From: a virus
Lineage: Duplodnaviria > Caudoviricetes
Length of the DNA stretch: 64,000 bases
Direction: 5' to 3' (one strand)
IMG/VR virus record: IMGVR_UViG_3300020419_001132
In this document: in pieces, positions 1-64,000 of the stretch
How positions within the stretch are numbered: the stretch's first letter is position 1
Layout of the letters: every line of letters starts with the position of its first letter
The notes under the pieces: generated by a model
Database searches by the model: none
Told to the model about the DNA's origin: nothing
What the model saw: the letters and a program-made list of their open reading frames with translations, nothing else
Position numbers and translations under genes: made by a program

Positions 1-2284
1 CAATCCAAGTTCTGTCATCTGCAGGACCCCATCCTGGATCTAAACTACAGAATGATCCGCCTGTTGGCCTTTGGAGAATTAATGATGTTCCTGTTGGAGA
101 TAGTACTCCTGACAATCCTTCTATAGTACAGTTTCTCAATCCTGTAATGTCTCTTAAGTAAAACATATCTTCTAGTTGTGAACCATTTGTTTGGTTTACA
201 TAATATCTAGCAGACTGTACAGTTGCATAATTTCCAGGGTAGCGTAAGTCGTATCTAATTCCTCTAATAAATTGATTTACATCAGCTTCTATTCTTGCAT
301 CTGTAAACACATACTCTGGAGAAGTGCTTTTAATGTAAGCTACTGCTTCTGCTTGTAAAAATTTTGTATTAACTCTTAGTATCTCACTTGCTCTAATTCT
401 AGCAATTTCACTGGTTAATGTATTTGTTCCTGTTATTGATGGCTGTGTTGATCCACTTAAAATTTTATAACTAAGATACTCTGTAATATCTGCTACTAAA
501 CTTCCAAATATAGCTGTTAAGTCACCTGTACTTGCAGATTGTGTTTTATCTTGTGCTACTGTATTACCTGTAGTTACTGTTATATCTTGATTTAAAAACA
601 AATCGTTTATAATAGTTGTAAATCTAGTTAAGTAAGAAAATGTTGTTGAAGTATCTCCTGTATATTCAGTTACAGGACTATTTGCAACAACCGTCACAGA
701 ACGCAGTTCGTCGCCCATTACCACCGTGTATCTAGGTACAACAATAGGACAAGTTTCTATATACCTACCTGTAGATACGTTAACCTTACATGGTCCTGTA
801 ATATTATCTTCAACGTATTGACATGCAAACCTAATAGTTTTGAAAGGATATCTCATATCAATACCTCTTACTATTCCGCCAGTTGTGCTATAGTCGTCGA
901 CTCCTGTTGGAGATACATATACTACTGTAACTTCTGTTGTAAATAAATCTCTATAGTATAAATCTGGATCAGTAGTCAATTCATTTCTTATAGATAACAC
1001 TTGATTTGTTGTTCCTATTGGAACATTGGTAGGACCCATGCTACTTCCATCAACCAACTTATCATATGTTAAGATGTCTCCAGGTGCGTTTAGACCAAAA
1101 TTTCCTGTAGTCATTGCTAGTATAGACCACCATGGATATCCGCTACCGTTTCCAGGAAAATTAATTGTTGATGAAGTATGCGGTTGTGTACACTCGTACA
1201 ATATACCATAATATGTTACAACTTCACCCTTTGAGTAACTTATAGAATTATAATTCCAGTAATTTGCAAATTTATCTCCTGGAACTATAAGTTCCCATTT
1301 AGTTGTATCTGTATAATCAGTTAAAACAGCATCTGTACTATCGTTTTCTCGCTTGATTGTAACTAGAGCTTTATATAATTCACCGCCTCTTCTTACAAGG
1401 TCACCTGGTGCATAATCGCTTTCAATATTCCAATCACCTCTAAAATTATAAGAATAAAGCATTTTTATAAAATACACTACACTATCGAACCCTGTATTAG
1501 TTGGTTCTATTCCTCTAATAGGATTAGTTACATAGTATAGATCTCCACCGTACCTTACTATATCACCTGTTGCATAATCTGTTGCTCCGCTATATTCTTG
1601 TACATCGTTGAATCCAGGTAATTCTATGTCGTATAAATTTTGGTCAAAATTTGCAGTTGTAATATGTGTTGTCTTGACTCTAAAGATGGAACCGCCAAAT
1701 TTGACTAAATCATTTTTTCTGTAAGTTGTAGCTGTTGTCCAGTTACCAGCAAAATAAATTCCATCATGAAATACTTGCCAACTTGCAATATCGTCTTCTA
1801 AGTATGTTTGCGAAGTATGGGCTGTAATACACTTGTAAAGTATTCCATTATATTTTACAATAGCACCTGGGCCGTATCCTATAGCAGTTGTCCAGTCTGT
1901 TTGAAACTCAGTTCCTTGTGCAATAATAGTCCAGTCAGTTGCGTTTGCTTGAAAAGTTGTAGATAAATGCCCTAGGTTACAAAAGTATACAGTACCATCA
2001 AAGGTTACAATATCGCCTTCTTGATACTGTGTAGCTGTGACCCATGATCCAATCCATCTTCTGCCGTCTGTCTGTAGAACCCATTTGGGCTGTGGTACCG
2101 GAGGACTACTACCAGGAACTGTAGCTTTTAAATCAGTGTTGAAGTCTGCACTAGATGTATGTGTAATTAAACACACATAAGTTTTACCACCTACGTTAAC
2201 AACATCATCACGATTATAAGCATTACCGTTTGACCAAACGCCTTTCCAGTTATACTTAAATCGTTCTAGTTTAAACTCTGACAT
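1..2284 (-). CDS. Large virion/tail protein with repeated Trp-containing carbohydrate-binding-like (CBM5/12-type) modules; runs off the left edge
   Basis: Not in the ORF track because it has no stop in the window. ATG at 2284 with AAGGAG RBS at 2291-2296. Reads MSEFKLERFKYNWKGVWSNGNAYNRDDVVNVGGKTYVC..., with recurring W-x(3-4)-Y-x(2)-GD/DxVxY/FxG units. Confidence 0.8.
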   Translation of the reverse strand, partial: MSEFKLERFKYNWKGVWSNGNAYNRDDVVNVGGKTYVCLITHTSSADFNTDLKATVPGSSPPVPQPKWVLQTDGRRWIGSWVTATQYQEGDIVTFDGTVYFCNLGHLSTTFQANATDWTIIAQGTEFQTDWTTAIGYGPGAIVKYNGILYKCITAHTSQTYLEDDIASWQVFHDGIYFAGNWTTATTYRKNDLVKFGGSIFRVKTTHITTANFDQNLYDIELPGFNDVQEYSGATDYATGDIVRYGGDLYYVTNPIRGIEPTNTGFDSVVYFIKMLYSYNFRGDWNIESDYAPGDLVRRGGELYKALVTIKRENDSTDAVLTDYTDTTKWELIVPGDKFANYWNYNSISYSKGEVVTYYGILYECTQPHTSSTINFPGNGSGYPWWSILAMTTGNFGLNAPGDILTYDKLVDGSSMGPTNVPIGTTNQVLSIRNELTTDPDLYYRDLFTTEVTVVYVSPTGVDDYSTTGGIVRGIDMRYPFKTIRFACQYVEDNITGPCKVNVSTGRYIETCPIVVPRYTVVMGDELRSVTVVANSPVTEYTGDTSTTFSYLTRFTTIINDLFLNQDITVTTGNTVAQDKTQSASTGDLTAIFGSLVADITEYLSYKILSGSTQPSITGTNTLTSEIARIRASEILRVNTKFLQAEAVAYIKSTSPEYVFTDARIEADVNQFIRGIRYDLRYPGNYATVQSARYYVNQTNGSQLEDMFYLRDITGLRNCTIEGLSGVLSPTGTSLILQRPTGGSFCSLDPGWGPADDRTWI

Positions 2285-2294
2285 TCATATCTCC

Positions 2295-2669
2295 TTAGTA
2301 TCCCGGTGCCGATGTGCCTGTAGGATATGTATGTTTTTCACTAACTTTTAATACTAGATATCCTTCATCATCAACATAATAAAGTAAAGATCTATTATCC
2401 CATTTTAATTGTTGATATCTTAAATTATCATACACAATATCGTGCGTTTCGTTAATCCCATCTAAGTAACTAATACCTTCTTCAAAATCTGGAAAGTTTC
2501 CTGATGCTTCACCTACTTCGTTAATTGTAATTGCATCAGATCCACCTTTTTGCTGATCTGATTTTAACAAAAATAACTCACCATCTGTATTCCTACGCAT
2601 TCCGTAAAAATAACGTTTAATAAAACTATTAATAACGTCTGCTGGTCCTGTTCCTATATAATAACTCAT
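2295..2669 (-). CDS. Hypothetical virion-associated protein (124 aa)
   Basis: ORF tightly coupled to both neighbours in the fibre operon. Confidence 0.7.
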   Translation of the reverse strand: MSYYIGTGPADVINSFIKRYFYGMRRNTDGELFLLKSDQQKGGSDAITINEVGEASGNFPDFEEGISYLDGINETHDIVYDNLRYQQLKWDNRSLLYYVDDEGYLVLKVSEKHTYPTGTSAPGY

Positions 2670-2998
2670 TATGTTGTCTCCACGTAACTAACAATTACAT
2701 CAACAGCATCGTCTGCACTTGCTTTTACTTTTAATTTATTATTGATTCCTAAAACCAATTTTTCTCCTGTAGAAACTGCTCTTAAACTTGATCCTTCAGC
2801 TAATAGAGCTTCTTTTAAATAGTAACCTGATACAGAAGTGTCATCATCTAAAAGAACATCAATATATAAAAACCCGTCTGTAAGGTTAGTAATACTTAGT
2901 CCTAGTATGGTTTGACGCTTACTAGCATCGGTTTCAGAAACAATTACTGGAACTGTTCCTACATTTTTTATTACGCTGTTTTTTACTTGTACTGCCAT
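2669..2998 (-). CDS. Small beta-rich virion protein (109 aa), paralog-like to 12642-12974
   Basis: Coupled ORF; same size and similar C-terminus (IVSYVE vs MVSYLE) as 12642-12974. Confidence 0.7.
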   Translation of the reverse strand: MAVQVKNSVIKNVGTVPVIVSETDASKRQTILGLSITNLTDGFLYIDVLLDDDTSVSGYYLKEALLAEGSSLRAVSTGEKLVLGINNKLKVKASADDAVDVIVSYVETT

Positions 2999-3001
2999 TT
3001 T

Positions 3002-6000
3002 TTATCCTGCTATCAAAGCCATTTCTATTGCTAATTCTTTTGCTTGTCCAAAGTTAATTCCGCCTGCACTACCTGCAACACTTGTCCAACTTGTTCCGTC
3101 ATATAATTCAACTCTTGTATCATCAGTATTATATCTTATCATTCCTGTTGCATTGGCTCCTCTAGAGCCTGTATCTCCTACAGGTAAAACAACTCCTAAA
3201 GTTCCTTGAAATTGCACATATCCTGTGCCTGTATTTTGGAAAGTAGTTAAACTATCTGTCACCGTATTTGTTATAGTTCCGCCACTAATACCAAAATTTT
3301 CAAATTTTACCTGGCCTGTGCCATTAGCAGAAAACTGAAGATCTGTATCTGTAGTAGTAGTACTTATCACATTTCCATTAATATTAATATCGTCTACTTG
3401 TAGCTGTGGTACTTCAAACTTGGTGCTATCTATAGTTCCAACTACTGAGCCACCTACATAAAATCTTATAATATTATCATTAGCGCCTGGTGTAAGCTCT
3501 GGAGTAATCTTAGTATTACCGTCTAGGTCCTGTAAACCTGTTAAGTTATACCAATTAGATCCATCGTAGCCTTCAAATTTATTTAAATCTGTATTATATC
3601 TAACTTGTCCTGCTCCTGCACTATTGTCTCTCTGTGCAGTAGTTCCTTTTGCTAGTGTTACAGAACCTGTGCCATTTACTATAATACTCTCTCCAGCGGG
3701 AGACAAAGTAATAGTAGTATCAGAACTTATTGTACTACCGTTAATGGATAAATCTTCTACAACAACACTACCTGAACCAGATGCTCTCAGGTCTAAGTCG
3801 CTGTTAGAAGTTGTCGTTGTAATGTAGTTGTCTTTAATTAAAATATCAGTTGTAGCAAATTCAATACCAGTAATTGTACTAGATGTTTGGAAATTGTTTG
3901 CAGTAATAGTTCCGTTAATTTGCAAATCTTTAGTTATGAGGACATCGTTTGAGGGAACTCCAATAACACCCGTACCACTTGCTTTTAATTCTAAAGGAGA
4001 ATTACTAGCAGTTGTTGTAATAAAGTTACCTGATATTAGAATATCTTCAAGTTGAACATTGGCGTTGGTTGATAGTGTTCCGTTTACAGTGGCGTTACCG
4101 TTAACAGTTGTGTTTCCTGTCTGTGTAATAGAACCATTAATTGTTGCGTTACCATTTATATTTACTGCTTGAAATGTTGATGTTCCATTAACAATTAGAT
4201 CATTTGTTATTTCTAATGTGTTATTTGGTACAGTAACTTTGCCTGTTCCATTAGCAGATAATTCTAAATTTGCATTTGAATTTGTAGTTGTAATTCTATT
4301 TGTGTTAATATTAATATCGTCAACTTGAATTTCGTCTATGTGTAAATTATTCCATCTTAATGCAGGATCTCCTAAATTATATGTGCTATTGATATTAGGA
4401 ATCAAAGGAGAATTTATCCTTGCAATAATAGCAATGTCTACAGAAGAAGTATCACCTAATTGTATGTCACCGCCAATGGTTACGTTACCTGTAACATCTA
4501 AAGATCCTTGAATTTGTACATTGTCTTGCAAGGTAATTTGGCCTGATGCGGCATCAAGTTGTAAGTCTCCAGCTGTAGTCGATAGTGTATTTCCAGTTAA
4601 TCTTAAATTTCCTGTATCAATTTTGGATCCAGATATTTCTGTTGTGTTAACACCATCCGTAAATATAGCTCCTGCTGACAGATCAATGTTTAATGTGTTA
4701 CCTGCAAAGTTTACAGCACCTGTTTCTTGGTTGACATGAAACAAATCTCCTACTCTAAAGTCTCCTTTATGGTCTACACTACTGAACCTTATCTTTGCAT
4801 CATTAGTTGTAATTACTTCATTACCTTGTACTGTTAGTGTAGGATCATTAGTGACTTGCTCATTAGAGCCTACGTATGCAACATTATGTCCTATTGCATA
4901 AACAAGAACACCCGGTCCGTCTCCTACTAATCCTTGCTCACCGTATACAGAGGCAGATGCAATAGTTCTTATTTCTGCGCCAAAGTCTTTAACATCAACA
5001 TTTAATATAGTAGTTGCTGTTGCTCCGCTTCCATTTGAAATACTCTGCGGCGATGTATCAAATCCTATTAGATTAGTATTCTTGCCATCAACAACTAGAA
5101 TATCTCCGTCTACGCTTTCAGCAGTTACTGAAACTACAGTTGAAGCATCTCTAGATGTGAATGTAACAGTATTTCCTGCGGCAAATGTTCCTGATACTCC
5201 GCCTAATCTAATCCTAGTTTTTCCGTCAGATTTTTTTCCTATACCACTGTCAAATGCATATATGCTTCTTTTTGCAAAATATGTAAAACAGTTTAACCAT
5301 TCTACCCTTGCACCATTAGTACAACTTAAAGCATTTACTCCTGGTGTAATAAAAGTTACAGAATGGAATAACATACTAGCTTCTTTGGAAGCACTTTCTG
5401 CGTAAGATCCGTCAACCAATGCACCTTTACCTGCATCACCACTAAAGTAACCTCTTGGATCACTAGCTGATACAGTTCTGCCTTTAGTTATTACAGTAAT
5501 GTTTCTAATATATGGTGAACGACTAGTTACTGTATAACCTGTTGCAAACCTAAATGCATAACCGTTGTTAGGATAAGTTTTATTTGTACCACTACAACTA
5601 AAAACAAATCCTTTTAGCATAATCGCCGTTCCGGATGTAGGAACAGTACCACTATAAGTTATAGTTAATTCTCCTGTAGCATTATTGTATGTTGCTCCTG
5701 TTGCACTAACTTCGCTTGAAAAAGAAGTATCATTAAGTACACCGCCACTTACATATGCATGTGCCTGTGGTGCTGTTGCTAAAGTAACTACAACACTTCC
5801 GGTTGATCCTCCTCCTGATGTTACAGTAAATCTATCATAACCACTGTAAAAATCCATGATGGTTACATCTTCAACTGTGCTTTCTCCGTTTAATAAAAAT
5901 GCATCTTTTGTTTCTGTAGCACTTGTAGGTTTGATTGTAACACTTCTTAAACTTGCACCTCTAACTGTTACACCAACCGGTACAGTCATTGGAAAAGCTT

Positions 6001-6805
6001 CTGTATATGTACCAGCGTTTATGTAAATCATATCTCCACTTACGGCAACGCTTAGTGCTTTTGTAATTGAACCATATGGATCTTGTGGATGTATACCTAT
6101 GTTTGAATCAGCACCATTTTCGGCTACGTAAATTGTATTTCCTGGTGCTTGTGTAATATCAGGTATACCTGATAATGCTAACGAACTAGTAGTTACGCTA
6201 TCAGCATTAAAGTTTTTTACATATGCATTTCTCCATCTTTTTGATACTGAACCTATGTCAAAAGATGTAGTTGCGTTAGGCGTAAGATTACTAGCAATAT
6301 CTGCATTAAAAGTGATAGTGTCTGTATCAGCATCTCCTAATACAATGTCGCCATCTGCAGATATATTTCCTGTAGCATGTATATTACCTGTTACGTTTAG
6401 GTTGGAATTAATATTAATGGCGCCTACGCCATTTGGTCTAAAGTTTAAATTAGCATTACTATCTATTGTGCTAATTGTATCTCCGTCAAACTTTAGTCCG
6501 TCAACAATAGCTTTTTTTTGATACACTACATTATCTGCTGTGCCTAAAACTAGTTCATTTTTTGATGTTTGAATTGTGTTACCGTTTATGTTGACATCTG
6601 CTATATCAACTCCGCTTGTAACTACTAAATTTGTTGTTCTTGTGGTCCCGCTTACATCTAGTGCATATTGTGGATTTGAGGTGTTGATGCCAATACGTTT
6701 GTTATTGACGTCCAAGTAAAGTAAGTCCGTATCAAAAGCTAAATCAATCCCGTTACGGATTAAGTTAGGTTTTAAGAGCGGACCAGATATTCGACCAACT
6801 GCCAT
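3002..6805 (-). CDS. Tail fibre/spike-like protein (1267 aa) with a parallel beta-helix (pectin-lyase-like) domain
   Basis: IYVAENGADSN..G..P..SITKAL beta-helix start, repeated TT.SNS.LEL.A.GTG units, two GT/GD-T..R motifs; RBS AAGGAG upstream. Confidence 0.8.
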   Translation of the reverse strand: MAVGRISGPLLKPNLIRNGIDLAFDTDLLYLDVNNKRIGINTSNPQYALDVSGTTRTTNLVVTSGVDIADVNINGNTIQTSKNELVLGTADNVVYQKKAIVDGLKFDGDTISTIDSNANLNFRPNGVGAININSNLNVTGNIHATGNISADGDIVLGDADTDTITFNADIASNLTPNATTSFDIGSVSKRWRNAYVKNFNADSVTTSSLALSGIPDITQAPGNTIYVAENGADSNIGIHPQDPYGSITKALSVAVSGDMIYINAGTYTEAFPMTVPVGVTVRGASLRSVTIKPTSATETKDAFLLNGESTVEDVTIMDFYSGYDRFTVTSGGGSTGSVVVTLATAPQAHAYVSGGVLNDTSFSSEVSATGATYNNATGELTITYSGTVPTSGTAIMLKGFVFSCSGTNKTYPNNGYAFRFATGYTVTSRSPYIRNITVITKGRTVSASDPRGYFSGDAGKGALVDGSYAESASKEASMLFHSVTFITPGVNALSCTNGARVEWLNCFTYFAKRSIYAFDSGIGKKSDGKTRIRLGGVSGTFAAGNTVTFTSRDASTVVSVTAESVDGDILVVDGKNTNLIGFDTSPQSISNGSGATATTILNVDVKDFGAEIRTIASASVYGEQGLVGDGPGVLVYAIGHNVAYVGSNEQVTNDPTLTVQGNEVITTNDAKIRFSSVDHKGDFRVGDLFHVNQETGAVNFAGNTLNIDLSAGAIFTDGVNTTEISGSKIDTGNLRLTGNTLSTTAGDLQLDAASGQITLQDNVQIQGSLDVTGNVTIGGDIQLGDTSSVDIAIIARINSPLIPNINSTYNLGDPALRWNNLHIDEIQVDDININTNRITTTNSNANLELSANGTGKVTVPNNTLEITNDLIVNGTSTFQAVNINGNATINGSITQTGNTTVNGNATVNGTLSTNANVQLEDILISGNFITTTASNSPLELKASGTGVIGVPSNDVLITKDLQINGTITANNFQTSSTITGIEFATTDILIKDNYITTTTSNSDLDLRASGSGSVVVEDLSINGSTISSDTTITLSPAGESIIVNGTGSVTLAKGTTAQRDNSAGAGQVRYNTDLNKFEGYDGSNWYNLTGLQDLDGNTKITPELTPGANDNIIRFYVGGSVVGTIDSTKFEVPQLQVDDININGNVISTTTTDTDLQFSANGTGQVKFENFGISGGTITNTVTDSLTTFQNTGTGYVQFQGTLGVVLPVGDTGSRGANATGMIRYNTDDTRVELYDGTSWTSVAGSAGGINFGQAKELAIEMALIAG

Positions 6806-6920
6806 CTCTTCTCCTTAAGCGGGGATCCTGTCCCTCCAGTCTGATTTTCAGCTAATGCTCTTTGCCGACTGACCACAGTTTGGACTGCCAGTAATTGGTC
6901 AATTATCATGGCATTAACAT
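6806..6920 (-). ncRNA. Putative structured 5' leader (cis-regulatory RNA) of the 1267-aa fibre gene
   Basis: GC-rich segment between a late promoter and the RBS. Hand-paired stems CAGUC/GACUG, CUGA-AAA-UCAG and GGGA-CAGGA-UCCC. Confidence 0.5.
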
Positions 6921-6928
6921 TATTTATC
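6921..6928 (-). promoter_or_regulatory. T4-type late promoter (GATAAATA)
   Basis: Matches the TATAAATA-like gp55 consensus in an intergenic position. Confidence 0.65.
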
Positions 6929-6950
6929 GTTTTATGTGATATAGGGTCTA

Positions 6951-9900
6951 TTACCCAAAGATAAGCGTCTGTTCGAAGTTGATATCTTCAGCATCATTTA
7001 GTGGAACTGTTTCAATAAAACCTGCTGAATTTTCCCATACAGAACCAGTATAAACTTCCATTCTTGAAAGCGTTGTGTTAAATCTCAACTGTCCTTGTGT
7101 TGATGGATTACCTAGGTTCTCTGGACGCTGAGCTGTTGTCCCTACAGGAATTACAATACCTGTACTACCGCCAAACTGTGAATAACCCTCTCCTGTAGAT
7201 GCAAAAGAAATATTTCCGTCTGATGCTGTGTTGATAAATTTGTTATCCTCAAATTTCATCACAGTACCTACAAAAATATTGCCGTTTCCGTTTGGTTTAA
7301 GTTCTAAGTCTGAGTTTGAAACTACTGTGGTAATTGTGTTCCCGTTAACAAGTGTTTCTCCATCTGTTTGTAAGCCGTTGTGACTGAATTTAGTTGCATC
7401 TATTGTTCCAGAAGATACGCTATTAATAGTAATATCAATTTGATCTGATGTAGGATGTACTAATAGTTTTGTAGTTCTGTTATCAGAATATAATCCATTA
7501 AAGCCTTCCCAGCCTGTAGAATATGCTTCGAAAATACTATCTGTTGTGTTATACCTAAATTGTCCTGCTGTTGCTGTGCCCCTTTCTGCTGTAGTACCAC
7601 GTGGAATACGTATGCTTTTATTTGCAGATGATACATCAACATGTGGTGCTGAAAATGTAATATTCTCAGTTGGATATAAAGGTGCATTAGTCAAATTGGT
7701 GCCATCAAATTTTAATTTTTGTGCTATAACTGATTTGCCTGGATATGGTCTAAGTTCTAAATTGCTGTTTGAGTTGCTGGTTTCAATAACATTTTGATAA
7801 AGTTGCAGATCACCAGTAGTAAAGTCAGCAGTAACTCTAGTAAAATTACTTGCTCCAATCTTAAGTGTTCCGTTAACTGTTGCATTGTTATTGAAGTTTG
7901 TATTATTAGAAAATAATATATTACCTGTTCCACTTGCACGTAATTCTAAATCTGCATTGGAATCTGTAGTTCTAATATTGTTCATATCAAATGTAATTGA
8001 ATCAAATGATATTGGTCCGTTAATAGACATTGTTGTTGCAGTTAAATCATTAAATATATAATTTTGATTAACAATAATATCGCCTGTAGTAGTAATACCT
8101 TGTGTACTAAAATTATTAAAAGTCATGGTGCCAGTAGGTGGTGTAGACATTTCCTTAACTTCTAATGTATTGCCAGGAACTATAACTTTGCCTGATCCGT
8201 TTGCAACTAATTCTAAATCAGCATTTGAAACCACAGTCGAAATTTTTGTGTCTACCATGTTTATATCAGCTACATTAATTTGAGAAAAATATCCTTCTTT
8301 CCATTTTAATGCATTTGTTCCTAGGTCGTGTGTTCCACTTACTGAAGGATTTAAATCACTACCAATATTTGCTCCTAATACAAGTGTGTTACCTATTTGT
8401 TCTCCTATGTAAGCAAATCCACCACCAATGGAAATTCCTTGATCTAAAACAAAATTCTGCGTCATGTTAACATTATCTAGAAACTTTATCATATTCATGT
8501 TAGAATAGCTGTTTAAATTTAGATCCAAGTTTACTGTTTCTAATGTTTGTCCTTTGAGTCTAAAATCTCCAACTTCTATTCTGTCAGGATATAATTCTGT
8601 AGAATTTCCACCGGTTGTCAATATCAAAGAATTTAAATTGGCAAATTCTGCTGAGGATAAATTTAGGCTTGTTGTTCCGTCTTCTTGATTGACGTGAAAA
8701 ACATCTCCTACTCTAAAATTACCTGAATGATCTTGTGAACTAAAAAATACTTTAGCAGAATTAGCCTTTACTACTTCCTGAGATTGTATTGCTCTGCTAG
8801 GGTCGTTGTCGACAAATTTTCCTGCGCCTATATATGCAAGATTATGATTAATTGCATAAATTAAAACATCTGCACCATCACCTTTTATGCCTGTGTTTCC
8901 ATACACACATGCACTTGCAATACTTCTTAATTCTGCTCCATACTTTGTTGTGCTTCCGTCTGATGATAAATGTCCTGTACTGCCATTTTTACAATGTATG
9001 CCTATATTTGCAAAATATGTAAAGCAATTTAACCATTCAACACGCACACCGTTGGTGCATGTTAATGCATCTACTCCTGGTGTTATAAATGTTACTGAAT
9101 GGAACAACATACTTGCTTCTTCACTGGTATTAAGAACTGCCGCACCGTCTACCAATGCACCTCTACCAGCATCTCCACTTGCAAAGCCTCTTGGATCACT
9201 TGCACTTGTAGTTGTTCCTTGTGTTATCACTGTAATATTTTGTATATACGGACTTCTTGTTGTTATTGTAGAGTTGGGTGCAAATCTAAAAGCATAACCA
9301 GTATCTCCTGAACTATCATAGTAAAAATCTTTGACTGTTAAATTTTGTACTGTAGTTTCACCTGTTAAATGAAATACATCATTACTCTGATATGCACTTT
9401 CTGGTCTAACAGTTGTGTTACGCATGTCTTCACCTGTAATTGTAACATTACTTGGAACAACAAGTGGAGTCACCTCTTCATAACCTCCTGCAAATACTCT
9501 AATAGTAACTGGTCCAGCAGTACTAGCATCTGCGGCATCTAAAGCACGTTTTATTGTTTTGAAAGGCCCATACGGTGTTGTTCCCGAATTGGTGTCGTTT
9601 CCATTATGCTGTGCTACGTAAAATGTATTTCCAACATCTAATCCTATATTCTGAATTGTATTTCCAGGAGGAGATGTATCGTAAAACATCATGTATCCAC
9701 CCGGTTTAGTTGTTTGGTTTGTCCTACCCCCTTCTGACATTGCAAATATATGATTGCCGTCTATTCTAACTCTAGCACCAAAATTTTCTGAGAAAAAATA
9801 TGAACTTATACGGGTACTTGATGTACCAGTGCCTGCATAAGTCTGTAGTCCTGATTGATACCATGCGGCTGGACTTCTACTTAATAAATCACCTGTACTG

Positions 9901-11807
9901 GCATCATATACATAAAAGGTTCCTGTACCAGAGTCTTGTTCAAACTTATCTGCGGGAGTTTCTATTGTCTGAAGTGAACCACCCTGACCAAAACTGGTTG
10001 CTCCTATTACGATTTTACTATCAGTTGCGTCTACCGAAGCACCAAAACGATCATATTTAGCATAACTTTCATATCCTGATGCGTATGCATTACTAGGTGT
10101 GAGAAAACTTCTTATATAGTTTCCTGATAAATCAAATTGATATACCTTTCCTGATTTTATACCTTGACTGCCACTACCCCTATAGCTAGCCGATGAAATA
10201 ATAATGTAACTGTCAGTTAAACATACACCATTGCTGAATCTAGCAGTTGCTGATCCTTCACTGAGAGCATAATCGCCACCCCATCTATTGGCTTGACTTC
10301 CACTGCCGCCTGATTCATATTTTGGTATTGTAACACTAGGAGTTTGTGTACTTGGACTTGTGTTCATACTAGAAAGTTCATATATGTAAACTTCTTGCAA
10401 ATTAGTTGGCGAAGCTATGGCAACTTTTGTTTTATTCATATCAATGCCTATGCCGAAATGATTACTACCGGTTGGTATTGTAGGTGTAAGAAAATCATAA
10501 CGTTGTCCATCTGAAAGCCTATAAACGTAAGCCGCTCCTCTATTACTAGAACCAACATCTGAATAGTGTGCTCCTATGCCTACATAGTGAGTCGAAGCAC
10601 CATCTGGAGTCATACATAGACCGGCTCCAAAGTAATTGTTGCTACCAGAATATGTAGGGTCAGTAAATGAATGTGCTAGTGATCCTGTACTTAAATCATA
10701 AACATCTACAGAGCCGTTGGAATCAAAATTACCAATTGCAATATAAGAGTCGTTCATAGCTAACTGGGTTCCCCACTCTTCGGAAGTACCAGCAGTAGAA
10801 TCGTCAAATGTGTATACTAATTGATCGTTTGATCTATTGAAAACATAACATTTATTATCACCAGCACTCCAGCTAGTAAATCTAAACACAGTAAAAGCAT
10901 AATAACTTGTGCTGACCGCCATGTCTCCCATTATCCAGTGATTTGAAGGAAATGTTGTTACAAAGTTTGAAACATTTATATCTACTTCTGCATCAAATTC
11001 TGCTTGATATTCAGTTGCATTTGATGGTTGTGTTGCAAATGTTCTTACTTTTCCACTTTCGTTAACAATCATCTTGTCAGCATATAAAATAGGAGGTCCA
11101 TTGTTAGCAAATACGCTTTGTGCAATAGTGCTGTTTAATTGAATGCTTTGACTTGTTACTAGTGCATCTGTTGTTAAACTTACAGCATGTCCATCTTTAT
11201 ACATAAATCCTGCTGAACCTAAATCATATGTGTCTGTGACATCAGGTAAAAGATTGTTGTTTATATCTGCACCTATAGAAACATTATCTTCTCCGCCACT
11301 ACCTAGTGTAATGTTTCCATCTGCTGTAATATTTCCTGTAGCAGTAATGTTTCCGTCTACGTTTGTGTTAGCAAAAAATTCAGTTGTTCCTGTGCCTGCA
11401 GGATCTAAAACGATGTTGTTATTATTATCTGTACTAATATTATTATCTCTAGCAGTTATTACAATATTATTAGAAGAATCTTTTGTACCAAATCCAGTCA
11501 TGCGTATTGCATTACCTGCGTTAAGATTTATATCACCACTTGATATTGCTATGCTTTCAGAACTTATTGTAAAGTTGCCAAATGTTGCAGAGGAACCTGC
11601 GATTAATTTAGATCCTAAACTTATTTGTGATGGAATATATAAGTCAGCTAGAGGAGTACCGTTGTAGTTTACACTTAGCTTTTTGTTAGCTGAATCAATA
11701 AAAAGAATAGGATCGTCAGTTAACACATTTTTAAAAGAAAGGCCAACGCCCTGTCTTTCTAAATTTGCATTAAGTAATGGACCCGATATTCTACCTACTT
11801 GTGACAC
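6951..11807 (-). CDS. Tail fibre/spike-like protein (1618 aa), paralog of 3002-6805, with an inserted FG-GAP/beta-propeller-like region
   Basis: Shares the N-terminus GRISGPLL..NL.R.G and the beta-helix core (SRSPYI.NITVIT.G...EASMLFHSVTFITPGV...TNG.RVEWLNCFTYFA). About aa 255-715 carry FG/WG..V...IAIG-type blades. GTG start with RBS AAGGAG. Confidence 0.8.
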   Translation of the reverse strand: MSQVGRISGPLLNANLERQGVGLSFKNVLTDDPILFIDSANKKLSVNYNGTPLADLYIPSQISLGSKLIAGSSATFGNFTISSESIAISSGDINLNAGNAIRMTGFGTKDSSNNIVITARDNNISTDNNNNIVLDPAGTGTTEFFANTNVDGNITATGNITADGNITLGSGGEDNVSIGADINNNLLPDVTDTYDLGSAGFMYKDGHAVSLTTDALVTSQSIQLNSTIAQSVFANNGPPILYADKMIVNESGKVRTFATQPSNATEYQAEFDAEVDINVSNFVTTFPSNHWIMGDMAVSTSYYAFTVFRFTSWSAGDNKCYVFNRSNDQLVYTFDDSTAGTSEEWGTQLAMNDSYIAIGNFDSNGSVDVYDLSTGSLAHSFTDPTYSGSNNYFGAGLCMTPDGASTHYVGIGAHYSDVGSSNRGAAYVYRLSDGQRYDFLTPTIPTGSNHFGIGIDMNKTKVAIASPTNLQEVYIYELSSMNTSPSTQTPSVTIPKYESGGSGSQANRWGGDYALSEGSATARFSNGVCLTDSYIIISSASYRGSGSQGIKSGKVYQFDLSGNYIRSFLTPSNAYASGYESYAKYDRFGASVDATDSKIVIGATSFGQGGSLQTIETPADKFEQDSGTGTFYVYDASTGDLLSRSPAAWYQSGLQTYAGTGTSSTRISSYFFSENFGARVRIDGNHIFAMSEGGRTNQTTKPGGYMMFYDTSPPGNTIQNIGLDVGNTFYVAQHNGNDTNSGTTPYGPFKTIKRALDAADASTAGPVTIRVFAGGYEEVTPLVVPSNVTITGEDMRNTTVRPESAYQSNDVFHLTGETTVQNLTVKDFYYDSSGDTGYAFRFAPNSTITTRSPYIQNITVITQGTTTSASDPRGFASGDAGRGALVDGAAVLNTSEEASMLFHSVTFITPGVDALTCTNGVRVEWLNCFTYFANIGIHCKNGSTGHLSSDGSTTKYGAELRSIASACVYGNTGIKGDGADVLIYAINHNLAYIGAGKFVDNDPSRAIQSQEVVKANSAKVFFSSQDHSGNFRVGDVFHVNQEDGTTSLNLSSAEFANLNSLILTTGGNSTELYPDRIEVGDFRLKGQTLETVNLDLNLNSYSNMNMIKFLDNVNMTQNFVLDQGISIGGGFAYIGEQIGNTLVLGANIGSDLNPSVSGTHDLGTNALKWKEGYFSQINVADINMVDTKISTVVSNADLELVANGSGKVIVPGNTLEVKEMSTPPTGTMTFNNFSTQGITTTGDIIVNQNYIFNDLTATTMSINGPISFDSITFDMNNIRTTDSNADLELRASGTGNILFSNNTNFNNNATVNGTLKIGASNFTRVTADFTTGDLQLYQNVIETSNSNSNLELRPYPGKSVIAQKLKFDGTNLTNAPLYPTENITFSAPHVDVSSANKSIRIPRGTTAERGTATAGQFRYNTTDSIFEAYSTGWEGFNGLYSDNRTTKLLVHPTSDQIDITINSVSSGTIDATKFSHNGLQTDGETLVNGNTITTVVSNSDLELKPNGNGNIFVGTVMKFEDNKFINTASDGNISFASTGEGYSQFGGSTGIVIPVGTTAQRPENLGNPSTQGQLRFNTTLSRMEVYTGSVWENSAGFIETVPLNDAEDINFEQTLIFG

Positions 11808-11828
11808 GTAATTGTCTCCTTGTCACAG

Positions 11829-11835
11829 TATTTAT
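11829..11835 (-). promoter_or_regulatory. Late promoter (ATAAATA)
   Basis: Just past the upstream stop codon and 22 nt before the GTG start. Confidence 0.6.
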
Positions 11836-11839
11836 TTTA

Positions 11840-12640
11840 TTATTTGTCGAAGTTATGTAGGACAGTTATAGGTTTATCTAATGGTGGTGCAGATGTAAAA
11901 CTTAAATAATAACCATCTAGATATGGGCCTGTGGAAGTACCAGATTTAAAAATCTTTCCACTACTAGCAATGTAGTTTGCTGTATTACCACCAGCTGTAT
12001 CAACAGCAATTTCTATTCTATTTGCGGCTGGTATGCTTGTAATTGTATGGCTTCCAGGAGAACTTGAATCATCAGTGTTTAAGTTTTCAACAGCATCGTC
12101 TATTGTGCTCTCTACTCCTGTAACATATATTAAATTAGCAGTGGTAAATCCGTGAGCTGTAGCTGTTTCAATTACTGTACTTGTTCCTACACTGACAATA
12201 CTTGTAATTGTATTTTGTGCGCCTGGATTTTGAACCAAAGAATAGTTTGTACTTGAAATTTGAAAAACGTTCTCTACAAATACTAAAACATTTTGTGCCG
12301 CCGCCGGTGTAGGATAATCGCTGTCACCACTTGCTAATGGTCCAAATATAGTTTCATTAGCATCTCCACTACCGAGATTTTGTTGTATTATTCCCACAGT
12401 ATTTGGTTCTTTGTATCTTACTTTTCTCCAAGCACCATTTTGATAACCTTCAATTTCGTTTGTATCGGTATTATAACGCAGATGTCCGTTTGCAGGACTA
12501 GTGGGTCTTTGTGCAGTTGTTCCTTTTGGAACAAGAATTGCATCAGTACTGTCTAAAATCACTTGACCGTTTATGTCATACCTAATACCTTTAGCTTTAA
12601 TGCTACGAAGATTAGTTGTTTGTGCTTTTATAAGTCTCAT
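11840..12640 (-). CDS. Virion/fibre-associated protein (266 aa); start moved from 12670 to ATG 12640
   Basis: ATG at 12640 abuts the upstream stop at 12642. Contains the VPKGTTAQRP...GHLRYNT motif also seen in the large fibres. Confidence 0.7.
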   Translation of the reverse strand: MRLIKAQTTNLRSIKAKGIRYDINGQVILDSTDAILVPKGTTAQRPTSPANGHLRYNTDTNEIEGYQNGAWRKVRYKEPNTVGIIQQNLGSGDANETIFGPLASGDSDYPTPAAAQNVLVFVENVFQISSTNYSLVQNPGAQNTITSIVSVGTSTVIETATAHGFTTANLIYVTGVESTIDDAVENLNTDDSSSPGSHTITSIPAANRIEIAVDTAGGNTANYIASSGKIFKSGTSTGPYLDGYYLSFTSAPPLDKPITVLHNFDK

Positions 12641-12641
12641 A

Positions 12642-12974
12642 TTATACTTCCAAGTAACTAACCATTGCACTTAAATTAGTATTACCGCTTCCTACGTCTG
12701 GAGATGCAACAAAAGATATCTTGTCACCTGTAGATAGTACTATTTTTTCGCTATCAAATGTAAATGTTTCTGTTGCATCAACAGAAAGTCCATTTATAAC
12801 CCGTGTAACATTGTTACTAAGTGCAGAGCCGCTTGGAATGAAATGCATATCAAATGTCGCCGCCGCACTTCCATTATTGCATACTAAAATATTAGTAATT
12901 GCATATGTTTTGTTTGACGGAACTGTGATTGCATCAAGTTGTGTAGTTGTTAATCTATTTGTTACTATTGCCAT
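12642..12974 (-). CDS. Small beta-rich virion protein (110 aa)
   Basis: ORF with RBS; paralog-like to 2669-2998. Confidence 0.7.
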   Translation of the reverse strand: MAIVTNRLTTTQLDAITVPSNKTYAITNILVCNNGSAAATFDMHFIPSGSALSNNVTRVINGLSVDATETFTFDSEKIVLSTGDKISFVASPDVGSGNTNLSAMVSYLEV

Positions 12975-12985
12975 TTCATTTCCTT

Positions 12986-14026
12986 TTAAAAGATCATACT
13001 ATAAACCAAAGCACGATTGTGGCTTATAATCTCATCTGATGTACTGCTTTTATTTACAAAAAATAATCCTGTATTACCGGATCCTTGAGTTTTACTGTAT
13101 AATTTTATTCCTTCAGTAGGTGCACCTGGGTCAACACTTGCATCATCTACGCCCGGAGTTTCCATTAAGTTTAATATATCGTTTACCACAACAGATCCTG
13201 TGCCTGCCGCTTCAAGTTCTAAGTCTGCATTACTATCTAATACGGAAATTTTATTTCCTGATAACCTAATTGATGCAAATTCTAATCTGTTGTCATATAC
13301 TGCAAATCTTTCAGTACCGTCAATGTTTACAAGCATCTTACTTGGAGCACCTGTTACACTAAAATCTTGTACTTCAACCTTTGTATCACCTTCAGCTATA
13401 TTATCTGCCACACCCAATGTTGTTAGTGCATACGAAACATAATCAACTAGTGCTTTCGTATTAGGTATGTTGTCATCGTCTTGAACAACACCGCCACCGC
13501 CATCTACAATATTTGACCCTGTGTATGTAAAAATACCTTCTTCATAGTTTGTAGTGTTTGTAACACTTATCACATCCGAACCTGTATCTACATAAAGTTT
13601 TCCTGCAGATTTAATACCGTTAGTGTGTAAAGGCAAAATCTGTGCCGCTGAATTAATAAGTTTAAATGTACCAGTACTACTTGTAGCACCTAAACTCCAT
13701 GCAATAGTTTCATCAAACAATATTTTTGCATTGTCTAATGTGCCTCTTTCTATTTCAATACCAGCTTCTCTATTATTAGCAATACTGATACCAGCACCAG
13801 TTTCTCCACTATTGAGTAAAATAACATTGTCAGCGATTACAGTATTATTTGATTCGACTGTAGTTGTAGTACCTTCTACTTCTAAACTTCCTCTTACAAT
13901 TACTGTACCAGCAGGTTTTGAAGGAGATCCTGATGTAGTTCCCCTTGCAGTATCAAGAATAATATTTTGACCCGCTTCTACTTTTACTGAGTAATTTCCG
14001 TTTTCAACTTTTAGTACTTTTGACAT
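12986..14026 (-). CDS. Fibre-like virion structural protein (346 aa)
   Basis: Contains V.G.L.V.GTTTTV.S and GIEIERG fibre-type motifs; AAGGA RBS. Confidence 0.7.
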   Translation of the reverse strand: MSKVLKVENGNYSVKVEAGQNIILDTARGTTSGSPSKPAGTVIVRGSLEVEGTTTTVESNNTVIADNVILLNSGETGAGISIANNREAGIEIERGTLDNAKILFDETIAWSLGATSSTGTFKLINSAAQILPLHTNGIKSAGKLYVDTGSDVISVTNTTNYEEGIFTYTGSNIVDGGGGVVQDDDNIPNTKALVDYVSYALTTLGVADNIAEGDTKVEVQDFSVTGAPSKMLVNIDGTERFAVYDNRLEFASIRLSGNKISVLDSNADLELEAAGTGSVVVNDILNLMETPGVDDASVDPGAPTEGIKLYSKTQGSGNTGLFFVNKSSTSDEIISHNRALVYSMIF

Positions 14027-14037
14027 TTATAATCCTT

Positions 14038-14063
14038 AAAATGTAGGGGCTTTCACCCCTACA
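14038..14063 (-). terminator. Hairpin with short U-tract (weak terminator or processing site)
   Basis: TGTAGGGG-TGAAAG-CCCCTACA followed by TTTT on the minus strand. Confidence 0.55.
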
Positions 14064-14073
14064 CTATTAAAAC

Positions 14074-14505
14074 CTATTGTTTAGGTATGTTAACACTTAA
14101 TGTATTATTAACTGTTGAACCTTCCCTAGCACTAGCATCAATACCTATGCCGTAGATAGCAGTTTGTTCAGTACCGCCACCTTCTAGCTGTACAGTTCTA
14201 TTTCTAAGTTTTGTAACTTGGTAAACTGTTGAATCAGAACCTGTTGCATCAATTTTAAACTCTCCTGCAACTAATGCACCGTTAGCTTTGTTAACAAGTG
14301 TCATAAGTTCGTCGTCTGCATGTGTAGCAGGTGTAAACACGCCAGTTGCATTAGAATCTAATCTAATAACAAATTTATTATTACCAGCTTGTCTGTGAAT
14401 ATGTGCCGCTGATGTAGCTTCAGAACCACCTGTAAAAAAGTGTCTACTTACTTTAATACGTCCGGTACCAAAACCAATTTTGTCTTTGTTTATTGGTCTT
14501 CCCAT
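14074..14505 (-). CDS. Hypothetical late protein (143 aa), possibly head-associated
   Basis: Strong RBS (AAGGAG), late promoter upstream, close to gp23. Confidence 0.7.
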   Translation of the reverse strand: MGRPINKDKIGFGTGRIKVSRHFFTGGSEATSAAHIHRQAGNNKFVIRLDSNATGVFTPATHADDELMTLVNKANGALVAGEFKIDATGSDSTVYQVTKLRNRTVQLEGGGTEQTAIYGIGIDASAREGSTVNNTLSVNIPKQ

Positions 14506-14590
14506 TGTTTTCTCCTTATCTTGACGTTCTAGGTCTACGCGGCGGGTAACCGCATAACCCCTCCATTATAGAGGTTCTCCTTTAACAATT
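14506..14590 (-). promoter_or_regulatory. Structured 5' leader containing a 16-codon uORF (14516-14566)
   Basis: Stems CCUCU-AUAAU-GGAGG and AUGCGG/CCGCGU. The uORF MEGLCGYPPRRPRTSR has its own AAGGAG and its stop overlaps the main RBS. Confidence 0.45.
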
Positions 14591-14591
14591 A

Positions 14592-14599
14592 TATTTATC
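14592..14599 (-). promoter_or_regulatory. Late promoter (GATAAATA)
   Basis: Consensus match in an intergenic region. Confidence 0.6.
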
Positions 14600-14604
14600 A
14601 AATA

Positions 14605-14830
14605 AGGGAAAGTGTAAGATGCATTGGGAGGACTCGGTTATACCTCCAACCCCTCGACCGAGATGCCATTCTCAAATCCAGGGAGCCTAGTTCCGCTCGG
14701 GAGAGCGATGTGACTCAGCGTATTTCTACTACCAAACCTGGGTACCACCCCTAACTAGCCAAGTTCGACGCTCTGGTAAACGCCTCTTCCTTGCACAATG
14801 CTATTAATAAACCGTCGTCTACTAACAATA
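14605..14830 (-). ncRNA. Putative ~200-nt structured non-coding RNA of unassigned family
   Basis: GC-rich segment with no credible ORF directly downstream of a sigma70 promoter. Terminal helix GCAUUG/CAAUGC and internal helices CUAGUU/AACUAG, CUCGGU/ACCGAG and CGCUC/GAGCG. Confidence 0.65.
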
Positions 14831-14835
14831 TATAT

Positions 14836-14864
14836 ACTATAGCAAATACAATACTATTTGTCAA
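14836..14864 (-). promoter_or_regulatory. Host sigma70-type promoter TTGACA-N17-TATAGT with extended -10 (TGn)
   Basis: -35 at 14859-14864, -10 at 14836-14841, 17-nt spacer, TG at the extended position. Confidence 0.85.
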
Positions 14865-14871
14865 CCTTTTT

Positions 14872-15114
14872 TTACGGTAAAATGTAAATTATTTTATCAA
14901 CTTGTCCAAAAATATCATATTTGTCAGCAAACCATGTCATATATGCTATATCTCCAATTATATATGCTAGTCCTATAAAGAATAAAGTTTCTACACCTAT
15001 TCTTATATAATCCTTACGTGTATATATGTGTTGATAATCTTCTTCATCCAATATTGCATATGCTACAGGTTTGCCCATATGTAATCTTACTATACCTTTT
15101 TTCTTAAATGCCAT
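14872..15114 (-). CDS. Small putative membrane protein (80 aa)
   Basis: One hydrophobic segment (IGVETLFFIGLAYIIGDIAYMTWF). Confidence 0.55.
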   Translation of the reverse strand: MAFKKKGIVRLHMGKPVAYAILDEEDYQHIYTRKDYIRIGVETLFFIGLAYIIGDIAYMTWFADKYDIFGQVDKIIYILP

Positions 15115-15221
15115 TTTATTTTTTTGATTTAATACGCACTAACCAAATTGTGCTGTGCTCTGTCTTTTTTTCATAAATTGTTTCTAGTACAAAGTCTTTC
15201 TTTTTCATTTGAAATTTAGTC

Positions 15222-15250
15222 AAAAAAATAGGCCCCGTAGGGCCTATTTT
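15222..15250 (-). terminator. Rho-independent terminator after the major capsid gene
   Basis: TAGGCCC-TACG-GGGCCTA (UNCG loop) followed by a run of T. Confidence 0.9.
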
Positions 15251-15268
15251 AATTTATGCTAAAAGATA

Positions 15269-16450
15269 TTAGCTGAAGCTTACGTTAGCATTAGTAATAT
15301 CTACTAATCCTAAGTAATCTGCCGCGTTACCAAGCGATGAAGCTGTGTTAGATAGCTCAACATATCCGTATCTAGTCATAAATGATACGACTGGCTCGAA
15401 TGATGATGGATCTAATACAACGCCACTTGACATCAATGGAATGTATGGGCAGTAAAAAGCGGCCGCATCTGATTCACTTGAACCTTTGTAACCAACTAAT
15501 ACGCCTGTACCGTCGCCTGCATATGAGTCAACATACACTCTCATTGCGTTGTTTAATGTACCAACGAATTTAGTGTTTGTTGGAGCTTCAAATGCACCTT
15601 CAGTTGTTCTTGCGAACGCTGAAGTTGTAGCACTTTGTAAGATTGTTAACGCAAATGGGCTAACAACTGCAAAGTTTCCTGCTCCTCTACGTGTACGCTG
15701 AGCAATCAAGTTTGATACTCTGTTAATTTGAACAGCGAGTGCCGCATGTTCGTCACCAACAAAAGTAGCAGTACCTGAAACTGCCGCTTGATCATAAGTT
15801 TCAGCGGCTGTACCTGCTAGTGTACGTAGGCTTGTTAGAACCTCTTGGTCAATTTCAGCAGTAATTTCTTGTGCTAAAGCCGCCATAATTTCAGCTTCAA
15901 CATCAATACCGTGCTGTGATTGTGCATCCTGAGCAGATTCAAAAGTCCATCTAGCTGATAGCTTTCTGGTTTTTGCTTCTACAGTTTGCTTGAGGATCTG
16001 AATTGACAGTCTGTTACCAGCCGCCCCTTCAAGTGCCGCAGTAGTATTCGCTTTACCTGCAGTACCGTCTCCAGAATAGGCTTGACCAATTCTGAATGGT
16101 GATAACGCTTCATCACCAGCTGTAACATCGTTAGCTGATCCTGTAGCGTTTTGAGTGTCCGCATAGCGTACTCTCAATGTGTGGATCTGACCCACTGGTC
16201 CAGTCATAGGCTGAACACCAACAATTTCATTTGCAATCACTGTTGGCATTACACGTCTGATAACTGGAAGAATAACTCTATTAAGAGTTGCAACATTACC
16301 GGCAGAAGTCGCACCAGCTGTGGCCGCCTCTTGCAAATACTGCTTAGTATTTTCAAGTGTGGTTGCCATTACGCTTTTCTTTGTGCCTTGTAGGCCTTCA
16401 AGAAGTGCTGTTTTGGTATCCTGCCAGCGACTTTCTAATAGTTCTGACAT
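15269..16450 (-). CDS. gp23: Major capsid protein (T4 gp23-like)
   Basis: Hallmark motifs GVQPMTGPVGQIHTLR, TVEAKTRKLSARWT.E.AQD, EITAEID.E, FYCPYIPL and F.P...FMTRYG. Confidence 0.97.
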   Translation of the reverse strand: MSELLESRWQDTKTALLEGLQGTKKSVMATTLENTKQYLQEAATAGATSAGNVATLNRVILPVIRRVMPTVIANEIVGVQPMTGPVGQIHTLRVRYADTQNATGSANDVTAGDEALSPFRIGQAYSGDGTAGKANTTAALEGAAGNRLSIQILKQTVEAKTRKLSARWTFESAQDAQSQHGIDVEAEIMAALAQEITAEIDQEVLTSLRTLAGTAAETYDQAAVSGTATFVGDEHAALAVQINRVSNLIAQRTRRGAGNFAVVSPFALTILQSATTSAFARTTEGAFEAPTNTKFVGTLNNAMRVYVDSYAGDGTGVLVGYKGSSESDAAAFYCPYIPLMSSGVVLDPSSFEPVVSFMTRYGYVELSNTASSLGNAADYLGLVDITNANVSFS

Positions 16451-16461
16451 TTGGTATCTCC

Positions 16462-17559
16462 TTATTTTAATCCTGCAAGTCGTTGAATGTCAATAACATT
16501 CCCGCCTGCAACGTGATTTGTGTCACTATCTTGGTTTTCTTCTCTATTGCCTGTTACTTCTTTGCCTTCTGTCATAATTGCCTTCTTTTCTGGAGTTTTA
16601 CCGTCTATAACTGCCGGTAGGTACTTATCAAACGCCGATTTTAACCTCTTGGTTTGAACACTTTCCAGTAAATCGATCATAATCTCTTTTTGATCTTTGC
16701 TCAGTGGACTAATCAACTCAGCAACCGTATCTTTTCTCATAGCAGAATCTGCCATTTTGGCAATTTCAGCATCTTTAGATTCAGCAATTTTTGACTTTTT
16801 GCTTACTTCTACTTTTGCTTCTGCTAGTTGCTTGTCCTTCGAATCAATTAACTTTAACAATTTAGCCGTTTCTGACTTTTCGTTAAGATAACTGTTGCCG
16901 TATTCAGCGGCAAATGCTTCAAACAGTCTACGACCAAAATCATTCTTTCTTGCGGCTTCAATATCTTCTTTCAGCTGATGAATCTCTTTGTTAAGAACTT
17001 TATCAACTATTCCAGATACTTTGTCCGCACTCTTTTCAATGAACTTAGTTTTTAACTTATTGAAATGAACTTTAGCTTCACGTACAAGTTTTACCTTGGT
17101 TTCAGCTAGGTCTTTTTTGTCTGTTTGGAACTCTGCAATCTCTTTTGCAAGTGAGTCAACTACAAAATCTTCAAGCATTTTAAATTTGTTAGCCATGCCT
17201 TTTTGATCTTCATGAAGTTCATTTACTTCTACTTTAAGTTGATTCATAACAAAACCTTTTAGTAGATCTGCATTTTCACGCATCGCTACACCGTATTTGG
17301 CTTTTGCAGTTGAAAGTTGATTACGATCTTCAGCTAATTCTTTCATCTCAGCTTCTAATCTATCTGTAACCATCTTATCTACAGCTTCAGCCATAACATT
17401 TTTGTCATGCTCGTACTTTTTAGCAAATTCTTCACGAAGTTCGCTGGTAACTTCAAGTCGATTTTCATTAATCTTCTTGTTCCATGCTTCTTCGATTTCC
17501 TGACGCACTTCTGCGGAAACTACATCATTTTCAAACAAAGTTTTTAGTGCATCCAACAT
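16462..17559 (-). CDS. gp22: Prohead core scaffolding protein (gp22-like, coiled-coil)
   Basis: E/K-rich helical protein between gp21 and gp23 (T4 synteny). Confidence 0.75.
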   Translation of the reverse strand: MLDALKTLFENDVVSAEVRQEIEEAWNKKINENRLEVTSELREEFAKKYEHDKNVMAEAVDKMVTDRLEAEMKELAEDRNQLSTAKAKYGVAMRENADLLKGFVMNQLKVEVNELHEDQKGMANKFKMLEDFVVDSLAKEIAEFQTDKKDLAETKVKLVREAKVHFNKLKTKFIEKSADKVSGIVDKVLNKEIHQLKEDIEAARKNDFGRRLFEAFAAEYGNSYLNEKSETAKLLKLIDSKDKQLAEAKVEVSKKSKIAESKDAEIAKMADSAMRKDTVAELISPLSKDQKEIMIDLLESVQTKRLKSAFDKYLPAVIDGKTPEKKAIMTEGKEVTGNREENQDSDTNHVAGGNVIDIQRLAGLK

Positions 17560-17573
17560 TGTATTTTCTCCTT

Positions 17574-18197
17574 TTATTGGAGTCGGTTGATTATATTAAC
17601 CAACGATTCTCTTAAATATTTTTGTGCCTTTGGGTCGTCTTTTGTAGCCTGTGCTAACTCGTATGCCTTGTAGCCTCCACGTGCATTCATTAAATGCTCA
17701 TAAATTGGTGTAGGATATGCTCCTGGAGCACTTGGTTGTGCTACCACATCCACCGTAATAATTTCAAAATCCGATACTTCACCGGATCCGTCTTCTTTTA
17801 CGTTACCAGAGCCCCTAGAGGAGACACCAAGTTTAACTCCGCTTTCCAGCATTGTTTTAACTAGGCTTCCCATAGGGGTTGGTAAAATTTTCATTTTTCC
17901 GTAACCGTTTGGACCATCCATCCACATTTCGGATATCATATGGCTCACACGATCCAGATTAACAGTTAGTCCTTCTGGATGATCAACTTCTCCGAGTACA
18001 CTATATCCGCCGGCTATCTGATCGCTGAGAGTTTTGACAGCCCTGCCAATTTCATTTACAGGATAAACACGCTGATTTGCGTTTTTAACACCTCCCTGAA
18101 TACAAATACCTTTCATAAACAGGTCTTTTCCTTCATTGGCATTCTCCACGACAATGTTTGCCTGGTCGAATGAAAGATGTTCTCTTAATAAGTTCAT
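17574..18197 (-). CDS. gp21: Prohead protease (gp21-like)
   Basis: GI.IQ..VKNANQRVYP, LGEVDHP, NLDRVSH, LGVSSRGSG, DVVAQPSAPGAY. Confidence 0.95.
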   Translation of the reverse strand: MNLLREHLSFDQANIVVENANEGKDLFMKGICIQGGVKNANQRVYPVNEIGRAVKTLSDQIAGGYSVLGEVDHPEGLTVNLDRVSHMISEMWMDGPNGYGKMKILPTPMGSLVKTMLESGVKLGVSSRGSGNVKEDGSGEVSDFEIITVDVVAQPSAPGAYPTPIYEHLMNARGGYKAYELAQATKDDPKAQKYLRESLVNIINRLQ

Positions 18198-18212
18198 CTA
18201 CCTAAGTCCTAA

Positions 18213-36368: not shown

Positions 36369-37966
36369 TGAGTAGAGCAGAACCAAACAGATCCACTAGG
36401 GGACTAAAACCTGCCTGGATGGAAGGACCTGGACCTTATATAGGAAGAATTACTAATCACTTAGATCCTACCAATATGGGAAGTCTTGAAGTTGAGATTT
36501 TAAAAACAACCGGATCGGGAAACGAAGCATCAGAAACTAGCAGTGGATATACAATACCCTGTGAATATGTAAGTCCTTTTTACGGTGTAACTCCTTATGA
36601 AGGAACTTCTGATAATAAAGGATTTGATTTTACACAACAAAGTTACGGTATGTGGGCTATTCCTCCTGATATAGGAGTTAAGGTAATAGTATTCTTTGCA
36701 CAAGGAAATTACGGCTTAGGATATTGGATGGGTTGTATTCAAGATAAAAACATGAATTTTATGTTGCCTGGTAATCCAAGCACAACATATAATAGTGAAA
36801 ACAAAAGCAAACCAAGACCAGTTGGAGAATATAATAAAAAAACAGAAACAGGTGCAGGAAAAGATGCAACACAATATGTAAAACCTTGTTGGGCAGATCA
36901 ATGTGCAGTCTTAGATAATCAAGGACTTGCAGATGATCATACTAGAGGTACAAATACTTCAAGTGCAAGACGCGAAGCACCTAGTATGGTTTTTGGAATT
37001 AGCACACCTGGTGCGTATGACCGTAGATCAGGAAAACCTAAAGTAAAATACGGCGAAAAATTTTCAGAGTCACAAGTTCCATTTAACAGACTGGGCGGCT
37101 CTAGTATTGTAATGGACGACGGAGATATGTCTTTACTAAGAAAAACTTTTGCAAGTCAGGGCGGAAGTGAATATGTAAATGTTGAAGCAGGTGAAAGTGG
37201 CGGAATGGCTACTGCTCCGCACAACGAATTTTTAAAATTAAAAACACGGACAGGACACCAAATACTTTTACACAATTCCGAGGATTTAATTTATATTTCT
37301 CATGGTAGCGGAAACAGTTGGATAGAGCTTACTGCTAACGGAAAAATTGATATTTACGCAAAAGATAGTGTTAGTATAAGATCTGAAAATGATTTAAATT
37401 TTAAAGCAGATAGAGATATAAATTTACAAGCTGGAAGAACTATTAATTTAAATGCAGTTGAAAACATCAATGAAACAGCTACAAAGAATATTGAAATAAA
37501 AGCAGGAGTAGATGGAAAAATAACCACAGCAGGAAATATAGAAATAAAATCTGGAGCAGATGGAAAAATAACAACTTCAGGTAAATTAGATATTGACACT
37601 CCTAAGACGCATGTGAATAATTTAGATGTAACAGGAAAAGCACTTGTTTCAGAGATGGTTAATACACCTATGGTACAAGCAGGCAATGTAAATGGTACTG
37701 CCGCAGGTGCATTTTGGCCAAATCCAGGTGCTTACCAACAATTAGGAGGATATGGTGCAAGTGCGCCAACTGCTCCGACTTCTGCTACTTCTGCTGTTGA
37801 TGCTAAGGTGCCACAAAGGATACCAAGTCATGAACCATGGGACGGACATGAAAATGTAGATCCTACTTTGCATACGCCTGATAAAACTGATAGTAGCACA
37901 GTAACTACACCAGGTAAAGGTACATCAGGAAAAGTAAGAGATACATTCAAGAAAACAATAGGTTAA
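36368..37966 (+). CDS. gp5: Baseplate central spike (gp5/VgrG-like)
   Basis: OB-fold YGMW..PPD.G..V.V.F, T..GH.I, WIEL...G.IDIY, beta-helix repeats, C-terminal PSHEPW..HE. Confidence 0.85.
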   Translation: MSRAEPNRSTRGLKPAWMEGPGPYIGRITNHLDPTNMGSLEVEILKTTGSGNEASETSSGYTIPCEYVSPFYGVTPYEGTSDNKGFDFTQQSYGMWAIPPDIGVKVIVFFAQGNYGLGYWMGCIQDKNMNFMLPGNPSTTYNSENKSKPRPVGEYNKKTETGAGKDATQYVKPCWADQCAVLDNQGLADDHTRGTNTSSARREAPSMVFGISTPGAYDRRSGKPKVKYGEKFSESQVPFNRLGGSSIVMDDGDMSLLRKTFASQGGSEYVNVEAGESGGMATAPHNEFLKLKTRTGHQILLHNSEDLIYISHGSGNSWIELTANGKIDIYAKDSVSIRSENDLNFKADRDINLQAGRTINLNAVENINETATKNIEIKAGVDGKITTAGNIEIKSGADGKITTSGKLDIDTPKTHVNNLDVTGKALVSEMVNTPMVQAGNVNGTAAGAFWPNPGAYQQLGGYGASAPTAPTSATSAVDAKVPQRIPSHEPWDGHENVDPTLHTPDKTDSSTVTTPGKGTSGKVRDTFKKTIG

Positions 37967-37973
37967 ATACAGT

Positions 37974-38426
37974 ATGAGTACAATTGAAAAAAAGCTATTT
38001 AAAGAAATTGAGGTTAAAGGGTCTCAACCCATTAATCCTTATGAGGCAGGCACCAAATATTATAGGGGAATAAGCACAGTAAATCCTGAAAATCCTAATC
38101 CTGTACTTTACGATCTAGCTTTAATAAAACAAGATATTATTAATCATTTTCATATTAGGCAAGGAGAAAAATTATCAGATCCTTCATTTGGAACTATTAT
38201 TTGGGATGCCTTATTTGAACCGCTTACAGATGGTATGAAAGATGCTATTACGCAAAATGTAACGAGAGTTGTAAGTGCAGACCCGAGGGTAAGAATTAAG
38301 TCAGTTATTGTAGATCAATTTGAGAGTGGTCTACAAGTTGAAATAAACTTAGAGTATTTGCCATATAATATAGAAGAAACTATGCGTTTAACATTTGACC
38401 AAAATGCTGGATACTTAGCTTCTTAA
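37974..38426 (+). CDS. gp25: Baseplate wedge subunit (gp25-like)
   Basis: LIKQDI.NHF.IRQGEK...P.FG..IW..LFE, DPRV. Confidence 0.9.
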   Translation: MSTIEKKLFKEIEVKGSQPINPYEAGTKYYRGISTVNPENPNPVLYDLALIKQDIINHFHIRQGEKLSDPSFGTIIWDALFEPLTDGMKDAITQNVTRVVSADPRVRIKSVIVDQFESGLQVEINLEYLPYNIEETMRLTFDQNAGYLAS

Positions 38427-38428
38427 AT

Positions 38429-38458
38429 ATATGCGTACTTAACTTCCTTCGATAAATA
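38429..38458 (+). promoter_or_regulatory. Late promoter with upstream element (ATATGCGTACTTAACTT ... TAAATA)
   Basis: 16/17 identity and identical spacing to the element at 24235. Confidence 0.7.
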
Positions 38459-38476
38459 TTAAAAAGGATACAAAGT

Positions 38477-41400
38477 ATGTCATCTACAGATAGACAAAAT
38501 AGATTGCTTGTTGCAGAAGATTGGAAACGTGTATACCAATCTTATCGTAATGCAGACTTCAAAAGCTATGATTTCGACAATTTACGTCGAACAATGATTA
38601 ATTATCTTAGGCAGAATTATCCTGAAGATTTTAACGATTATATTGAAAGTTCGGAATACCTAGCATTAATTGATTTAATTGCATTTTTAGGACAAAATAT
38701 AGCATTTAGAATGGACCTAAATGCTAGAGAAAATTATCTAGAACTAGCAGAACGCAGAGAAAGCGTATTACGTTTGGCTAGATTGTTAAGTTATAATCCA
38801 AAAAGAAATGTTCCTGCAAATGGCTTACTAAAAATTAGTAGTGTAAGCACAACCGAGGCTTTTGTAGATTCAAATAATATTAATTTACAAGATCAAACAA
38901 TTATATGGAATGACCCTTCTAATCCAAACTGGTATGAACAGTTTATAAAAGTCCTTAACAGATCAATGCCAGTAAATGCTACAGTAGGAAGACCTATCAA
39001 AAAAGAAACTATAGACGGTGTCCCTACAGAGATGTATAGAATTACTTCAAACAACGTAGATGTTCCTGCTTTTAGTTTTAATAAAACAATAGACGGAGCA
39101 ACTGCTCAATTTGAAATTGTATCAACAGATATTTCAAGTTCAGAAATATTTGAAGAAACACCACTTCCAGGAAATAGATTTGCTATAGCTTACAGAGAAG
39201 ATGGTAGAGGATCAGGAAGTGCTAATACAGGATTTTTTAGTCACTTTAGACAGGGAACTTTAGACAACGGTACATTTAGTGTTGTGAATCCTAGCACTAA
39301 TCAAACAGTATCTATTGATGCAACAAATATTAACAATAAAGATGTTTGGTTATACAAGTTAAACTCTGACGGAGCAGAAGATGAGCTATGGTCTAAAGTA
39401 GATGCTGTTGAAGGAAACAATGTAATCTATAATAGTTTATCTAAAAAAATTAGAAATATTTACAGCGTATTAACACGAGTAGATGATAGAATAAGTTTAA
39501 TTTTTTCAGATGGCGTATTTGGTAATTTACCGCAAGGAGATTTTAGAGCATATTTTAGAACTAGTAGAAATGCAAATATCGTTATTACTCCTCCTGACAT
39601 GAGAGGAGTTTCTATAGATATTAATTATGTTAGTAGAGTAGGAAAAATAGAAACTTTAACATTGGTTTACGAATTAAAATATACTGTAGACAATGCTAGT
39701 TCAACAGAATCTAGTGCAAATATAAAACAAAGAGCTCCTGCAACTTACTATACACAAAACAGATTAATTACAGCTGAAGACTACCAAATAGGACCGTTGT
39801 CAGTAAGTCAAGAAATTATTAAAACAAAAAGTGTTAATAGAACAACAAGCGGAATTTCAAGGTATTTTGATTTACTTGATGCTACTGGAAAATATAGTAA
39901 AACAAATTTATTTGGTGTAGACGGAATACTATATAAAGAAATATTAGATACTAAGGAAAAATTTACTTTTTCAACACAAACCGACATAGAGGGTGTTATT
40001 ATAAACACCATTCAACCTATCCTCGGCGGCAAAAAAATTAGAAACTATTATTCAAGTGAATTTCCAAAGATTGACACAGAAGACTTAAACATAAAATGGA
40101 ACCAAGTAACAAAAGATACAAATCTTACGACAGGGTATTTTACTAATATTAATGTTATAAAACAAACATTAGGAACATTTACTACTTCTCTTCTAAAACT
40201 TGTTAAAATAGGAGCAAGTATAAAATTCCAAGCACCGACAGGAAAACATTTTACTCCAGAAGGTACATTAAAAGATGGAGATGCAGATTACATAGGAGCA
40301 GTTACATACAAATGGGTAAAAATTGTTAATGTAAATGGTAATGGAACAGTAGACAATACAGACGGGTCAGGACCAGTATTAATAAACGATGTTATACCAA
40401 CAGATTCGTTAATGGTGGAGATAAAACCTAGCGTAACAAGTATATTACAAGACGATGTAAAAACACAAATTGTAGATCAAATTTTTGCTTATAAAACATT
40501 TGGCTTAAGATTTGATAGAGATTTAGGACAATGGCGTTTAGTCACAGAAAGTAACTTAAATGTTACTTCTGCATTTAGTATTGGTAAAACTGGAGATGTT
40601 ACAGGACAAAAACTAGATTCAAGCTGGTTGTTAAAATTTACAACTGACGGAGAAACTTACGATATAGATTATAGAGGATCAAGATATATATTCGAATCAG
40701 ACAAAGAAATAAGATTTTATTTTGATAGTAGCGATAAAATATACAATAACTTAACAGGAAAAATTGTTAAAGATAAAATTGTTATACTTAATAACAATAA
40801 TAAACCCGACAGCATTAGTAATTTTACTATAGATCATAATTGGGAAATTACAGAAGAGTATAGAGACTCAGTTGGGTATGTTAACAGTAAAAAAGTACAA
40901 ATAACATTTTTTGATAACGACGATGACGGCGTTGTAGATGATCCTCAAATTTTTGAAGAAGTAATTGCACCTTTGACTAATCCTACTAAAAAGTATATCT
41001 TTTTGAAAAAGTTTACTACTCCAGACGGTGTTACAGATTTCAATTATACAAGTAATTCTACACTTAGTATAGTCGTTTTACAAAACAAAACAGTACAAGG
41101 TGCATTAAGTTCTTATACTGACGGACAAATTTTTTATTATATTGATGAAGATATATTCGAAGTCTACAATAAAACTTCTGGATTGCTTTCTATTACAACT
41201 GATTACAAGGCGTATATAGGAAGAGATAATTTAAAGTTTCATTATGTGCATGCCGCAGATGATTCAACACGTATTGATCCTAGTTCAAGTAACTTTATCG
41301 ACACCTATGTACTTACTAGATCCTATGACACTAGCTTTAGACAATACTTAGATGGAACAGTCGTAGCAAAACCACTACCTCCGTCAAGTGATCAGTTGTT

Positions 41401-42046
41401 TACTAGTTATAGTACAAATATTAATAAAATTAAATCACTTACTGATGAAGTAGTATACCATCCTGTTAAGTATAGAATATTATTTGGAAGCAAAGCAGAA
41501 AGTAGTTTGCAGGCAAAATTTAAAGTTGTAAAAAATCCTGACGTTGTGTTAAACGATAATGATGTAAAATCCAGGATTATAGGTTTTATTAATCAATTTT
41601 TTGCTTTAGAGAATTGGGACTTTGGAGAAAAGTTTTACTTTTCAGAACTATCTACATATGTCATGCAAAGAATGGCACCAGATGTTGTAACTTTTTTAAT
41701 TGTGCCAAACGATGCAAGTCAGACTTTTGGTAGTTTATATGAAATAAAATCAGAAGTTGATGAGATTTTCATTAGTGGTGCAACTGTTAACGATTTAGAA
41801 ATTATCGATGCTGTAACTGCTAGTAGAATAGTTGCTGATGGCAATGTTGTAACAACTTCTTCAGGAGCAAATGTAGGCATACAAAGCTCTGCAAATACTA
41901 GCTCAACCTCAACATCAACTGGTACATCTACCTCAAGTAGCACTTCAACTAGTAGCTCAAGCAGTTCGAGCAGTAGTAGTGGCAACGGCGGCTCTGGTAG
42001 CAGTGGCGGCGGTGGTGGTGGTTCCAGCGGAGGATATGGTTACTAA
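38477..42046 (+). CDS. gp6: Baseplate wedge protein (gp6-like, 1189 aa)
   Basis: DF..YDFD.LR, DFNDYIESSE..ALID..A, E.YL..A.RRESV..LA..L.YNP, R..T..DY. Confidence 0.9.
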   Translation: MSSTDRQNRLLVAEDWKRVYQSYRNADFKSYDFDNLRRTMINYLRQNYPEDFNDYIESSEYLALIDLIAFLGQNIAFRMDLNARENYLELAERRESVLRLARLLSYNPKRNVPANGLLKISSVSTTEAFVDSNNINLQDQTIIWNDPSNPNWYEQFIKVLNRSMPVNATVGRPIKKETIDGVPTEMYRITSNNVDVPAFSFNKTIDGATAQFEIVSTDISSSEIFEETPLPGNRFAIAYREDGRGSGSANTGFFSHFRQGTLDNGTFSVVNPSTNQTVSIDATNINNKDVWLYKLNSDGAEDELWSKVDAVEGNNVIYNSLSKKIRNIYSVLTRVDDRISLIFSDGVFGNLPQGDFRAYFRTSRNANIVITPPDMRGVSIDINYVSRVGKIETLTLVYELKYTVDNASSTESSANIKQRAPATYYTQNRLITAEDYQIGPLSVSQEIIKTKSVNRTTSGISRYFDLLDATGKYSKTNLFGVDGILYKEILDTKEKFTFSTQTDIEGVIINTIQPILGGKKIRNYYSSEFPKIDTEDLNIKWNQVTKDTNLTTGYFTNINVIKQTLGTFTTSLLKLVKIGASIKFQAPTGKHFTPEGTLKDGDADYIGAVTYKWVKIVNVNGNGTVDNTDGSGPVLINDVIPTDSLMVEIKPSVTSILQDDVKTQIVDQIFAYKTFGLRFDRDLGQWRLVTESNLNVTSAFSIGKTGDVTGQKLDSSWLLKFTTDGETYDIDYRGSRYIFESDKEIRFYFDSSDKIYNNLTGKIVKDKIVILNNNNKPDSISNFTIDHNWEITEEYRDSVGYVNSKKVQITFFDNDDDGVVDDPQIFEEVIAPLTNPTKKYIFLKKFTTPDGVTDFNYTSNSTLSIVVLQNKTVQGALSSYTDGQIFYYIDEDIFEVYNKTSGLLSITTDYKAYIGRDNLKFHYVHAADDSTRIDPSSSNFIDTYVLTRSYDTSFRQYLDGTVVAKPLPPSSDQLFTSYSTNINKIKSLTDEVVYHPVKYRILFGSKAESSLQAKFKVVKNPDVVLNDNDVKSRIIGFINQFFALENWDFGEKFYFSELSTYVMQRMAPDVVTFLIVPNDASQTFGSLYEIKSEVDEIFISGATVNDLEIIDAVTASRIVADGNVVTTSSGANVGIQSSANTSSTSTSTGTSTSSSTSTSSSSSSSSSSGNGGSGSSGGGGGGSSGGYGY

Positions 42047-45000
42047 TGGCTTTCGAAAACAATCAACAGGAACCATCGCTTCCAGCAGGTGATAAAAATT
42101 ATAAAAGAAAGTCAGCGAATCATCTTCCAAAGTATTTTCGTACGGAGTTTAATAATAAATTCTTAAATGCAACACTTGACCAGATGTTGCAACCTGGAGT
42201 AGCAGAGAAACTTAATGTTTTTTATGGAAGAAAAAATGCAACAGCTTTTAGTAGCACTGATAATTATGTAGGAGACGTAAATCCGGAAAGAGAAAATTAT
42301 CAGCTTGAACCCGCAAGTGTTATTAAAGACGACTTAGGTAATGTAGATTTTTATGCAGATTATAACGATTATATTAATAAGTTAACAACATTATCAGGAG
42401 CAACAAGCAATCACAGTAGTATAAATGCACAGGAATATTATGCTTGGAACCCTCATATAGATTGGGATAAGTTTGTTAATTTTAGAGAATATTACTGGCT
42501 ACCAACAGGACCAGATAGTGTAAATGTATACGGACAATCCAAAGCTATACAAAGTACATATACTGTTGGACTTAGAATAGTAAACGGTGATCCAACTTAT
42601 TTGTTAACACCAGACGGCTTAACAAATAATCCTAGTTTAACTTTATATAGAGGACAAACATATATATTTGATGTAAATGCTCCTAGTTATCCTATTGCGT
42701 TTGCAACACAGCGGAGTTACACCCCAGGCAGATTACCAACAGATGGACAACAAAATACTTCATTAATTTATGACACCGGAGTTACAAAAGTTGATGCAGA
42801 CGGAAACGCAACAACTGAAACTTGGTTAGACGAAGGAACAATTACATTTACAGTTCCAGATACAGCGCCTGATACTTTGTATTATGTTTCTAAAGGTGAC
42901 GCAAATGTTGCTGGTACTATAAAAGTAAATGATATTATTGAAAATACAGAAATTGATATTGATAAAGAAATAATAGGAAAGAAAACTTACAAGACAGGTG
43001 GAGGATGGGATTTTTCAAACGGAATGAAAGTTCAGTTTGTAGGTAATGTTACTCCAGCAAAATACGCTACTGGTGAATGGTATGTTGAGGGAGTGGGTGA
43101 AGCAATTCAACTTATTAAACAAGAAGACCTAGCAGTTAGCGGATTATTCACACAAGATATAGAAGTTGCATTTGATGCCCAAGAATTTGATTTCTATCCA
43201 TTTAGTGAAGCATTAGGTTTTCCAAAGAATAAAGATTATATTATAATAAACAGAGGTAGTAAAGATGGAAACCTTTGGAGTAGATATAATAGATGGTTTC
43301 ATAAAGATGTAATAGAGAAGACTGCCACGTTAAATGGTCAAGTTAGTAATGTAGATCAGTCTACACGAGCTAGTAGGCCAATAATTGAATTTAACAAGGG
43401 ATTAAAATTATATAATTTTGGTACTGAGAGCAAGGAAAATATTAATTTAATTGATACTAAAACTGTAGATGCGTTTTCTTATATTGAAGGTACAACAGGT
43501 TATAATATTGATGGTGTAGATTTAACAGAGGGTATGAGAGTATTATTTACTGCTGACACTGACACATTAGTTAATGGCAGAATATTCAAAGTTAAGTTTA
43601 TTAAAATCAACAACTCTACACAAATATCTTTGATAGAAGAAACAGATTCTACACCGCAAGAAAATGAAACGGTATTAGTCACGCAAGGTAATATAAACAG
43701 AGGAAAATATTTTTATTATGACGGTACATCCTGGAAAGCAGGACAAGATAAGACAAGTGTTAATCAACAACCAATGTTTGATATGTTTAACTCTAGTGAT
43801 AAAGGATTTGCAGATTCGACAGCTTATGAATCTTCGTTATTTACTGGAAATAAGGTTTTTTCTTACACAGTAGGAACCGGAACAAACGATACCGAATTAG
43901 GATTTCCTTTAAGTTATCGCAGTATTACAAACTCAGGAGATATACTATTTTCGTTTAACTTATTGAATGAAACATTTACATATACATTAAACAACGCATT
44001 GTATAAAAAATCTGCAAGTACAGGATTTTTACGAAAGTATGAAGATAGGACTACCTATGTTTTACAGAACGGTTGGCAAAAAGCCGACAAAGATAGTACA
44101 CAAAATGTTATAAGACAGTATATTGCTACAGCAGATCAAACAGTATTTGCATTGGATATGTACGATAATATTTTGTTTATAAATGATGTATGGTTAAGAG
44201 TTTTTGTAAACAATACTTTACAAGTTATAGATCAGGATTTTACTATAACAAGTGATGCAAACGGAAGTAGTTTTATAACATTTGTTAAGAAATTAAAAGC
44301 AAATGATAATGTTATTATAAAAACTAGAAGTAAGTATGAAAAGAATGAAAACGGATATTATGAAATTGCAAGTAATTTAGAAAAGAATCCGTTAAACAAT
44401 GACATAAATCAATTTACGTTAGGAGAAGTTAATGATCACTTGCGTACAATAGTTGAAGAGTCAAACGAATTTTCAGGTGCGTATCCTGGAGTTAGTAATT
44501 TAAGAGACATAGGCGGCCTTACAAAGCTAGGTAAAAAGTTTTTGAAACATTCATCGCCAATTAATTTTTCTTTATATCATTTACTTGATAATAATGCAAA
44601 TATTATAAAGGCTATTTCAAGTGCAAGACTTGACTATAGTAAATTTAAAAGATTATTTTTAGAAACAGCAGATACTTTAGGATATGAAGGACCTGTTAGA
44701 GAACATGTAGATAAGATTATTGCAGAAGTAAACAAAGACAAAGTTAATTCTATGCCTTATTACTTTAGTGATATGATACCGCAGGGCGGGACAGTTGTTA
44801 ATTCTACAACCATTGAAGATACTGATCAAAAGTTTTTTGCTTTAAGTGCAGTATTCAGTATGAGTACACCTAGTACAAAAGCTGTGCAAATTTACAAAAA
44901 CGGATTGCAATTAACACATGGTGTAGATTACACATTTAACACAGACGGATTTGCTGTTATCACATGCACAAAACAATTAAATGATGTTATTGATATAATA

Positions 45001-48000
45001 GAGTATACTGATACTAACGGAAGTTACGTAGCACCAACTCCTACAAAGTTAGGACTATATCCTAGCTTTGTTCCTGAAATTTACATTGATACAACTGTAC
45101 AAAGTACACCTCCAGCCATTGCAACAGGTGCATATAAACTATATGGAATAGCAGGACCTGATCAAAACGGAGCAGGCAAACTTGGGTGGTATTATCCTCT
45201 GTACACAACACTAGCAGAAGCACAAACTAGAGATACAGAATTAGGTGGATCTGGACAAGCACATGTTCATACATTTACTGGATTGAACAGGCCATTTTAT
45301 ATGCCTAACACAGGAGCAGGCCATGGTTTACAAGATACTACGCAGTATGAAGAATGGGTTGAAGGAAGTGTTGTAATACAAGGACATGATGGAAGTAAAA
45401 CTGTTGCATACAAAGACTTTAGAGATAATTTATTATTAGAACTAGAAAGAAGAATTTTTAATAATTTAAAAGTTGCATATGACAAAAGTATTTTTGATAT
45501 AAACGATTACCAGAGTGGCTTGAATAGAAGTACAGGGATAACAAAAGTTTATCAAGATAATGCCTTGATAGCTGAATTTTTATCTTGGTCAAGACTCGTT
45601 GATCTTGAATATTCAAAACATACCTACTATGATAGGCAGAACAGATTTACTTTTAATTATAGCAGAACAAACTATCCTAATAACACATCTTTACCAGGAT
45701 GGTGGAGACAAGCATTTATCTATGCTTTTGATACAGACAGACCACACACACATCCATGGGAAATGTTAGGATTTTCTATAAAACCTACTTGGTGGGAAAC
45801 ACAGTACGGTAAAGCACCGTATACAAGGAATAACTTGTTGTTATGGGAAGACCTTGAAGGCGGAATAATTAGACAACCTAGTTATACTATAGATAAAAAA
45901 TATATTCGCCCTGGGTTAACTACGCATATACCAGTCGATCAAGATGGAAACTTACTAAGTCCAAACGATTGTGGACTAGCTTTAAATTTAAATATTGCAG
46001 ATGCAAGTGGTCCGTTTAACTTTGGAGATGGAGGACCAGTCGAGTCTGCTTGGAGAAGAAGTAGCGAATTTCCATTTGCACTTATAAGAAGTTTTATTTT
46101 AAACAAGCCTTCAAAAGCGTTTGCAACAGGTTTTGATAGAATAAGGCAAAAAAGGAATTTAGCTGATCAGATAATTTACGGAGATACAGAAAAGCAAGTA
46201 CAATTAAGCACATTAGTATTTCCAACTACTGTTGATGATACTACACAAGTATTTACAAGCGGATTTATAAATTATATTTACGATTATCAATTTAATTTAT
46301 CAAGAGAAAATATTGATGTTTACAAAAATAATCTTTCAAGATTAAGGAACCAAATTGGTTTTAAAATTGGAGGATTTACTGATAAAAATAAGTTTAAGTT
46401 AATATTAGATAGTAGAACTCCGCTGAATGAAGGAAACGTTTTTGTTCCAAATGAAAATTATAGTATATTTTTAAATAGTAGTTTTCCTACAAAAGAGATA
46501 AGTTACAGTGGTGTAATAGTTGAAAAATTTGCAGAGGGGTATTATGTAAAAGGTTATGATAACCAAAATCCAACTTTTAAATATTATCCTGTGCTTCCTA
46601 AGCAGGCCGATCCTGCAATAAATGTAGGAGGAGTTAGTGAACCTTTTGTTACATGGAGTGCTAACAAAACTTATGCTGTTGGAACAATAGTTAAGTCTGG
46701 TAGTGATTATTATAGATCTAAAGAAACACATACTAGCGGAACAGACTTTGATCTAGATAAATTTGTAGCAATACCTGAGTTGCCAGTAACAGGAGGTAGA
46801 TCAGCATATTTAAGAAGAAGCTTCTCTGATCAAATATCAATACTTAATTATGGAACACTATTTACAACAATCCAGGATGTAGTTGATTTCTTACTAGGAT
46901 ACGGCAATTATTTAGAAAGAATAGGATTTAGTTTTAGTTCTTTCAGAAACGAAACATATGAAGTTTCAGATTGGCAAACGTCTGTAAGAGAGTTCTTGTA
47001 TTGGACTACTCAAAACTGGGGAGAAGGTACAGTATTATCTTTAAGTCCTGGCGCAGGAAAAATTAATTTTAAAAGTGAATATGCAACTTCAGATAATGTG
47101 CTAGAACCATTTTACGGGTACAGTATATTCAAAGCAGACGGTAAAGTTTTAGAACCAACAAATTTAAAGTTTTCTAAAGATACTGAAAACAATTTCTCTG
47201 TAAGAACAATTAACACGGAAGATGGAATATATTCTATCAAGATTCCATTAGTAGTAAAAGAGCATGTTGTACTAATAGATAATACTACAGTATTTGGTGA
47301 TATAATTTACGATGTAGAGCCAGGATACAGACAGGAAAGAATAAAGGTATTAGGATACAGAACAGGAGACTGGAACGGTAGTTTAAATATTCCAGGATTT
47401 ATATATGATGATGCAAAGGTAACTTTATGGGAAGCCTGGAAAGATTATTCCATTGGCGATTTGGTCAAGTATAAAGAGTTTTACTACACAGCTAAAAACA
47501 AAGTTGCAGGAAATTCAACTTTTGTTAATGAGCAATGGGTAAGATTAGACGAGCAACCTGAAGCAGGACTATATGCTAACTTTGATTATAAAGTAAATCA
47601 GTTTGCAGATTTTTATGATTTAGATTCTGATAATTTTGATAGCGAACAACAGAAGTTGGCACAACATTTAATAGGATATCAGAAGAGGAAATATTTAGAA
47701 AATATTGTAAATGATGATGTAAGTCAGTACAAGTTTTATCAAGGATTTATTCAAGATAAAGGAACGAAAAATGCATTAACAAAATTATTTGATGCATTAT
47801 CAAGTGCTGACAAAGATAGCTTAGAATTTTATGAAGAATGGGGAATCAAAGATGGCCAATACGGAGCATCGGACGGGTTTGAAGAAGTTGAGTATCTTTT
47901 AGATGAAAGTAAATTTAGGCTTAGTCCACAACCTATATTACTAACCAATACAGTTACAGGAAAAGAAACAGATTTAATTTATAGAATTCAAGACTACGAA

Positions 48001-51000
48001 ACATACTTGCGTTCCAAAAATTATAATCATAAACCTTTTCCAACAAAGTTGATTACTGACGGATATACCAAAGATAGTGGGTATGTAAATCCTGATGATG
48101 TAAACTTTGTATTAGGCACGTACGACAGTTTACTTAATTTAGATATTGATAAAATTAAGCGTGATGATTATGTATGGGTAGGTAATGTTAACTTTGACTG
48201 GAGTGTATATCAATATAAAAACAGTGGACACGATATTACATCAATAACTAAAGCTGACAAATCTTTTACAATTCAGTTATCTTCAATACCAGCAGATATC
48301 AAAGTAGGAGATATTGTTGGTATATTGGAAGTTACCAATGTTACTTACAATCCAGAGGATAGTACGCAACAGGCAACTTTTGCAGAATCAACTGCAAAAG
48401 GATTTTATAAAGTTAAAAATATTACTCTAGATAAGATTGAATTTGACTCAGATAGCCCACCAAGTGATTTTGAAAATGCATCTGGAATATTAACAAAGTT
48501 TGAATCTGTCAGAGCAAGTAACTTAGATACTGCAAATGTTGTCGCCCAAAAAGGTATGGAAAATGGCTTCAAAATTTGGGTAGATAATGATGGTGTTGGT
48601 AAATGGACAGTAATAGAACGTACTTCAAATTTTTCTAAGTCAACAACTATAGCTAATCCAGAAGGTGTAACTAATGATAGCAGTATTACAAATTTTGCAG
48701 AGTCCTTTAGTGTAGATGAGAGAAACTGCCTATTAGCTGTTGGAGCACCTAATGATGAAGATGGAAAAGTATACGTATACAGAAGACCAAGTGAATCTGT
48801 TAATTGGGAATTATTGCAAGTACTGGAACCTATCACACTTTATGCATCTACACAAAGATTTGGTAGCTCAGTAAAGGTATCTGCAGACGGAAAGTATGTA
48901 ATAGTTGGTGCACCTAATGCATCAAATGTAAAGACTACTTTCAAAGGAACATATAACCAACCTACTGATTATTCTGCAGGTGACATTGTAACTTACCAAA
49001 ACAGTTATTGGTCAGCTGATACTGCTATACAGGGCAGTGAAAGTAATATTACTTTTAATAGTTTTGGAAATTATGATCAAATAGTTTATGATTTAAACCT
49101 TGATGAAGAAAGACCTGAAGAATTAGACTTGTTACTAGCAGGTAATTATCCTTTTACAGGTATTAATGCTGATCACTTTTTAGTTAGAGCTCCAAAAGAT
49201 ATTTATGAGGGGATAGGTGTTACTGACGAAGTGTTCTTACATTGGAATAAATTAACAAATGCTAATCAAACACAAACCACATTAACAGATAGACAACCGT
49301 TTGATGGTACTATACCATATTTAAATAAATCCTACTTAGAGAGTAATCATACAGTTTCAGCTAAAATTGATGCTATATTATATGTTTCTCAGGTTACTAA
49401 TATACCAACTATAGGACAGCAAGTAACCACACAGGATGCAAGTGGAATCGTTGCATATACATATCAAGCTGGCGGAGCTGTTACAATTTATGTAAACAAC
49501 GTTACAGGTACTTTACCAGATAGTAATAGTTTGTTTATTGCAAACAACGACTTTGTTGGAGAATATACATTATCAGGACCTAGTGATTTAACATTTACTG
49601 CTACTGCACAGCTAGGTGGTTATTTGATGATAAACACAAATCAATATGCAATAGGCACAACAAATGTAGACAGTGGTAGAGGACTTGTTATAAAAGATAT
49701 AATACCAGATAGTGTAGCTAGTAACAGGTATTATTATAATTCTTTAGACTATGATACAGCAGTAGTTGATAGCGAAAATACAAATCATAGTTTTGTTTCA
49801 ATTACCAGTTTCACAGGATCACCAGGTCCTAATGGAACAACTGGTGATTTCAATTCTCCTTATTGGGTTATGAGAGCACCAAAACCTCTAACTGATACAA
49901 TCTCCCCAGGAAGCCAGTTAGAAACATATTTTAGTAGGCTTAAAAGAACAGTGACTACTTTAACTGTCAATCAAAACACATCAGTAGTCAAGGGAGAAGT
50001 AATTACCCAGGATAATACAAATGCTACTGCTACAGTTTTTGAAAGTGTTACATTAGGTACACAAATCAAAGTTGAAAACGTAAGTGGTAGCTTTACTACG
50101 ATAGATTTCCTTTCAGGATCTCAGAGCGGACCTTTACTAGTCAGACCAAATAGTAACCCAGCTGTAGGAACACTTGTACAACCAAGTGATATAAATTTAA
50201 GTTTTGCAATTACAAATAAAACACAAACAGTATTTGATATTTGGGACGGATACATTGTTTACAAGAATTTATTTTTCTTAGACGGTGAACCTTTTGAGCC
50301 TATGGCTAGATATAGACTAAACGGAGGAGTTTGGACAGATTTCGGCACAGGACAAACAGTTGAAGATGTAACAACAGGCGCAACTGGTGAAGTAATGTTT
50401 TACGAAAGAAATTTTAACGATGTAAAAATATATGTAAAAAATGTTACTGGCTCATGGAGTAAAGGTGACTTGTTTGGGGACAATGCAGAAATAAGGATGA
50501 AAGCATTTCCAAGTGGTCCTGATCCTGATCCGTTTGGTAGGGTAGCCATTTATACTGTTGACAGAATAATGGGACAGACACAAAAAACATCATTAGGATA
50601 TGCACCTGGTAATATTGGCAAATTACTTGTGTTTGATGCAAAAACTAATGTAGCTATTCCTACATCACAAGAAATTAATAACATAGAATATTGGATGTAT
50701 ACAACAGGTACTGTTAATGGAATACCAAGAGTAGCAAATGTGCCTAATAGTAGTAATTTAGATTGGACAGAAGTTTTTAAAGTTACAGCAACTACTACAG
50801 GAGGGCAAAGCTCACATACTAATGAAGGATTAGTTTATCTTTATGAAAAGTTTGGAGAACAATATTTAGAACAGTCAGCGATTGTTTCGCCCCAAAGAAA
50901 AGGTAATCATTACTTTGGAAGCAATGTGTCTCTTACAAAACAAGGAGATATTTATAGAGCATTTATTGCGGCTTATGATGAGGAAACAACCACTTATCCT

Positions 51001-54000
51001 GGAAAGATATATTTCCTTAAGAATGGTACTGAAAATAATAATAGTTATAATTGGGAATATGCTAAGAATAAAAAGTTTAGAGGTGAATTTTCATCAGTAC
51101 AAGATTATGTAACAGGAGATATTGTATACTTAAATGATCCTCAAGGTACATTATACACAGCAAAAACAAATATAACTGCCGGAGTGTTTGATGCACTACA
51201 ATGGTCATCAGTAGATGACCTAATTGACTATGTTGGTTTTATCCCTAATGATACAGGATTAAAAGTAGTAAATGACAGTTCTTTAGATAGCGTTATAGAT
51301 ACTAATGAAATGTATGACTTTGGTTCAGAGTTTGATACTAGTTCTGATGGCGAAGTATTAATATCAACAGTTAAGTATACTACTAAACCTAATATTGTAG
51401 CAGTTTACAGAAATAAAAGAGGTCATTACGGATGGAGTCAAGACATACCGGCTCCAACCACAGGAAGTATGTTTGGTAATGGTATAGCAATTAGTAATGA
51501 TGGTATGTATATTGCTATAGGAGATCCTAAAGACGATACTGTAAAAAATGATCAAGGAAGAGTTTATATTTACAAACAAGTTAGTGGATCCTTTTCTTTA
51601 CATCAAACACTTGAAAGTCCAGGAAACGAATTAGCTGAGTACTTTGGTAATAAAGTAGGTTTTGATGGAACTAGATTAGTAGTAAATGCAAGAAACGCAG
51701 ATAATTTTAACACAACAACATTTGATACAAATACACTTACTTTTGATAAAGAATTTACAAAATTTAGATATGAGTCACACGAAGGTGGAACAATTTATGT
51801 CTACGAACAAATAAAAGATTATCTAGTTTATGGACATAGCTTAAGACATGAAACAGGTATAGATCCAGAAACAGGACAATCTCTAGGACCTGTATATTAC
51901 TTTGGTAGAAAATTATTATTAAAAAATAATCACATTTATGTAGGACTTCCTAATGTTCCTGATAACACAACCACTGTAGGCACATTGTTAGATTACAGGG
52001 TACCTAATAAAGTGTTTACAGAAATTAGATCCGCAAAAGATACAGTAAATTTAAGTAAAATTAAAAGAGTCCTTTTATATAATACTAAAACAAAGAAAAT
52101 TGTAAAATATTTAGATTACATTGATCCTATACAAGGAAAAATTGCAGGAACTGCAGAAGAAAATATTAGCTTCAAATTATATTATGATCCAGCTGTATAT
52201 ACAAACGGAACAGCCACTACAGTGATCGATCAACAAAATCCGTGGACTACTACACATGTAGGTGAACTTTGGTGGGACCTTTCTAATGCAAAATTCTATA
52301 ATGCCTATCAGGGCGACGTAACTTTTAGTACAAATAACTGGAACAAATTGTTTACGACAAACACAATAGACATTTACGAATGGATTGAAACACAATACAC
52401 TCCTGCAGAATGGGATACACTTGCAGATACAGATGACGGATTGTCACAAGGAATATCAGGTAAGTCTAAATATGGTGCTGATGTATACACAATATCAAAG
52501 CAATACGACGAAATATCGCAATCTTTTTCTAACAAATATTATTTTTGGGTAAAAGATAAAAAAGTAAAACCAGATATCGAAGGTAGAACATTAAAAGCTA
52601 CCGATGTTGCTAATTTAATTTCAGACCCAGCAAGTAATGCTTATCAATTCGCGGCGCTTTTTAGCAATGATAGTTTTGCAATATATAATTGTGATAAACT
52701 ATTAGAAGACAAAAATATTGCAATAGGCATACAGTATTGGACAATAGATAATCAAACTCTAAATATCCATAATCAATATCAAATTATTACAGATGGATTA
52801 GAAACAAGTAAGCCTAATAGAGATATTGAAGCTAAGTGGATAGATAGTTTGGTTGGTTATGATTTGTATGGCAGAATAATTCCTGATCCAACATTAAGTG
52901 AAAAAGAAAAGTATGGTAATCTAAATACTCCAAGACAAAGCTGGTTTGTAAATAGGTTAGAAGCACTAAAACAATATTTTGAAAGAGTAAATGGTGTTTT
53001 AGCAAAAGAGTTGATTGTTGATAGTAAAGATTTATCAAACCTAAACAAAAAGGAAGCGTTTCCATCAGCAGTTACAAATTTGTATGATAAGTCAGTAGCA
53101 ACAGTAGCTGAATTAAATTTATTAGGTGTTGCAAAAGCAAAACAAGCAACAATGACAGTTTCAGTCAAAGACGGAAAGATAGATACAGCTACTATACTTG
53201 ATCCAGGAAGAGGATATAACGTAACTCCTACAGTGGTAATTTCCGGAACTGGATCTGATGCAGAATTTAAATTTACAATTAACACAGTAGGATCTATTAC
53301 TAATGTTGAAATAGTAAATGCAGGAAAAAATTACGGTGATACTACAAGTGTTGAAATTAGAAAATATACTGTTTTAGTTACTGCTGATGAAACTATTAGT
53401 GGTAAATGGTCAATTTACGAAAGAAATACAACTTCTAATACATGGGATAGAATTAGAAGTCAGGCATATAACACAACTTTATTTTGGGATTACAAAGATT
53501 GGTACAAATCAACTTACGGTCCTTTCACACCAATAAGCCATGTCATTGATTATGCATACCAACTAGACGCATTAGATGATGTGCTAGATGAAGTTGTAAG
53601 GATTAATAATATAGGATCTGGAGGTTGGCTACTTTTACGTAAGATCGGAAATACAATCGGAGCAGATTATACTGTAAATTATGAAACAATTGGTAGACAG
53701 AATGGCACAATAGCATTTGAAAGAACGTTATATGATACGTCAACGTCGTTCGATGGATTTGATGAAATAAGCTATGATACAAAGTTCTATGATAGTTTAC
53801 CAAGTACAGAAACTAGAATAATTACCGATGCAATAAAGAAAGATTTATTCATTGAAGATCTTGAATTAGAATATAACCGGTTGTTCTTTGCATCTTTAAG
53901 ATATGTTTTATCTGAACAACAATATGTAGATTGGATATTTAAAACTAGCTTTATAAAAGCAAAACATAATGCAGGATCATTAAGAAAAGATCTAACATTT

Positions 54001-57000
54001 AATAATGATAATCTTCCTAGTTATCAAAGCTACATAGACGAAGTAAAACCCTTTAAAACAAAGTTAAGGGAATATGTAAGTAGTTATGAAAGTTTAGAAA
54101 ACGCCAATAACTTAATTTCAGACTTTGATTTACCTCCAGCCTGGAACGATGATACTAAACAGATTGAACCTTCTAGTGCAAAAATTATAGATGGTGTACT
54201 AACAGGAGCAGAATCAAGAACAGATGTTTATCCTGCAAAAAACTGGAAGGACAATTTAGGTTTTATTGTAAAAGAAATTTTAATTAAAGATGGTGGCTCA
54301 GGATATACATCACCTCCTGTCATAACAATAACTGGTGGGGGCGGATCCGGAGCAAAAGCAATAACAAAATTAGGTTTAGGAGGAAAAGTTACTGCTGTTG
54401 AAGTTACAAATAATGGAACAGGATATCTATCTACTCCTACATTAAGTTTAAATGGTTCTACGTCAGACGGAGGTAAAGATGCTACTCTTAGTTTAGTAAT
54501 AGGACAGTCTTTAGCTAGGTCAATGCACACTATTGTAAAATTAGATAGAACAACAGGAATTTATTTAATAACAAACTTAGCTGAATCTGAAACATATACC
54601 GGCACAGGATCAAAGTATGTATTTGATCTACCTTGGCCGATGGATATGAAAAATACAAATGTAACTGTAAGTGTTGCTAATACAGAACTTTTAAAAAGTG
54701 AATATACTTATGAAAATATTTTAGACGTTTCAAAAGGTTATGATAGATATTTTGGAAGAATAACTTTAACACAACCTGCTGTTAATAGCAGTAGTGTCGT
54801 TGTTACTTACAAAAAAGATATAAGTTTACTCCAAGCACAAGATAGAATAAATCTTGTTTATGATCCAAAGACAGGGCAGTATGCAAAAGATCTTTCTCAG
54901 TTAATGGACGGGATAGATTATGGAGGAGTAGAAGTAAAGAGTTTTGATTTCGGAGGACCGAGTGGATGGGATAGTGCTCCTTGGTATACAGGGTCATTTG
55001 ATACTTATGATACAACATTCGAAGATGAAACAATTACTGTTGATGGATCTAGTACTACAATTACTCTAAGCAAGGCATTAGAAAATGGAGTTTTATATAA
55101 TTTGTATAAAAACGGAGTTAGATTAGACGACCCTGATTGGGTAGGAGATTCGACTCAATTTACAAATCCTAATGCAATTATGAGAAGTATAACAGGAGAC
55201 GGAACAACTAATACAATTTATTTGCAGGATTTAGGTGTATCAGTAGTTGCTGATGATATTATAACTATAAGGAAAACAACAAGCGACGGAAGTTTCTTAC
55301 CAACTGATATAAGCTATGACACACAAATCACAGGTGGAGATTTAGCATATACTACTGCAAAAGGATTGAATCCTGAGGACATTGACTTAGACGGTGATGG
55401 ATTTACAACGCCTACTAATTCTAAAGGACCAGAGGAGCTGGTTCCAGGATGGGTTCAAGACACTCTCGACATAAAAATATATGAAAGACCTACAACAGGT
55501 GCAAGTCAAGTTATAAGTAGAAACTACACAGGTGATGGAACAACAAAAATATTTTCTATAGGAACTAAGCCTGTAACTGAAAGTGCATTACTTGTAAAAG
55601 TTAATAATATATTGAAAAAGATCACAACAGATTACACAATAAACTATGCTACAGGAAATGTAGAGTTTGTAACAGCACCTACAACAAATCATAAAATTAA
55701 TTTTGTATCTTTAGAATATAGTGGAGCAAAGATTTTAGATATTGATGAATTTATAGGTGATGGATCTACAGTAGAATTTTTAACTAATATTAGATATACC
55801 GAAAACATGTCTAGTTTAGTTACAATAGATGGTAAGAAAGTAGAGCATGTTTTAATAAAAAGTACATCTTCTTATATAGTTCCTAACAATGTTGTTATTA
55901 ATTTTGCTGAACCTCCTAAAATGGATGCTGTGGTTAGATTTGCAATCTTTGAAGGAATAGTACAAAATTTTAGTAATGTAACTATTGATAATCTTGAACA
56001 CGATGGAAGTTCTACATCGTATCAACTTACACAAACTCCGTTTACTGAAACTCCACATGAATGGTTTACAATAGTACAATTAAATAATCAAATTTTAAAT
56101 TCAGGTTATAGCGAATCATTTACAGTATCAGCAACTAGAGAATATAGGATGAGATTATATCAAACTCCAACAGCTTCTTTACGTAATGATCAATTGAGAG
56201 TATACCTAAATGGACAAGAAATTCATTTTCCTACAGACTGGACGTTTAGTGCGGCAGATGCATTTGATCCACTAAAGCCTTTAGATCAACAACTTGGAAG
56301 TACTATTTTATTAAATGATAGTGTAGGGGTAGCAGGTGACTCGCTAAGGGTTTACGTAACAGGATGGGACGATAGCACCATGTCCGGCGGTGATTATAGA
56401 TTTGGATATTTTGACTCAGCAGGTGATTTTGTAAGCACTCCTGGACAGCTACATTTAAGTCCTAATGTTGCAGTAGGTGATAAGATAACAGTATACCAAT
56501 TTAGTAATCATGACAGCCAAGGAATTGATAGGCAAAGTTTTGATGTCAAAGAAAGAACGTTGCTTTCTTCAGGAACACAATCAGGATCACAGACATATCA
56601 ATTAGACGGAAGCACATCTGAACTTACTTTAAGCACAGCATTAGAACCTGACTTTAGCTATTCCGTATTTTTAAATAATGTAAGGTTAGATGATCCTAAT
56701 TTTGGAACAGGAAATCCTGTTAGTAATGTAAATGCAATTATGAAAACAATAACACCGTTGGCAACTACTAATGTTATACAACTTCAAAATTTAGGAATAA
56801 ACACCAATGTTGGCGATATTCTAAAAATTGTTGAATTGAATGCCGCTATTGTTCCAGATGCAAGTACTCCTGACTGGTATGAATTGCGTAATTTAAGGAA
56901 CGGTTATGTTCCGTTAAATAGTCCTGCTGTAGATGATCAGTATGTTTGGGTAATTAAAAATGGTGTAATGTTAGATCCGTCAGTTGATTATTTTGTAACC

Positions 57001-57828
57001 ACTGACAAGACAAGAGTAAAAGTTATTGGTGGGTTGGCTGAAGATGACAATATTCAAACCATACATTTTAGCAACACACAGTTAAGAAATAAATTTGGAT
57101 GGAGACAATTTAAAGATATTCTAAATAGAACACATTATAAAGTTCTAGATGGAACAAAGAATATTAAATTAGTAAAAGACCTAAAATGGTATGATAAAGA
57201 TATTCAGTTAGAAAATTACGAAAGTCTACCGCAACCTAATATTAATACAAAAAATCCTGGAGTAATTTTTATAGATGGTGAAAGGATTGAATATTTTATC
57301 AAAGACGGAAACAAGTTAAAACAGCTTAGACGAGGAACAATGGGTACTGGAGTTAAAGATAACTATACAACAGGAACTGAAGTGTATAATCAGTCTGCAA
57401 CTTCAACATTACCTTATAGAGATGAAACATATAGCACAGTATTCACAGCAGATGGTACATCTAAGGTATACGTTTTAGACTTTACTCCGTCTAGTACTAA
57501 TGAATTTGAAGTATTTGTTGCTGGAAAAAGACTACGTAAAACTACTCTTGCTTCGTATGAAATGAATACTGCAAATAGAACGGCATATGCTACAGCATCT
57601 CAAGATATTGCACAAGATTCTCCGGAAGGAGATGTAACTTTACCCGCAGAATTTAGCTTACAGAACACCAATGAGCTTGTTTTGCTGAATGTACCTTCAG
57701 AAAATCAGAAAGTGATTGTAGTCAGACGTATAGGTAAGACATGGACGAACTCGGGTAAAACTTTAAGTAACAGCGATAGTGATATTGCAAGATTCTTGAG
57801 ATCTACACAGGTAGACTTGCCAAGATAA
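42046..57828 (+). CDS. Giant baseplate/virion structural protein (5260 aa; gp7-position)
   Basis: Follows gp6. N-terminal LP..F.T..N.KFL..T.D, FG-GAP-like blades, W-Y-GD sugar-binding-type repeats and ITGGGGSGA.A repeats. Confidence 0.8.
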   Translation: MAFENNQQEPSLPAGDKNYKRKSANHLPKYFRTEFNNKFLNATLDQMLQPGVAEKLNVFYGRKNATAFSSTDNYVGDVNPERENYQLEPASVIKDDLGNVDFYADYNDYINKLTTLSGATSNHSSINAQEYYAWNPHIDWDKFVNFREYYWLPTGPDSVNVYGQSKAIQSTYTVGLRIVNGDPTYLLTPDGLTNNPSLTLYRGQTYIFDVNAPSYPIAFATQRSYTPGRLPTDGQQNTSLIYDTGVTKVDADGNATTETWLDEGTITFTVPDTAPDTLYYVSKGDANVAGTIKVNDIIENTEIDIDKEIIGKKTYKTGGGWDFSNGMKVQFVGNVTPAKYATGEWYVEGVGEAIQLIKQEDLAVSGLFTQDIEVAFDAQEFDFYPFSEALGFPKNKDYIIINRGSKDGNLWSRYNRWFHKDVIEKTATLNGQVSNVDQSTRASRPIIEFNKGLKLYNFGTESKENINLIDTKTVDAFSYIEGTTGYNIDGVDLTEGMRVLFTADTDTLVNGRIFKVKFIKINNSTQISLIEETDSTPQENETVLVTQGNINRGKYFYYDGTSWKAGQDKTSVNQQPMFDMFNSSDKGFADSTAYESSLFTGNKVFSYTVGTGTNDTELGFPLSYRSITNSGDILFSFNLLNETFTYTLNNALYKKSASTGFLRKYEDRTTYVLQNGWQKADKDSTQNVIRQYIATADQTVFALDMYDNILFINDVWLRVFVNNTLQVIDQDFTITSDANGSSFITFVKKLKANDNVIIKTRSKYEKNENGYYEIASNLEKNPLNNDINQFTLGEVNDHLRTIVEESNEFSGAYPGVSNLRDIGGLTKLGKKFLKHSSPINFSLYHLLDNNANIIKAISSARLDYSKFKRLFLETADTLGYEGPVREHVDKIIAEVNKDKVNSMPYYFSDMIPQGGTVVNSTTIEDTDQKFFALSAVFSMSTPSTKAVQIYKNGLQLTHGVDYTFNTDGFAVITCTKQLNDVIDIIEYTDTNGSYVAPTPTKLGLYPSFVPEIYIDTTVQSTPPAIATGAYKLYGIAGPDQNGAGKLGWYYPLYTTLAEAQTRDTELGGSGQAHVHTFTGLNRPFYMPNTGAGHGLQDTTQYEEWVEGSVVIQGHDGSKTVAYKDFRDNLLLELERRIFNNLKVAYDKSIFDINDYQSGLNRSTGITKVYQDNALIAEFLSWSRLVDLEYSKHTYYDRQNRFTFNYSRTNYPNNTSLPGWWRQAFIYAFDTDRPHTHPWEMLGFSIKPTWWETQYGKAPYTRNNLLLWEDLEGGIIRQPSYTIDKKYIRPGLTTHIPVDQDGNLLSPNDCGLALNLNIADASGPFNFGDGGPVESAWRRSSEFPFALIRSFILNKPSKAFATGFDRIRQKRNLADQIIYGDTEKQVQLSTLVFPTTVDDTTQVFTSGFINYIYDYQFNLSRENIDVYKNNLSRLRNQIGFKIGGFTDKNKFKLILDSRTPLNEGNVFVPNENYSIFLNSSFPTKEISYSGVIVEKFAEGYYVKGYDNQNPTFKYYPVLPKQADPAINVGGVSEPFVTWSANKTYAVGTIVKSGSDYYRSKETHTSGTDFDLDKFVAIPELPVTGGRSAYLRRSFSDQISILNYGTLFTTIQDVVDFLLGYGNYLERIGFSFSSFRNETYEVSDWQTSVREFLYWTTQNWGEGTVLSLSPGAGKINFKSEYATSDNVLEPFYGYSIFKADGKVLEPTNLKFSKDTENNFSVRTINTEDGIYSIKIPLVVKEHVVLIDNTTVFGDIIYDVEPGYRQERIKVLGYRTGDWNGSLNIPGFIYDDAKVTLWEAWKDYSIGDLVKYKEFYYTAKNKVAGNSTFVNEQWVRLDEQPEAGLYANFDYKVNQFADFYDLDSDNFDSEQQKLAQHLIGYQKRKYLENIVNDDVSQYKFYQGFIQDKGTKNALTKLFDALSSADKDSLEFYEEWGIKDGQYGASDGFEEVEYLLDESKFRLSPQPILLTNTVTGKETDLIYRIQDYETYLRSKNYNHKPFPTKLITDGYTKDSGYVNPDDVNFVLGTYDSLLNLDIDKIKRDDYVWVGNVNFDWSVYQYKNSGHDITSITKADKSFTIQLSSIPADIKVGDIVGILEVTNVTYNPEDSTQQATFAESTAKGFYKVKNITLDKIEFDSDSPPSDFENASGILTKFESVRASNLDTANVVAQKGMENGFKIWVDNDGVGKWTVIERTSNFSKSTTIANPEGVTNDSSITNFAESFSVDERNCLLAVGAPNDEDGKVYVYRRPSESVNWELLQVLEPITLYASTQRFGSSVKVSADGKYVIVGAPNASNVKTTFKGTYNQPTDYSAGDIVTYQNSYWSADTAIQGSESNITFNSFGNYDQIVYDLNLDEERPEELDLLLAGNYPFTGINADHFLVRAPKDIYEGIGVTDEVFLHWNKLTNANQTQTTLTDRQPFDGTIPYLNKSYLESNHTVSAKIDAILYVSQVTNIPTIGQQVTTQDASGIVAYTYQAGGAVTIYVNNVTGTLPDSNSLFIANNDFVGEYTLSGPSDLTFTATAQLGGYLMINTNQYAIGTTNVDSGRGLVIKDIIPDSVASNRYYYNSLDYDTAVVDSENTNHSFVSITSFTGSPGPNGTTGDFNSPYWVMRAPKPLTDTISPGSQLETYFSRLKRTVTTLTVNQNTSVVKGEVITQDNTNATATVFESVTLGTQIKVENVSGSFTTIDFLSGSQSGPLLVRPNSNPAVGTLVQPSDINLSFAITNKTQTVFDIWDGYIVYKNLFFLDGEPFEPMARYRLNGGVWTDFGTGQTVEDVTTGATGEVMFYERNFNDVKIYVKNVTGSWSKGDLFGDNAEIRMKAFPSGPDPDPFGRVAIYTVDRIMGQTQKTSLGYAPGNIGKLLVFDAKTNVAIPTSQEINNIEYWMYTTGTVNGIPRVANVPNSSNLDWTEVFKVTATTTGGQSSHTNEGLVYLYEKFGEQYLEQSAIVSPQRKGNHYFGSNVSLTKQGDIYRAFIAAYDEETTTYPGKIYFLKNGTENNNSYNWEYAKNKKFRGEFSSVQDYVTGDIVYLNDPQGTLYTAKTNITAGVFDALQWSSVDDLIDYVGFIPNDTGLKVVNDSSLDSVIDTNEMYDFGSEFDTSSDGEVLISTVKYTTKPNIVAVYRNKRGHYGWSQDIPAPTTGSMFGNGIAISNDGMYIAIGDPKDDTVKNDQGRVYIYKQVSGSFSLHQTLESPGNELAEYFGNKVGFDGTRLVVNARNADNFNTTTFDTNTLTFDKEFTKFRYESHEGGTIYVYEQIKDYLVYGHSLRHETGIDPETGQSLGPVYYFGRKLLLKNNHIYVGLPNVPDNTTTVGTLLDYRVPNKVFTEIRSAKDTVNLSKIKRVLLYNTKTKKIVKYLDYIDPIQGKIAGTAEENISFKLYYDPAVYTNGTATTVIDQQNPWTTTHVGELWWDLSNAKFYNAYQGDVTFSTNNWNKLFTTNTIDIYEWIETQYTPAEWDTLADTDDGLSQGISGKSKYGADVYTISKQYDEISQSFSNKYYFWVKDKKVKPDIEGRTLKATDVANLISDPASNAYQFAALFSNDSFAIYNCDKLLEDKNIAIGIQYWTIDNQTLNIHNQYQIITDGLETSKPNRDIEAKWIDSLVGYDLYGRIIPDPTLSEKEKYGNLNTPRQSWFVNRLEALKQYFERVNGVLAKELIVDSKDLSNLNKKEAFPSAVTNLYDKSVATVAELNLLGVAKAKQATMTVSVKDGKIDTATILDPGRGYNVTPTVVISGTGSDAEFKFTINTVGSITNVEIVNAGKNYGDTTSVEIRKYTVLVTADETISGKWSIYERNTTSNTWDRIRSQAYNTTLFWDYKDWYKSTYGPFTPISHVIDYAYQLDALDDVLDEVVRINNIGSGGWLLLRKIGNTIGADYTVNYETIGRQNGTIAFERTLYDTSTSFDGFDEISYDTKFYDSLPSTETRIITDAIKKDLFIEDLELEYNRLFFASLRYVLSEQQYVDWIFKTSFIKAKHNAGSLRKDLTFNNDNLPSYQSYIDEVKPFKTKLREYVSSYESLENANNLISDFDLPPAWNDDTKQIEPSSAKIIDGVLTGAESRTDVYPAKNWKDNLGFIVKEILIKDGGSGYTSPPVITITGGGGSGAKAITKLGLGGKVTAVEVTNNGTGYLSTPTLSLNGSTSDGGKDATLSLVIGQSLARSMHTIVKLDRTTGIYLITNLAESETYTGTGSKYVFDLPWPMDMKNTNVTVSVANTELLKSEYTYENILDVSKGYDRYFGRITLTQPAVNSSSVVVTYKKDISLLQAQDRINLVYDPKTGQYAKDLSQLMDGIDYGGVEVKSFDFGGPSGWDSAPWYTGSFDTYDTTFEDETITVDGSSTTITLSKALENGVLYNLYKNGVRLDDPDWVGDSTQFTNPNAIMRSITGDGTTNTIYLQDLGVSVVADDIITIRKTTSDGSFLPTDISYDTQITGGDLAYTTAKGLNPEDIDLDGDGFTTPTNSKGPEELVPGWVQDTLDIKIYERPTTGASQVISRNYTGDGTTKIFSIGTKPVTESALLVKVNNILKKITTDYTINYATGNVEFVTAPTTNHKINFVSLEYSGAKILDIDEFIGDGSTVEFLTNIRYTENMSSLVTIDGKKVEHVLIKSTSSYIVPNNVVINFAEPPKMDAVVRFAIFEGIVQNFSNVTIDNLEHDGSSTSYQLTQTPFTETPHEWFTIVQLNNQILNSGYSESFTVSATREYRMRLYQTPTASLRNDQLRVYLNGQEIHFPTDWTFSAADAFDPLKPLDQQLGSTILLNDSVGVAGDSLRVYVTGWDDSTMSGGDYRFGYFDSAGDFVSTPGQLHLSPNVAVGDKITVYQFSNHDSQGIDRQSFDVKERTLLSSGTQSGSQTYQLDGSTSELTLSTALEPDFSYSVFLNNVRLDDPNFGTGNPVSNVNAIMKTITPLATTNVIQLQNLGINTNVGDILKIVELNAAIVPDASTPDWYELRNLRNGYVPLNSPAVDDQYVWVIKNGVMLDPSVDYFVTTDKTRVKVIGGLAEDDNIQTIHFSNTQLRNKFGWRQFKDILNRTHYKVLDGTKNIKLVKDLKWYDKDIQLENYESLPQPNINTKNPGVIFIDGERIEYFIKDGNKLKQLRRGTMGTGVKDNYTTGTEVYNQSATSTLPYRDETYSTVFTADGTSKVYVLDFTPSSTNEFEVFVAGKRLRKTTLASYEMNTANRTAYATASQDIAQDSPEGDVTLPAEFSLQNTNELVLLNVPSENQKVIVVRRIGKTWTNSGKTLSNSDSDIARFLRSTQVDLPR

Positions 57829-57831
57829 ATA
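57825..57831 (+). promoter_or_regulatory. Late promoter overlapping the stop codon
   Basis: GATAAATA; its TAA is the stop of the giant ORF. Confidence 0.6.
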
Positions 57832-57848
57832 ACACAGTAGGATAAAAA

Positions 57849-58463
57849 ATGATAGATGTATTAAAAGAAAAAAACGGAATACTTGTTGAAGGGCATATAA
57901 AGATATTTGACCCTGAAAGTGATCACGTATACGTAAATAAAAGAAATGCTATTCATTATGAAAACATGAGTATTGCGTTAGCTAAAAGTTTGTCTAATGC
58001 AGGTGAAGGTTGGATATATGAAATGAGTTTTGGTAATGGCGGTACTAGTGTTGATCCTACAGGTATTATTACATATTTGACCCCAAACAGCACAGGAACA
58101 AATGCAAGTTTATATAACCAAACATATACTAAAGTTGTAGATGACAGAAGTATTAATAATTTAGACCCTGTGAGAAATAAGATAGAAACACGACATGTAA
58201 GCGGAACAAATTATACAGATGTGCTTGTTACTTGTTTGTTAGATTACGGAGAGCCGTCAGGACAAGATGCATTTGATACAGCAACTAATGCTTCAAGTTT
58301 ATATGTGTTTGACGAACTAGGATTAAAAGGTTGGGATTCCACAGGAACTGGAGATTTACTGACACATGTTATTTTTCATCCTGTACAAAAAAGTTTAAAC
58401 AGACTAATTCAAATTGACTATACTGTAAGAGTACAGAGTTTGTCTGGCTTAGCTGAGGAATAA
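57849..58463 (+). CDS. Baseplate/fibre-attachment structural protein (204 aa)
   Basis: Between the giant protein and the fibres; FDELGL and THVIFHPVQKS.NR motifs. Confidence 0.7.
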   Translation: MIDVLKEKNGILVEGHIKIFDPESDHVYVNKRNAIHYENMSIALAKSLSNAGEGWIYEMSFGNGGTSVDPTGIITYLTPNSTGTNASLYNQTYTKVVDDRSINNLDPVRNKIETRHVSGTNYTDVLVTCLLDYGEPSGQDAFDTATNASSLYVFDELGLKGWDSTGTGDLLTHVIFHPVQKSLNRLIQIDYTVRVQSLSGLAEE

Positions 58464-58466
58464 TAA

Positions 58467-64000: not shown

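Follow-up and report, generated by a model that had tools for sequence, protein, structure and literature searches.

Small H-type pseudoknots serve as riboswitch aptamers, as in preQ1-I/II, SAM-II/SAM-V and fluoride; in such small pseudoknot aptamers an A-rich strand is combined with junction nucleotides of very high conservation. Marine phages are known to carry riboswitch-like RNAs, and known riboswitch classes usually spread over several genes of ligand metabolism or transport. Targets of CsrA/RsmA carry a GGA in a hairpin loop plus a GGA in the Shine-Dalgarno sequence (SD). To our knowledge, very few cases of structured translational operators in phage mRNAs are known. The leader of gene 32 of phages T4, T2 and RB69 contains a small pseudoknot located 67 nt upstream of the AUG, which acts as an autogenous translational operator; an unstructured A+U-rich tract with UUAA(A) repeats extends over the ribosome binding site (RBS), and gp32 polymerises there (PMC3014915). 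This pseudoknot is possibly the only viral one used for translational autoregulation (PMC3014915). In the Escherichia coli rpsO (S15) operator, a leader pseudoknot is in equilibrium with a double hairpin and mediates autogenous translational control (PMC3985624).

The leader described here precedes a fibre or baseplate gene of a T4-like phage. It shares with the gene 32 leader its origin in a T4-type phage, its association with a single gene and its conservation among related phages; a putative pseudoknot-type fold near the 5′ end, upstream of the RBS, and the action on translation proposed below would be further common features. The two leaders share no sequence similarity. The fold of the fibre leader is larger (hairpin P1, a possibly knotted core built on helix P2, an optional hairpin P2a and hairpin P3, all described below) and GC-enriched; unlike in gene 32, its helices run to 16-17 nt before the AUG and the constraint continues into the open reading frame. 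In place of the A+U-rich tract there is a GC-rich P3 followed by 7-8 nt, and the gene downstream is a late virion gene and not one for an ssDNA-binding protein. The pairs that would form a gene 32-like 5′ pseudoknot (PK1) are present in 76 of 76 aligned leaders, and the same pairs fit a plain hairpin.

The likeness to the rpsO operator lies in one strand that may form either a pseudoknot (PK1 plus P2) or a predicted UGUGG..CC(n)GCA hairpin, and in a structured element at the ribosome platform side of the SD. The rpsO pseudoknot differs in including the SD/AUG region and in being bound by a ribosomal protein, and the two RNAs are not homologous. Gene 32 and rpsO are the closest known systems in terms of functional resemblance, not of membership.

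Genomic setting and distribution of the leader

The window, i.e. the whole 64,000-nucleotide stretch of DNA that was analysed, originates from an uncultured marine T4-like jumbo phage. It contains a gp23-type capsid gene (15269-16450) and a portal gene (20279-22030), and the nearest cultured relatives by capsid are jumbo phages with approximately 70% identity. The leader is situated on the minus strand within a 145-nt gap that separates two tandem giant paralogous virion genes. The features of this locus are as follows.

3002-6805, minus strand: downstream gene, bearing the leader; 1267 aa, N-terminus MAVGRISGPLLK; baseplate wedge subunit or tail fibre according to PHROGs
6803-6805, minus strand: start codon of the 1267-aa fibre/baseplate gene, from the ORF 3002-6805 and its translation
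6811-6816, minus strand: Shine-Dalgarno sequence AAGGAG; in 76 of 77 leaders, 5-6 nt separate AGGAG from the start codon
6921-6928, minus strand: late promoter box of T4 type, GATAAATA, read directly from the sequence
6951-11807, minus strand: paralog upstream of the leader; 1618 aa, N-terminal motif shared, plain 21-nt late leader

Both paralogs carry the motif ..GRISGPLL near the N-terminus, and both are baseplate-wedge or tail-fibre like in PHROGs. Since the 1618-aa protein shares this motif but its gene has a plain 21-nt leader, it provides an internal control; the claim of an earlier note, made from the DNA letters of the window, that the leader belongs to one fibre paralog only is in agreement with this arrangement. 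By analogy with T4 late promoters, we take the TAAATA box at 6921-6928 to be a working promoter, and the late mRNA should begin a few nucleotides downstream of GATAAATA. The distance from the promoter box to the ATG is 115 nt, with a GC content of 0.46 versus about 0.36 in the flanks. No other TAAATA-to-start leader in the window is as long, and its GC content ranks among the highest (the others have 4-86 nt and GC 0.22-0.50), so the earlier description of a GC-rich leader of about 115 nt, unusual among the late leaders, was accurate. Two genes downstream of the fibre gene, at 2-2284 (minus strand), five carbohydrate-binding CBM_5_12 repeats were identified (Pfam, E 2e-40), which would fit a tail module that binds receptors or glycans.

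Searching with the N-terminus of the protein brought up near-identical contigs, together with one locus of 52% protein identity that retains two blocks of the window leader in its intergenic region. This two-block pattern matched approximately 35 T4-like contigs, and every match was located between TAAATA and a gene beginning ATG..GRISGPLL; the stems around the first block have changed in sequence yet remain complementary. To avoid circularity, the first set of leaders was fetched by protein alignment only. More than 583 stretches encode a relative and 80 of these were retained. The same leader was found in nearly all of the 80 loci with enough upstream DNA, giving 77 distinct leaders, while leaderless paralogs on those contigs have short plain late leaders. 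A second set, fetched with a 15-base core pattern, comprised 69 hits (59 distinct, 43 new). All of its hits with enough downstream DNA precede the same fibre/baseplate gene, and in 57 of the 59 leaders of this set, which was not selected for TAAATA, the model hit is directly preceded by TAAATA. Altogether, 119 distinct leader versions were obtained from IMG/VR contigs, always before the M..GRISGPLL fibre/baseplate gene.

A covariance model, R1, was constructed by segment parsing and folding of the variable parts, with the pairs projected onto a 44-sequence alignment. Searched against the 77 loci (411 kb), R1 gave a single full-length hit per locus; in the 64-kb window it gave one true hit (6803-6920, 98 bits, E 9e-25) and in five large phage contigs, including a complete genome of 357.6 kb, one hit each. 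The window also contains a weak partial match at 24204-24271, minus strand (12 bits, E 0.48), limited to a P1-like hairpin, which directly follows the late box CATAAATA upstream of the gene 22030-24216. Hairpins at the 5′ end may be a wider trait of the late mRNAs of the source phage.

The leader had earlier been matched to no named family, and the database searches gave the same answer. Comparison of window positions 6500-7300 with Rfam 15 (4227 covariance models; cmscan with permissive filters) gave no match at E <= 10, and five loci with other leader subclasses gave none at E <= 5. Neither the leader nor the first 50 residues of the protein matched any of 50,697 cultured phage records in blastn and tblastn searches; distant matches in these records concern later domains of the fibre protein only. 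Five leader-bearing contigs are filed in GTDB as metagenome-assembled genomes (MAGs) of Neomarinimicrobiota, Dehalococcoidia, Chitinophagales and Crocinitomicaceae: L250 (PBPT01000016.1, 335 kb), L253 (PBPT01000082.1, 153 kb), L251, L252 and L254. Because four unrelated phyla and very large contigs are involved, these are most likely jumbo-phage DNA binned into bacterial MAGs. Host assignment from these records, with contigs of up to 335 kb spread over four unrelated phyla, was set aside.

Helices and covariation

Folding of the window sequence alone (6790-6950) gave a minimum free energy of -34.9 kcal/mol, compared with -32.6 ± 3.6 kcal/mol for shuffled sequences (z -0.64; 45 of 200 shuffles were as good). 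As this fold is no better than those of shuffles, stems read from one sequence are insufficient evidence, and the comparative data carry the structure. In the R1 alignment of 76 distinct rows, all 22 modelled pairs show double changes. Pairing was found in 89.5% of cells versus 68.7% after shuffling (22 pairs, first set), and covariation reached 0.459 versus 0.147 for shuffled alignments; none of 500 shuffles was as high and slid controls gave at most 0.142. The result was repeated in the second set (0.455 versus 0.143). Owing to the differing stem lengths, P1, P2 and P3 were not recovered when RNAalifold was applied to plain MAFFT alignments. Conservation upstream of orthologs had been named in the earlier note as a test of its claim: the leader is kept, and the 22 of 22 covarying pairs were recovered with two sets. 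Judged by these compensating changes, the leader is a folded RNA whose helices are maintained before one gene. Its elements, from the 5′ end, are listed below.

6886-6913, minus strand: P1, 5′-proximal hairpin; outer stem UGCCA/UGGCA, inner stem AAUU/AAUU, apical loop GACC at 6900-6897
6872-6885, minus strand: linker J1/2, ending in the near-invariant AAACUGUGGU; UGU at 6877-6875, GGU at 6874-6872
6837-6871, minus strand: helix P2, CAGUC (6871-6867) with GACUG (6841-6837), enclosing GCAAAG, P2a and the A-rich strand
6863-6865, minus strand: GCA, the partner of UGU at 6877-6875 and 3′ strand of PK1
6850-6859, minus strand: P2a, small optional hairpin AGC-AUUA-GCU in the P2 loop, from the segment table and folds
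6822-6834, minus strand: P3, hairpin GGGA-CAGGA-UCCC

The P1 hairpin is predicted in 77 of 77 leaders; all nine of its modelled pairs are changed on both sides among the 76 distinct rows, a result repeated in the second set, and the GACC loop core is nearly invariant. Within the linker, CUGUGGU occurs in 109 of 119 leaders. The five pairs of P2 all show double changes (93.5% of cells paired), with variants such as AACC/GGUU, AGCC/GGCU, AUCC/GGGU and CGCC/GGCG, and mutual information points to a sixth pair, G6866:C6843, across a bulged A (C-G 36, A-U 28, G-U 6, A-C 5). P2a has double changes in 4 of 4 pairs where it is present and is lacking from 28-33 rows; it bears a GNRA loop in many relatives, is missing in compact forms and is sometimes doubled. 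P3 is paired in 100% of cells with double changes at 4 of 4 pairs in both sets, and it is exchangeable between subclasses (GGGA/UCCC, GGCA/UGCC, CCGUG/CACGG). Its position is fixed, with 7-8 nt separating its 3′ end from GGAG in 76 of 77 leaders and 16-17 nt separating it from the start codon in 75 of 77. All leader versions have in common the P1 loop, the linker word and GCAA. One clade (L062, L084, L096, L100, L109 and L124) has an extra hairpin in the P1 loop directly after GACCA, which places GACC at the 5′ side of an enlarged loop; in this clade the N-terminus of the protein is mostly two residues longer (MSA.GR).

The conserved linker word UGU can pair with GCA in the P2 loop. PK1 is paired in 100% of cells of the 76 rows: the variable pair is U-A in 68 and C-G in 8, with no unpaired case, and its neighbour is U-G in 71 and C-G in 5. 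There is no exception among the 119 leaders, and RNAalifold gave the same pairs unprompted. Two structures may account for them. Either PK1 and P2 form an H-type pseudoknot, in which GGU is a 3-nt loop, the stems meet with no nucleotide at the junction and the third loop is A-rich, or, equally compatible with the data, the PK1 pairs are the base of a predicted hairpin UGUGG-UCAG-UC(G)GCA, extended by GG:CC, whose formation would be mutually exclusive with P2. Nearest-neighbour energies favour the P2-excluding hairpin in the compact subclass. The support for PK1 comes from one covarying position, and its eight C-G sequences may represent one lineage or few events.

These results bear on the pairings read earlier from the window. 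All the words quoted in the earlier note are present (two copies of CAGUC, one of GACUG, and GGGA-CAGGA-UCCC ahead of AAGGAG), and its hairpin upstream of the RBS is P3, which covaries (GGCA/UGCC, CCGUG/CACGG). The two CAGUC copies were thought to compete for the single GACUG: the second copy is indeed a strand of P2 and covaries, while the first falls in the non-conserved 3′ end of P1 and linker. Two competitors of the P3 hairpin did not survive the comparison. The word GUCC belongs to the non-conserved 3′ end of P1 or the adjoining linker. CUGU:ACAG is contradicted by covariation: eight leaders have CCGU or CCGC with no matching change in the P3 loop, and GCAA is changed to GCGA instead. The competing pairings that had been proposed are not conserved; mutually exclusive folds are possible elsewhere, namely between P2 and the alternative hairpin and between GGUY words and GACC. 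The conserved GGUY words of the linker, codons 4-5 and codons 8-9 could, by their complementarity, compete for the single GACC loop of P1.

Constraint within the coding region

The conserved unit does not end at the start codon. Two boxes were distinguished in the first codons of the fibre gene.

6789-6799, minus strand: coding box 1, codons 3-6, GUUGGUCGAAU, complementary to the apical part of P1
6770-6784, minus strand: coding box 2, codons 8-12, GGUCCGCUCUUAAAA, held at synonymous sites

In leader-bearing genes Gly4 is GGT in 76 of 76 and Arg5 is CGN in 76 of 76. In box 2, which encodes Gly8-Pro-Leu-Leu-Lys, the preferred codons are GGT (74/76), CCG (65/76), CTC (71/76), TTA (62/76) and AAG (64/75). 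The codons of Ile6 and Ser7 and of later Gly, Leu and Arg residues are free to vary. Among eight leaderless paralogs, Gly is encoded by GGT in five and GGA in three, Arg by AGA in four and CGN in four, and the Leu codons are mixed. Synonymous-site constraint in codons 3-12 is therefore found in leader-bearing genes only and not in leaderless paralogs.

The codon 3-6 box was the best among four candidate partners of the P1 GACC loop. On average 6.4 contiguous pairs can form between them (at least 6 bp in 87 of 115 leaders), and the duplex energy averages -9.2 kcal/mol; in the window, loop and box 1 are complementary over 10 contiguous pairs (-15.9 kcal/mol), compared with -10.5 kcal/mol for the loop and the linker GGUC. 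Matched loop/box combinations gave 6.49 pairs versus 6.22 ± 0.08 for permuted ones, and 5 of 5000 permutations were as high, in a test that ignores relatedness and detects a small effect. The letters involved are nearly invariant, hence true covariation is weak, and we treat the P1-loop/codon pairing as a hypothesis. The SD-AUG spacer and the Pro-Leu-Leu codons show a weak sign of co-adaptation, with a complementary run of 5.09 versus 4.94 ± 0.04 on permutation, again ignoring relatedness, and no effect in the control. Because the permutation tests ignore phylogeny, both the loop/codon and the spacer/codon pairings are given here as hypotheses.

Several other candidate interactions were rejected. 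The Pro-Leu-Leu codons are not favoured as an anti-SD, since the natural codons are no better than random synonymous alternatives (rank 0.13-0.48). A GGUC-like word directly 3′ of P1 reaches 4 bp with the P1 loop in only 25 of 115 leaders, and the covariation between the loop flank and the wobble base of the Arg codon is driven largely by single clades. A sliding-window search of the leader for a partner of box 2 revealed no window that stands out. Pairing of the P1-loop ACC with the linker GGU, in contrast, may occur: it is feasible in 97.7% of cells, with zero double changes and three leaders that break it.

Candidate roles of the leader

A translational operator or riboswitch-like role is the natural reading of the leader, because it lies directly before the RBS and a scan of the leader found no terminator. 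We propose that the leader and the first ~12 codons probably constitute a gene-specific, cis-acting translational operator of one fibre/baseplate gene. This proposal is based on the association with one gene in one copy per genome, the position flush with the late 5′ end, the fixed distance to the RBS, the lack of a terminator, the invariant unpaired letters and the constraint over the initiation region.

In the proposed mechanism, the RNA would begin a few nucleotides before P1 and then form a compact core composed of P2, the UGU/GCA pairing, the A-rich strand and the optional P2a, and P3 would close the fold 16-17 nt before the AUG, near where the 30S subunit must sit. The GACC loop of P1 would pair with GGUCG at codons 4-5, and the SD-AUG spacer may pair with the Pro-Leu-Leu codons, so that the start region would be tied into the fold, limiting initiation. 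The conserved unpaired nucleotides would serve as a recognition surface for a trans-acting factor shifting this balance, more likely a protein (the fibre/baseplate protein itself, a partner in assembly or a host factor) than a metabolite. As an outcome, the dosage of this fibre would be set independently of the leaderless tandem paralog. The control might also run in the other direction: the element could be permissive rather than repressive, which is conceivable because the SD is about half open in nearest-neighbour ensembles.

With respect to protein partners, a CsrA gene was absent among the five phage contigs searched, and a RegA gene was absent among the same number of contigs in a search run without a positive control. 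The P3 loop CAGGA closed by an A-U pair, with the SD AGGAG 15 nt downstream, recalls the CsrA/RsmA layout in the window and most relatives. However, the loop lacks GGA in the CCGUG-AAA-CACGG subclass and reads CAAGA in one relative, and we consider this a resemblance only.

It seems somewhat unlikely that the leader is a constitutive structural element with no regulatory input, in which P1 guards against 5′-end-dependent decay while the core and P3 insulate the RBS or fix a low translation rate, thereby keeping the fibre paralogs in the correct ratio. Such a role would suit the start of P1 within a few nucleotides of the predicted 5′ end, an SD that is not strongly sequestered in ensemble folds, the empty searches of five contigs for a CsrA or RegA partner, and the restriction to one structural gene, the product of which is presumably present in a fixed number per virion. 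However, approximately 30 near-invariant unpaired nucleotides (the GACC loop, AAACUGUGGU and GCAA), kept while the stems are fully turned over, would be superfluous in it, and so would the synonymous-site constraint reaching 36 nt into the ORF. Conserved unpaired letters and codon constraint of this type typically mark a tertiary fold or a recognition surface.

The leader is unlikely to be a true switch, in which the GACC loop toggles between the linker GGUY and the GGUCG of codons 4-5, or P2 alternates with the alternative hairpin. If it were, it would respond to a metabolite of the host or to a protein of phage or host.

Quite unlikely, too, is a new riboswitch class, whose ligand, an ion or small molecule of the infected cell, would bind the pseudoknotted core, so that fibre translation would be gated according to the state of the host. 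As expected of a riboswitch aptamer, the leader is a conserved structured element with covariation, and it has a predicted alternative hairpin that excludes P2. Its compact H-type-pseudoknot-like core resembles the H-type aptamers in the order of stem, short loop, second stem and A-rich strand, in its highly conserved junction nucleotides and in the lack of a terminator; it departs from them in the association with a single structural gene, two further hairpins and the coding extension. The lack of an Rfam match sets it apart from those aptamers and would suit a new class. Instead of several ligand-related gene families, one gene family lies downstream: all distinct leaders with readable downstream DNA precede one structural gene, in a single copy per genome, and this exclusive link makes a metabolite riboswitch less likely. 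Neither a terminator nor a clearly conserved SD-sequestering platform was found; pairing of the SD with codons 9-11 is possible, but not above synonymous alternatives. The RBS-adjacent P3 is, moreover, replaced wholesale between subclasses.

Conservation at the DNA level (a promoter or recombination box at the border of the fibre module) or a small uORF is highly improbable: fibre genes are known to be mosaic, TTGACC in the window resembles a -35 box and a 45-codon ORF is present at 6772-6909, but TTGACC is replaced by GCGACC, AAGACC and similar words in most relatives, and the compensation of 22 of 22 pairs, with G-U pairs valid on the sense strand only, indicates that RNA pairing is selected. 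No sigma-70-like promoter on the minus (sense) strand of the leader passed the scan. The 45-codon ORF (6772-6909, minus strand) begins with ATG and extends across the leader and on into the fibre gene in a different frame; relatives do not conserve it, and it is very probably spurious. A conserved uORF was also rejected, as an ATG is missing from the first 20 nt of 50 of the 119 leaders, and the uORFs of the others vary in length from 1 to 33 codons.

The leader represents a new RNA family, large and well supported, with at least 119 distinct sequences; it is absent from Rfam 15 and from 50,697 cultured phage records and occurs in T4-like jumbo phages that are uncultured and abundant in seas and lakes. 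The conserved unit, a leader together with the first dozen codons, shows with unusual clarity how selection at the RNA level acts on coding sequence. The leader most likely controls a late structural gene, probably one encoding a fibre/baseplate protein, and it offers a testable handle on the dosage of one of two paralogous fibres. Should it prove to be a true switch, the phage would choose in each infection whether, and how much of, the second receptor-binding fibre paralog enters its progeny, which would mean RNA-based control of a host-range phenotype in giant aquatic phages.

What the first reader, a model, noticed from the sequence alone, without database searches (positions are those of the whole stretch)
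14605..14864. Stand-alone ~200-nt ncRNA with its own near-consensus host promoter beside the capsid gene
TTGACA-N17-TATAGT with an extended -10 points into a GC-rich segment with no credible ORF. Its ends pair (GCAUUG from 14796-14801 with CAAUGC from 14621-14626, plus GAGG/CCUC) and it has internal helices (14687-92/14753-58; 14633-38/14657-62; 14694-98/14703-07, with an alternative partner at 14769-74). An early-expressed, closed multi-stem RNA in a late region suggests a trans-acting RNA, such as an RNA polymerase or protein decoy, an anti-defence RNA or a ribozyme. It lacks tRNA, tmRNA and RNase P hallmark sequences. One helix (14678-83/14771-76) pairs better on the plus strand, so the strand call rests on the promoter.
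Basis: partly seen in the sequence, partly recalled or inferred. Interest (0 to 1): 0.8.

Follow-up and report, generated by a model that had tools for sequence, protein, structure and literature searches.

The report
Phage manA RNA with own promoter
The flagged stretch is a real folded RNA of an uncultured marine T4-like phage, but it belongs to the already catalogued manA family. It has its own strong host-type promoter and, unlike almost all its relatives, no terminator, so here it runs on into the leader of the next gene.

Summary
A TTGACA-N17-TGnTATAGT promoter (14864-14836, minus strand) points into a GC-rich, ORF-less, multi-helix segment.

The segment is not a new RNA. Window 14617-14827(-) matches Rfam manA RNA (RF01745) over the whole model: 54.8 bits, 0.4 below the curated cut-off, E 3e-11 for the whole window. 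Across 23 distinct related copies, 94% of cells pair and 50 of 58 pairs show compensatory changes.

All 26 copies examined carry the same sigma70-type promoter. In the 23 related loci, 21 have an intrinsic terminator before a T4-type late promoter, the freshwater-2 leader (14503-14575) and a conserved 143-aa gene. About half of the related phages lack manA at this site altogether. In cyanophage S-CREM1, manA sits wedged between two tRNAs. The family therefore looks like a free-standing RNA gene, not the gene-leader switch Rfam files it as.

This window is the exception. The terminator hairpin is deleted, and one kissing-loop base differs from all relatives.

A 2026 preprint shows that manA RNAs self-assemble into cages in vitro. 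The biological role is unknown.

This scan has already reported free-standing manA genes on other DNA.

Verdict: new member of a known kind, moderate interest.

The parts
14836..14864 (-). Sigma70-type promoter: -35 TTGACA (14864-14859), 17-nt spacer, extended -10 TG (14844-14843) plus TATAGT (14841-14836). An A-tract lies just upstream (14865-14875). The predicted start is about 14829-14831.
   Evidence: 11 of 12, TG. The pattern is unique in the 64-kb window. The same TTGAC...TGnTATAnT sits before every manA copy examined, including Mosig, P-SSM2, P-SSM4 and P-HM1.
14802..14827 (-). P0: a 5' hairpin of 11 bp with a GACG tetraloop. It is the first element of the manA model and starts at the predicted transcript 5' end.
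   Evidence: The GACG loop is also present in the group C relatives, L083 and the cyanophage copies.
14621..14801 (-). manA core, P1 to P8:
- P1 14801-14796 / 14626-14621
- P2 14793-14790 / 14763-14760 and 14784-14779 / 14772-14767
- P3 14758-14753 / 14692-14687
- P4 14751-14749 / 14742-14740
- P5 14738-14731 / 14719-14712, with a GAAA-capped tip at 14729-14720
- P6 14707-14703 / 14698-14694
- P7 14686-14649
- P8 14647-14643 / 14631-14627
   Evidence: Rfam RF01745 aligns over the full model, 54.8 bits. All 60 pairs are canonical. Covariation supports every helix.
14701..14701 (-). Private substitution in the P6 loop: the RNA reads CUCCC where all close relatives read CUACC. This breaks the middle of the 4-bp L4-L6 loop-loop complementarity.
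   Evidence: A relative's contig shows the A at this place (table 3).
14599..14620 (-). Spacer after manA that lacks the intrinsic-terminator hairpin of the relatives. Only the pyrimidine/T tract is kept.
   Evidence: No terminator is found on the minus strand. The alignment shows a gap of about 35 nt exactly where L085, L084 and L083 have the hairpin. 21 of 23 related copies have the hairpin.
14591..14598 (-). T4-type late-promoter box ATAAATAT, heading the freshwater-2 leader.
   Evidence: GATAAATAC is conserved at this place in nearly all related loci. In the window ATAAATAY is under-represented (8 found, 17 expected), and 6 of the 8 lie 18-70 nt before the starts of structural genes.
14503..14575 (-). 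freshwater-2 RNA motif (RF02980). It is the 5' UTR of the late mRNA and ends in the Shine-Dalgarno sequence and the ATG.
   Evidence: 54.2 bits against a cut-off of 49.9. It lies directly before the ATG in almost all 80 related loci.
14074..14505 (-). Conserved 143-aa all-beta phage protein of unknown function (N-terminus MGRPINK...).
   Evidence: No Pfam or PHROG match. 110 homologues found. The model has pLDDT 80 and resembles only uncharacterised phage proteins.
15225..15250 (-). Intrinsic terminator of the major capsid gene gp23 (gp23 is at 15269-16450). It closes the upstream late unit.
   Evidence: Gp23, E 1.7e-99.

Best explanation
Window 14617-14827(-) is a manA-family structured RNA (Rfam RF01745) of a large uncultured marine T4-like phage.

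The host RNA polymerase should transcribe it from a near-consensus sigma70 promoter with an extended -10, so expression is probably early or constitutive. This timing is inferred. The transcript starts at the P0 hairpin and folds into the nine-helix manA architecture, P0 to P8. The fold is shown by model match and covariation.

In relatives the unit is promoter, RNA, intrinsic terminator. It is inserted between the capsid gene's terminator and the late promoter of the next gene, and it is simply absent from about half of the related phages. It is therefore best read as an accessory, free-standing RNA gene whose product acts as an RNA, not as a switch for the neighbouring gene.

The likeliest mode of action is inferred from a 2026 cryo-EM preprint plus loop complementarity seen here. 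Copies would associate through loop-loop (kissing) pairs, L4-L6 and L7-L8 in my numbering, into pentamer-based closed particles. Their cellular target is unknown.

In this phage the terminator hairpin has been deleted. The sigma70 transcript should therefore continue through the late-promoter box into the freshwater-2 leader and the 143-aa gene. manA then forms an independently folding 5' domain of that longer early RNA, unless it is cut off by processing.
For: Identity:
- RF01745 aligns over the full model at 54.8 bits, E 2.7e-13 locally and 3.1e-11 for the whole window.
- The core is 90-99% identical to copies that pass the cut-off: 60.0, 57.9 and 55.8 bits. Pelagibacter phage Mosig scores 64 bits.

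Structure:
- On 23 distinct copies 94.4% of cells pair, and 50 of 58 pairs show changes on both sides. Slid controls pair at 32-44%, and 0 of 500 shuffles reach the observed values.
- The fold is unchanged inside the 335-nt read-through RNA.

Own promoter:
- It scores 11 of 12 plus TG and is unique in 64 kb.
- The same promoter precedes all 26 copies inspected, cyanophages included.

Free-standing in relatives:
- A terminator hairpin follows manA in 21 of 23 related copies and in P-HM1.
- The terminators differ in sequence between groups and are self-contained (by eye; no alternative-pairing search was run).
- The late-promoter box and freshwater-2 follow in all of them and are also present where manA is absent.
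- There is one manA per contig in 19 of 38 contigs.
- In S-CREM1 manA abuts tRNA-Leu and tRNA-Asn with 0-1 nt between them.

Self-association:
- manA RNAs form decamers and a 60-mer cage through kissing loops in vitro (preprint 10.64898/2026.07.01.735769).
- L4-L6 complementarity is kept through three different sequence pairs: GGUA/UACC, UAGU/ACUA and UGGU/ACCA.
- L7-L8 complementarity is kept through AGGAU/AUCCU and CUGAU/AUCAG.
Against: - No terminator follows manA in this window or in Mosig, and P-SSM2 has purL 16 nt downstream. Leader-type arrangements therefore exist and fit the published cis-regulatory reading (PMC2864571).
- The score is 0.4 bits under Rfam's cut-off.
- The window copy has a mismatch in the L4-L6 pair and only weak L7-L8 complementarity of 2-3 bp. 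Cross-controls between other loops are not much lower.
- No transcript ends could be read. The metatranscriptome data were contigs only and may include DNA.
- Oligomers are shown only in vitro, at high RNA and Mg concentrations, and for other family members.
- The fold energy is not exceptional (z -1.1).
Confidence: 0.6

Rival explanations
1. Cis-regulatory leader or riboswitch, which is the Rfam type. manA would sense a ligand or protein and control the 143-aa gene downstream (rubrerythrin in Mosig, purL in P-SSM2).
For: - The published classification as a riboswitch candidate rests on its position upstream of genes and on its complex fold (PMC2864571).
- In this window, Mosig and P-SSM2 no terminator intervenes.
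- In the read-through RNA the pyrimidine tract after manA is predicted to pair with the Shine-Dalgarno region. That could couple the two parts.
Against: - 21 of 23 related copies and P-HM1 end in a self-contained terminator. The terminators differ in sequence between groups, and by eye none overlaps P1 (no alternative-pairing search was run). Each is followed by a separate late promoter.
- The downstream gene keeps its late promoter and freshwater-2 leader in the roughly half of phages that lack manA.
- In S-CREM1 manA is flanked by tRNAs, not by a coding gene.
- Downstream genes are unrelated across lineages.
- No expression platform is visible.
Confidence: 0.2
2. Decaying or neutral copy. 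The window's manA would be a remnant that has lost its terminator and one kissing-loop base, and would no longer matter to the phage.
For: - The terminator hairpin is deleted.
- The L6 A-to-C change is unique among 19 distinct sequences.
- The score is just under Rfam's cut-off.
- The cassette is dispensable in about half of the relatives.
Against: - All 60 base pairs are canonical, and the promoter is the best match in 64 kb.
- The sequence is identical in two independently assembled viral contigs.
- At least 88% of the sampled words of a 1.3-kb stretch that includes it are held by 14 listed DNA runs (20 holder rows in all come from 14 studies). The genotype is therefore widespread and maintained.
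Confidence: 0.08
3. Capsid- or packaging-associated RNA, in the manner of phi29 pRNA. Pentamers of manA would act at five-fold vertices, at the portal, or as an assembly scaffold.
For: - The pentameric building block is made by loop-loop pairing in vitro.
- The gene lies directly behind the major capsid gene here, in the related contigs and in P-HM1.
Against: - There is no Rfam match to pRNA.
- It is established knowledge that T4-type packaging needs no RNA.
- In P-SSM2, P-SSM4, Mosig and S-CREM1 manA lies elsewhere.
- Half of the relatives lack it.
- A host-type promoter suggests early rather than late expression.
Confidence: 0.05

Closest known systems
manA RNA motif (Rfam RF01745; Weinberg et al. 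2010, PMC2864571)
   Same: It aligns to the model over its full length. All helices P0 to P8 are present, with the conserved GUG junction, the GGUGGU loop and the GNRA-capped P5. The source is a marine T4-like phage.
   Different: - The score is 0.4 bits under the curated cut-off.
- The P6 loop reads UCCC instead of UACC/ACCA.
- The copy is joined without a terminator to a second catalogued motif, freshwater-2.
- The comparative layout argues against the family's 'Cis-reg' label.
Terminator-bearing manA cassettes of related viral contigs and of Prochlorococcus phage P-HM1
   Same: They share the same promoter type and the same RNA. They occupy the same site behind gp23 and ahead of a late-promoter-driven gene.
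   Different: They end in an intrinsic terminator, which the window has lost through a deletion of about 35 nt.
manA RNA assemblies solved by cryo-EM (preprint 10.64898/2026.07.01.735769)
   Same: It is the same family. Complementary loop pairs can be read in the sequences: L4-L6 and L7-L8 here, which probably correspond to L5-L7' and L8-L9' in the preprint's numbering.
   Different: Those structures come from other family members and from in vitro conditions only. The window copy has a mismatch in one loop pair. The numbering match is my inference.
freshwater-2 RNA motif (Rfam RF02980)
   Same: It lies 42 nt downstream on the same strand and passes its cut-off.
   Different: It is a separate element with its own late promoter. 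It is present whether or not manA is present.
phi29 pRNA, and the large RNA-only multimers ROOL and GOLLD (own knowledge; preprint 10.1101/2024.12.08.627333 listed)
   Same: These are phage-associated RNAs that work, or at least assemble, as homo-oligomers held together by intermolecular loop pairing.
   Different: There is no sequence or model similarity. pRNA binds the portal of a phage with a different packaging system. ROOL and GOLLD are several times longer.
Stable RNAs C and D in the tRNA cluster of phage T4 (own knowledge)
   Same: They are small stable phage RNAs of unknown role released from a tRNA array, as manA would be in S-CREM1.
   Different: They are unrelated in sequence. The window copy is not in a tRNA array.

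Membership tests
manA RNA (RF01745) | Score at or above Rfam's gathering cut-off of 55.2 bits | tested here: inconclusive
   The score is 54.8 bits, 0.4 short, yet E is 3.1e-11 on 64 kb over both strands and all 192 model positions align. Near-identical cores in L084, L085 and L088 score 60.0, 57.9 and 55.8 bits. The cut-off is a curation line, not a biological feature.
manA RNA (RF01745) | Multi-stem architecture: a 5' hairpin, closing helix P1, P2, a three-hairpin domain enclosed by P3, then P7 and P8, supported by covariation | tested here: met
   All 60 pairs are canonical in the window. Across 23 distinct copies 94.4% of cells pair and 50 of 58 pairs show compensatory changes, and the controls are far lower.
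manA RNA (RF01745) | Conserved unpaired signatures: GUG after P1, the GGUGGU loop of P4, a GNRA cap on P5, the ACC-containing loop of P6 and the 11-nt loop of P8 | tested here: met
   All are present. The one exception is that the P6 loop reads CUCCC where relatives read CUACC.
manA RNA (RF01745) | Occurrence in marine T4-like phages or marine metagenomes | tested here: met
   gp23, the gp21 protease and late-promoter boxes are present. The runs that hold the sequence are marine metagenomes. The nearest isolate copy is in Pelagibacter phage Mosig.
manA RNA (RF01745) | Homo-oligomerisation through kissing loops (2026 preprint) | not testable with these tools
   Only loop complementarity can be read. 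L4-L6 is 4 bp in 15 of 19 distinct relatives and 3 bp in three more, but GG/CC only in the window. L7-L8 is 2-3 bp in the window's group.
Riboswitch / cis-regulatory leader | An expression platform (terminator or SD-masking helix) that competes with the aptamer fold, and consistent linkage to the regulated gene | tested here: not met
   Terminators in relatives are self-contained and vary in sequence. By eye they do not overlap P1; no alternative-pairing search was run. The downstream gene has its own late promoter and leader and occurs without manA in about half of the loci. S-CREM1 has tRNAs on both sides. Ligand binding is not testable here.
freshwater-2 RNA (RF02980), the adjacent element | Score above the gathering cut-off and a position directly before a start codon | tested here: met
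   54.2 bits against 49.9, ending at the ATG of the 143-aa gene. The element is conserved in the related loci.
phi29-type pRNA | Similarity to the pRNA model, and a phi29-type packaging motor | tested here: not met
   No pRNA hit appears in the permissive Rfam scans. The head genes are T4-type.

The most novel reading that the evidence does not exclude
During infection, manA RNAs made from the strong host-type promoter would assemble in the cell into pentamer-based RNA particles, as they do in vitro. These particles would act in trans. They might, for example, enclose or titrate a host factor, or assist assembly at five-fold capsid sites, given the gene's recurrent place right behind gp23. That would make manA the first natural RNA cage with a biological role. 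The terminator-less window copy would then tether such a particle to an mRNA.
Probability: 0.07. Interest if true: 0.85.

Novelty: new member of a known kind. Interest (0 to 1): 0.4.

Why it matters
manA is an orphan RNA. It was described in 2010 as a riboswitch candidate, and a 2026 preprint shows it building RNA-only cages in vitro, but no biological role is known.

The layout seen here and in relatives points to an independent RNA product rather than a gene switch:
- a conserved host-type promoter;
- in most relatives, a terminator;
- optional presence at the site;
- a tRNA-flanked copy in S-CREM1.

That shifts the question from 'which ligand?' to 'what does the free RNA, or its assembly, do in an infected cell?'. 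It also points to culturable systems in which this can be tested: P-HM1 or P-HM2 on Prochlorococcus, and Mosig on Pelagibacter.

The window adds a natural terminator-less variant with a changed kissing loop, which is useful as a comparison. For annotation, this copy falls just under Rfam's cut-off, and deposited phage genomes (P-HM1, P-SSM4) carry ORF calls over the RNA that are probably spurious.

Tried and rejected
- Own assembly: it is not held. The nearest viral record, G001, gave no candidate for RF01745.
- blastn against isolate phages found only Mosig for the window's copy and only S-CREM1 itself for the cyanophage copy. Covariance models were needed.
- MAFFT plus RNAalifold on 13 copies recovered only 19 pairs, because the variable helices misalign. 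It was replaced by a model-guided alignment, which leans towards the given structure, so I relied on the slid controls.
- A second, broader model could not be calibrated within the time limit.
- Metatranscriptomes were available only as assembled contigs.
  - They hold the 143-aa gene at 100% identity, plus pieces of manA and freshwater-2 from relatives.
  - They show no ends and no strand, and DNA carry-over cannot be excluded.
  - One contig runs across a relative's promoter.
  - I draw nothing from them on expression, and uncovered parts prove nothing.
- The fold of the 143-aa protein gave no PDB match (best E 0.05, Tudor/MBT-like barrels, TM 0.25) and only uncharacterised phage proteins in BFVD.
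- tRNA-like, tmRNA, RNase P, 6S, pRNA and ribozyme readings: there are no hits.
- Literature searches for 'freshwater-2' and for manA in pelagimyophage papers gave nothing relevant.

Full report
WHAT IS THERE

On the minus strand a sigma70-type promoter lies 8 nt after the stop of an 80-aa ORF. It reads TTGACA, a 17-nt spacer ending in TG, then TATAGT, at 14864-14836. It lies about 400 nt downstream of the major capsid gene gp23 (15269-16450; Pfam Gp23 E 1.7e-99) and of gp23's own terminator (15225-15250). The stricter pattern TTGAC-N14-16-TGNTATANT occurs only here in the 64-kb window, against 0.11 expected.

The promoter points into a segment of 51% GC flanked by 27-38% GC. That segment holds no ORF above 37 aa. 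ARAGORN finds no tRNA or tmRNA in the window.

IDENTITY

A permissive Rfam scan aligns 14617-14827(-) to the whole manA RNA model (RF01745, positions 1-192). The score is 54.8 bits, with E 2.7e-13 locally and 3.1e-11 for the whole window on both strands. Rfam's gathering score is 55.2, which is why the default scan missed it.

The core is 90-99% identical to copies in related viral contigs that do pass the cut-off, at 60.0, 57.9 and 55.8 bits. It is 75% identical to a 64-bit copy in Pelagibacter phage Mosig.

Directly downstream, 14503-14575(-) is a freshwater-2 RNA (RF02980, 54.2 bits against a cut-off of 49.9). It ends in the Shine-Dalgarno sequence and the ATG of a 143-aa ORF (14074-14505).

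STRUCTURE

I mapped the Rfam and minimum-free-energy structure onto the window. This gives 60 pairs, all canonical. The elements are a P0 hairpin with a GACG loop, closing helix P1, P2, a P3-enclosed domain with P4, P5 (GAAA-capped) and P6, then P7 and P8.

Three others are alternatives that relatives do not keep.

I built a covariance model from six close copies and used it to align 24 copies, 23 of them distinct. On that alignment:
- 94.4% of cells form standard pairs;
- 50 of 58 pairs carry changes on both sides;
- no shuffle out of 500 reaches the observed values;
- partners slid by 1-3 columns pair at only 32-44%.

The alignment is fitted to the model, so it leans towards the structure, but the gap to the slid controls is large. 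Many G-U pairs and the energies fix the strand: -72.6 kcal/mol on the minus strand against -51.9 on the plus strand. Energy alone would not have flagged the region (z -1.1).

CONTEXT IN RELATIVES

The 143-aa protein has no Pfam or PHROG family but has 110 homologues. 80 viral-contig loci were fetched. Their layout is as follows.
- **Leader.** Almost all loci have freshwater-2 directly before the ATG. It is preceded by a conserved GATAAATAC box.
- **Late-promoter box.** In the window ATAAATAY is under-represented (8 found, 17 expected). Six of the eight copies sit 18-70 nt before the starts of structural genes, as expected of T4-type late promoters.
- **manA occurrence.** manA was found once per contig in 19 of 38 contigs. 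In the fetched loci it lies just upstream of this leader, except in Mosig. With filters off, two more copies appeared. About half of the 49 distinct loci have none. In some of these the gp23 terminator is followed at once by the late box (L023).
- **Promoter.** Every copy has the same promoter, GGTTGAC ... TGyTATAtT, ending 6-12 nt before P0.
- **Terminator.** In 21 of 23 distinct copies a strong, self-contained intrinsic terminator follows 7-70 nt after P1. Its sequence differs between groups, and by eye it does not overlap P1; no alternative-pairing search was run. The late box and freshwater-2 follow it.

Only the window's sequence and Mosig lack the terminator hairpin. The window's sequence is identical in two contigs. 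An alignment shows a gap of about 35 nt in the window exactly at the hairpin, with the T-rich tail retained.

INDEPENDENT LINEAGES

I confirmed by Rfam the cyanophage copies listed in a published table (PMC9964418, supplement). They score 97-186 bits.
- **P-HM1:** gp23, then a terminator with an embedded TTGACA and TGCTATAAT, then manA, a terminator, a late-type box and the next gene. This is the same cassette at the same site as here.
- **P-SSM4:** the same promoter, then a weak hairpin, then an ATAAATA box.
- **P-SSM2:** the same promoter, no terminator, and the purL ATG 16 nt downstream.
- **S-CREM1:** manA fills the space between tRNA-Leu and tRNA-Asn with 0-1 nt to spare, inside a tRNA array. 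By established tRNA processing it would be cut out as a discrete RNA; this is an inference.

In P-HM1 and P-SSM4 hypothetical ORFs are annotated over the RNA.

HOW IT PROBABLY WORKS

- **Shown:** a conserved fold and a conserved host-type promoter.
- **Shown for most relatives:** a terminator-bounded unit that is optional at its site and separate from the neighbour's own late promoter and leader.
- **Inferred:** the product acts as a free RNA, made early by unmodified host polymerase.

A July 2026 preprint (10.64898/2026.07.01.735769) reports that manA RNAs form decamers, octamers and a 60-subunit icosahedral cage in vitro. These are built from pentamers held by kissing loops.

In the sequences here two loop pairs are complementary, and the complementarity is kept through different sequences:
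- P4 loop with P6 loop: GGUA/UACC, UAGU/ACUA and UGGU/ACCA;
- P7 loop with P8 loop: AGGAU/AUCCU and CUGAU/AUCAG, but only GGU/ACC in the window's group.

This fits the preprint's interfaces if P0 is counted as its P1. However, cross-controls between other loops are only moderately lower, so I treat this evidence as suggestive. What such particles would do in a cell is unknown.

WHAT IS PARTICULAR TO THIS WINDOW

1. There is no terminator. The sigma70 transcript should run through the late box into freshwater-2 and the 143-aa gene. A fold of that 335-nt RNA keeps the manA domain intact. It also pairs the pyrimidine tract after manA with the Shine-Dalgarno region. This is a prediction only. It could keep early read-through RNA untranslated.
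2. A private A-to-C change at 14701 breaks the middle of the L4-L6 pair. It is the only such case among 19 distinct sequences.
3. The P0 hairpin with its GACG loop is of the type seen in more distant groups, not in the window's nearest relatives.

The genotype is not an assembly accident. It is identical in two viral contigs, and at least 88% of the sampled words of a 1.3-kb stretch that includes it are held by 14 listed DNA runs (20 holder rows in all come from 14 studies).

RIVALS

- **Riboswitch or leader.** The published reading (PMC2864571) fits the three terminator-less arrangements. It does not fit the terminator-bearing majority, the optional presence, or the tRNA-flanked copy. No expression platform is visible. 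Confidence 0.2.
- **Decaying copy.** This is possible but is opposed by the perfect helices and the wide occurrence. Confidence 0.08.
- **pRNA-like capsid role.** This rests only on the pentamer geometry and the place behind gp23. Confidence 0.05.

NOVELTY AND SCORE

The RNA family is catalogued, so this is a new member of a known kind. The argument that phage manA is a free-standing gene is not in the papers I could read, which call it cis-regulatory. However, this scan has already reached that argument on at least eight other stretches of DNA. I retrieved those notes after forming my own reading and tested the claim independently here.

Interest is moderate. It sharpens a testable question about an orphan, cage-forming RNA, and it supplies a natural terminator-less, loop-variant copy.

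Noticed in passing
window 14503-14598 (-); loci L006-L081 just before position 2501: The 'freshwater-2' motif (RF02980) occurs here in marine phage contigs. It is always headed by a T4-type late box (GATAAATAC) and always forms the whole 5' UTR of one protein family, the 143-aa family with N-terminus MGRPINK. It looks like the late-mRNA leader of a phage gene rather than a bacterial freshwater element.
   Followed up: partly
L004 and L005, about 1870-2500 (same places as L088 and L084): In two close relatives a second gene that starts MGRPINKRFFG... sits between manA and the 143-aa gene. It has its own late box and a freshwater-2-like leader. It looks like a paralogue that shares the N-terminus, and there the 143-aa gene itself has lost the leader.
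   Followed up: no
window 11828, 14591, 24274, 26378 (-); 32736, 38452 (+): ATAAATAY is half as frequent as expected in the window. Six of its eight copies lie 18-70 nt before the starts of large structural ORFs, so they are probable late promoters. The two remaining copies (49199, 50948) lie antisense inside the 5260-aa ORF.
   Followed up: partly
window 14599-14616 with 14508-14525 (-): In the predicted read-through RNA the pyrimidine tract left over from the lost terminator pairs with the Shine-Dalgarno region of the 143-aa gene (MFE only). The late transcript would lack this tract.
   Followed up: no
window 15116-15223 (-): A 35-aa ORF right after the gp23 terminator ends ...TIWLVRIKSKK. 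Relatives L084 and L088 have ...TVWLVKIKKK at the same place before the manA promoter, so it may be a real small gene. The 80-aa hydrophobic ORF at 14872-15114 is absent from those relatives.
   Followed up: partly
L104 1006-1182 (P-HM1 PHM1_121); L103 1085-1258 (P-SSM4 PSSM4_169.1): Deposited cyanophage genomes annotate hypothetical proteins over their manA RNAs (186 and 184 bits). These ORF calls are probably spurious.
   Followed up: partly
L101 1246-2145 (Synechococcus phage S-CREM1): wcaG, manA and abiF RNAs are all interleaved with tRNA genes in one array. ARAGORN also finds a tRNA-His(atg) at 1469-1540 that the record does not annotate.
   Followed up: no
window 14074-14505 (-): The model of the 143-aa protein (pLDDT 80, all-beta) resembles only uncharacterised phage proteins. 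Two of them are from the jumbo Agrobacterium phage Atu_ph07. There is no solved structure for the fold.
   Followed up: partly
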